Origin: Octopus sinensis
Lineage: Eukaryota
Reading direction: 5' to 3'
Assembly (NCBI RefSeq): GCF_006345805.1
Contig: NC_043005.1
Coordinates: 76,508,001 to 76,572,000, forward strand
DNA: 64,000 bases
Shown here in pieces: positions 1 to 64,000 of this stretch. The notes below the pieces were generated by a model. The model did not search any database. It saw only the letters and a list, made by a program, of their open reading frames with translations, and was not told the DNA's origin. A program made the position numbers and the translations under genes. Position 1 is the stretch's first letter. Every line of letters starts with the position of its first letter.

Positions 1-180
1 TACTCATGATCAAATCTCATAACTTTCATATACTATATCACTCACATAAATCAACACTCAATCAAACCAGTTTTGTAGAAAAATCATCACGTATTACAAT
101 ATTTACGTGAGTCATGGACTGCTTTAGTCAAATCTTTATTCACTCAGTCACTTCCACATTAAGTCATATGGTCAACTTAG

Positions 181-221
<41 letters not shown>

Positions 222-572
222 TATATATATTATATATATATATATATAGTATATATATATGTATGTATATATATATATGTATATATATATATATAATATA
301 TATATATATACACACACATACATACATACACAGTAATCCCTCGCCATATCGCGGTTCACCGATCGTGGTTTATTATTTAAGCTTACGTCGATTCCTCTGT
401 GGTTTTTATACAAATAAATATATACAAATCATAAAAATAATAAAAATTATACAGTACAGTACTGTTTCTACTTCACGGATTTTCACCTATTATGGAAGGT
501 TTTGGAACGTAACACCCGTGATGGTCAAGGGAATAATATATCTATCTATCTATCTATCTATATCTCTCTCTG

Positions 573-692
<120 letters not shown>

Positions 693-1691
693 ATAATAAA
701 AGGGTAAGTAATTTTTTCGATGGTTTTTCAGACAACCAACAATTATTTACCGGTAGATTTCGGTATGTAAATATGACTTTTAGCGCCGGGAACTTCTGTG
801 GAGTTCAGTATATATATATAGTATATAAGTAAAAGGGCAGGCAACATATATACATATATATATATAATATATATATATATTATATATATATAATTATTAT
901 TATTTGAGGAAATAAAATCCAAACTTACCAGGAAAAAGAATTCAATTTAGAAATACTAAATCAAATTCCACACAATATAATAAATATATAAAAATAATAT
1001 TAGAAAAAAACGACCTATTATATGTAATTTTCTAGATGGTGTAATTTAATTATTCATTTTGAATTGATAAAAGGTGTTTTTTTTCCTAATATTTTTCATA
1101 TATATATATATCTACAATGTAAATCCCGTTCTGTCTGTGTGTGTGTAAAAGATTATAATGGCTGTATTTTTCAACTGATTTTCTCCAAACTGGGAACATA
1201 CATTACTTATGATCCAGGGATGGTTTTAGACTATTAAAATTTTCCACATAATGAGTAACATTATGTCCTTGGAGGGACAAAAAAATCTGTAGAAGTCCAT
1301 CGGATGGATAGTAACTGCTCTTCAATAATCCAACCATATATTCCGTGAGGCTGAATCAGCTTTACAAATAAGTGGAGGAAACTCGTGTTTTGTAGAATAC
1401 TCTGAGACGCACATGTTTGATAATGGGTATGTAGGTCACTTGGCCAAACACGTCAATGTTCATCGTCGATATCGACGGAGAATCTATCAATTATTATATA
1501 ACGTGTAATTTCTTTATTTAATTTGGTAGAGTGTGATTTGAGAGAAATCGGATTGAGGCTATAGTAGAAGATTCTTGCTCTGCATGGTACCTTGGGCAAG
1601 TGTCTTCTATTGTAGCCTCCAGCCGACTAAAGCCTTCTGAATAGATTTGGTGGAAGGAAACTGAAAGAAGCCTGTCGTGTGTATATATTTA

Positions 1692-1806
<115 letters not shown>

Positions 1807-2008
1807 ATATATATATATATATATATATACATACTAAGCAATAAGGGTTTAGCAACGAATTGCCTTATTGCTTAGTATTACTTAAACCCTTATTGCTTAG
1901 TATTACTTAAATTTTCCGCGAATGAGGCTTTTACATGCCGAAGACTACTTGGTGTAATTGATAATTATTCCAAATTAATTAATTTCACCCTTCATTATTA
2001 CGGATAAC

Positions 2009-2041
<33 letters not shown>

Positions 2042-3089
2042 GTGTGTGGTGTGTGTGTGTGTGTGAGTGTATGTGTGTGTGTGTGTGCGTGTCCTACCTC
2101 CGCTTCACAACCTCTGCTGGTGTGTTTACGTCCCCGTAATCTAGCGGTTCGCTAACGGAGACCCGATAGAATAAGTACTGAGGTTTAACTCTTTAATGTT
2201 CAGATTACTCTGTAAAATGTAATACTTTTTCACTCAAATTGTTTTGAATTAATCATGCACTATGTTATATCTTTGATGTTTCAATGATGTGATTGTCTAT
2301 TTTTAGAATGTCAATGTAGGTTAGGTGTAAGAAGCTGGATATGGCCAGTTTGAATATAAAACATATAGAATATCTGGGCCAGATATGGCCGGTTTAAACA
2401 CTAAAGGGTTAAATAAAAAATAAGTGCTGGTATTGGTTCATTCAACTAAAAGTTCGGCAAGGTGATGCCCCAGTATCGCTGCAGTCTATTGTCCGAAACA
2501 AGTAAAAGGAAAAAAACAAAAAAAAAAAAACAGGGTGACGGCGTATAGTCTCCGCAGTCGGTTGTGTGTACGGACTGAAATCGAAGATGATAGGATAAGA
2601 TATAATACATCATATAAAGGAATAATACATACTTTATTCCTTGCATTCTGCTTCAAACTCGTTTTGTGTTTCTTTTAGCCTTTCACCCTTCTAAATTAGA
2701 TGCAATTTCTTTCAGTAACAAAATGAATAGTCTCAATCGGTTTTATGGAAAAGATACGTCGTGAAATTAGCAAAAATAAATGAAGTCTACATCAAGATAG
2801 ACCATGGTTCGGGTCAATTACCAGCTGAAATAAGTCATTTCTCTGACATCGACCAATAACTTTTACAATGGCATTAACGGCACAGCATTATATTTCTGTC
2901 TTCTCTAAAAATAAAGGTCTTCTGAGAGTTTTCGGAAGCCATATTTTCAATGCTGCAATACAATAAGGGTCAAATATCTTGCTGTTTCAAATTTCGTAGA
3001 ATCCCATTTTATCTACTGACACTGTATAAAAGTTCCAAAATCATATATTTCTTATAACAGGCAATTATGATGGCAATAATTGTAGAATT

Positions 3090-3290
3090 CTAGGGCTGGC
3101 AGAATCGCTAAGCATTGGCGAAGTGCTTAGCAGTATTTCGTCTGCCGTTTCGTTCTGAGTTCAAACTCCGCCAAGGTCGACTTTGCCTTTCATTCTTTGG
3201 GGGTCTATAAATTAAGTACCAGTTGCCTACTGCGATCGATCTAATCGACTGGCCGCCTTCTCCAAAATTTCGGGCATTTCGCCCGGCGCA
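3090..3290 (+). mobile_element. SINE family 1, tail A (older copy)
   Basis: CTGGCAGAATCG...GTTCTGAGTTCAAACTCCGCCAAGGTCGACTTTGCCTTTCAT. Further diverged copies near 3570, 5190, 7010, 12060, 12300, 44840, 48330-48750, 53285. Confidence 0.8.
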
Positions 3291-3415
3291 CTAACGATTC
3301 TGCCACATGGCCGCCTCCTTTAACTTTCTAATATTGATACAAGAAGTAAGGCGGTGAACAGCTTTCCGCACGTCTTTACATCTCAAGTTCAAATTCTTTC
3401 CCCTACACACACACG

Positions 3416-3523
<108 letters not shown>

Positions 3524-6500
3524 TGTGTGTATTTATTTATTTATACATGTACACGATGTCCTTAGGAACATTTCACCCGTTTTCCTATTCTGAATTCAAT
3601 TTCCACTGATGTCGACTTTGCCTTTCATCCTTTCAGTGTCGTTGAAATAAGTACTTGTTGAGTGCTGGGGTCAATGTAATCAACTCGCCCCTCACCCGAA
3701 ATTTCTGCTTTGCGCCAAAATATGAAACTGGCATTGATAAAAAAAAAAGTGCATACTCTATTACGTACTAGTATTTTCCAATGTATCAAAATCCATCTGT
3801 CCATGTTTGAAACCCACAATAAGTAAGTGTTATTTTGAAAATCTGGCGCTTCGGAATTAATAGTAAAGATAGTTAAAAGTTTCCTTGTTTTCTTTTGGGC
3901 AAACATGTAATTCATTAAAGCCAGTCCTTTCTTCCTTAAAGGTTATGTATGTAGGAAAAAACATTGCTTAAGTGCCAACATACTCGGGAATCAATCCACC
4001 ATCTTATTTTCATCCCTCTGGTGAATTACTGCATATTTTGGTACGTAAAACGTAACAGTTCATGATAGATCGACGCTGCAATTTCCTTACTTAGCTTTTC
4101 ATAAAATATGAAGTGGTATGTTTATATAATTATAACCGCATTATTGAAATATCAAGGGAAAGAAGAAGGCAATGAAACTGCAATCTTTCATCTCTTTTCA
4201 AATCACATCTCAACTATGGACAGCACTCTCTCTGTGTAATGAGTATCTAGTGAAATGCGAACGGCGTAATGTTGCAATAAATTTGTTAAGACAATTTATC
4301 ACGATCCCGTGACAGATTTGCCATTTACAATTTTCACAAAATTGTGAAGTAAGCAAATATAAATAATTTCGAAACCACAAAATGATTGGAAATTATTTAT
4401 ATATTTTACATATGACTCATTGATGTATATTTTGTTTGTATTGTTTATTTGTATTATCTTTTATCTTTTATCTTTTACTTGCTTCAGTCATTGAACAGCG
4501 GCTATATTGGGGCATCGCCTTAAAGTAATTTAGTTGAACAAAATGATTCCAGTACTTAATTTTTTAAGTCTGGTACTTATTCTATTGGTATCATCTTTTA
4601 CCGAAGCGCTAGGTTACGGGGATGTGAACAAACCAATACTAGTTGTCAACTGGTGGTGTAGGGTAACCACAGGCACAAGATAACTCACTCTCTCTCACAC
4701 ACAAGTACTACACAACATACATGTATCTTTATACACACATATGAAGGGCTTCTTTAAGTTTTGGTCTACCAAATCCACTCACAAGACTTCAAGTTGTCTG
4801 AGACGAAAATGAAAGTGAATTGCAGAAGGACTGAACCCGCCGGCGAGGTGGAAGAATCATTACTACACCGAACAAACTGCTTAGCGATATTTCTTACGGC
4901 TTTTTACACACTGGTGGAGGAGCGTGGCTTAGTGGTTAAGGTGTTGAACTCATGATCGTAAAGGTTGTGGTTTCGATTCCTGGACCAGGCGATGCGTTGG
5001 GTTCTTGAGCAAAACACTTCATTTCACGTTGCTCCAGTCCACTCTGCTGGCAAAAATGCGTAATCCTGCGCCGGACCGGCGTCCCGTCCAGGTGGAGAAT
5101 TTCTGCCCTACTGAAACCGGGAAACCGGCCCTTATGAGCCTGGCATGGCTCGAGAAAGAACATTTATTTAATTTATTTTTTACACATTGAGTTCAAATAC
5201 CACCGTCTTCAACTTTCCCTTTCATCCTCTCGGGGTCGATAAAAAAAGCACCAGCTAAGCGCTGCGGTCGAAGCAATGGTCTAGTCCCCCCCACCAAATT
5301 TCAGGCCTTGTGCCTATACCAGAAATAATTTTACATTCATTAATATATATTTTGCGCATGTTTGTTATGACATAATCGTTTGTATCGTATATATTTCCCA
5401 CAGATTTCCCGGCGTTTCGTTATTGTTTATTCAAGCTGACAGAGCGAATACATGAATACATTTATATTTATTCTTGGTATCAGCTTTGTTGACGTTTTAT
5501 GTTACGTTTATAGCTGTTTATATTTGATTTGTGTAATGCATCCAACAAACAATTTTCGACAGCCGCTATTGTTTAACTGATGTGATTTTAAATCAATTAG
5601 TCTAAAAATATTTAGGATCAAAAACTAAATGTACAGGTTTTATTTGAAAATATTAAATATTGTTTTATTTTCTACTTATTCTGCATGATTTAAGTTTGAT
5701 ATAAATACGCTATTATTTTAAATAACATTGCAACATATTGCTTAAATTATGCCCCCAAACAAAATCTGCATAATACGGTAATGAACGGTATTATTCTGTT
5801 GTGGTGGTAGAAACAGAATTTGGCAATTATTTCCCTTGTTTAAGTTTATTTTGAACCTCGCTTTTCTAATTTTGAATCAAGTCGAGGTGGACTTTAACTA
5901 TTTGTCATTTAATAAATATCAGATATATTTCATATTTTACTAGCTTCACTCACTGGACTACGGCCATGCTAGAGCATTGTCTTGAAAGGTCTACTTGAGC
6001 AAATCGCCTCTACTACTCCTTGTTTGAAGTCTCGTACTTATAGGATTGGTTCTCTTTTGCCGAATCGCTAAGTTATGGAGACATAAACTATCTAACATCG
6101 TTTATCAAGCGGTAGAGGTGGGACAAATGCAAAGACATACATACATACATACATACATACATACATACATACATACATACATACGTATATAAATACATAT
6201 ATATGAATGTATGTGTTTGTATGGTGGGCTTCCACACACTTACCGTCTACTAAATTCACTCACAAGGCAATAATAATCGGCCCGGAGATATAATAGAAGA
6301 CACTTGCTCAAATTGACGTGCAGTGAGACCGAACCCAGAACCCACTGATCGCAAAACCCGCTTCTTAGCTATACAGCCATACATGCACCTATGCTGATTA
6401 TTATTTTACAAGATGCAGAAACTTGCATTAATAGGGAGCATGAACTAGGACTGTACGGAATTTATTCTTTCCTTCGAACTGTTATGTAGAAATGAATTAC

Positions 6501-8278
6501 AATGGTAAACGGACCCCCAGCCTATCCTTTCCAACTTTGTTGTTATCAATTGCTCGCTTACATGAATAACCCATATTTCATTCCTCCAAGCTAAACCTTA
6601 TCCCATTCATATGAAATATCCACAAAATCTGATAGATCTCTGTTATTAATTCTGATTATTTCATTTTACTGAAAAACATGTTATAAACAAGATATTAAAA
6701 TGCCGCAAGTAAAAGCTCAGTATATCGTTCATTTTATTGATTAGCGCTAGAGATTTTGGTCTAGGAAAACTGTTTAGCTTCAGAGCTACACAGAGGACGA
6801 AATAATTGACAAATAAATAAATAGAATTAACAAACATGAATATTTTAAAAAACATGATAAAATATCAATCTCTAATGTTTATAACCGAAATCTGAAGCAT
6901 TTTCTAAGTTGCTCAATAAATTCAAAATAAAACTGCGAAGGGTTGTTATGTTGTGTATATTTTTCCATATATTAGCTTCAAATTTTAGCACAAAGCCAGC
7001 AACTCCACTGCTCAACTGGTACTTATTTCATCGGCCCCGGAAGGATGAAATGTAAAGTCGACCTCAGCGGAATTTGAACTCAGAACGTACAAAGACAGGT
7101 AAAGTGCTGGTAGGCATTTTTTCCCCCAGCGTGCTAACAATTCTGCCAAGCACGCCAGCTTTGGTATAATGAAGATATCAAAAACAGAAAAGTAAAAGTC
7201 CGGTTTGTGGTTCATTTTACTGCTTAGTGTTAGGGCTTTTGGTCTGGTTTCAGAATTAAACGGTGAATGAAATAACTGCACCCGCCCCACCAAAAAACAT
7301 TGAAACTTCAAAACGTGACAAAATTTTATCTTTAATATTTATAGCAAAGAATCTTCAATATTATATATTCCAATATCTCCAATATGTTAAACATAGAAAT
7401 CAGAAACAGATTCTAAATAGATTCTAGAGAAAAGTGTAGAAGGTTGTGCTGTGCAACGAAGAGTTCTTCCATATATTTCACATTGGTATACATGTCACAT
7501 GCATACCTACCTACCTACCTACATACATGCATACATACATACATTTGTGTATATATGTGTGTATATATTTATGTTACGTAATGCATATATATCTATGTAT
7601 ATGTGTTTATATATGCACATACATACATATGTGCGTACATATTTCTTATTGATTAGATTGTCACAAATGGAAAGCAATTGCATTAATTTCATCGAGAGAA
7701 TGTTTTTTTGTAGAAAAGCAAGTAATATTTTAAGTAAAAAAGGTAAGGTGTACATCTGTTAAAATATTACAAGATTTGTCTTATTTTCACTTACACACAA
7801 ACACATATACACACATGTATACATACATACATACATGTGCACAAATACATAAATGTATATATGTATATACATATATATATTATACATATATTTACTCATA
7901 AGGTATTGGAATCTTACATATAATCTTACATATATACCATTCTACCTAAAAACTGGATCTACCACTTCAATATCCCTACATATCTTACATCTATTGTCTT
8001 TCCTCCACCTCACTCTCTATTTTGTATCCTATCTAAACTAACTATTTCTTATCCTGGGAACAGCTGTAAGACTTTCTATCTATAAATGTTCTAATATCTA
8101 CACAGCCTTGGTTTTTTATATCATTACGCAAAAAATTCTTATATACACACGCTGACATAGAACCAATGTGTACATGTGTATCTTATATATGTATACACAC
8201 ACATACATATATATAGGTATATATACATATATATATATATATATGTGTGTATACACACATACATATATATAGGTATAT

Positions 8279-8320
<42 letters not shown>

Positions 8321-9649
8321 CTATCAATCAACAACCTACCTACCTACCTACCTACCTACCTACTTATCTACATCCATATATACACACATATACACACACA
8401 TGCATACGTACATACATACATACATACATACATACATACATACATACATTCCTCATTATATATTTAATGAACGTGCTAAGAAAAACTGCTCAGAAAAACT
8501 GCTTGTAGCATGTTTTATAACAACACAAACGAAAACAAATGTATATTAAGTAACGCAGGAAACAAATTTTTATTTATTAAAAAACGTCTCCGCTTTCTGA
8601 GAAGTAAGTTCAATCATTTTGTGACATTTGGGATCAACACCAAATGAGAATTGGAAATAATCTCAACCATCAAAATTCACGAAATTAGGCAGGCTGTGAA
8701 GGTCAAAACAGCTTTATTCCCTGCAGACAAGAGAACAGCATTTGACACATGTTTCTGCCTCAATAAGCGTCATCAGCACATTTGTTGTATTACCTTAATT
8801 ACAACAGTAGGAACAGTTAAAAAAGAAAAATATAGTTTTCTTAATGGCGCTTCAGATTTAGATAATTCGTGATTTTGGAAATTACCCGCTTTCTCATTTG
8901 GAGTTGATCCCAATTGCTACTAAACGGTATGTCTATCTTTTTCTAGACGTACAGATAATTTCAATAAATGAATAATATATCTTATTAAAGATTTGTTGAT
9001 CTTTTATGTTCTAAGCATCCTACTGGCCACGTATCCTGTTTTTCTTTCAGTTATGCAGATTACTTACATCGTAAATGTATTCCCCCCTTTGTTTGTGTAT
9101 AAGCTTCTCGCTGCAGCAGATAAGATAGAATAAATAATGTGCCTAGGACGTACATTATGAGTATTACACGTATTCATGGCTGTGTTCTTATCTTTATATA
9201 ATCTATATAATCAGGCTGTTTTCTTTCCTTAACCAAGATGTCAGTTTTGAGGTTTTTAATCCCTTATATTTCAACCATTTGTCACCAATTAATTTGCTCT
9301 CTGTGGAGGCCTGGATAATTTTAATAAATCAAGAATTTATATTATATTATGCATATTCTTTCATTCGTTTCGACCATGTGGCTGCGCTTAAGCTGTAGCA
9401 CCATCATGATTTTGTGCTTTATGATTCCCCTTACGATGATTTCTTCAGGGTAGTTGGGTTGCGCACCACCACTCCTGCGTGGGCCTTTGTCCCGACTGTT
9501 GGATCATTTCGTACATGAGTGAGTTTGACACTGCTGCCCTCGTATACAGACACACACACACGCACACACACGCACGCACGTACGCACACACACACACACA
9601 CACACACATATATACTTATACACGCGTGTATGAGTGTGTGAATAGATGT

Positions 9650-9923
9650 ACTCTTTTACTCTTTTACTTATTTCAGTCATTTGACTGTGGCCATGCTGGA
9701 GCACCGCCTTTAGTCGAGCAAATCGACCCCAGGACTTATTCTTTGGAAGCCTAGTATATATACGACAGGCTTCTTTCAGTTTCCGTCTACCAAATCCACT
9801 CACAAGGCTTTGGTCGGCCCGAGGCTATAGTAGAAGACACTTGCCAAAGGTGCCACGCAGTGGGACTGAACCCGGAACCATGTGGTTGGTAAGCAAGCTA
9901 CTTACCACAGTGCCATTCCTACG

Positions 9924-9926
<3 letters not shown>
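9650..9926 (-). mobile_element. SINE family 2 with internal deletion
   Basis: Reverse complement of the 20060 element, lacking the middle segment. Confidence 0.85.
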
Positions 9927-9959
<33 letters not shown>

Positions 9960-9962
<3 letters not shown>

Positions 9963-10241
9963 GAGTAAACACATAAATGTGAAACAAGGTGGAAAAAGAG
10001 TACTCAAATACCAGTGGTAGAGTAATATGCTTTATTTTAAGCAGCAGAAAATTCAACAAAATCTGTTACTCTGAGTTTCTCGCAGCCGTTCATCAGACAG
10101 TTTTTGCTAGCAAAAACTGTCTGATGAACGGCAACGAGAAACTCAGAGTAACAGATTTTGTTAGCAAAAACTGTCTGATGAACGGCAACGAGAAACTCAG
10201 AGTAACAGATTTTGTTGAATTTTCTGCTGCTTAAAATAAAG

Positions 10242-10273
<32 letters not shown>

Positions 10274-10564
10274 ATATATATATACAGGAGTAAACACATA
10301 AATGTGAAACAAGGTGGAAAAAGAGTACTCAAATACCAGTGGTAGAGTAATATGCTTTATTTTAAGCAGCAGAAAATTCAACAAAATCTGTTACTCTGAG
10401 TTTCTCGCAGCCGTTCATCAGACAGTTTTTGCTAGCAAAAACTGTCTGATGAACGGCAACGAGAACTCAGAGTAACAGATTTTGTTAGCAAAAACTGTCT
10501 GATGAACGGCAACGAGAAACTCAGAGTAACAGATTTTGTTGAATTTTCTGCTGCTTAAAATAAA

Positions 10565-10566
<2 letters not shown>
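9960..10566. repeat. Tandem duplication (325-bp period) of a foldback unit in (TA)n; Penelope-like terminal repeat remnant
   Basis: Two near-identical units starting CAGGAGTAAACAC, each with a long inverted repeat centred on TTTTTGCTAGCAAAAA. Confidence 0.85.
10117..10208 (+). ncRNA. Two tandem minimal type I hammerhead motifs (10117-10154, 10171-10208)
   Basis: CTGT-CTGATGA-ACGGCAACGA-GAAA-CTCAGAG-TA-ACAG: stem I CTGT/ACAG, intact core, near-palindromic stem III. Inverted copy at 10063-10100; repeated at 10388-10532. Confidence 0.7.
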
Positions 10567-10613
<47 letters not shown>

Positions 10614-12557
10614 TATATATTCATGTTTGTGTATATATGATGTATACATATGTATATATGTATGTATGTACCTACGTATATGACGTGATATAAATCTTAA
10701 ATAATGCGTTGAACAATTTTCGAACAACTCGACTCGAACTGAAAGAAAAACGACAATACAATCAGCAGGGCGTATGCAAATTCCACTCAATTTAAATACT
10801 TGTGCTTCTGTTTTGTTCTATTTCGTTGCATAAAGATGTAAATCATCATGTCACCGTTACATTATGATAAATATTTCTATTATGTCTTTGGTACCTGTCC
10901 ATTGATAATGTTCTTGAAATTGTCTCACTTCTTTCACGATGTTCAATTTATCTTCTATGCTTCCGATTTCGTTCCATAGTTATGTTTATTGAACATTTGA
11001 CTGTCGACTTTATCTCATTGTGTTAAACGTTTCTATCTCCTTCTATAACGTTAACTGTTAAATGTGTAACACTCAAGTATTGGCGCCAGCAGACTAGTGC
11101 TATGAATTATGTTGATTTAATACTGAAACTAAATGTCATACACAAACGTTGCTTTAAATTGATCATAGTGTCATAATAATTTATTGATTTTAGCTAAAGT
11201 GCATTCCCATTTATGTCTTATATTTGCTTTAAAATTGAACGCGTTCATTTTTGTTACGTGTCGTAATATTGGAGATAGGGTAAAGCAGTGCAAGGCTATA
11301 CAAATACAACTTGTATATCGATAAATGTAATTGTCGTCAGAGATACTAATGACATACTTTAACTGAACTATAGTGGATCTTAGCGTATACCGAACTCCTA
11401 ACGATGTGAGCCGGTATGCGGCTGCTGTATGGTTTGTATTATTTGCATAAGGTTAAAAATGTATTTCTTTGGGCAGAGGATATAATCGATTCAATCAAGC
11501 CCAATACTTAGTTTATTTTTACTGCTTTGTCAGTGGAGAACGATCAGTACTCGTTCTCTGTTTTTAACGCCTTCGAGGCTGTGAAAAGCAAAAGAGAGCA
11601 AGAAGCTAAGTTTTGCAGTAGTGGAGGGCAGCGCCTCAACATATCGATTTGTCCTCAAAAAGCTGACACCATTAGAATAAATCTATCTGAGAAACTATTA
11701 TAATCCATTCATCGGATTATCTTACAGTCTCTAGTTACCAAGTTTCATTCTCAAGGCTTGTGTCATCTCGTGGTTATGTTGAAGATACTTTTTCTTACGT
11801 ATGGCAGCACAGTGAATCTTGCTCTGAATAATAAGCGAACTTAGAACAAGAAATATCAAAATATCGCAAGACGTTGTCCACTGCTTATTGTTTTCCTATG
11901 ACAAAATTATTTACTGCAATGGAAAGTGTATTGACTTTTGCTTTTGATAGCACCCAATGCAGGAAGTACCTGACGATTCTACATCTACGTACCTTCCACA
12001 AGCACCAAGCGGAGAAGATCTATTTATGCAATTTCTGAAACGTTACCGTGGCGGACAAACTGCTTCGCAGCATTTCTTCAAACTTTACATTCTGAGTACA
12101 AATGCCACTGGGGATGTCTTTGTATTTTATCCTTCAGGGTCGATAAAATAAGAACCGTTTGGTCACTGAGTCGATGTAATCGACTTATCCTAAGCTTTGA
12201 AATTGCTGGCATTGCGCCAAAATTGGAAACCGTTTTTATTGCACATAAATATCAGGCGGCTATCTGACTGAATTATTAGCACGTCCTATAAAGTGATTAG
12301 CGACATCTCTTGCCGCTCTTGACGTTCTGAATTCAATTTCCGCCGAGGACGACTTTATCTTTCATCCTTTCGGGGACGATAAAATAAATACCAAATTACC
12401 AATGGTGCCCTGGGTCGATGTAATCGACTAGATATCCCCGCAAAATTACAGGTCTTGTGCCAAAATTCGAAACAGTTATTATACAGAGACATAATACTTG
12501 TGCACCGAGTTCAATACCTAGATCATTGAATCTATACATTTCTATCTGTCTATCTAC

Positions 12558-12604
<47 letters not shown>

Positions 12605-12919
12605 GTATGTATGTATGTATGTATGTATGTATGTATGTATGTATGTATGTGTATCCAACGTTTGAGTAAGAATAATGGCAGTCTTTAACTCGAATGTAGA
12701 GTTTATAATGAGAACTTCTAACGTAGGCGTCAAGCGAGGAAATAAAGGTGTACAATAATAAAATTTATGTATGACACCTGCGTCCGCCTCTATTAAGTAT
12801 TATATAATGACAGACGACACAAGTGAAACATGCAAGTAGAGGAAATATTATACGATACGTACATACATATATAAATACATATATATATAGATATATATAT
12901 ATATGTATACATATGCAAT

Positions 12920-13000
<81 letters not shown>

Positions 13001-13025
13001 CATACATACATACATACATACATAT

Positions 13026-13371
13026 ATCAATGATTGAACAGACAGAACACAACAAGGAGAAAAAGTTAGATGAAAACAGAGCAAACAGGAAACAAGACAA
13101 GAACCTAACAGACGGGGAATATAGACAAGGACACAATACATGGAATATTCGCAGCTGAATTTTCCTCGTCAGTCAAAGACCAAAATATCATCGCGGTTTC
13201 GCACCATTATCATTGAAGTCACGATGATGTTTTGGTCATTGACTGACGAATATTCCGTATATCGTGCCCTTGTGTATATCCCCCAGCTGTTAAGTTTTCG
13301 TCTTGTTTCCTGTTTGCCCTGCTTTTGTCTAACTTTTTCTTTTTACTGTGTTCTGTCTGTTCAATCATTGA
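13026..13371. repeat. Imperfect inverted repeat, arms ~125-150 bp
   Basis: TCAATGATTGAACAGACAGAACAC...GGAATATTCG versus CGAATATTCC...GTGTTCTGTCTGTTCAATCATTGA. Confidence 0.85.
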
Positions 13372-13469
13372 CACATCCATGTAGTGCCACGCACGCCCTG
13401 TTCGTTTATATACATACATATAATATACATGCATACATGCATATATATATATTTGTATGTGTGTGTGTG

Positions 13470-13832
13470 TGGAGGCCCAATATCCCAGTGGTTAGGGAAG
13501 GAAAATCGCGGTCATAGGATCGCGGCTTCGATTCCCAGACCGAGCGTTGTGAGTGTTTATTGAGCGAAAACACTTAAAGCTCTACGAGGCTCCGGCAGGG
13601 GGTGGTGACGAACCGTGCTGTACTCTTTCTCCACACCTTTCTCTCACACTTTCTGTATTTCAAAGGGCCAGCCTTGTCACACTCTGTGTCACGCTGTTTT
13701 TCCAGAGAACTCCGTTAAGGGTACACGTGTCTGTGGAGTGCTCAGCCACTTGCACGTTAATTTCACGAGCAGGCTGTTCCGTTGATTGGATCAGCTGGAA
13801 GCCTCGTTGTCGTAACCGACGGAGTGCCGTTG
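13470..13832 (+). mobile_element. tRNA-derived SINE family 3
   Basis: A/B-box-like CAGTGGTTAG...TTCGATTCCC, TTGAGCGAAAACACTT, tail GTCGTAACCGACGGAGTG. Related heads or copies at ~4913, 23180-23470, 25150, 31435, 43338, 48766, 54480, 61305. Confidence 0.83.
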
Positions 13833-14059
13833 TAGTAATACACACACACACACACACACACACAATTTTCGCTGCTTGGAATGTCGTCTGCTTTATTATG
13901 ACGCACAAATAACGCAAACAGTCAATCAGACATTGTTTGCTTTTGACTTCAGGGATATTTACTCTGCTTCATAGTATCACGTATACAGCTATTTCACAAC
14001 TTATTAAACTATCATAATTTAAAAAAGAAACTAACTACAAACTTTATCTCATCCTGTAA

Positions 14060-14800
14060 TATAAGCATGCATAATGCAATATTATTAAGTACCAAATCAA
14101 AAATTATAGAGATAAAAGAAATGGAGACGACAATTGTAGTTTCAGAATCATTAGGATTTAGACCGTCAACTCTAAAGAACTATAGTCAATCAATCACAAG
14201 TAGTGATACTGAATTCAAATGAACCCACGCTTCTAATATAACATGCCAATGCAGTAAAAAATTGAAAAATATGGAGTCGTTATGTTTATGGGTGAAGGAT
14301 ATCACAAGTTTACTCATAACGTATCCAAACCATCCAGTAAATATTGTAAAATTCCTTTAATCAGTTGAAAGGAAAAGGCGAGAAAGCTGCTGACAGATTT
14401 GCTGCTTCTGTGGATGATTTTAAAATGTTCGAGAAACGATGTAATTTCAGTCACCTTTGGATAATAGGAGAATCAGCAACATCTGACATTAAGATTGTGT
14501 TGGAGTTTCCTGTACAATTTAAGGGAAGAGATAAATAAATACCAAAACTATTACAGAATGACGGCCACTTTTGAAATATTCACTCTCTGAACTCTTAGCT
14601 AAATGGAAGAATTGAGTTCCCATGTTATAAATTATCAAATGATCGTCTTTGGATTGTTGTTAGAAACTAAAATCCCGCTAGAAGCTTGAAACTTAAGCTA
14701 CGGCTTGTTGAACATTCTAATACGTCATGTGCAATGTAAGATGTCTCCAAATCTAGTCTATTTTGTGAAAATCGAAGAGAAAATCTTAAATTATACGTGA
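14060..14800 (+). pseudogene. Decayed Tigger/pogo-like transposase
   Basis: LGFRPSTL; NMESLCLWVKD; FAASVDDFKMFEKRCNF...GESATSD...EFP; YKLSNDRL...NPARSLKLKLRLVEHS. These resemble the CENP-B-like HTH and DDE entry segments. Confidence 0.68.
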
Positions 14801-14967
14801 TTTGTTAATGGGATCGTTCGGTTTGCTGGCAAATCGTTCCTATTAGCTGCCAAATGATACTCTGTGGAAACTTCCGAGTCCAACGTTTTCAGAAAAATCT
14901 TCAGGTCAACCTTAAAATTCCCAGTTGTACATATTCGATAAAGATGTTTTCGTTTTACCTCACACAG

Positions 14968-15093
14968 TTCATTTCATTTTCATTTCATCTAGTTTCAGCT
15001 CACGAGCTGTGGCCATGCTGGGGCACCGTTATTTGGTGTTGCTACATAAATTTACTTCACGAATGCTTTTTAGCATTCGTGAAGTAAAATTAT
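14968..15093 (-). mobile_element. Very short 3' fragment of the 32-36.6 kb LINE family with a 5' foldback
   Basis: Reverse complement GTAGCAACACCAAATAACGGTGCCCCAGCATGGCCACAGCTCGTGAGCTGAAACTAGA matches 36563-36617; (ATGAA)n tail. Confidence 0.78.
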
Positions 15094-15739
15094 TTATACT
15101 ACGTATAAACTAAGTAGCTATGATATATCGTGTTCGAAAAACTTAAAGTCAGTTGATTAAAGTGACTTTATTCAACTGAACGTTGCTAAAAAGGTTTTCG
15201 TCTGGCTCCTATATATTTTGTATTTTTAAGCACAGTACTCCATAAGAGATATAAATGATAGCTTTTCACTCACTGACCATTACTGAATGTCAGTAACGCC
15301 CGTGTATGAGTTTATTGCACATACGGTCGGCTTCACTCTGTTTCGCGCCTTCAGCTTCTATGCTCACCGCGGGGCTCTCCTACTTAATCGAACATGAGAA
15401 ATTCAACCTAAAATCTGAGGTCCAATAAAGCTTCCACCCCACCCCACAGATCCTCTCTACCCTACTGATACTGTCTAGAGAGAATCTGGGGCAGGATATC
15501 CAATACCCATATGGGTTGCGGGCCCAGGAATGTAGGAGCACCACGATCTTCGTCGCAAGCAAAAGATCTCCAAAATGTTTAATACCATTCCATGCCTATT
15601 TAGTTTTATATCAGAATGATCTTCTCCTAGAGTTATGCTTTAGCAAAAGCCATAGGGTGCTTGATTCCCGTTGGTCTTCAAGCATACCGGACACCATCCC
15701 GGGATTTCTGAGGGATTCCTGTAAGAGATATACATACAT

Positions 15740-15923
15740 AATTATGTTATGTTATGGCTGACCCCTCGTTATCGAGTATGTCCATTGCATGAAGCTTAAC
15801 TGTTACTGGTGCTGTGATCGAATGTGACTTTTTAGCCCAGCTAAAGATCTACAATGTCTTGTACAAAATTGGCAACTAAAGCCTTTACCGGTAATAGCCG
15901 ATGCAAAGGTACATGAAGCCCAG

Positions 15924-15925
<2 letters not shown>
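15740..15925 (-). mobile_element. 3' fragment of an RTE-like LINE (C2H2 finger and short-repeat tail)
   Basis: FSCQFCTRHCRSLAGLKSHIRSQHQ*, then a short UTR ending (ATAAC)n. Confidence 0.62.
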
Positions 15926-15974
<49 letters not shown>

Positions 15975-16278
15975 CATGCAAACATACACACACATACAAA
16001 CATAAATATACATACGTGTATTCATACACATATATACACATATATACAAATATATACATATATACATATAGATATTAGTTTATTATGTAGAAAATGAAGA
16101 ACACTAAGGAAAAATAAGAAGAGATTCGTATCGTGGTTAAAGAAAACAGTTCATCTTTATTTTTTCTCGTATCTCTGACAAGTTAAGACATTCTATCAAT
16201 TCTTCTTGTATTGAAATAAAATCAGCCTTCTCACAGCTTATATATGAAAGTATCAAGGCGGCGAACTGGCAGAAACGT

Positions 16279-17982
16279 CGGTTGTGTTTTTTTCGGCTCG
16301 TGAAAATTTGTAAAAAAGAACAAAAGTGGGAAAATTGTTGTTGTTGTGGAATTTTGTACTTTTGTTGATGCGGTTTCGCGTTACACTGTTTCTACGCGTT
16401 ACACTGTTTCTGTTCGGGCGACCGTTTTCGGCCTGTCAGACAGAGGGAAATGGACGACCACTCCCTAGTGGAGGAGTCGGAGGAGGAATGGATATTTGAG
16501 AACTTGTCGGAGACATCGACCTCTGAAGACGAGCAAATCGGTGATGTAAATAATGTGGAGATAAAAAACAGGAAAACGTACGCAGGAGTTGCAAAAAGAA
16601 GACTGCACAGGAAAAGGAAATAAACCTAGAAAAATTGCCAGGTTTCCACAGGTATATGAGGAAGGACAGCGGTGAGGTCGAACTGGCACCACCACCAAAG
16701 AGAAAGGAATGGTACGAGAAAAGGACCATCATATACAGGGTGTTCGCAAGCGAAAAGAAAAAGATAGAAGTGGTGAATATGGAGTGGATAAATGAGGCGC
16801 TAAGAAGAACGGAAGAGGAAATCGAATTTCTGTCAAGAGGTTCAAAATATGGTACTGTAGTAGTACAGTTCAAAAGTGAGAAGGCAGCAAGGAAGATGGC
16901 GGCGAAGGCGGTGAAATCCGAGAAGGTAATACTTTTGCCTACGTATTTAAATAGAAAAATCACAAGAGTAAGGGTCGAGGGAATACCCCCAAACGTTGAA
17001 GCCGAGTGGATTGTGGCGGCTGTAATTAGCGGCCACGTGGATGAAGTGGACATTCTCCATGCCTCGGTTAAGACCGAGGGCTGGAGAGGCGTGACAGTGG
17101 AACTGAATGTGCAGGCAGAGAACGAGGTACTGGTGGACCTAACAGAAAACATCAGATTGGGAGACGTGATCATGAGAGTGTGGGTGGAGGGCAGGGCGCC
17201 CAGGTGCTATAAGTGTGGCCTGAGGGGTCACATAAGAGCCTACTGCCCTCCCCCACCAAGGGAAAAGGAAATCGTTGCGGAACCCCCAAGGGAGGAAGAA
17301 AATAAAGAAAAAGAGATCCAGACAGAGAAGGAAACGACAGAAGAAGAGGAGATCCAGCAAGAGTGGGAAGAAGGAAGGAAAAAAAGAAAGAGAAGAAGGA
17401 GAAAGGCAAACAACACGGTACACCAATCCAACCCAACACCACCCACACCCTCTGAGTCCCACCCTATCCCTGCAGACAGTGAACCCACCCGCTCCCCTCC
17501 AACAAGAAAACAAAAAAGTAATACACACAGACAAGAGACTGAAACCGAATCCGGGCGCTTTGTTCTGTGTAGGTTAAAAAAAGAAAGAGAGGACATAAAA
17601 GACATATTAGAGGGTTATCTAGGGTATGAAAAGGGGGACTGGAAATATGCAATGGTGAAGAGGGAAGAAATGGATGAACTGTTAGTGAGGTGCGAAAATA
17701 GAAATGTGAAAGTGGAGGAGAGGGTAGTTGGGGATAATACAAAGAATGAGTTTAAAAAAAGATATGCGATGGACTTGGAGAATATGTATATTGTAATTGG
17801 GGAGAACAATGGATGATAGGGTACGAAGGACAGGTAAGTGATGCTAGCGGATGGGGCCGTTAGCATCACTTTCATAATATCATTTTCAAAATTCATTTTT
17901 CATTCTTTGTAATTGTGATGTTCTATGTCCCCAATGTTTGTAGTGTCCCCTCTGTGTAGCCCCTCGTGAGTAATAAAGAAAT
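16279..17982 (+). mobile_element. ORF1-only non-autonomous L1/Tx1-type retroelement inserted in a SINE head
   Basis: 9-bp TSD CAGAAACGT at 16270-16278 and 17983-17991. Single gag-like ORF, no RT. 3' end TGTCCCCTCTGTGTAGCCCCTCGTGAGTAATAAAGAAAT. Confidence 0.85.
16450..17816 (+). CDS. ORF1/gag-like nucleic-acid-binding protein with CCHC knuckle (~455 aa if one frameshift at the A5 run 16593-16597 is repaired)
   Basis: ATG 16450 gives MDDHSLVEES...RKTYAGVAK, then shifts into the 393-aa ORF. RRM-like segments (GTVVVQFKSEKAA; RVRVEGIPP), CYKCGLRGHIRAYC, then acidic and basic tracts. Confidence 0.82.
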
Positions 17983-18870
17983 CAGAAACGTTAGACCGCC
18001 GGGCGAAATGCTTAGCAGTATTTCGTCTGTCGCTACGTTCTGAGTTCAAATTCTGCCGAAGTCGACTTTGACTTTCATCCTTTCGGGGTCGATAAATTAA
18101 GTACCGATGGCTTACTGGAGTCGATCTAACCAACTAATGCCCACCTCAAAAATTTTGGGCCTTGTTCCTAGAGTAGAAAAGTATATATGAAAATATCACC
18201 GTACGTGGAATCACGTAAGACCTGCTATATCTATTACCTATTTCAGAATGTCGAAACGTTTTCTTCTATTAATCATTCAATAAGACTGTACATTAATCTC
18301 TTTTATATTTTTGCTTCTTCTTTCTTTTTAATTATTGTGATCTTGTGTTGCTTTTTTAGACATTCTGGTAGTTTGTCGTGAGGCAGAATTACGTATGGTA
18401 GCCGTTGTAGATGTAAAAAATATAATGCATGTAAATAAAATATTAGAAGTTTAAACCTCCGGCCTTTTTTTACTATTGCTCTACAACAGGATATCGAAGA
18501 TATCCCCTCCCAGGAACTAATATTTGTGTTTGTATTTATTCCAAAGAACATTTTTCTTGGTAAAGATTGCATAATATATATATATGTGTGAGAGAGAGAG
18601 AAATTAGTTCAAGTAGAACATTTTGAACTGTTTTGGGTGTGTGTGCAAAAGTTAGATTTCTCATAAAGATTCTTCATAATTTGATTTAATTTTCCCATGT
18701 TTTCTTAAATGTCAGTATTATCATTCGAAACGATCGTATGGATTAGAAATTTATATAAAATTTTAACATCTTCTCTTCTCCATTTCTTTTTTAACCGTTA
18801 GTTGGGTTTATATAGGATTTTATCCTATAATACTCATAAGACATTTTTAATTATGTATATATATATACAT

Positions 18871-18986
18871 ATAAATGAAAGAATGGAGTTGAACGACGAA
18901 TTAACAAAATTCCTTTATTTTATATTCATGAAAATAAAATAAAGGAATTTTGTTCATTCGTCGTTCAACTCCGTTCTTTCATTTAT
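18871..18986. repeat. Near-perfect 116-bp palindrome
   Basis: ATAAATGAAAGAATGGAGTTGAACGACGAA...TCATGA...TTCGTCGTTCAACTCCGTTCTTTCATTTAT. Confidence 0.9.
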
Positions 18987-19204
18987 TTGTATTTAAAAAA
19001 GCACACAAATTTTCACACGATAGCACGTGATCTCTGCCCTAGGCATGTAGCTTCAACCGTATTTTTCTGACGTGAATTTGCTACCCAGGTATCGGTTAAC
19101 CGAATTATCCATAATAAGATAATTCACTCAACTACTCTATATATATACATACATATATGTGTGTGCGTATATGTATTTGTGTATATATATATGTGTGTGT
19201 ATAT

Positions 19205-19245
<41 letters not shown>

Positions 19246-20059
19246 ACAGGTATCGGTTATCTTTCGAATTATCCGTAATAAGATAATTCATTTATCTACT
19301 TCAGTAATTATATATATATATATATAATTCATATTCTATGCGTATTCTCTCTTTATAGGTGCATGTTGGTATGTATGTATATTCTGTTAGCTATAATTTA
19401 AGAATACGATAGTTAGTTTTGTTCTTAAAACTCTTAGTAATGTTTAAGAAAAACAATACATTCAATACTATTTTATGTTACACATATCTACATATTAGTT
19501 TTTTCTTCTTTTCTTTAATTCTAAATGTTTTGTTACAAAGACTAGACTGAACGCATTTCATTTTTCCTTCTTTGATTAGAAATTCTTGCTTCCTGTTCGC
19601 CACAATTTATCTTTCAAATGATTTTCTGCTTTGATTTTTTGTAAATTTTTGAAATATTTTTTCTACCATTTCCTATTTTCTTATCGTAAATGTTTGTATA
19701 TATGCTTTGTACCGACTTGTTGCGATCATTAAAATAAAAACACACATACATGCATACACACAAACACACATTCACAGAGTATCTTATATTGACTTTTCTA
19801 CCTTTTCGGGTACATGTTTAATTCCACATTTTAATTGAAGACTACAAATCACTTGAGTTCTTTATTCCATATTTTACTTCAAGTTATGTTTCTAAATTAA
19901 TATAATCACCATTTAAACCAGAGTTACGCAAGCGGGTTCCATATGGGCCTTGCTGATCCATAGAAGGTTCTTTGCTAAAACCTATCAGCAATCAATTACT
20001 TCTACTTCTACAATAAACCAAATATTCTAACATTTTTTAAAAATACAACTCCTAATAAT

Positions 20060-20225
20060 AGGCGTAGGAGTGGCTGTGTGGTAACTAGCTTGCTTACCAA
20101 CCACATGGTCCCGGGGTCAGTCCCACTGCGTGGCACCTTGGGCAAGTATCTTCTGCTATAGCTTCGGGCCGACCAAAGCCTTGTGAGTGGATTTGGTAGA
20201 CGGAAACAGAAAGAAACCTGTCGTA

Positions 20226-20269
<44 letters not shown>

Positions 20270-20497
20270 AATGTGTGTGTATATGTTTGTGTGTCTGTGT
20301 TTGTCCCCCCACCAACATCGCTTGACAACCGATGCTGGTGTGTTTACATCCCCGTAACCTAGAGGTTCGGCAAAAGAGACCGATAGAATAAGTACAAGGC
20401 TTACAAAGAATAAGTCCTTGGGTCGATTTGCTCGACTAAAGGCGGCGCTCCAGTATGGCCACAGTCAAATGACTGAAACAAATAAAAGAGGAAAGAG
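20060..20497 (+). mobile_element. tRNA-derived SINE family 2, full length with internal microsatellite
   Basis: Head GGCGTAGGAGTGGCTGTGTGG...GGGTCAGTCCC, central CCTTGGGCAAG, tail CAGTATGGCCACAGTCAAATGACTGAAAC. Other copies at ~1585-2510, 4460-4800, 5935-6390, 51990-52195, 52945-53090, 57895-58650. Confidence 0.88.
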
Positions 20498-20825
20498 GAA
20501 TAACTAAATACAAAAATATTTGAGGATTTTTAAACATCGAACGGTTACAAAGATCCACGGACTGAAATAAGAACCAAAGTGGGCCATAGACAAACAAAAT
20601 GGTTGAGAATCACTGATTTAAGCTGTTTTAGCTAACAGCAGTATATCATACTCAAGTGGGTACTAATATATTTTGTATATATATCGTAAACTTTTGAAAA
20701 AAATGTGCCCTCTTTCAAACGTTTCAGCTTGTTTTGAAAAGGGAAGTAAATTTTGGTGATGAAATTGCAAATAGAATTCAGAAATCATAGAATATTTTCT
20801 CTACGGTTTCAATGATGTATAAAAA

Positions 20826-21380
20826 TCTTTTCTACTATAGGCACAAGTTTTGTCGATTACATCGACATCAGTGTTCAGCTGGTACTTTTTTTTATCGACT
20901 CCGAAAGGATGAAAGGCAAAGTCGATATCGGCAGAATTTGAACTCAGGACGTTAAAGACGGACGAAATGCTGCTAAATTTTTGGCCCGGTGTGCTAACGA
21001 TTCTGCCAGTTCGCCTCCGTAACCATATATAAATAATCCTTCCTGCTATAGGCACATGGTTTGAAATTTTCAGGGAGGGGGCTGGTCGATTACATCGACA
21101 CTAATGTTCACCGCCTTTCCTGCCAGCTCGCTGTCTTCTCCGCCAACTCGCCGCCTATATACGTAATCATTTCTACTAAAGGCACAAAGCCTAAAATTTG
21201 GGGAGAGGGGACTAATCGATTACGTTGACCCCAGTTTCTATCTAGCACTTAATCTATCGACTCCGAAAAGATGAAAGGCAAAGTCGACCTCGGCGGAATT
21301 TGAACTCAGAACGTAGCGGCGGACGAAACACCGCAAAGCATTTCACCCGGCGTTCTAACAATTCTGCCAGCTCACCGCCT
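20826..21380 (-). mobile_element. Cluster of SINE family 1 tail-A copies and fragments
   Basis: Repeated GAAAGGATGAAAGGCAAAGTCGA...GAATTTGAACTCAG...CTGCCAGCTCGCCGCC on the plus strand. Confidence 0.8.
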
Positions 21381-21708
21381 TCTCCGCCAACTCACTGCCT
21401 TCTCCGTCAGCTCACCATCTATAAGTTAAGACACTAAAATATATTTACTTTAAAATTATGCATTTTTCCTGCTTTGTTGTTTGTCTAGGAAACATAGACT
21501 TTATATTCAAAGAAGCGCTGGATATATTTATGAAAATCAATTGGTAAGTGATAAGAACAATAGTTATAGAATGATTGTTTTCTTCACGGATGGATGCTAT
21601 TCACAAAAGCAGAGGAGAGCACCAAAAGATTCTAAATATTATAGATGAGAATCTGACCTGCTGTATAACGGTACGAAACAGATCATATTTTTGTATTATT
21701 AGGCATAC

Positions 21709-22254
21709 GCCGGGCGAAATGCTTAGCGGTATTTCGTCTGTCATTACGTTCTGAGTTCAAATTCCGCCGAGGTCGACTTTGCCTTTCATCCTTTCGGGGT
21801 CGATAAATTAAGTACCAGTTACGCACTGGGGGTCGATGTAATCGGCTTAATCCGTTTGTCTGTCTTTGTTCGTCTTCTCTGTATTTAGCCCCTTGTGGGT
21901 AGTAAAGAAATAGGTATTTCGTCTGCCGTTACGTTCTGAGTTCAAATTCCGCCGAGGTCTACTTTGCCTTTCATCTTTCGGGGTCGATAAATTAAGTACC
22001 ATTTACGCTCTGGGGTCGATATAATCGACTTAATCCGTTTTTCTGTCCTTGCTTGTCCTCTCTGTCTTTAGCCCCTTGTGGGTAGTAAAGAAATTGGTAT
22101 TTCGCCCGTTGTTAGGTTCTGAGTTCAAATTCCGCCGAGGTCGACTTTGCCTCTCATCCTTTAACTAAGTACCAGTGATACACTGTGGTCAATAAAAGCG
22201 ACAAGTCCCCTCATTACCCCACAAACATCAGGCCCTGTGTCTACAATAGAAAGG
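21709..22254 (+). mobile_element. SINE family 1 trimeric array (tail B, tail B, tail A)
   Basis: ~183-bp units joined at AAAGAAAT(A/T)|GGTATTTCG. TSD ATTA(T/C)TAGGCATAC at 21695-21708 and 22255-22268. Confidence 0.88.
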
Positions 22255-22714
22255 ATTACTAGGCATACATAGTGATATATATATAGTCTAAGTATTATTA
22301 CAGATCTCAGAGAACTAGAGAGTTATCTAGGATCTTTATCCATTAACATAGAGTGGCTTTTACGTTTATGAGAATTATTGGGAGAAAACAATTAGTAATG
22401 CTTGTTTCACGAGAGCTAAGCTGTAATTTGGGCACTATCATACTGAATGTAGTAAGCCAGTGAATCTAATTTATTCAAATTACATAGTTAATTATGAAAA
22501 CAATCATTTTAAATGAATAATTCAGGCTAGAAAACCACAGGGAAAACTACCTTTAAAATTTCAATTAAAAATTATGCTAACTTCCGACGCATGAAATGAA
22601 AATATGAAATCATTTTAGTCACTCGAGTTATAAATACAATTCTCTTAAAAGAGAGTGATAATTAGTAGAGACTTTAAAATGTTGAATTGAGTATTTGATA
22701 TATTAGAGATACCG

Positions 22715-23088
22715 AAGGCAACGAGCATGCAGAATCGTTAGCACGCCGGGAAAAAATGCTGAGTGGCATGTTCGTCCGCCGTTACGTTCTGAGTTCAAAT
22801 TCCGCCGCGGTCAACTTTGCCTTTCATCCTTTCGAGGTCGATAAAGTAAGTATCAGTTACGCACTTGGGTCGATGTAATCGACTTAATCCGTTTGTCTGT
22901 CCTTGTCTGTCCTCTCTGTGTTTAGTCTCTTGTGTGTAGAAAAGAAATAGGTATTTATTCCTTCTTTATGTTCTGAGTTCAAATACGCCTTTCATCTTTC
23001 TGTGGTCGATAAAATAAATACCAGTGAAACACTGGGGTCGATATAATCAACTTAACTTTCTCCCTTTTGCCAAAATTTTAAACCAGTA
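22715..23088 (+). mobile_element. SINE family 1 dimer (tail B then degenerate tail A)
   Basis: Junction AAAGAAATA|GGTATTT at ~22950. TSD TA(T/C)TAGAGATACCGAA at 22701-22716 and 23089-23104. Confidence 0.85.
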
Positions 23089-24404
23089 TACTAGAGATAC
23101 CGAAAAGTAATACCAATTTTCGTATAATGAGATCAAATTGGAATAAAATTTATCCTAAATATATTTCTTAACTCAACGTATAATCGCTCACGATCGTAAA
23201 GTCGAGGGTTCGATTCCCGGCAACGTTGTCTCCTTGAGCAAGACACTTTATTTTACGTTTATTTACAGTCCACTCAGCTGGTAAAAATGGGTAGTAGCTG
23301 TAATTTAAAGGGCCAACCTTCTCACATCCTCTGTCACGCTGAATCTCCTTGAAAAGTAAGTTAAGAGCACGCGTGTCTGTGGAGTGCTCAGCCACTTGCA
23401 ACTTTATTTCCCGAGCAGGCTATTTCGTTGATCGGATCAACTCGCCGTCGTAACCGACGGAGTGTCAGTTGGTTAAAAATGAATATAAATTACACAAACA
23501 TGAATACAAACAATCTACACACACACACACACACACACACAAACAAACAAACATGCAAAAACAACACACACTTATGTATACATATATTCGTTTGCGTTAC
23601 CTGAGTGTCTGTGGGCATCTCTAAGTATATCTCACTAATTGTGTGTGATTTCAGAATGTAGCTGTATATGGCTCCTTTCAAATAAGTGAGCAAGCCTTTC
23701 AGCTCACAAGTACGTAGAAGGGAATAAACGCCTACGCCTAACGGCTCATCGTGTATGGTTGTGCGTGCTACGTACAAGCTTGTTTGTTATTAGCATTTCG
23801 TGTCGCTAGATTCATATCCACCGTGAAGGATTGGCAGATATAAAATCCTTTTGATACGGGAGAAATTAATAATGTAGCAGTAATTAAATGGATTTCCGAC
23901 CATGTTTTGGCTATAAATCACTCTCATAATTTTTAGATACTTTCATAGTGAAGTAACCGCGGACACACTCACGCACATTCACACACATACTCTGCCTACA
24001 CACATATAAACAGAAATAAATATGAATAATTTTGTAAATGTTATGATCTTTGATATTAAAACATGATCTTCGTGCTTTTAAACACTACCTTCAAGATACA
24101 ATAGCTTTATAAATAACAGGAATGTAGCATCGGTCATATGTCTGGCATGACACATTCTAAAAGCAGTTAATGTAGTTTCCCCCTGTCGTCGCTAGTTGTC
24201 CAACGTGTCCTTTTTGCTGTTTAACCAACGTTAATTACAAATATAGCGATTCAGTCGAGTGTCATAATTCTCTGTAATATATCCTCTTAATATAGCTGAC
24301 TTTATGTCTTTTATCTTTTATCTTGTGCTTGCTTTAGTCATTGAACTGCGGCCATGCTGGGGCACCGCTTTGAAAGTTTCAGAACAAATTAACCTCGATA
24401 TTTA

Positions 24405-24546
24405 CATTACTTACATTCGACGGATATTTGTCCTCGTCTTGTTAGTTGTTAACACAACGCTTCGGCTGATATGCCACCCACCAGCCTTCATCGGGTGTCT
24501 TGAAGAAATTTCGAACCTAGGTACTCATTCCTAAGATATTTTTCGA

Positions 24547-24584
<38 letters not shown>

Positions 24585-24708
24585 TCACTGCTTGGAATCA
24601 AACTCGGAATCTTGTAGTTAGTAGCCCGCACCCTTAGCCACTACGCCATACACCCACGGGCATATGTAAATAATGTACATAATTCCTCATCGTTTAAATA
24701 TAGAACTA
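24405..24708 (-). mobile_element. tRNA-headed short retroposon carrying a hammerhead motif, inserted in a family 2 SINE
   Basis: 19-bp TSD with 1 mismatch, AAATTAACCTCG(A/G)TATTTA, at 24386-24404 and 24709-24727. Minus strand reads TGGCGTAGTGG (A box), GAGTTTGATTCC (B box), (AAT)n, then the hammerhead motif. Confidence 0.75.
24451..24499 (-). ncRNA. Type I hammerhead ribozyme-like motif with two core deviations
   Basis: GACAC-CCGATGA-A-GGCTG[loop]CAGCC-GAAG-CG-TT-GTGTT. Confidence 0.62.
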
Positions 24709-26274
24709 AAATTAACCTCGGTATTTATTTTAAAGCCTGATACTTATTGCATCCGTTACTTTTGCCGAAATGCAAGCGGTCGTCATACGGTGATACTAGT
24801 GATGATCATGGTCTGTTGACAAGCAGTGTTTAGAAAGGCAGGAACAGCTCATTTTGAGACATTGAGAATATGGAGGCTATGACAATGATCTTTGACATCT
24901 TCAATTTGGAGGACTTACCTGGGGCCTTCAGAAGGTGACAGGAACGCTACTGTAAGGTCATTGAAGTCAGAAGATCTACTTCAAAGAAGATTGGAGTTTT
25001 GTATTTCTCTGAAATCAATAAATGTTTCTCTTGAAAATGTCTCAAAACCTCTGGATTGCACCTCGTAACTTGATCCGAACCGTAGAACCATTAGGTTTGA
25101 ATATCTCCGCTTTAAAACTTCTAGCCGACAGCCGAATTTCTTATGACTGACGTAGTGAGTTCGATTCCAGGACCGGACTATGTGTTGTGTTCTTGAGCAA
25201 GACACTTTATTTTACTGTTATTCCAGTTCACTCAGCTGTAGAAATGAGTTGTGACATCACTGGTGCGAAACTGTATTAGTATTTGCTTTTCCGTTGGATA
25301 ACATCGGTTGCTTGGAGAGGGAAGTCTAGTATGCATGGGCGACTGCTGGTCTTCCATAAACAACCTTACCCAGATTGGAGCAGATCATTCTAGGTCCAAT
25401 CCCATGGTCATTCATGACCGAAGCGGGTCTTTACCCTTCATCCTTTTACCATATCACGAGCATTTCAGACGCACCCCAATTACAGCGGCGCATATTTAGG
25501 AAAACACATTACAGCTTACGCGTGGTAAGCTTTGCATATAAGCCCCAGAATTGGGAGGAGGTATGAAAAATTGTTTGCAAAAAGTACTTAAGAGCTTATA
25601 ATTTTGAGATGTCGATATTTTGACTATGAAAACATACTAATGTTTTTTTTAGTAACAAGAATAGTAGAAGGCAGTAATTTAGAGTGAGAAAACGAAATCA
25701 ATATACTTTTATAAAGCTTCACCGATAGGGGATAGAGTTTAAAACGACTGTATACATATAGTAGAAAAAAATCAATATCTTGACAATTATTTCACCTTTA
25801 TTGGTTATATATGCTACAAATGTAGACAAGAACTATATTCATTAAAAAGAAGAAACACGAATTAAAGAAAGAAATCAGAGAAGAGCATGATGGGAAATAT
25901 ATTTAGATTGTATACTTATTAAATGTTGGTCTAGCGAACAGGCAAACCGCTTCTCAGCTGGTCATCAGACCTGCTGAAAATAGCAGCTAAATCTGTACTA
26001 TGTTACATCTTACCGTCTTAAAAGAGGAAGGATAGGTAGGGTAATATAATCCTAGTTATACAAAAAGGATAGAATAGTGTCGGTTGCGAGCCTCTTGATT
26101 ATAGGATCATTCAGTCCGATCAAATATGGCTGAAAAGCACCAACAGAGACGTTAATGATAATCGAAACCGGAGTCATTAATAAGTGAACTTGCATAGATT
26201 TAGTAACCTTCGATGTGGAAGAAACGGGAAGGTTCTCCACGTGTAACAACCCACAGATAATTGACACCCTTCGT

Positions 26275-27162
26275 GGATCTTTTCAATTCTGAAGCCAGTT
26301 TTTTCAAATTTTTCCTACTGAACCAAACAATTTGAAACTTCGTATACTGGTAGAATGTGTCAAAAGTAAACTTAATTGTAAACTAGAATGAAAACGGAAT
26401 TGTAACTTCTAAGTTTAACGTTGTTTAATAATTAGAATTTTAACCAATGATATTCCGTCATTCGGCTTTATTTTATTTACTCCGTCTCGACCACCAATTT
26501 GGTGACGTATTAAACATCTTAAATGTAAACAAGCCGCATGTCTCCGTGAAATATCCTTCTAATTATTTAACGTACTCATGTTTCCAGGATCCTATAGTCA
26601 GCCACCTTCTAATAACAATATTTAAAACTAGTTAATAAGCCACATGTATTAAATTGAAAATGTTTCCATTCTGTTAGTACTTGCTTTCGTTTGCTATTAA
26701 GAAGTGGCATCTCAGTGACGAGGCTTCTAACAAGATTTCGTTTCTAAGCTAATGCGTTTCATTTCACTTATTGTATTTATTTGTGCAAAAGGCAAGAAAT
26801 TTAATATTAAAAAAGCAAAGAGCTGGCAGAAACGTTAGCACGCCGCGCGAAATGCGTAGCCGTATTTCGTCTGCCGTTACGTTCTGTGTTTGTTTACAGT
26901 TTTCCGAACGTTAGTACGTCACAAAAGCGCTTTCTACGTCACACTAATAGAATGCAGTCAAGTTTTACACATGAAAACAAACAATCTGATTGGTTAAAAT
27001 TCGCAGTTTTAATCTACGATTAAAGTCATAAAATAGATTTTTCTCAAATAAACTAGTTCCAACCTGTGTCTTGTTTTTCTAGACTCTATCAGCATACGAA
27101 GTTTCAGAATATTTAGTTAAGTAGAAAGATCTGTGGTCCTGGCTTCAGAATTGAAAAGATCC
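26275..27162. mobile_element. Non-autonomous DNA transposon with 24-bp TIR and 8-bp TSD (Merlin- or hAT-like)
   Basis: GGATCT(T)TTTCAATTCTGAAGCCAG at left and CTGGCTTCAGAATTGAAAAGATCC at right. Flanks CCCTTCGT / CCTTTCGT. Contains a SINE head at ~26820. Confidence 0.78.
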
Positions 27163-28603
27163 CCTTTCGTTTAATTAAGAATTCTTGCCTATATAATATA
27201 ACACATCATCTCAACTTATTTCACAAAATCTTTGCCATTGCCCCATTTGAGTTACTTCCCTTAACTCATATTTCTTGACTACGCAAATTATACTGTTAAA
27301 AATTTTTCGTAATTTTCTTTCTGTATTTAAGAATCTTACTCAACATAATGCAGACATGAGTAGACTATAATATACTGAAGAGATCTAATGGACAGAAACA
27401 TGTCTATATAATTATTCTTTATTTGCAGACGAAAAATTAGGCTTTCACTCAACATGTATTTTGGCTGATAAATTTTCAATTTCTTACAATTATCTGCCCT
27501 TTCCCTTTTGAGATATACTAATCATTGTTGCTTGGATTTTGTTTTCTCCAGATAAGAGGGAAATTTCAAAGAATTAAAATCATGGCATTCCGCACAACAC
27601 CTCCTCATCTATTTTTATTTAAATTTATGTCATTAGTCCATTTAGGCTATAACACAGTATTTATAGTAGCGTAGTGTTGCATTCACAAAGAATTGTCTAG
27701 TTGTGATGTCTATGTAGTGAAATGTAGTTGTTTTAGACATATCAGGACCAACTGGAAGTTACAAACCAACGCTAGAAACGCTATTTGGTCATATGACCAA
27801 CTGGAAATACCATTCACAAACCACTACTGAATAGCCTAGCATTTTATAAACAACAAATGTTGAGTAATGTAGTTTTAGATGATGTACGTAAATGATCATG
27901 AGGCACAGTGATGTAGCTAGATTGTGTGCCGCTATGAGCAGTCCTTCAGTTTGCCCGTACCCTCTGCCCCGGATGTATATAGGCTGTGATGGAACATTTT
28001 AATCATAGAATCACTCAGACCGTGTTGACTTGGTGTTAAACAAGAATAAACGCAACAGATTGGAGTAAAGAAATTCTTACACGAAAAAGAAATACAGATC
28101 TCCTTGGTGATGAATTTTACTTTGAAAATGTTTATTTAGCCATAAATTACTTCACTTAGATGTATCAGCTTGGGGGGATTTACTTACAGCTTGTAAGCAA
28201 TTATTGTAATTTTCTTGTCAAAATTGTACTTATTTCTTGTAAAATATTAGATACGTATATACGTACATGCATACAACGTATATGAATGTATGTATGTGTG
28301 TGTGTGTCTCTCTCTCTATATATATACATATATATATATATGCATATATATATATATATGTATGTATATATGTATATATATATGTATATATATATATGTG
28401 TATATATATGTATGTGTGTATATATATGTATGTATGTATATACATGTATGTGTGTATATACATGTATGTGTGTATATACATGTATGTGTGTATATACATG
28501 TATGTGTGTATATATATATATGTGTGTATATATATATATGTATGTATATATATATACCTGTATATATATATACATATATACATGCATATATATATGTATA
28601 TAT

Positions 28604-28649
<46 letters not shown>

Positions 28650-30908
28650 GTAATCTTACCAAAAGCAGTTCACCGCATTTACATGGAAACCTAATTATTT
28701 AGAAATCAGGATAATCAGTTTAAAATCTTTACGCTCTCTCTTTATGCATCTCTGTTTATCTCACCGTTTCCCCGTCTACTTGTCATCCGCAGTCATATGT
28801 AAAGCATATTTCATATGATTCTTTTTAAACTCATATATTACGTAGAAAAAAAGCTGAAATATTCCTTCGTTATTGAATTTTATCTAATCGACAGATGCAG
28901 GTAAATAATGATTTTTAAAGTATGTATAAGGCTTAGCATTTTTGGGAAGTGATATAATCAATTATAGTCACCTCAAGAACTGGAATTGTAGTCCATTTTA
29001 TTGAGCCAGAAAGATGAAAGAGAGAGGTAACATCGGTGAGATTTGAACTCAAAGAGTAAACATCCGTAATATATACAATAAGGACTATTGTCCTACACCC
29101 TTAAAAGAAATTGCGAAAATGTTCTTTAATTACAATTTTATAGTCAACAAAACGTTTCCCTTATTAACTCCAATAATTGCAAATTAAATAAAAGGGGAGC
29201 TTTAGCGGGGAAATTTAATCTTAGAATATGTATTATTAAATATGTTCACACACGTTGTGCTCTCCGGAGGCAAGTTAATGTAAGAGAGATAATAATTTCT
29301 GTATGACCTTTGGCGGCGTTAGTTGTTTGAAATTTAAAATTGCAGAATAAGGAAGAAAATGCATAGACTATACATACTGAAATTTTTGTCTTTTGGTTTA
29401 CTCATTACAATGTACTTGGACTGTCTCGCTATAGGTTGTCATGTTTAGCGCCATTTCATTCTTACTAAAAATCGCCAGTATGGTATAATTTGAGGCAAAT
29501 AAATGAAATTAAGTTAAACATTTTACGAAGCGAGACAATTCTTATAGATGGAAAAGAATTATAAGCAAGTAGATTTTAATGGAATGTGTGTCTTTTTTTC
29601 GTTTAAACTTCCTTTCTTTTTCTTCTTCATAGAGTGTTTGTACTATAGCAATCAGGAGAGGAATTGTAGTTTCACGGCGCCATTTCCCCAATTTTATTAT
29701 TTGCTTTTTTCACAATAAAAGTATTTCAAGAGAAATATGAAAGATTTCGTCACAGCTTACTCTAGTAGCATTGAAAAATCCACATTCTTCGTCTGCAATT
29801 CAAAGTAAATATCTATTCTATATTTCCGTCCTCAGCATCCATTATATTGAAAGCACTGTACAATTTCCAACCCTATTATTATTTACTTTTGATATCAAAC
29901 TATCACACTATTTGCTCATATATGCATAATTATCGAAGCTCAAATTCAGAAGAAAGAAAGAAATAATTCACGGGGATGTGTTATCTTCGACTGAATTAGC
30001 AATCCAATTTGCTAATTTTATCTAATAAATAACTGAGCATCCGTTCTACTGGTAATTGTCTGAATGGCATTTCGGTCAGACAGAACCGACCTTTTCCCGG
30101 TAAATAAGGCAATTTGCTAAATCGGCCAAAGTAAATAATATACAACTGGTCACAAATGTGTAGTGTTACAGCTTCAAGGCCGCCGAATATATGTGCTATT
30201 TTAAGACTGACACAAACAATATTTTGTCAACTGGCATAACATCTTCGCTGCCTTCCATTACCGTCCTATACTAATCTTTGTTCAAAACCTATATTTTGGA
30301 TTAATAATGTATCTTTAATGTTTTATTACTTTTTTTTTGTCGTTTTATACCAGGAAATACTACATTGAAAAGCACAAATGTAAAATGAGACTAGCCGTTA
30401 TTTCGAAAATTTAGAGCAGAACCCCCCCCCCCAAAAAAAAAACAGAATTTATAGAGGGAAAACCAGCACTATTATCATAAGCATCATCGTCGTCGTCGTC
30501 ATTATCCTTGACATCTATGTTGCCATCATCATCACCGACCTCCCCACCATCTCCTTCTCCACCCATCCTACACCACCACCCACGCTCCCTTCTTATTTTG
30601 TCTCCTCCTTATTATCATTATCGTCGTCATCGTCATCATCATCAGCAGCAGCAGCAGCAGTAGCGGCAGTAGCAGCGGTATCAAGAACCTGAAACAAAAA
30701 CATTATTACTCCACCCTCGAAACAAGATATAAGTCAATGTATTGTAATGGTAGCATTTAAGCAAACTTACGGAAATAGTTTCAAACAATAGGACGTTAAC
30801 TAGAAAGACGTATGTATGTATGTATGTATGTATGTATGTATGTATGTATGTATGTATGTATGTATTTATGTATGTATGTATGTATGTGTGGTGGTATGTA
30901 TGTATGTA

Positions 30909-30941
<33 letters not shown>

Positions 30942-31025
30942 ATGTATGTGTGTATGTATGTGTATGTGTGTTGTGTGTATGTATGTATGTATGTGTGTAT
31001 GTATGTGTGTGTGTGTGTGCATGTA

Positions 31026-31056
<31 letters not shown>

Positions 31057-31330
31057 CTATGTATGTGTGTGTATGTGTATGTATGTATGAATGTATGTAT
31101 GTATGTGATGTATACAAACAAAGCATATACGCGTTCAAAGAGACACCCGAATACATAATATATGCATAGACACAAAAACATACATATATAATAGTTCGTC
31201 TTTATTTACGTCTCTACCACATATGCGTGAATATGAGTTTGGTCGTAAAACATTTGGATTGTAAATCTGAATTCCTGACTACCATACACGCGCAAATAAC
31301 TCCTTCTTAACTACCCACTTACCTTCTGTT

Positions 31331-31383
<53 letters not shown>

Positions 31384-31562
31384 GCACGCATATACATCTA
31401 TATTCGCGCGCGCGATGGTGTACGCGTTTGTATATAAAGGCGCGTAGTTTAATATTTAGGATATTGGGCTAACGATGTTCGATACCAGGAGCTGCATTAT
31501 GTCCTCGAGCAAGACATTTTATTTCACGTTGCCTCACTATATATTATATATATATATATACA

Positions 31563-31595
<33 letters not shown>

Positions 31596-31797
31596 ATATG
31601 TATTATATATTATATATTATATATATGTTATATATATAATAGAAATATTAAAATAACTAAGTCTCTCTAAAAGAGAACAGCGGCAGCGTCCCGGAAAATA
31701 ATAGTTATCGCCATACTAATATGGCATCTTATAAAAATAATAAAAAAGCTGTCCGCTTATTAGCTCCATGAGGCCATCGCCTTAAGTTAGCTATTTG

Positions 31798-31897
31798 NNN
31801 NNNNNNNNNNNNNNNNNNNNNNNNNNNNNNNNNNNNNNNNNNNNNNNNNNNNNNNNNNNNNNNNNNNNNNNNNNNNNNNNNNNNNNNNNNNNNNNNN
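31798..31897. other. Assembly gap (100 N)
   Basis: Run of N. Confidence 1.
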
Positions 31898-32640
31898 AGC
31901 CTTAGGATTAATTAAATAACGTTTAATATTGTTTAATATTTTAATAATATTGTTAATTAGCCTTAAGATTAAATTAAATAACGTTAAATTGTTTTAAATT
32001 GTTTAATAATTCTTCAGATACTCTATCTTCTAATTAGCCCTTAAGATTAAATTAAATAAAACGTTTAATATTACCACACTCTAATATAATTTTAACATTG
32101 CTAATATATTTTCAGATACTCTATCTCTGATTAGCCTTAAGATTAAATAACGTTTTTTCCACACTCTTAATATAATATAATATTGCTAATATATTTCAGA
32201 TACTCTATCTTCGAATTAGCCTTAAGATTAAATTAAATAACGTTTAATATTATAACGTCTAATTAGCCTTAGAATTAAATTAAATAACTGGTTAATATTG
32301 CTTAATATTGTATATATAATTTTTCAGATACTCTGTCTCTAATAGCCATAAGATTAATTAAATAACGTTTAATATTACCACACTCTAATATAATATTAAT
32401 ATTGCTAAATATTTTCAGATACTCTATCTCCAAATAGCCTTAAGATTAAATAACGTTTTTTTTGTTTTGTTTTTTTTTACCCACACTCTAATATAATATT
32501 AATATTGCTAATATTTTTCAGATACTCTATCTCCTAATTAGCTTAAGATTAAATAACGTTTTTACCCAAATACACGTTTTACACAACTTTAATTTGTTAA
32601 TATTCTTTCAAGTACTCTATCTTCTAATTAGCCTTAATAT
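31898..32640 (+). repeat. AT-rich tandem repeat (~85-100 bp units) upstream of LINE ORF1
   Basis: Recurrent CAGATACTCTATCT..TAATTAGCCTTAAGATTAAATTAAATAACGTTT..CCACACTCTAATATAAT, about 8-9 imperfect units. Confidence 0.85.
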
Positions 32641-32698
32641 CTTCCTGTCTTCTCTCGAACATAATTAGATAGATAAACGGATAGACGGATTATCCAGC

Positions 32699-33560
32699 AT
32701 GTCCAGAGCATGGAGACGTGACGAGCTGGATTTATTCGTACGAGCATGGGAGTGCGCCGGCGGAGATAGCCCTAGCGAGGTGATTGCGGCTGCGCTGAAG
32801 AGCAGAGGCTACAAGAGGACAGCGGCTCAGATGGGCGAAAGAGACAGGAATTCGTGCGCTCATATGCGCTTGTACGGTCGCATTGGCGCACTTGAGGCCA
32901 TCTTTGAGAACGAGCGGGGCAAGATGGCAAGGAATGGAGACGATGAAAGAAGTCACCCCCCACCTGGTGGACGCCCAGGAGGAGGTTTGAATGAGAAACC
33001 TGCCCGGAAGTGAACCCAGGTGCAAGTTCTCCAACCGGCAGCAAGGGCCATGGAGACGGAGAACCCGGTGAAGAGGTAGAGGGAGGAAGAAGAACTAAAA
33101 GAAGGACTGGAAGAGCTAAAGGAAAAGAAAAAGCTCAAGCAGGACCAAAGAGAGAAACAACCAGGAGTAGAAGTGGAACCGCAAGGATGGAACCAAACAG
33201 CGCACACGGGTGTGTATGTTTCTACTGAGAGGTTCCTGCTGGCACGGAAAGGAAGGTGCAGGCTGCCGCTTTGCACATCGGGGACCCTGCCACAGAGACA
33301 CGAGGCAGATGGACAAACCATCAACACAAAGAAAAGGGATGGACTACGCACCACCTGCCCCAAAGCGGAGGTACGCAGATGTTGTGCGCGCCACAAACAG
33401 CCAACATTGATGTTGTCGAAAGAGCAGCTGCTGAGCAACAATCTTTTTTGTGCATGGCAAAAAGATTGTACAGCAGCTGACCTGGCTTCATCAAACCCAA
33501 GCCCGCAGGTGGGACTACCCACTATATACCAGACCACCACAGCAAACAGACACAGGATGG
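32699..33560 (+). pseudogene. Frameshifted LINE ORF1 (Myb/SANT-like start, CCCH finger)
   Basis: MSRAWRRDELDLFVRAW...GYKRTAAQ, then CMFLLRGSCWHGKEGAGCRFAH at ~33210. Confidence 0.72.
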
Positions 33561-36530
33561 ACACCGCCGGCAACAACGTACACCTCACCTCGATACTTAC
33601 TGAACATCAGAGGACTGCAAACACTCAGTAACAGGACAAAGATCCCGTTCCTGAGAGACTTTGTTGCATGCAATCAAGCCTTATGCATAGCACTTACAGA
33701 AACGCACCTGAAACCGGACATAGCAGATGCGGAGTTTACACATACCACAGTATGCTGTACTACGGACCGACAGGAAAGAAGGAGTCATGGAGGTGTTGCT
33801 ATGTACATCCGTGAGGACCTCACACCCCAGGTCCTCTTGTCCATACTCAAACTCGGTGTGTGACACACTAATTGTACATATTAGGCAACTTGATGTAGTT
33901 GTGTGTGCTACATATCGCCCTCCAGATGCCCCAAGCCATGTGGGCAAGTTTGAAGACTGCCTTATAAAAATAGAAGAAATTCTAACCACATTAGAACACA
34001 CATAGGTGTGCTTCTTATGGGAGACTTCAATCTGCCCAATGTCAGATGGCCCGAGGGCCTTTCTCTCCCAGGAATGACAAGATGTGAACGAGGACAGGCG
34101 AGGTCCCTCTGAACCTCATCAACACCCTGTACATGGAGCAGGTAATACTCCAACCAACCAGGGCAGGTAACACACGGATCTCTGCTTCACAAATGACATG
34201 GATCTCATCCATAATGTGAAAGTGACACCGACACTACTCTCGGATCACAACATGATAGAGCTGACCATGTACGGGCCAAAAGGAGTCACGGACATGCAGC
34301 CTACAAGAAACCCTCAAAATCTTTCCAGCTTGGACTACCATAAAGGCAAACTGGAAACAATTGAGAAATAGATCCTCAAACAAAACTGGCCTAAATTGTC
34401 TCTCCTCGCCAGACATCGACGTGAAACCTTCAACAATTCATGTCTGTAATGCAAGCATATATGCTACAAATGTGTCCCAGAGAGAAAGGCCACTGTACAC
34501 AAGAACAAAATCCCCAGAGAGAGGAAAATTTTAATGGAACGGGCGTAGCGAAATTTTCAAATCGCCTAAACAACAGATTGAAAGCAGTGAAAAGTCCCGC
34601 CTAAAAATAAAACTGTTGGAAATCGAAAAATGTCTGCAACTCTCCCATGAAAAAGAAAGAGCAGACAAAGAAGCTGGGCTATAGAAACATAAAATCTAAC
34701 CCCAGAGCTTTCTACAGGTATGCCAAAGAAACAGCTACGGTGCACTGTAGAATAGGGCCACTCTTCGAAAAGGATGGCACACTTACAGAAAACCAATGAG
34801 GGTAAGTTGAAATACTGAATGAGCAATTCGAGATGTTTTTCACTCCACCTCTTGGCATCTCCAAATCACCAATCCAACTGACTTTTTTACCACTGCAGGT
34901 ATAAAATCAGAGGCGGCGACGATAGATTACATCGAATAAAGGAGACGATGTAACCAAGGCTATAGATGAAATGAAAACAGACTCAGCTACTGGCCCCGAT
35001 GGATTCCCGGCAATCCTCCTAAAAGCATGTAAGAGAGTCCTAGCAAGACCACTGCAGTTCCTCTTCAGAGCTCCTTCAGCTGGCAAAACTTCCAGGAAAA
35101 CTGAAAGGAAGGTAAAATATGCCCCATTCATAAAGGAGGTAGCAGAGCGAAGCCAAGAAATATAGACCTATCCTCTGACCTCACACATCAGCAAGGTCAT
35201 GGAACGAATAGTCAGAAGGAAGCTGATCACCTTCCTTGAAGAGAATGACTTGCTGCCCGACACGCCAAACATGGTTCCGACCAGGGAGAAGCTGTTTAAC
35301 TCAACTCCTACACACTATGACTGGGTGCTGAAACGGCTGCTCAACCACTCAAATGTGGAAGTGATATATCTCGACTTTGCAAAGGCCTTTGATAAAGTCG
35401 ATCATGGAATGATATGTCACAAACTGCGTGATCTCAACATAGTTGGAAAACTGGAGAATGGCTTCATGACTTTCTGAAGGATAGAAGTCAGGTGGTAGTA
35501 GCCAATGGGGCCACCTCCATTAACACACAAAATAGTGAGCGGTGTTCCGCAGGGCACTGTTCTGGGACCACTACTGTTCAATAATGGCCCTCTCAGACAT
35601 GCCCTCAGCCACGCAGAGAGCCACGATCACAAGTTATGCAGATGATAACAAAAGTTTCACAGGCAATACAGAACCCTGAAGGACACTAAACACCTGCAAT
35701 GTGAGCTGGACGAAATATACAGTGGGGCTGAAAAGAATAGCATGCAGTTCAATGCTGAAAAGTTTCAAGCTTTATACTATCAGCATGCAAAACTGAATGC
35801 AATACCCAATGAATACACTGGACCCGGAGGGATTGCAATCCCAGAGGCACAATCAGTGCGTGACCTGGGTATTCACATGAGTGATGACGCGACCTTTCAT
35901 TACATGTTGCTAAACTGACAATGAAATGTCGACGGCTGGCTGGATTGATTCTTAGAACCTTTAGAACAAGAGAAGCAGAAACCCATGATGGTCCCTGGAA
36001 GACCACTTGTCCTAAGCCACTTTGACTATGCTCTCAGCTATGGTCACCATCCAGTGTCAAGTTGATCACAGAACTTGAGGCGATCCAAACTCAAACAACA
36101 AAGATAGCCTCTATGCAGAATGTAAGCTACTGGGAAAGACTCAAGAGATTCAAATTATATTCCCTGGAGCGTAGGCGGGAAAGATATGCCATAATATACA
36201 TCTGGAAGATCTGGAGGGAAGGGTCCTGAACTTTGGCATCGAGAGTTACGCAAATGCCAGAAACTGGGGACGCCACTGCGTGGTGCCTAGGACTCCAAAC
36301 CTGCCATCAAGATGTAGGCCAAGATTCTGTGATAGCCTGGGGCTTCCGAGGCCCACAGCTCTTCAACATATCCTCCGAAGAACCTGAGAGGCCTGCATGG
36401 GGTGGATACAGATGTCTTTAAAATGAAGCTGGATCTCTCCTGTCAGGTGTCCCCAGATGAACCAACTTCAAGGCAGGAGGGGCAGATGAGGGCCTGCATC
36501 GAACAAATCTCTCATGCACACCAAATAGCA
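33557..36530 (+). pseudogene. Frameshifted LINE ORF2 (APE + RT)
   Basis: LLNIRGL, ALTETHL, GGVAMYI, YRPP, MGDFNLP, SDHN, GPDGFPAILLK, YLDFAKAFDKVDH, GVPQGTVLGPLLF, YADD, scattered across frames. Confidence 0.92.
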
Positions 36531-36730
36531 GTTGCTAGAAAGCCTCCATGAAGTGAAACCAAGTAGCAACACCAAATGGCGGTGCCCAGCATGGCCACAG
36601 CTCATAAGCTGACTAGAAATCATCAATCAATCATCATATAGTATATATATATTATATATATAGATATATATATTATATGTATATATAGATATATGTATAT
36701 ATATATGTATATATATATAATATAATATAT

Positions 36731-36764
<34 letters not shown>

Positions 36765-36776
36765 TGTATATATATG

Positions 36777-36807
<31 letters not shown>

Positions 36808-36818
36808 ATATATATAGA

Positions 36819-36878
<60 letters not shown>

Positions 36879-36915
36879 GTATATATATATATATATGTTA
36901 TATATATATATATGT

Positions 36916-36952
<37 letters not shown>

Positions 36953-36971
36953 GTATATATATGTATATATG

Positions 36972-37004
<33 letters not shown>

Positions 37005-37010
37005 GTATAT

Positions 37011-37055
<45 letters not shown>

Positions 37056-37175
37056 ATATGTATATATGTATATATGTATTTATATGTATATTTATATATA
37101 TATGTATGTATATATGTATATATTTATATATATATGTGTGTATATGTATATATGTGTATATATATGTATATATAG

Positions 37176-37793
37176 GTAAACGTTAAAAAAACACAAACTG
37201 GGACAAGAACGTGAAACATTTTGAAGACGGCAAAAAAACACACAGACGGGACTTTCGAAGCTCTCAGTCATCAGTCAAGAACCAGATCATCTTCGCAATT
37301 TCGGCTGATTAATCTTGAGATTGCTCCAATCTGGGCAGCCAACCAAGGGAAATCTAAGCCAATCGCATTAGATTCCTTGGAAGAAAACCTCGAAAGTATA
37401 CAACACGGTGACGGAAAAACGGACGATGTTACTCGAAAAAAAAAATTCAAAAATACGTAAAAACAATAAAGAAAGCACGGATAAAAATACAAAATAACGT
37501 AAAAACAATCATAACAAAACCAGGACGTCAGGACAAGCGTCTTTCGACAGGACGAGTTGAGTATAGGGCTGGCTGTGGTAAAAATGCCTGAAGGCAAACG
37601 GAGCACAAACACATACGTGTGGTCAAGCCAACTACTTGATGCGAAAGGCAGTAGTAGCTAGCTGGTCACGTGAGCACAAAAAGGAGGAAGGGACAGGTGA
37701 AGAGAGAAGCAGGAGAGGGAAAGGGATAGGTCAAGTGGGGTATAAGGTCTGAGAGGCAGAGAAATGTGGGAGAGGAGGGACGGAGGAAGAGAG

Positions 37794-37795
<2 letters not shown>
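37176..37795. repeat. Unclassified TA-embedded repeat, possibly a Penelope-like terminal region
   Basis: Sharp borders with (TA)n on both sides. Minus strand has CTGATGA...GAAAGTC near 37250-37275 without a clear stem I. Confidence 0.4.
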
Positions 37796-37825
<30 letters not shown>

Positions 37826-37840
37826 ATATATATATATATG

Positions 37841-37877
<37 letters not shown>

Positions 37878-37888
37878 ATGTATATATA

Positions 37889-37966
<78 letters not shown>

Positions 37967-38035
37967 ATATATATATGTATATATGTATATATATATGTAT
38001 ATATGTATATATATATATGTATATATGTATATATA

Positions 38036-38085
<50 letters not shown>

Positions 38086-38207
38086 ATATATATATATATG
38101 TATATATGTATATATATATATAACTTAGAATAACTTAGAAAGGTTTTGGCCAGTATTGGCCCAGGCCATGTCTAACTTAATAGCACCACCTGGTGAAGTC
38201 TTTCAGT

Positions 38208-41200
38208 TCAGGATTTGGGCACCAAGGCCCATTCGAGCAGAGAGTTATTGTTTGCGGAGACATATCCGGGTGTGGGTGGTTTGTCCGGTACTGTTTGAAG
38301 GAATTTGTCCAAAGACTTCTTGAATTTTGTGTGGTCAGTTTCTTTTTTGACGTGCCCTGGTGTAATGTTGAAGAGAGCAGGTCCAATTGAGGTGAAATAG
38401 TTGTGCCGTATTGTCGTTATGTGATGCGATTTAGATTTTTGTTGTGGACGGATGGCACGTGGTCCAAGCCTTGGATGCATTTTGAAGGTGATGCCAACAT
38501 CATTCGGACAGTGCTGGTGGAATATTTTCCACATCATACAGATAATGTAGCGTTCACGGCGTCGTTGGAGTGAATACAATTTCAGCTTCTCTAGTCTACC
38601 CCAGTAGTCAAGGTCTGACATGCCATCTATCTTTTTTGTGATTGACCTTTGGGGAGCTTCAATTCTCATAATATTTTGTTTTGTGTAGGGAGACCACAGT
38701 GGACAGCAGTATTCAAGGTGGGGTCGGGCAAAAGTGGAGAAGAGAAGGATAATAGCGTGGGAATCTCTCGACTGGAAGGTTCTGAGAATCCAGGAACACA
38801 TTCTGCGGGCCATGTCAACTTTGCTGCTTATATGTGTAGCCCAGCTTATGTTGTTGTCCACTGTTACTCCCAGGTCTCTGATGTTGTTGGATGCCATGAG
38901 AATTTCTCCAGAAGGAAGAGAGTATGGGAGTTTCAGAGCGTCCTCCCTTCCAAAGTGGATCAGTTCAAATTTGTCTTCATTTAGCAACATGTTATTCTTT
39001 TCCGCCCATTGGACAACAGCCAGTAGGTCTGACTGAAGGTTTATTCGGTCATCCACGCCATTGATGACCTTCTGGAGCTTGGAGTCATCAGCGAAGGTTC
39101 TGATGTTACTGTGTTTGATGGTATCAGTAATATCATTTATGTAGATGATGAAGAGAAGTGGGCCCAACACAGTGCCTTGTGGGACACCACTGCTGACTTT
39201 GGCTGGGCTGGATTTGACTCCTTCGACTACAACATGTTGGGTTCTGTTAGACAGGAAGCACTTGATCCACTGCAGCAACTTTCCAGTGACACCAATATTG
39301 GACAGCTTTCTCAGAAGGATCTTATGATCAACCCTGTCAAAGGCCTTGCTGAAATCAAGGTAGATGACATCAGTGTTGGAACCTTCTCCCAAGGCTCTCA
39401 AAATGTCATCAAAATGATGCAGTAGCTGCGTCAGGCAATCTCTCCCATTACGGAATCCATGCTGGTTGGGGTTCAGCATATTATGCCTCTCAAGGAAGTG
39501 AGTCATACGCGATCTCAGCACCCTCTCAAATACCTTGATGATATGAGAGGTGAGTGAGATTGGACGGTAATTCACGGCAAGCGATTTGTTTCCTTTTTTG
39601 AAAACTGGGACAACAGACTGGGATAGAAGGTCCTCTGGTATATATCCAGCATCCAGTGAGTTCCGCCACAGATTGGCTAGAGGGGGTGCAAGTTGGTTTT
39701 GACACATCTTCAAGACACAAGCAGGGAACCTATCGGGACCTACTGCTGAATTATGCTTCATTTCCTTTATTGCTGCTAAGACATCAGGAGCGCCAAATGT
39801 TATGTCCGATAACGTGTATTGGGGTGTAACATCACTGATACAGCCCAGATCAGTCATATCAGGATTGCTGAAAACAGAGCAATATTGTTTCTGCAATATC
39901 TCTCCCATGGTTTTGGCATTGTCTTGAAGAGTACCATTTTCATCAATCAGAGGGCCAACAGTAGAACCAGTGACTCTGTGTTTTTTTGCAAATGAAAAGA
40001 ACACTTTGGGATTGAGTTTGATCTTCTCAATGGCCCAGGCCTCTTCAGCTCTTCGCTGACTATTGATGATAGACATCATGTTGTTTTGGAGTTTATGTTT
40101 TTTAATCTCTAGCGACGAGATGGCAGTCAGGTTGGTGTGTTGCTGTTGACAGTATTTCAGCATGTTGATCTTTTTGTTGATTCTTTTAATTTTCCTTATG
40201 AGAGATTTTCTATTTCTAGGGATTCGACACTTAGATTTGTTTGCAGATCTTAATGGGGTGTGTCTTGCACATATGTTCGTGATGGTGTCTACAAGTGACT
40301 GCCAGGACTTTTTAATGTTAGTGGGTGTGTATGTGTGCGTGAAGGACCAATCGACTTGTGCAAGATCATTATTGATCGCTTCCCAGTTTGCATTGTGGAA
40401 ATCCATAGTGTCAAATGGATGAACAGGAGGGATGACATTTGTTTTGCATTTTGGCCAGTGAAATCTCAGATCACAGAGAACCATGTCATGGTCGGAGAGT
40501 AGGGTTTTCTCCACTGCAATATTGTGGATAGTATCAGTGTGATTGCTGAAAATTAAGTCTAAGACGTTTTTGTGACATCTCGTTGGTTCGAGTACCAGTT
40601 GGGACAAGAAGAAGTCATCCATGAAGTCAAGAAGCGATTCCACTGCCTCCCTGTCAGGGGTTGAGAGAGAAGAACCTGGCGGCAGACTGTTTGTAGACCA
40701 GTCAAACCCGGGAAGGTTGAAGTCTCCCATCATTAAAATGTTGTCAGGTTGACACTGCTGAATGAAACACTTTATGCTATTGAGGCATTCCTTGAAGCAT
40801 GGTAGGGGCGTTTGGGGTGATCTGTAGAGCCCAATTACTGTTAAGTTGTTGGTTTGACTGAATACAGCGACTACTTCGCAGTATCCATTCGAAAATATGT
40901 TCATGGCTTCTGTTGAGAATGAATCATGGACATAAATGGCAGTCCCACCCTTTCTTCTGCCAGCACGATCAGCACGAATGGTTTTGAAATTTTTAACTTT
41001 CACCTCGGCTTCCAAGTGGAGGTCACTAAGATGTGTTTCAGTGAGGACGAAGAAAGGGATGTGGTTTGGATGGACCTCGACCCAGTCCTCCAGGAATCTT
41101 ATCTTCCATTTTTGTGTATTGGTGGAAGGGCTGATGCCTTGGGCATTAAGCAGAAATGTTGAGGCGAGAGTGGATGGTTTTAATTGTTTTGGTGATTTGT

Positions 41201-41225
41201 TTATTTGATTGCTTTTTAATGGCAT
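38208..41225 (-). CDS. LINE ORF2: AP-like endonuclease plus reverse transcriptase, 1005 aa, uninterrupted
   Basis: APE motifs LNAQG, LTETHL, GGTAIYV, YRSP, MGDFN, LDLIF, SDH. RT motifs YRPISLTS, QHGFR, LDFSKAFD, GVPQGTVLGPLLF, FADD. No RNase H domain seen. Confidence 0.96.
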   Translation of the reverse strand: MPLKSNQINKSPKQLKPSTLASTFLLNAQGISPSTNTQKWKIRFLEDWVEVHPNHIPFFVLTETHLSDLHLEAEVKVKNFKTIRADRAGRRKGGTAIYVHDSFSTEAMNIFSNGYCEVVAVFSQTNNLTVIGLYRSPQTPLPCFKECLNSIKCFIQQCQPDNILMMGDFNLPGFDWSTNSLPPGSSLSTPDREAVESLLDFMDDFFLSQLVLEPTRCHKNVLDLIFSNHTDTIHNIAVEKTLLSDHDMVLCDLRFHWPKCKTNVIPPVHPFDTMDFHNANWEAINNDLAQVDWSFTHTYTPTNIKKSWQSLVDTITNICARHTPLRSANKSKCRIPRNRKSLIRKIKRINKKINMLKYCQQQHTNLTAISSLEIKKHKLQNNMMSIINSQRRAEEAWAIEKIKLNPKVFFSFAKKHRVTGSTVGPLIDENGTLQDNAKTMGEILQKQYCSVFSNPDMTDLGCISDVTPQYTLSDITFGAPDVLAAIKEMKHNSAVGPDRFPACVLKMCQNQLAPPLANLWRNSLDAGYIPEDLLSQSVVPVFKKGNKSLAVNYRPISLTSHIIKVFERVLRSRMTHFLERHNMLNPNQHGFRNGRDCLTQLLHHFDDILRALGEGSNTDVIYLDFSKAFDRVDHKILLRKLSNIGVTGKLLQWIKCFLSNRTQHVVVEGVKSSPAKVSSGVPQGTVLGPLLFIIYINDITDTIKHSNIRTFADDSKLQKVINGVDDRINLQSDLLAVVQWAEKNNMLLNEDKFELIHFGREDALKLPYSLPSGEILMASNNIRDLGVTVDNNISWATHISSKVDMARRMCSWILRTFQSRDSHAIILLFSTFARPHLEYCCPLWSPYTKQNIMRIEAPQRSITKKIDGMSDLDYWGRLEKLKLYSLQRRRERYIICMMWKIFHQHCPNDVGITFKMHPRLGPRAIRPQQKSKSHHITTIRHNYFTSIGPALFNITPGHVKKETDHTKFKKSLDKFLQTVPDKPPTPGYVSANNNSLLEWALVPKS

Positions 41226-42465
41226 GTGCAGTGGGGTATTTGTGGTGGATGGTGGTGGGTGATAGCTCGGATGTTTTTTTCCAGTTCTTTTGCTAGATTC
41301 ATCATAGCTAAAAAAGAGGAAGAAGAGGTGGTTTCCTGTCTAGGGAACCGCAGGTGACTGTGGCCGCGGCTATTTTTATGTGAGTGGTTATCTTTAAATG
41401 TCCGACGAGTCCCCGGGAGATGGGTAAAGGGGCAATCCCTGTGCAGACACAATCTGTCTCGCTGGGAATAGCGGCAGATTTGGGGATTCCTTGTTTGAGA
41501 TATTGGTGGTTGTGGTGGTGTTGTATTATGGTGGTTGCTGTTGTAGTTTGTGGGGATAGAGCGTTTTGTTCCAGGTAAATGGGTGAATTTGCAGTCTCTA
41601 TCAGTGCACAGTCTATGGCGAAGAGAATATCGGCAAATGATGGGGTTTCGAGTGGGTGTGTAGGTGCGTGTGTGTGAGTTGTGAAAGGTGTAGATGATAG
41701 TTTGTTGAAGTTTTGGCGACCTTTGTGACCTGTAGGAGGTAAATTCCTTGAGATAGCATTAGTAGTAGTAGTTGTAGTAGTAGGTAGAAGAGATGTTGAC
41801 AGTGGTAATGATTGAGGAGGTCGATTCCAAGACAAAGATATTTGTCGATACATAGTTGGAGTTGTACTAGTAGTAGTAAGCAGAGGAGATGGTGTTGACA
41901 CTGATGATGATTGAGCTGCTGGGGAAGTGAAAGGAAGGGGTGGTGCTTCCTGCTGTGTGACCCTGATGACTGGGGGGTCAATCGTTTCGTTTAGCAAATC
42001 GGCCATTGTAGATGAATCGAGGAGTGGTTCATCCTGTTGTTGTTGCTGTATCTGTTGTTGTTGCCGCTGAGTTTGTTGTTGAGGTTGTTGTTGTTGTTGC
42101 CGCTGAGGTTGTTGCTGCTGAAGTTGTTGTTGTTGCTGTAGCTGTTGTTGTTGTTGTTGCCGCTGAGTTTGTTGTTGTTGAGGTTGTTGTTGTTGTTGTT
42201 GCGCCGGTGATGCGTTCGAAGAGAAAACACATCTCAGTTTATCGAAGTGTTTATTTATTAATTTAAAAGCAACTTCGATTTGTTTTAATTTATTTTGTAT
42301 CTGCTGTTCAGATCGAGTTTGCAAATGGTGAACTGCTCGTTTAGCAATTTCGTTCAGATACGAAGCACCTATGCTCTCTGTTTCGGTAAGGCCATGCCAT
42401 GTGTTGATAAGAACGTCGACTTCATTATCAGACCAGTTTTTGTTGGATTTTTGGTGGCTAGCCAT
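41216..42465 (-). CDS. LINE ORF1 with one frameshift: Myb/SANT-like N-terminus, polyQ, S/T/P linker, two CCCH zinc fingers
   Basis: N-terminus WSDNEVDVLINTW...RSEQQIQNKLK. The -1 frame, open ~41758-41216, encodes CRYSLRHRLCTDRDCKFTH and CRYSQRDRLCLHRDCPFTH. Its TAA overlaps the ORF2 start (ATGCCATTAA). Confidence 0.8.
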
Positions 42466-42876
42466 TCTGGTTGATATGTTTTATTAAATTTTATTTTGTT
42501 CGTTTGTTTTGTTGATTACTTTTAATTATTATTATTTTTTTTTAAGGAGAAGTATGTAGAATTGATTGTACAGAATGTTTGCTGTAATACTGAGAAGTTT
42601 GTATTTGAATTATGAGTTTGTAGTTATTTTATCTTTCTTTCCTTTTCTTTTTTTCCCTCTTTTTCTAATTTTTAATGTGTGGGTGATCCTTTAGTTATCA
42701 GAAGGTGTTTGAAAATATTTGGTCGTTTGAAAATTATGAAAATAGTTTGTGGTTAAGGAAAAGTCTACTCACGAGTTGGGAAAAAGCGTGGTTTCAAATA
42801 TACAGGAATATATGTGATGGTCAATTACGACGAATGTAGCTGTGAAGCTTGCTGCTGACCGGCGCAGAGAGGAGTG

Positions 42877-43330
<454 letters not shown>

Positions 43331-43444
43331 TGTTTGTGGAGGCGCAACGGCCCAGTGTTTTGGGCAGCGGGCTCGTGGTCGTAGGATCGCGGTTTCGATT
43401 CCTAGACCGGGCGTTGTGTGTGTTTATTGAGCGAAAACACCTAT

Positions 43445-43759
43445 TTATTGAGAAAATTTTATAGTTTGTAAGATATTTGTTGTATTTTTTCTGCAATTTC
43501 AACCAATCACTGGCGTCTATTGAGGTAAAAAAAACATTTTGTGCCGTATGAATATGTCCCTCGTTTAAGAAACAGATTGGGATTATTTACATTTCTGAAG
43601 AAAAAAAGATACCCTTCCCCCTAACCCTAACCGTAACCCTAACTATCCCTAACCCTAAAACAGATTGAAATGCAATAGATCGATACTAGGGTCATAATTA
43701 TGGATGAAAATTTCATATGACACCGCTAGAAAAGACTGCCGTTCAAACCGAAAAGATCC
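43445..43759. mobile_element. One end of a related DNA element containing (CCCTAA)n
   Basis: Ends in ...CTGCCGTTCAAACCGAAAAGATCC, the same terminal GAAAAGATCC as 27162. Degenerate telomeric hexamers at 43619-43658. Confidence 0.6.
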
Positions 43760-43806
43760 ATAGCCTGAATAGGATTAGGTACCCCTATTTTGCAGAAAAA
43801 AGTGTT

Positions 43807-43880
43807 GGTGGCCGGCTATGAGACTCGAACTCAAACCTCCGTGATTACGCGTCGCAGTGCTCTGAACCATTAAGCTATAT
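43807..43880 (-). pseudogene. tRNA-like sequence (pseudogene or SINE head)
   Basis: TAGCTTAATGG (A box)...GAGTTCGAGTCTC (T arm)...GGCCACC. The acceptor and anticodon stems pair poorly. Confidence 0.5.
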
Positions 43881-44559
43881 TGAGAAAATGGAGGCAGTCA
43901 ACATTTTGGATAATCTTTCATTAGCGTATTCGGTTGTTTTCGAACTCGTCAAGACAAAATCAAAATCAATACGGTAAAAACCGAACGTTTCATTGTTCAT
44001 TTATATGAACCAGATGTTTTGTCTTTTCCTTTGTTTAGAAGAGGAGAATATTGTTTTTGTTTTTTGGAGAGAAAAAAGGAGAGAGAGAGAATGAAAAGCA
44101 AAGCGGTGGGAAGGATAGATCGAGAAAGAGGTTTCAGAATAATCAAGAAAGACGAGAAAATTAATAATAAAGGATGAAGAAAAGATAGATAGAGAGAGAG
44201 GGAGAGGTTTCTTTTCTATTTGGTGTGGTCAATTCATTGAAATTTCATTACAAAATATTTTCTTTCTTTTCTTTCTCCTTTCCTTATTCATTTTCCATTG
44301 TATACCTATCAACATATTTGCAAATAAACACATTTTCTCACAAGGACTGTTGACCTTTCAAAGGTGTCAATTTTAAGAAGTAGGATAGAAGAAATAAAAA
44401 AAAGTGGGAGAAAATATATATGAAAAAATGTGTTCAAAGACTTATGAAGCGAACGAAATGATTATCCCAAACTCTGACTGTGTCCTTTTTCTCAATATAC
44501 AATATCTGTACACTACTTTCAACACACACACACACACTCTCTCTCTCTCTCTCTCTCTC

Positions 44560-44748
44560 TGTACCGCTGGCGATTTTTTTTTCTTTGTCCTCCCTTCTCT
44601 GGATATTTCCTTCTCCTATGTTTCCGACGAAGAACTCCGCTCGAAACGTTAAACCCTCCTTCTTTCCTTCTTTCCTGAGCGTCCAATAATACTATATTTG
44701 TTCCACGTCCTCGCGCTGTTGTTTTTTTGTGCTTTCTTGTTTGGATTA

Positions 44749-44752
<4 letters not shown>
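44560..44752 (+). mobile_element. Short TA-anchored repeat with minimal hammerhead-like motif (44620-44654); second copy at 50043-50240 on the minus strand
   Basis: GTTT-CCGACGA-A-GAACTCCGCTC-GAAA-CG-TT-AAAC. The two copies align over ~190 bp and both end in TTAACTTTATATA. Confidence 0.65.
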
Positions 44753-44819
<67 letters not shown>

Positions 44820-46076
44820 AGAGAATGAGAGAGAGGATGTTTTGTGTTCAAATTCCACCGAGGTCGACTTCGCCTTTTATGCTTTCGTGTCGATAAAATA
44901 TGTACCAGTTCAGTTGAGTACTGGGGGCGATGTAACCGACTTACCCCTTCTCCAAAATTACTAGTCTAGTGCCAGAATTTAAACCCAATATTAAATAATC
45001 TGATTGACATTCATGTAGGATATTGTTTTCTGGTAAAGATATGTTTGCAATGACTATTACATGCAACAAATTCCTTTAGTACGTTTCCGTATCTATTTAT
45101 CCGCTCAATCCGACTCTTTATCGAATTTCACAAACTCACTCTCACCACAATCACGTCAAATGGTATATACAACATAATTTTGCCGAAAAGTAATTGTCTC
45201 TTGCATTTAATATTAATCATTCTAAATCTCTTTTATTAACATCCGATACAATTGGGAGAGTTAATAACCAAGCTTTGCTCCCGTTACTTAGGAATGTAAT
45301 TAAAATCTTTCGTGAATCGAATCTTTAGTAATACCGATGTCGTATTAGATGCTTTGTAATAACTTCATAATAATTTTGTAATCACTCTGCTTAACACTAC
45401 GTTACATTCGTTCATTAATGGTTATATTCCGTAGCAAAATAATTTCACTTTTGACCTGGAAACAATCTACTTGCGATATGGTAACTATTTTCATGGAAAG
45501 CTAAAAACAAAGAAATATTGAAATGACTTACTTTCTACGATGCTAAGTTATTATGTTAGCTAAGCATTTTAAAAATGATGTTGAATGGAATAAAACCGAA
45601 CTTAGGTGGTTACGAAGCGAATTTCTTAGCTATAAAACGATTACTAAGCAAAATATTGTACGATGATGAGAAAAATAAAAATAAATCAAACATGGCTTTC
45701 TTTTTGTTATGAATTATTAAGTATTATCTCTTTATAAGCGACTTCCTAGAATGTTGAATTTAGCTTAATTTATGTCTTTCAAGTTCTGCTGTGCTGAGGA
45801 TTCAGATCAAATGGTGCTATGCATAGCCATCAATGACCAAACCAATTAAGTTGATGTGGAGGAGAAAAAATAAAAGTAAAATGTGTATGCTCCTTACGAT
45901 TTGGTGTAAATTCCTCAACTTAATTTATCTTAACTTAGAAGAGGTTTTCTTCCCTATAACAGTAAATTCAGTAGGAGCACTCATCACGTGTATCTATCTA
46001 TCTATCTATCTATCTATCTACCTATCAACCTACCTACCTACCTACCTACCTACATACCTACCTACCTACCTACCTA

Positions 46077-46126
<50 letters not shown>

Positions 46127-46668
46127 AAAATACGTATAGAGAAAATTACAACTGCCTGGATTTTTCCTTTTTCTTCTATATATGTATGTGTGTGTGTGTG
46201 TGTGTGTTAATTGCATATGCTAAGTATAATTATAAACAAGTATCTTTCAAAAAATGTTTATTTATATAGTTAAAAGTATTGACAAATTTTAATTAATAAA
46301 ATGTACCTAACGTGTGTAATGTTTAGATTAAGATACGAATGATTTAGTAAAAATTAAAACTACACAGTATTTGCTCAATGATATGACCAATAATGTAATA
46401 TTTAGATTTTAAATATAAAGTACGAATATTTTTCAGTAACAAAATATTTGCTGAGTGAATTATATAAACTTTAGACGTTATATATTAGTGGAGTTGTGCA
46501 GTTTTCGTTGAAAAATAAATATGTATGTTTATATTCGCCGAAAAGGAAATTTTGAAATTATTAACCGTATTAGTCAACGATTTTGTCTGTCTAAATCTCA
46601 TCCAATTTTGTATTTAAAAAATTCAGTTATCCTTAATATATATGTAGAATCACCAGCTTGAATATATT

Positions 46669-47258
46669 TATTGTTTTATTGCCCACTGAGGGCTAAACAT
46701 AGAGAGGACAAACAAGGACAGATAAAATGATTAATTCGATTACATCGAACCAGTGCGTAACTGGTACTTATACCGAAAGGATAAAAGGCAAAGTTGGCCT
46801 CAGCGGAATTTGAACTCAGAACGCAACGGCAGACGAAATACCTATTTCTTTACTACCCACAAGGGGCTAAACACAGAGAGGACAAACAAGGACAGACAGA
46901 CGGATTAAATCGATTATATCGACTCCAGTGCGTTACTTGTACTTAATTTATCGACCCCGAAAGGATGAAAGGCAAAGTCGACCTCGACGAAATTTGAACT
47001 CAGAACGTAATGGCATACGAAATACCTATTTCTTTACTACCCACAAGGGGCTAAACACAGAGAGGACAAACAAGGACAGACAAACGGATTAAGTCGATTA
47101 TATCGACTCCAGTGCGTAACTGGTATTTATTTAATCGACCCCGAAAGGATGAAAAGCAAAGTCGACCTCGGCGGAATTTGAATTCAGAACGTAACAGCAG
47201 ACGAAATACTGCTAAGCATTTCGCCCGGCGTGCTAACGTTACTGCCAGCTCGCCGTTC
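46669..47258 (-). mobile_element. SINE family 1 trimeric array (three tail-B units)
   Basis: One head plus three bodies. 18-bp TSD CACCAGCTTGAATATATT at 46651-46668 and 47259-47276. Confidence 0.9.
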
Positions 47259-47436
47259 CACCAGCTTGAATATATTGTCCATAGAAAAGTGATGCTTGAG
47301 TGAATCATTATCTCACGCGTGAACTAGTACAGCTAAAATAAAACAGAGCAGTCCTGGTTCCAACCATGATATTTTGGTGAAAAGGTTGAAATAGAAAAAG
47401 TGATATTATTACGTTACATTAATACAATTTATTATT

Positions 47437-47672
47437 TATTTCTTTATTGCCCACAAGGGGCTAAAACATAGAAGGGACAAATAAGGACAGACAAAGGGAT
47501 TAAGTCGATTACATCGACCCCAGTGCGAAACTGGTACTTTATTTATCGACCCCGAAAGGATGAAAGGCAAAGTCGACCTCGGCGGAATTTGAACTCAGAA
47601 CGTAGCGGCAGACGAAATAACGCTAAGCATTTCACCCGACGTGCTAACGATTCTGCCAGCTCGCCGCCTTTT
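47437..47672 (-). mobile_element. SINE family 1 monomer with tail B
   Basis: Complete head with B-box-like GAGTTCAAATTCC. 15-bp TSD ATACAATTTATTATT at 47422-47436 and 47673-47687. Confidence 0.9.
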
Positions 47673-49354
47673 ATACAATTTATTATTGCTACCTATGTTG
47701 TTTCTTTTGATTCTAATCAAAGGATAGTTTTGTAAGCGAAATCACTGTCAATTGACTCGGGCGTAGCATATTTGTAGAAAATACATAATCAACTATGGAA
47801 GGCAAGAAGTGAACCACTACACAATAGGTTTGGCTCCTAGAGAAAGCAACCAAACCAAAGTATCACCCTGCCGTCTTAACAAAGACAGTGGCATACTCAA
47901 TAATGCAGTCTGTCATATGTAGAACAGATGGATGATCACTACTGGAACGCGTTTGATCAAAAATTAGCTTGATCAGGGCTTACATGGACCCAAACCACAA
48001 CAATAAAGATGATATGAATGCTTCACTAAAAAGAGAGAGAATTCAACGTTTCAAAAGAAGTCAAAATAGTCGAGGGTTTGTATCGATATTTGTATAATTA
48101 TTGGGAAATGTATACATTTTATATATTTCTTTACACACATATAGTGACGTCATTTCCGCTAAGTAACTATCGCTGGTTGAGAAAATTAACGCATCGATAT
48201 TTCTTAGATATACGCGTCTGTTATGAAATTAACTGCTGCTCTATTCCTAATCAGTTACCTTTAACAAAAATGGAGTAGCTTCTTTCATGTCAGAAAAGAA
48301 TCAGATTGGATAAGTAACAGGAATATTGGTTTCAAATTTTAGCACAAGGCCAGCAGCTTCGGGAAGGAGATGAGTCGATTATATCGAGCTTGCTTCACTG
48401 ACTCCGAAAATATGGAAGGCAAAGTCGACCTCGTGGAATTTGAACTTAGAACATAAAGACGGACGAAATCTCCAAAGCGTTTTGCATGGCATTCTAACGA
48501 TTCCACCTGCTCGCCACCTCAAGCAACTGCGGAAATATTGATTTCAAATTTTGGCACGAGGCCAGCAAGTTTTGGGAGAAGGCGAATCAAGTACATCGAC
48601 ACCAGTGCTTAACTGGTACGTATTTTATTGACCTGGAAAGGATGAAAGACAAAATCAACTTTAACAGCATTTGAACTCAGAATGCAAAGATGGACGAAAT
48701 GCTGGTAAGCATTTTGTACGGCATACTAACGATTCTGCCTGCTCGCCGCATTCAGCAGCAGCAGTGGAGGCACAATGGCTCAGTGATTAGAACAGCGGAT
48801 TCGCGGTCGAAAGACCGCGGTTTCGATTCCCAGACCGGGCATTGTGAGTATTTATTGAACAAAAACACTTAAACTCCACGAGGCTCCTGCAGCGGGTGGG
48901 TGAACTCCGCTGTACTCTTTCACCGCAACTTTATCTCACTCTTTCTTCCTACTTCTACCACAAAGCAGAGGAACCATGGTGTAACCCACTATGGTATGGT
49001 AAACTTTCAGACCCTAGCCTAGATTGCAAATCCTCTGTACCCTAGGATGGTTCAGCTCTCCACCCGTTAAAAGCCAGCGTTTACGGAATGAGGATAACAA
49101 CGTAACTTTCGCGCCCGTGCAACCTCCAGTCTATCAAGTTGCCCCACGCATTCTTAGTAGCTTAGAGTAGGCTCGAATTAGAGATTATTCTTTGTGGCTA
49201 ATGGCGTGACTCCTGATTGAAAGAAAAAGAAGAAGGAGAAGAAGAGCAGGAACAGGAAGAATATTAAAAGCACCAGCGGAAAGTAAAATAAACAAGTAGG
49301 AAGGCTTTCGATTTAAGTGGTCTGAGGGGAACATAAGATATTCAGTAATTAACT

Positions 49355-50002
49355 TTGATTTACTCATTTATGTCTAATAATTCTAAGATCAAGAATGTTA
49401 TATTCCAATGTAAAATCTCTTGCGGTACCGATGTCTACTACTACATAGGCGCATCCTCTTCCCAGTTATCTAAGAGAATTTCCAATCATAATTCTTCCTT
49501 TGGGGATAGCAGTAAAGGTCATAGCACAGGGCTATGAACATTTTTTCAACCAAAGTATCCCTCTTGATTTGTTCTCTACTTATTATTTCTTTACCCCTTC
49601 TCTTCTTAGTGTCTGCCTTTGACGTCGAATCTACTAACGATTTTTTAAAATACTGAATAGCGTTATGTTTATCATTTATGCAGTCATCAAAATTGTTATA
49701 ATGTCTTGTTGTTGAGATAGGTTCTGTTTCTTTCCTGATGCGAAGATTGCATTTTACACCGTTTATTCCTTTAGAATAAAACCAATGTTGTCTTCGAAAC
49801 ATATGTCGAAAGTAAAATAATTTGAATAGCATTTGCATTCAACTCCATTCATTTACATATACTACACAAATTACTGCACATTAACCCTGAGTTTTTACCT
49901 TTGAATAGGTCGCTACATCCTTGTTACTTACGTGAATTTTGCTACCCTAGTAACTGTTTACTGAATTTTCCATGTTAACGGTAAACAAAGGATAATTCAT
50001 TC
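49355..50002 (+). mobile_element. Penelope-like element remnant: GIY-YIG endonuclease fragment plus 3' repeat with hammerhead-like motif
   Basis: NVIFQCKI...YYYIGASSSQLSKRISNHNSSF...STGL, followed by the hammerhead-like fold at 49730-49812. Confidence 0.75.
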
Positions 50003-50256
50003 ATATATATATATATATGTATGTATGTATGTATATATATAAAGTTAATCCAAACATGAAAACGCAAAGAGAAAATACAACAACGCGAGGACGTGGAACA
50101 AGTATAGTGTTATTGGACGCTCAGGAAAGGAAAGAAAGAAGGAGGATTTACCGTTTCGGGCGGAGCTCTTCGTTAGAAACATAGAAAAAGGAAAGATCCA
50201 AGGAAGGGATGACGGAGGAAAATAATCGCCAGCGTAACAGACGCAGCATGTATATT

Positions 50257-50288
<32 letters not shown>

Positions 50289-50332
50289 ATTAAATACATA
50301 TTTGTAAATATTAATATTTGTAAATATATGTA

Positions 50333-50372
<40 letters not shown>

Positions 50373-52197
50373 CACACATACAACTGTATGTATGTATGTA
50401 TGTATGTATGTATGTATGTATGTATGTATGTATGTATGTATGTATGTATGTATAATTGCTATTATCAGCACAACCACAGTGCAGCTGTAGACAGTAAAAT
50501 TAATTCGGAATACTATTCCATTATAAAAAAAAAGAAAATAGAGAAGCCGACTAGTCACCATTTTGAAATCACATTTCATTGATTGCTATGCTGAAAAGAT
50601 AAAGGCGACAGCAAAGAATCTATTAACATTGCGTTATTTGAGAGAACAGAGAGACTCTATTGATGAGATCACATTTCCCGATGAGCTCCTTGCTATTTAA
50701 GCTTCTCTGACATGGCTACATGCTGCTGGTTTCGTCTTGTAATATGAAATTGTAAATATATGCGTCATCATAAAGGAAATTGCATTGATATATTGTTATG
50801 GTAATTTCCGTAGTTTATCTCATAGGATCCATAATTGTAAGAGAACAAAAATATAAAGAAAAAAAAAACAACAAACAAAACATGGATTATCGAGCAAAGC
50901 ATTCAGGGAATTAATTAAGATTTCATAATATTTATATAAAAAAACAGAAACCTTGAATTTGCTGCTGAAAACATTACTTTCCTTTGCCAGGAAGCTAATC
51001 TTATTTTCTTTTTTCTATTTGTCATTCATCCTTTCAAAGAACTATGTGTTTTTTTTTTCTTCGTACTTTTATGTTGAAATTAGCGTAGTCTGTATATAAC
51101 ATGATGCAACTTGCATTACACTGTCTTATAGATGAGATGTTTAATGCTTGTTTGATTTGATGTCCGGTTGTTGCTTAACTCTAAGTCAGTATTCGTGTCG
51201 TGTCTACTTCAACGTTTTTCATCTATTACAAAGCACAAATTCAATCAGCCAAAACTTTTTAAAAGAACTTGGCTATGTTTTGTAGGAAATTGGCTCCTAT
51301 TTATCCCATATCGAGAGATGATGTAGAGGGCTTCATTCTTAGTACAGCAAATCTTTCCGTCGTTGTACCAAAATGCAAAATTGCGGCATGGTTCGTATCA
51401 GCTGATTGCATTTATAATATAGTTATGTACGAATTTATGTACTTAAGTATGTATGTATGTATGTATGTATGTATGTATGTATGTATGTATGTATGTATGT
51501 ATGTATGTACATGCATACATATATGTATGCATAAATGCATATATGTATGTATATATGCATGCATGTAAGTTAGAATGAGGATGAAAATGTGTGTATTAAT
51601 TATCTATCTATAATGTTAATCTATCTTTTTGTTTATCCGTCTGTATGTCAATCAATATGCATACATTATATATATAGAAGAATAGACAAAAAAAGAAGAT
51701 AGTGAAATTGCCGTGAGGAGCGAAAAAATCCAACGTTTCGTACAAGCTTCTTCAAGGACTGTCAAGAGAGAAGGAGAAACAGAAGATACCATTTTATAGT
51801 GTGGCTAAAATCTTGATTGATGTGCTTGAGAGTAAGTATAGTGAAGAAGATTCTTGTTCACAGAATTCAGTTGATAGATCAAGTAAATATCACCTGCTTA
51901 TATATGATATATGTCATACATATCATATATATCATATAAATATATGCAAGAGTAATGTAGACACGTTGAAATCACTACGGCTTTGTAAATCTTTTATCTT
52001 TTACTTGTTTCAATCATTATAGTAAGGCCATGCTGGGGCACCGCCTTGAAAAATTTTAGTAGAAGGAATCGACCCTAGTATTTATTACATTTTCCTAAAT
52101 TTGGTACTTATTCTATCAGTCTCTTTGCTACGGGAACGTAAACACACCAACATCGATTGTCAAGCGGTGGTGGGAGACAAACACGGACACAAAAGCA

Positions 52198-52470
52198 CCC
52201 ATTTGAGTTCATTTAAGGACAAGAATAAAAATGAAAGGTTCTAAGCGAGTTTTAGCAAGTTTATCTGGTCTTTCAAAGACAGTAACAAGGACTGTACGAT
52301 TAAATGGGACTTAATTTGTACTGCAAACCCATACAGACACGAAACCAATAGATGTGACCTATTCTTGGAAGAATTTTACAGGATTTTCACATCCAAGGTA
52401 ATGTGATAAATTCTAGACAGGAGCATGCATTGAGATACTTGCGCATGAGGAAATTTACATTTGTCAAATA
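52198..52470 (+). pseudogene. Penelope-like GIY-YIG C-terminal remnant
   Basis: HLSSFKDK...FSKFIWSFKD...IKWDLICTANPY...RCDLFLEE, with stops. Confidence 0.68.
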
Positions 52471-53832
52471 TAAATGAGTAATTATCATTTTAACTATACA
52501 AGGTTTTGAAATGAGGGACTGAAAATGATTATCCAATAAGAACTTGAAATAAAGATTGTTCGCGTCTGACTTAACGGACGACTCTACATTATACAACGTA
52601 GATATTATAAAAGAAAATCATTAAATGGTCAAACCGAGGGATATATATATATATATGTCTTTTATTAAACTTTTAATACTTTTGATATTTATATAAAAAA
52701 AAATTAATTAATTAATTAATTAATAAACAAAATAATATATAAATATAAAAATATGCATACATATATATATATTTGTATATATATATTTAAAATTTATAAG
52801 TTTAAATTATTTTAATATTTTTTAAATTTTTAACTTTTATATTTTTAAATTAATTTTATGTATTGGCTTATGTTTTTCACAGTTTGATTTGCCTAATAGT
52901 GGTTTTATCTCTAATTTAATATATATATATATATATATATGTACTGTTTCTATCTACCAAATCAGCTCACAAGACTTTGGTCAGTCCTATGACGTAATAG
53001 AAAACTCTTGCACAAGGTGTCACGCAGGGGGTCTGAATCCGGAACCACGTGGCTGGGAGGCAAATTTCTTATTGCACAGTCACCCATGCATCTAAATATA
53101 TCACTAACAGCTAATTAGAAATATGGAAAGATTCTGTGTGAAAACAATAAGACCAAGAGGCAGACCACAGCGAATACCTCTGCAATGAATCTGCGTCAGT
53201 ACCCTTTGCACTCCTGGTACATATGGTTATGTTTCGTCTTCTACGTTGAGTCTCATTACCTGCAATGATTTAAGAGAACTTTTAAGGCGGCGAGCTAGCA
53301 GAATCATTTCTGAGCCGGTAAAATGCTTAGCGGCATTTCGTTCGTCTTTACGTTCTGAGTTCAAATGCCGTCGAGATCGATTTTGCTTTCATCCTTTCGG
53401 GGGGTCAATAAAATAAGTACCAAATTGCTGGTCTTATGCCAAAATTTGAAACCAATTTAAGAGAATCTTCTGTTATCGTACACATATTAAACATAGGCCG
53501 CAAGGTGTTCATAGAAAGCCAGTGAAATGTACGGAATAAACGCATTATACGTAGGCAAACATTCTTTCATATAGGAAAATTAAACTACCTCTAGCGTGTT
53601 CGACTGCGAGTAATTTTAATTTAAAAATTACCCACAAACGATTGATATGGAAACTCGACACATATGTACTTTAACAGTGTGTGCGCTCACACACATATAT
53701 ACGCACACTCATTTATTTATTTATTTATTTATTTATTTATCTATTTATGTTTATTTGAATTGCATCTGCTATTTATGTGAACTCTTCAATCTTCACAAAC
53801 ATCACATTTATTTCACATGGTTTGCCAGCGAG

Positions 53833-53893
<61 letters not shown>

Positions 53894-53901
53894 CACACAC
53901 G

Positions 53902-53943
<42 letters not shown>

Positions 53944-55114
53944 CACGACCAAACACAAAACACACACACATACACACACATATGAATATATGTGTACGTG
54001 TGTGTCCTGCGTATATGTATATATATGTGTGTTTATGTATGTATGTATGTATGTATGTATGTATGTATGTATGTATGTATGTATGTATGCATGCATGTAT
54101 GTACGTATGTGTGTATGTAAGCGCAAGCCTCTTCTCTTGCTGTAAGAGGAAATAATATTTATTAAATTAATTAGGAATGTTTGAAATTACATTGAAAATA
54201 ATTAGTTGGAGGATTAAAGAAATCAACAACAGTAAACAAACAATAAACAAAGAAAGGCAACGGAATTTAAATGCTGTGCATATAGACACATATATTGATC
54301 GTTATCGATCATTTCATAAGATTACTTAATGATGTTTTAATATCTCTGCAATTCCAGAAATGAGTAAGCTAAATATTGAAACTGTTCTTTTGAAAATAAT
54401 TCCAATTTTCCAATTATCGCAGTATTTCTTTTTCTAAGAATAACAGCTTTAACTTAAAGAAATCTAGAGAATGGTTACTAGAAGACGCGTGGCGTAATGG
54501 TTAGGGTGTTGTACGCGTGATCGTAAACCCGTGGTTTCGCATCACCGACTGGACAGTGCGTTTGTGGTATTGAGCAAAAATACTTCATTTCACGTTGCTC
54601 CAGTCCACTCAGTTGTAAATCAGTAACCCTACAGCGAACTGGATCTGGCGTCTCAACCGAGGTGGGCTGTTGTGATTTCGGTCACTTGACCTCTATGAAA
54701 ATTGTGTGACTGGCCCTATGATCATATGAATCGGGACTAGAATATCCAGGTCTTTTGTTGTCGATGACACAACAGCAGTTAGCGAAAATATTCAAATGCA
54801 ATACGATTACATAAAATATTAAATCTTTTTGCCAAACTTAACCCTAAGCTAGACAGCATACAAAGATACACAAGGATATCGTTGTAACATCTCTTTTTTT
54901 ATAACTTAACATAAGTATTCAATCCTAAAAATGGCTGATTATTATGATTAAGTAGTAATCATACACACGCATTAAGGTAGTTTGCAATGGAGTATTGCAA
55001 GTTTCGATACGAATGTAGCTGAACAGGAGAGATTCTGACAAATTTTATATACGAAGGGGTACTGAAAACTTTTTGGCTTTGGGTAAAAGAAAACACAGGA
55101 GGATCAATAAATTA

Positions 55115-55641
55115 CCGTAAATCCTCGAGTATAGTCCGCCCTTGAGTATAATACGCAGGGGATTTTTAGGAGGGGGCTGTACCTCTGAAAAATGTAAACC
55201 TTGTATATAATACGCACTCCTTCTCTAACTTGAGTTGTACGTAATTAAGCCAGCAACACCTTGTCGAACAAACACTTCCGCGCATGCGTAATACAATTAT
55301 GGTGATGTTCTTAACTGTTATATGGGAATGTAAATATGTTTGCAAATTGTTTTTGTTACATGTTATTCTGTGTTCTGAATACTTTTTATTTTAATAAATG
55401 TTGCTTACTGCAAGTTATGGATGATTCTTTTATGACTTCATTGCTTTCAGGCTTAGCTTAAGGTATTTTCGCGCCTGACATCACAAAATGCGTCTGAATA
55501 AACATTGCCGGACAGCAAATAGAGACTCGGACATTGCATAGAAAAGATTTTTCATTTTTAACCTCGTATATAGTGTGTACTAAGGATTTTGACCTTTAAA
55601 ATTTTTGGGAAAAAATGCGGATTGTACTCGAGGATTTACGG
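55115..55641. mobile_element. Tc1/mariner-pogo superfamily MITE, 25-bp TIR, TA TSD
   Basis: TA-CCGTAAATCCTCGAGTATAGTCCGC ... GCGGATTGTACTCGAGGATTTACGG-TA. It interrupts a mariner-like end (TACGAAGGGGTACTGAAAAC at ~55050). Confidence 0.88.
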
Positions 55642-56367
55642 TATGATTTTATTCAACATATTGCCTTCTCAGATTCACACACTTATTGCATCGGTCCTTC
55701 AGTTTTTTGAGCCCTGTAAAAGAAGTCAGAAAGTTAGGCTTCTAACGAGGCCTTTAGCGAGGCCTTTCAGCATCCCTTGTGCACGAGGATACCGTTCTAA
55801 CACTTCTTTTTCTATATGTTAACACAGGTATTTAATCCTAAAAATCATTGATTACTGAGTTTAAGTAGGTAAATCTCTCCATGCACTCATATTAAGGTAC
55901 TTTGTAATAGAATATTACGAATGAAGCTGAGAGAGGGAGAGATTCTGACAAGTGAACTTTATATAATAATATAAAATGAAGCGAATGATGCGGTTATTCC
56001 TGTTCCATTACCTTATCCACTGCTCTCGGCACATTACGAGCAATTCTCAAATTGCTCACTTCATACAACTATAACCGACCAATGCAAGTAAAAAAAATAA
56101 ACCACTGTAAATAGTGGCAGATTGTAAAATTGACGACTGCTCTGGTTTCACTTTCACCTTCACCTTTCTCCTATGGCGTTTGTGAGATACATATTTTGTG
56201 TATCAACTAAATTGCTCGGTTATTCGATTTTGGTGTTCTCTTGACTATAGGTTTCGACGTGAATGGTTGTTGAGTCACAGTTCGTGCAACTCCTCCCCAG
56301 TTTCCCCTCACTGTTTATACATACATACTTTTTATATGTCTGTGTGTGTATATATATATATATATTA

Positions 56368-56616
56368 ATAGTTATCGCCATACTAATATGGCAGTCTATA
56401 AATAAGACTAAAGTTGTCGCTGATTTGCTCCAAGAGGCCACCGCCTCTAGCTAGCTATATGACACACGAACCCGCGTCCATTACAACCTTCGAACAGGGG
56501 AGGTCAGCCGCTTCACCTTACTAGTCAGACATCTGCAGACATTTTCAGGGTTGTTGCCCTTTATCAGTAATGCTGCCGTAATCTCCTTTAGAGAGACTTA
56601 GTAATTTTAATATTTC

Positions 56617-56620
<4 letters not shown>
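56368..56620. repeat. TA-embedded repeat related to 31638-31797
   Basis: Shared ATAGTTATCGCCATACTAATATGGCA and TAGAAATATTAAAAT.ACTAAGTCTCTCTAAA.GAGA, the latter inverted here. Confidence 0.7.
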
Positions 56621-56686
<66 letters not shown>

Positions 56687-56956
56687 TAGGGAGTATAACT
56701 CCAAACTTACAGGGAAAAATTCAATTTAGTAAATCAAATTTCACAATATAAATATATAATATATAAATTAGTGTAAAACCACTATTCTGCAATTCAAATT
56801 ATAGCCATGAAACGTTCGTAGTTTTTTTTTTACTTATTATATATTGATTATTCATTCTTGAACTTTTTGTGATCTAGTTATATGTTTTAAAATATATATT
56901 TTATTTATGATTTGGTTTATGTCTATCATTGTTTGAATTGCATAATAGTGTTTTTC

Positions 56957-57010
<54 letters not shown>

Positions 57011-58649
57011 TTGCCCGTCTAGCCCGCAAAGTGGCATGATTCGAAAGCTACAATTCGTAGAAGCGCATTGTAACCAGCAGTGTATAACAACATCCCATAG
57101 TCTGATCGATACAATGATATACAATCATCCATCCATCCATCCATGCATACATACATACACGCATGCACACACATACTTATTCACATACATACAAAAGCAC
57201 TGACAACAAGAATACATGCAAATACACGTTATAGAAGACGATAAAAGAGAGTTATGAACTAATATAATTTATCCCCGTGGCTAACAGCAATCCTCAAAAC
57301 CTTACGGTGATCATTACCGACTTTGAAATGAAAGAGGAAATTACTTTTCGAAATTGGGATAGTTTCGTCCGTTGGTTTATATATGGATTTATATGTTAGA
57401 CAAGCAAGAGCATTTACGCACTTTAAAGTTTTTTCTTCAACTCTGTGACTCAGAATTAAAGTTAAATTTTCAATAAATTAAAAAAAAATTATGTGTATGG
57501 TATTCAAAACACAACCACTTAATTATTCAAATTCATGTCATTGGCTACTTTGAATTAATTTGTTCAGTAGCCTTTAGTTATAATTATGTAAATTATCTTA
57601 GGATGAAAAAATGTACAAAAATGTATGACAAACGTCAAAAAAAAAAGTACATCTTCAAGCACAGCAGAAGAATGTTATACTCGGCTGATGGGGTCATAAA
57701 TAAGATAGAATTTCGTGTCAGTAGTTGTGGCGGGCCTACAGAAAAGACAAAAACTTCAAAAAAAGAAAAAACAAAAACCAAAATATTTGTATTTGTGTGT
57801 ACAAATCTCTCTCTCTCTCTCTCTGTTAGTATGTATGTATGTATATGGGTGTGTGTGTATGTGTGTGAGTGAACGTGTGTGTGTGTGTGTGTGTGTACGC
57901 TTGGCCGTGCGGTAAAAATCTTGCTACTTTCACAACCACATGGTTCTGGGTTCAGTCGCACTGCTTCGTACCTTGGTCTAATATTATCTACTATAGCCTG
58001 GGCTGACCAAAGCCTTGAGAATGGATTTGGTAGACGGAAAGTGAAAGTAGCTTGTAATATATATCCAAATATGAATACAATTGTGTCTGGGGAGAGTCAT
58101 TCTCTTTTATTGCCTTATAATTTAACACACTCACCGGTAAAATTTCCACTCAATTATTTATTTCTCTAAAATGTTCGTTGCGTCTTACAACTTTTGCCGT
58201 AGAAGGTAAAAAAAAAACAACTTTCAGGAACAACAGTAGTTTATTGGCGTAGACATGTAAATATTCCCTATGTAGAAGTTTGATAAGCTGAAGAAATTGT
58301 TTTATAGATTACGGTTAGCAGCTGAGTTTGATGTGTATGCGTTCATTTGATTAAGGTAACTTTGGTCTGACGAGTAGCTTGGGATTACCCCTAGTTTGGG
58401 CTATTACTACTTCCGAGGTTCTCCTAGCTATGAAATATATGTAGCCTGGATTTTATCTACTCTATTCCATTATTTTGAATTTATATATGTATATATATAT
58501 TTGTGTTCGTGAATGTGTCTTTGTGTCTGTGTTTGTTTCCCACCATTGGTGCAGCAAAAGATAGTGACAGAATAAGTACCAGGTTTGAAAAATATCCACT
58601 GGAGTCGATTCATTCAATTAAAACTTTCTTTTAGGCAGTGCATCAGCAT

Positions 58650-59266
58650 GTGAAGAGCAAAAGATTATGGAGGAGGTGCAGCAAACTGGCACACACAACC
58701 TCCAAAGCAAGATGTTACCCGAAGAAAGCCACGCTTCGAATTTAGTAGGATTAGAAGGTTTGTAGTCTTTGACGAGCTTCTGCCCATGGACGGGACCATC
58801 CGTTTCAATGTGTACTGTGACCAGCAGGACAAATTAAACGCAGCAATCCACCAGACGTGTCTAGTACTTGCTAACCGTAATCGCTTTGTCTTTTATCACA
58901 GTACTAGAACTCACGCACCCTTGCAGACGTTCCAGAAGTTACTGGGACGTTGCTGGGAAATTTTTCTGAGCCTTGAATATTCGCTCAACCATGCTCCTTC
59001 AGATTTTCACCTATTTTCGGTGCTTCAATTTCAATGAATGGATTCACATTCAATTCTAAAGTGAATGTAAAAGTTAATCTGAAAGTGTCTTTTGCTTGTA
59101 AAGACAAGAAATTCTTTAAGCCAAGAGTAATTACTCAGCCCACAAGACGGTAAAAAATATTGAAACGAAACGGGAATTATATCATTGATTGAAATAATCG
59201 CTATGTGTTTAAAAACTGTGTCACATTTTCTCTTAAAAATCCGAACGGACTTTTTGGCCAACCCAG
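58650..59266 (+). pseudogene. Decayed mariner transposase 3' half with right TIR
   Basis: ELLPMDGTI..VYCDQQDKL..AI; WEIF...YSLNHAPSDFHLF (compare YSPDLAPSD); end CGAACGGACTTTTTGGCCAACCCA. Confidence 0.85.
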
Positions 59267-60505
59267 TAGATTTCGCAGAAATAAAGACAGAAAAATATAA
59301 AGAAATAGAAAATTATATTGCAGTATGTTCTTCCAAAATGGTTTCTATTTTCTCTTGGTAATGAATTACATATATATTTGTCTGTTTGAATTATTGGTAT
59401 AATACGTGAATATCTCTTAACAGCTTGTTACTGACATCGAAACAGGACTAACAAAATGTAGTTAAATCAATAAAGAGAAAGAAAACAGAGACAAATTAAT
59501 ATAAATAGTGAATCAATATAAAGAGGATACACACAAAACGCTAAAATATTTAATAAAGTATAAAATACAAAATTATAAATATATTGAAGTATCAAACGAA
59601 ATTAAAAGCGTTTTATATTTGTTTTACATTGTATAATTAAATTAACTGCCTGTTTTTCAAGATTAGTTTTGATGTCAAGATTATGTTTTTCATAATTATA
59701 AGCTTCAAACTTTAATACTGTTTCTGTACGCGCACGTGTGTGTGTATATACATTTGTATATATCTTGGTACAAATATACATACGTACGCGCACACACACT
59801 CACACATGCGTACGTGTGTCTGTGAGTTCGTGTGGCTATACGTATAATTTTATCACTATAAATAGAGAAAAATATATGTATTGCAGAGTCTGCAATATAT
59901 GTATTGCAGAGTTGCAGGCAGCCAAAACTTATTCAGAATTTTGCGTGGCACAGGCGACTGAAAGTACAAGATTTACTAATGAATGTGAAGTAATTAACCG
60001 CAGGATTCACTCCTAGTTTTTGCTGGTATTCATTCGTACTTTTGGTCTAATATTGAAATAAAAAGAAAACTGTAAAATTCTATACTTCTATCATATACTG
60101 CTCATTATATTTGAATGTCTAACAACGTCGACACGTTAATTTCACATGAGATTATATATATATAGACACTGTCCATCTTTATGGCTCGCTTACCAGCACT
60201 TCATCCTCCTCCGACAACTCAGACCCATCAAGATCTGAGTACATCTAAGCAACACAAAAACTACGTCCGACTCTTACAAAATCTAGACAGCAAATAACAC
60301 GACGCATGCGTGGAAGCAAGCTTCTTGCAACACAGCCACTTCTGCGCCTTTATGTATGTACGTATGTGTATGGATATGTATAAATGCAACGAAGTTTATT
60401 AGCAGTTTATTATGTCTTTCACACAATTTTAAATATTCTAAATTCAAAAAGTGTAATTAGAAATATTTTTAGTAAATCTTATTGCTTAGTTTACAGTAGA
60501 ATATT

Positions 60506-60935
60506 CTTTTCTAATCTCGGCACAAGGGCCGAAATTTGTGGGGAGGGTGCCAGTCGATTAGATCGGCCCCAGTACGCAACTGGTACTTAATTCATCTACA
60601 CCGAAAGGATGAAGGGCAAAGTTGACCTCGGCAGAATTTGAACTCAGAGCATAAAGACACACGAAATACTTCTAAGCATTTCGCCTGGCGTGCTAACGTT
60701 TCTTATTCCTTTATTGCCCACAAGGAGCTAAACATAGAGGGGACAAACAAGGACAAAGGAATTAAGTCGATTACACCGACCCCAGTGCGTGACTGGTACT
60801 TAATTTATCGACCCCGAAAAGATGAAAGGCAAAGTCGGCCTCGGCGGAATACAAAGGCAAAGTCGACCTCGGCGGAATACAAAGGCAAAGTCGAACTCGT
60901 CGTCCTAACGTTTCTGACAGCTCGCCGCCTTTTTG
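60506..60935 (-). mobile_element. SINE family 1 tail-A copy with a tail-B copy nested at AGAAACGTTAG
   Basis: Outer TSD ACAGTAGAATATT at 60493-60505 and 60936-60948. AGAAACGTTAG occurs on both sides of the inner copy, which has an internal ~25-bp duplication. Confidence 0.83.
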
Positions 60936-62449
60936 ACAGTAGAATATTGCTTCAGCTTTGTGGTAAGAGCGAAAACCAAAACTTTAAAATATTCTATTTA
61001 GTGGTAATGAAGGAATATTTTTGAAGCCATTTAATTGTTTCTAACGTGGTGGTGATGGTTAACCGATGGATGAAGCCAACTCCAGCATTTAGTACTATTT
61101 TAATTTTCGTCCCCATACGGACGAGAGGTAAATTTGACTTCTAGTGGATTTGAAATCAGAATAAAAATAGTAAAGCAACTTTTCTGATTAAGTAATAATT
61201 CTACAAATCCGCTGCCAATAAATATGTTTTAAATAATTGGTACAACACTATAAATTTGAAAGGAGGAAAAAGCCCATTATATTAACATTACAGCTTGACT
61301 AGTGTGAAGGCGCGTGGCCTGGTAGTCAGGGTGTTGCATTCACGATCACTAGACCGCGGGTTCATTTCCCAGACCCGGTGGAACGTTGTGTTTTTGAGCA
61401 AAACACTTCATTTCACGTAGCTCTGCGGGTGGAAGAGCAACTGAGTCGTTAGCTCGTCAGCACAGCAGAGATGCTTTAGGGTATATCTTCCAGATCTCTG
61501 CATTCTGAGTTCGAAACTTGCCTGTCGGGATAAGGCAATCGGAAACCGCTCCAGTGTTCATTCCAAATCTAGTCAGGACAAACGAAGTTCCAGGAATCGA
61601 TTTAGCGGCGGCAGGGTTGGGTACAAGTCCTACCAGGTCGTATAGAAAGTGCCGGAGAAAATTACCATGTACAGGACCTGTCGAAGGACAGAACATCACA
61701 AGACTAGACTGAACTAAACTTGACTCGTACTTAATTTCCTCGACCCCAAATAGACGAAAAGTAAAGTTGACTTCAGCAGGATTTTGAACTCAAAATGCAA
61801 AGTCTCGAAAGAAATACTGCACGGCATTTTTGTCCGGCTAACGAATCTAGCGGTTTGCCATATCGTGTACATTATTACAATCAATATTTTCATCATCATC
61901 AGCAACAAAAATATCAGAAACATCATTAACATTTTATAAAGACTAATGGCCAAAAACTGCGCCTTGTGACTTCGTGTGAGAAGCTAATAATGTTCTTATT
62001 AAGAAAGATTACGATCTCAAAATTTCTCAATTTATGTCACTAGAAGATAGGGCAAGTTGTTATGGGTGTGAGGGAATTAATCTATGAGACAGATTATCGT
62101 TTATTATCGTTTTTCTCAGTGTAATATTCGCACCTCATTATTTCATTACTATAGGGAATAAAAGTTAATAAGCTGCCACAAGTGTGTTAACATCGATATG
62201 GATTGGAAATGGGATTCTGACCAGCAAAATAGAGTGGGATGCTACTCAAGGGAAGTCAAATACTCATTATTTTATATTATAATTTGTAGAATCATAAATG
62301 CAGAAGTAATTCGATATCGGAATCCCTGGGAAATTTTACTGAATAAGAGAGTTTGTCGTCGGCAATCTGAGGAAATCTGGATTGTGCCTAGAGAAGAAAT
62401 GAAGAATGATTACGAATGATACTTGGAAGTGTTAGGAGAAAAACATGGA

Positions 62450-62775
62450 ACCGAAGGAGGAGGAGGAAGAAGAAGAAGGGTGAGGATGGAGAGAAGGAGA
62501 AGGAGGAGGAAGAAGAAGAAGGGTGAGAATGGAGAGAAGGAGAAGGAGGAGGAGAAAGAGAAAGGGAAGGACAAAAGGTGAAGAAAAAGCGGACGAAGAA
62601 AAAAGAAAACAGTGATGACGAAGAAGAGGAAAAAGAAAATACGAGGAAAAAAGTAGGCGGAGAAAGAGAAAGGGAGGGAGAGGAGGAGAAAGAGAAGAAG
62701 AAGAAGAAAAAGAAGACGAAGAAGAAGAAGAAGAAGTAGAAGAAGAAGAAGAAGAAGAAGAAGAAGAAGAAGAAT
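62450..62775 (+). repeat. Polypurine low-complexity tract ending in (GAA)n
   Basis: GAG/GAA-rich, almost pyrimidine-free plus strand. Confidence 0.95.
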
Positions 62776-63634
62776 GTATGCAATTGTTAAATTTATTTTC
62801 GTAAAATGTTGCTGTAATGCTTCCAGCAGATGAAAAGTTAAATAAAAATAGCTTAATTTCAATTTCAAATTTTCCGTTTCATTTAGATTTGTTTCAAAGT
62901 TGGATAGAGATTAAAACAAGTAAAAAAAAAAATAACAGAGAGAAAGAGTAAGCCAAAAAAAAAAAAAAAAAAGAAATTATCATAAATCTCGGGTCCAAAG
63001 AAATACAAACAAATGTAGCGTTAACAAAAGGAATCACAAAATCGATAACAATAAAAATAGTGACATGAATTACAACCGAGAAAACAACAACATTTTTAGG
63101 AATTATAGTAACTTAACAAGAAAGCCAATAAGATTATGAAGAATAACAATAAATAATGCGGGAGAAAATAAATGAGAATGTCTTGATCGTTTTTAAGAAA
63201 TCAGTTTATAACAAAAGCAATAAGTAGTTGGTGAGCCATTGAAAGCGAATTTGAAGAACAATAAGGGATTGTTGGTGTTGCATTCTAAACATGTAAAAAT
63301 TAACGACTTAAAGTGAGAATCGATGTTCTGCCGGAACAGAAATTAAGAAAATAATTAAAGACTATTTTCACAGAATAAAGACAAGTGGTATGGAAAAACT
63401 ATCTAATAATGTTAGCTCTTTGTGGATGTCCGTCTAAGAAGGACGAAAATATTATAGCAGCAAGGAATAACAGGCGCCAAAGGAATAAAAGGAACAACAT
63501 TCATGCACACACACATACACACATGTTTTAGGGTTTAAGGCTACCAGGAGTTTCACCTAGACAGAAATCTCTCAACATCTGACAAATAAAGAATATTTAT
63601 CCCCCAGTACGGTAGCATATTTTGTTAAAACCGT

Positions 63635-63868
63635 AACAGGTATTTTTGACGTTGGGACATGAACCAAAAAGTTCAGTTCTTGAATTCAAACATGTAGCGG
63701 GTTCTAAGGAACTTTCCAGACGAGTCATCTTTCCATATTACAAAGACCGCACTTTCCTCTACCGTTCGTAAAAGGTTTGTACTTGGCTAAGATCTTCCAG
63801 TAAATCCTGTAGCTGATACCTTGTTCTTTAAGAAACAATATATAAATGGATAATTTGGTAGTTTTTCA
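63635..63868 (-). pseudogene. Penelope-like GIY-YIG C-terminal remnant
   Basis: KTTKLSIYILFLKEQGISYRIYWKILAKYKPFTNGRGKCGLCNME*, then LNSRTELFGSCP in a shifted frame. Confidence 0.72.
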
Positions 63869-63887
63869 TATACATATATGTATAAAA

Positions 63888-63961
<74 letters not shown>

Positions 63962-64000
63962 GTGTGTGTGTGTGTGTACGTATGTATGTGTGTTCTAGTG

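What the first reader, a model, noticed from the sequence alone, without database searches (positions are those of the whole stretch)
16239..18198. ORF1-only Tx1/L1-type retroelement nested in a SINE head and sharing its 3' tail with a SINE subfamily
Seen: a 1.7 kb insertion with a 9-bp TSD (CAGAAACGT) splits a family 1 SINE at its A-box-like region. It encodes only a CCHC-knuckle ORF1 and ends TGTCCCCTCTGTGTAGCCCCTCGTGAGTAATAAAGAAAT, closely matching SINE tail B (TGTCCTCTCTGTGTTTAGCCCCTTGTGGGTAGTAAAGAAAT). A 13-bp stem hairpin follows the stop (~17839-17870). Known: ORF1-only non-autonomous elements exist (HAL1, HeT-A), Tx1-clade elements often target multicopy sequences, and SINEs borrow LINE 3' ends. 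Inference: a three-part system of an unseen autonomous Tx1-like LINE, this ORF1-only derivative and a tail-B SINE, with a preference for SINE heads as landing sites.
Basis: partly seen in the sequence, partly recalled or inferred. Interest (0 to 1): 0.85.

Follow-up and report, generated by a model that had tools for sequence, protein, structure and literature searches.

The report
Octopus half-LINE sharing a SINE tail
A 1.7-kb mobile DNA insert, likely from an octopus, encodes only a predicted RNA-binding protein, ends like a family of short repeats and sits inside another short repeat; it is likely a hitch-hiker copied by the enzyme of an unseen full-length partner, which probably favours such sites loosely rather than strictly.

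Summary
The anatomy is real. Public contigs show related copies in all 4 runs laid, one contig (96% alike, different 3' flank) with the same ORF1-to-UTR junction, and differences among copies biased to silent sites (14 of 24). The hairpin-UTR is 30-43 times deeper than the ORF1 C-terminus, so a larger family shares it: the likely partner, whose ORF2 I could not see. Strict SINE-head targeting is not supported: 0 of 3 other visible junctions lie in that site, though one tail-B SINE in the window and one contig do, so it is a recurrent hot spot. Tx1 membership is untested without a reverse transcriptase. Verdict: probably a HAL1-like ORF1-only LINE derivative, a new variant of a known kind.

The parts
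16239..16255 (+). left target duplication of the host SINE (17 bp, 1 mismatch to the right copy)
16256..16278 (+). 5' piece of the host SINE head, including the left copy of the 9-bp duplication
16270..16278 (+). left copy of the 9-bp duplication; its last 4 nt are probably also the element's own 5' end (inferred)
   Evidence: contig ends at 16274/16275 in X6, X2, X9 (tables 3, 8)
16279..17982 (+). ORF1-only non-LTR retroelement, 1,704 bp; no LTR, no TIR, no endonuclease or RT remnant
16279..16449 (+). 5' UTR, T/G-rich, with an 18-bp-spaced direct repeat at 16377 and 16395
16450..16623 (+). N-terminal frame of ORF1; carries the family's basic-Tyr-Ala motif; frameshift near 16595
   Evidence: profile score 57.7 bits read through with X versus 48.5 for the main frame alone
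16554..17816 (+). main frame of ORF1 (420 aa stop to stop)
16725..17186 (+). two tandem RRM-like folds (model residues 24-95 and 100-177; predicted)
17202..17249 (+). single CCHC zinc knuckle
   Evidence: 20 of 26 aligned members hit zf-CCHC at E<=1
17517..17816 (+). C-terminal ORF1 segment of a low-depth subfamily; predicted small alpha/beta domain; not matched by a profile of other members' C-termini
17836..17871 (+). 15-bp RNA hairpin in the 3' UTR, shared with a larger family from 17826 on
17944..17982 (+). 3' tail shared with tail-B SINEs; AATAAA inside; no poly(A)
17983..17991 (+). right copy of the 9-bp duplication; first 2-4 nt also matched by two other copies' ends
   Evidence: table 8 (X9 records 29, 30)
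17992..18181 (+). remainder of the host SINE, tail A type
18182..18198 (+). right target duplication of the host SINE
60704..60897 (-). supporting case: 5'-truncated tail-B SINE inserted at the same site of another SINE head (11-bp exact duplication)
46669..47258 (-). supporting case: three-unit SINE array with one head; two internal tail-B ends each followed by SINE body at a second fixed position; 18-bp duplication around the whole array

Best explanation
The insert is likely a non-autonomous, ORF1-only LINE derivative (HAL1-like, probably of the L1/Tx1 group) whose RNA would be copied into the genome by the reverse transcriptase of an unseen full-length partner that likely also moves the tail-B SINEs. 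Shown: the duplication, the split host SINE, the lone ORF1, the hairpin and the shared tail; related copies in 4 of 4 runs laid; one other copy with the same ORF1-to-UTR junction and another flank. Predicted: two RRM folds before the knuckle. Inferred: the family makes ORF1 protein that coats its own RNA (silent-site bias among copies), the conserved hairpin-plus-tail UTR recruits the partner's ORF2 protein in trans, and target-primed reverse transcription starts at a short purine-G-C|purine-rich motif, helped by 2-4 nt of end microhomology. SINE heads carry that motif and are abundant, so they are hit repeatedly but not exclusively. This copy is probably dead (frameshift, private changes mostly non-silent).
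For: Anatomy. ORF1 type: tandem-RRM proteins fill the top 40 Foldseek rows shown (best E 1e-4), La RRM Z 8.7, rmsd 2.5, 79 aligned; Atlas neighbours are CCHC and ZCCHC3-RBD clusters at 0.90-0.93 (leads only). Family: 346 cluster representatives at E<=0.001; all 15 of 30 looked-up proteins that carry a species name are from Octopus or Argonauta. Copies: 3-8 contigs per DNA run over 17721 (table 3); X9 record 29 spans 17489-17986 with 18 differences and 1 gap, then 26 unlike letters. Selection: 14 silent of 24 segregating changes against 0.33 expected for transitions, p 0.009; private changes 1 silent of 6 (from the 40 of 275 rows shown). Larger family: depth over 17810-17929 is 30-43 times that over 17570-17809 in 3 of 3 DNA-sized runs, with loose ends before 17826 in 7, 7 and 9 contigs (table 7). 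Motif: contexts of duplication-defined sites.
Against: No ORF2 was seen, so partner and clade are inferred; a search for longer or fused forms found none (weak). Only one contig bridges the ORF1-UTR junction, no listed piece spans the whole element, and summed contig depth is not a copy number. The larger family has other sequence after 17515 and before 17826, and its nearest named ORF1 is only 54% identical with a different C-terminus, so the insert is not a plain deletion of that family. The motif rests on about six sites and was read from them. No Pfam ZCCHC3-RBD or Transposase_22 hit appears among the 25 of 26 families shown for 26 members.
Confidence: 0.65

Rival explanations
1. One reading: a Tx1-type endonuclease specifically targets SINE heads, and both the ORF1-only element and tail-B SINEs are steered there; repeated self-insertion would build the SINE arrays.
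For: Same site and orientation hit by a tail-B SINE at 60704 (chance 0.002 for 1 of 3 under uniform insertion) and by X9 record 32. 5 of 5 tails of the G-T-A-G-T subtype are followed by SINE body at one fixed position, and the terminal units differ in tail type. Tx1-Mar and SINEU share two preferred regions in one transposon (PMC4494074, section 16 read).
Against: 0 of 3 other element junctions visible in contigs continue into the SINE site (X9 records 25, 29, 30); high-depth DNA contigs stop 5 nt into the flank. 2 of 3 tails of the other subtype sit in AT-rich non-SINE DNA with 15- and 18-bp duplications. A loose motif gives 0.13 for 1 of 3 (motif read from the same sites). Each array has at most one head and a duplication around the whole, as a composite SINE moving as one unit would.
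Confidence: 0.2
2. A one-off: a full LINE copy lost ORF2 during or after this insertion, or an ORF1 transcript switched template onto a 3' UTR; no ORF1-only family exists.
For: The C-terminal segment is the rarest part of the element; single contigs join 17517 to 17812 or 17826 in other ways (table 5), so several rearranged forms exist; this copy is frameshifted.
Against: A 96%-alike contig with another flank has the same junction; several distinct variants of the C-terminal segment occur in three DNA-sized runs; no endonuclease or RT remnant lies between stop and hairpin (tested only with a CR1-type ORF2).
Confidence: 0.1
3. The tail was taken from the SINE by the element (or both converged on a short recognition signal), so element and SINE need not share one partner.
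For: The match is firm only over ~41 nt, patchy over ~65 nt; no conserved fold of the tail (z +1.2 to -2.7 for four B-type tails).
Against: The whole 160-nt UTR with the tail is shared by a larger long-element family (records X9-30, X5-16); SINEs taking LINE 3' ends is the documented direction (PMC3747384, passages).
Confidence: 0.07
4. A gag-only LTR element or a host gene retrocopy.
For: CCHC knuckles also occur in gag and host proteins; gene models name homologues 'uncharacterized protein'.
Against: No terminal repeats (best end-to-end scores 23 and 16), a LINE-style shared tail, a type I ORF1 layout, many diverged copies.
Confidence: 0.02

Closest known systems
HAL1 (half-L1), HeT-A, Ag-Sponge: ORF1-present bipartite non-autonomous LINEs (PMC5786205 and PMC5753468, passages)
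   Same: Encodes only ORF1; 5' and 3' LINE parts kept; presumed mobilised in trans.
   Different: Those derive from L1, Jockey and CR1 clades as listed there; here ORF1 is RRM-RRM-CCHC, the host is a mollusc, there is no poly(A), and the 3' end is shared with a SINE subfamily.
Tx1-Mar LINEs with SINEU in crocodilians (PMC4494074, passages and section 16)
   Same: A long element and a SINE that share preferred sites inside another repeat, with two hot spots.
   Different: There the LINE is autonomous, RT-classified, and the target a Mariner transposon with 13-90% of SINEU copies flanked; here the target would be a SINE head and the preference is unproven.
L1-Tx1 families of Octopus vulgaris (PMC13282606, parts 1-2 of 3 and supplement search)
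   Same: 80 families, 56 Mb, 13 recently active: a pool in which the partner could lie; the element may already be an unnamed consensus in that library.
   Different: The text read describes no ORF1-only family, no SINE partner and no target preference; the library itself (Zenodo) could not be read.
Type I ORF1p (RRM + zf-CCHC) (PMC5203782, passages)
   Same: Domain layout; the paper calls such ORF1s in non-mammalian animals consistent with Tx1.
   Different: Type I ORF1s also occur in other clades (recalled), so the layout does not fix the clade.

Membership tests
ORF1-present non-autonomous LINE (HAL1-like class) | Encodes ORF1 only, no endonuclease or RT | tested here: met
ORF1-present non-autonomous LINE (HAL1-like class) | Target duplication and LINE-type 3' end, no LTR or TIR | tested here: met
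ORF1-present non-autonomous LINE (HAL1-like class) | Several independent insertions of the same short form | tested here: inconclusive
   one other contig with the same junction and another flank; several variants of the subfamily-specific segment; no full-length copies seen
ORF1-present non-autonomous LINE (HAL1-like class) | ORF1 under purifying selection | tested here: inconclusive
   14 silent of 24, p 0.009, but from 40 of 275 rows that mix subfamilies, so it may reflect autonomous relatives
ORF1-present non-autonomous LINE (HAL1-like class) | Autonomous partner with matching ends | not testable with these tools
   no genome held; only indirect signs of a larger family
HAL1 proper | Derived from mammalian-type L1, with Transposase_22 (type II) ORF1 | tested here: not met
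   ORF1 is RRM-RRM-CCHC; no Transposase_22 hit for the window's protein at E<=1
Tx1 clade | RT phylogeny places the (partner) element in Tx1 | not testable with these tools
   no ORF2 in the insert; none found linked
Tx1 clade | Type I ORF1 (RRM + CCHC) | tested here: met
   layout not exclusive to Tx1 (recalled)
Target-specific element (Kojima's criterion: >20% of flanks in one repeat, PMC4494074) | More than 20% of copies flanked by the same repeat | tested here: inconclusive
   element: the window copy yes, 0 of 3 other junctions; tail-B SINEs in the window: 6 of 8 followed by SINE sequence at two fixed positions
tRNA-derived SINE (host) | tRNA-related head with A and B boxes | tested here: inconclusive
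   no ARAGORN or Rfam tRNA match; box labels recalled

The most novel reading that the evidence does not exclude
Octopods carry an old radiation of 1.7-2.2-kb ORF1-only Tx1-type elements that, together with tail-B SINEs, ride one endonuclease which cuts at two fixed positions in the promoter region of the genome's most abundant SINE, so that the SINE is both passenger and landing pad and builds its own head-less arrays.
Probability: 0.2. Interest if true: 0.72.

Novelty: new variant of a known kind. Interest (0 to 1): 0.48.

Why it matters
SINEs are about 11.6% of the O. vulgaris genome (PMC13282606), and in the papers I read their partner LINEs are not named. A long element that shares the tail-B end points to the partner's ORF1 family and gives a 160-nt probe to find it. 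It would also extend ORF1-only non-autonomous LINEs to a type I ORF1 and to molluscs, and let one compare two parasites (one paying for ORF1, one not) of the same enzyme. If the SINE-head hot spots prove to be true targeting, it would be a self-targeting loop that knocks out or rebuilds SINE promoters.

Tried and rejected
Longer or fused ORF1 forms: none among 8,000 candidates; a core-only search found nothing, not even the known homologue, so it is insensitive. No endonuclease or RT domain in 128 homologues scanned (127 of the 150 listed plus one cluster member), which says little because ORF1 and ORF2 are separate frames. Metagenome scans: 0 matches for a UTR pattern, 0 of 593 candidates confirmed for a distant subgroup. 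The two CR1-like LINEs in the window (38211-42480 minus; about 32700-36620 plus) do not share either SINE tail (scores 13-24), so neither is the partner. No second ORF1 copy in the window. A profile of eight homologues' C-termini does not recognise the window's C-terminus (1.6 bits), so homology there is not claimed. The 30-letter loose-end consensuses before 17826 (agreement 0.64-0.75) were too short to call ORF2; a motif search of 151 stored proteins found none. No RNA holder is on record; X9 is only guessed to be RNA, so nothing is said on expression. Rfam: nothing at gathering score in the window, only chance-level matches in the element. Earlier scan notes: none. Literature: eight searches listed no paper describing an octopus ORF1-only element or SINE-head targeting; Repbase, Dfam, the Zenodo library and Bao and Jurka 2010 could not be read, so absence from print is not shown.

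Full report
Observation. The 9-mer CAGAAACGT flanks a 1,704-bp insert at 16279-17982. Without it, the flanks form one SINE that aligns without gaps to an intact copy over about 165 nt and has its own 17-bp duplication. The insert ends in 39 nt that match tail-B SINEs (85.4% over 41 columns, E 2e-7); 8 of 8 B tails score 50-61 against the UTR, 2 A tails 16-19, and 2,000 shuffles at most 46. The hairpin is 15 bp (17836-17871; z -6.8, stretch chosen for it). SINE-like sequence covers 7.3% of the window.

Host. No genome is held. The best named homologue of the ORF is an Octopus sinensis protein at 54% identity, and all 15 of 30 looked-up homologues that carry a species name are from O. sinensis, O. 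vulgaris, O. bimaculoides or Argonauta hians. The window is therefore likely from an octopus (inference).

The protein. The main frame is 16554-17816. An upstream ATG at 16450 opens another frame that carries the family's N-terminal motif; a profile of 15 homologues scores the read-through with X at 57.7 bits from position 1, against 48.5 from position 14 for the main frame. ORF1 is thus about 455 aa and is broken near 16595 in this copy (a mutation or an assembly slip in an A run). The AlphaFold model (mean pLDDT 77.6) has two beta-alpha-beta-beta-alpha-beta units, a knuckle, a long helix, a disordered linker and a small C-terminal domain. Foldseek returns tandem-RRM proteins (best E 1e-4, 19 at E<=0.001); the wide search gives the La RRM at Z 8.7, rmsd 2.5, 79 aligned. 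This is a type I ORF1, which PMC5203782 (passages) calls consistent with Tx1 in non-mammalian animals; other clades share the layout (recalled), so the clade is not fixed. phmmer finds 346 cluster representatives at E<=0.001; in a tree of 26 core sequences (2 of 27 homologues dropped as too short) the window's protein pairs with the O. sinensis one (96/89) inside a deep radiation.

Other copies. Twenty of 24 listed runs hold part of the stretch; I laid 4. All cover the element, in contigs only. Three points follow. (a) The subfamily-specific segment is multi-copy: 4, 8 and 3 contigs cover 17721 in X6, X2 and X5, with pieces differing by 1 in 140 to 14 in 115 letters. X9 record 29 runs from 17489 across the stop, hairpin and tail to 17986 with 18 differences and 1 gap, then has 26 unlike letters: a second locus with the same junction. 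It is the only listed contig that bridges that junction. (b) Of 30 variant rows in the frame (from 40 of 275 shown), 24 segregate among copies and 14 are silent (0.33 expected for transitions; p 0.009; two of the non-silent rows are one double change); the 6 that all runs share against the window are 1 silent and 5 not. So the family's ORF1 has been under selection and this copy has decayed since. (c) Depth is uneven: 17810-17929 is 43, 30 and 35 times deeper than 17570-17809. Scaled by single-copy depths that I read off the empty-SINE joints (20, 52, 6.5), that is roughly 11-23 against 390-690; the tool warns that summed depth is no copy number. Loose ends before 17826 (7, 7, 9 contigs) show a larger family with other sequence upstream of the hairpin. 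X9 record 28 leaves at 17515 and has 781 further letters with no second piece listed; record 30 has 459 unlike letters before 17828; the window has only 310 nt between these points. A longer relative, possibly with ORF2, is the simplest reading, but its letters were not seen. Of 11 Logan or ENA clusters looked up, 6 have a longest contig of 1.7-2.25 kb, 1 of 1.1 kb, 1 of 3.5 and 6.2 kb and 3 above 36 kb; this fits more ORF1-only families but short contigs are common, so it is weak.

Target choice. For: a truncated tail-B SINE at 60704-60897 sits at the same position and orientation in another SINE head, with an 11-bp duplication; X9 record 32 shows a tail followed by that site; under uniform insertion 1 of 3 has chance 0.002. 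All 5 tails of one subtype are followed by SINE body at a second fixed position. Against: X9 records 29 and 30 leave the window 4 and 2 nt after the tail, and record 25 begins at 16275 with its first letter unaligned, while variant rows at 16306 and 16309 place contig ends at 16274 in X6 and X2 too. So 0 of 3 other junctions lie in the SINE site, and the element's ends probably overlap the duplication by 2-4 nt (inferred from coordinates). Two of 3 tails of the other subtype sit in AT-rich DNA (15- and 18-bp duplications). The sites with clear duplications mostly follow a purine-G/A-C triplet; a loose motif of that kind occurs 403 times in the window, 18 SINE sites among them, which makes 1 of 3 unremarkable (0.13; circular, since the motif came from these sites). 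The arrays have at most one head and a duplication around the whole (18, 14, 13 bp), so they may be composite SINEs rather than repeated insertions; their differing terminal tails argue the other way. This stays open.

Mechanism. Shown: anatomy, tail sharing, a second junction copy. Predicted: RRM folds. Inferred: a Pol II transcript makes ORF1 protein; the hairpin-tail UTR recruits a partner's ORF2; target-primed reverse transcription starts at a short motif with end microhomology; tail-B SINEs use the same enzyme. PMC5786205 (passages) proposes that such ORF1 proteins multimerise with the partner's and aid transposition.

Comparison. It works like HAL1, HeT-A and Ag-Sponge but is not HAL1 proper: its ORF1 is type I and it has no poly(A). 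The LINE-plus-SINE hot-spot pattern resembles Tx1-Mar and SINEU. L1-Tx1 families are known and active in O. vulgaris. Eight searches listed no description of this element; repeat libraries could not be read, so it may exist there unnamed. Other papers seen as passages only: PMC3747384, PMC4758252, PMC10351740, PMC8967140, PMC9115989.

Verdict. Probably a real ORF1-only LINE derivative with a SINE-shared tail (0.65); strict SINE-head targeting 0.2; new variant of a known kind; interest 0.48.

Noticed in passing
window 46669-47258 (-), 21707-22258 (+), 22716-about 23090 (+): SINE arrays of 2-3 units with at most one head; each internal tail-B end is followed by SINE body at the same position; terminal tails differ; duplications of 18, 14 and 13 bp flank whole arrays. 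Self-insertion or composite family is unresolved.
   Followed up: partly
window 38211-42480 (-): Apparently intact CR1-like LINE: 1,043-aa frame with endonuclease and RT, upstream 390-aa frame with a weak Myb/SANT-like hit and a glutamine run; short tandem tail unrelated to the SINE tails.
   Followed up: partly
window about 32700-36620 (+): Second, decayed CR1-like LINE with many frameshifts and a short ATCA-type repeat tail.
   Followed up: partly
window 31700-32640: AT-rich tandem repeat of roughly 90-100 bp units next to a 100-N assembly gap (31798-31897), directly upstream of the decayed LINE.
   Followed up: no
window 17857-17866: The hairpin's 3' arm contains 8 nt identical to the SINE head just downstream of the insertion site; by rough reckoning about a 1 in 10 chance match, not tested.
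   Followed up: no
table 8, X9 record 27 (17166-17256): A contig identical to the knuckle-coding 91 nt and unlike the element afterwards; this segment is also the deepest part of ORF1, suggesting exchange of the knuckle segment between families.
   Followed up: no
proteins P0007, P0013, P0014, P0015, P0023, P0057, P0102, P0136: Many octopod ORF1 homologues end in a shared C-terminal domain of about 70 aa with no Pfam name; several gene models fuse ORF1 pieces to host domains (P0074 LDL-receptor A, P0133 WD40), probably annotation merges.
   Followed up: partly
window 3080-3320: Two SINE pieces in opposite orientation: a SINE followed by an inverted head fragment.
   Followed up: no
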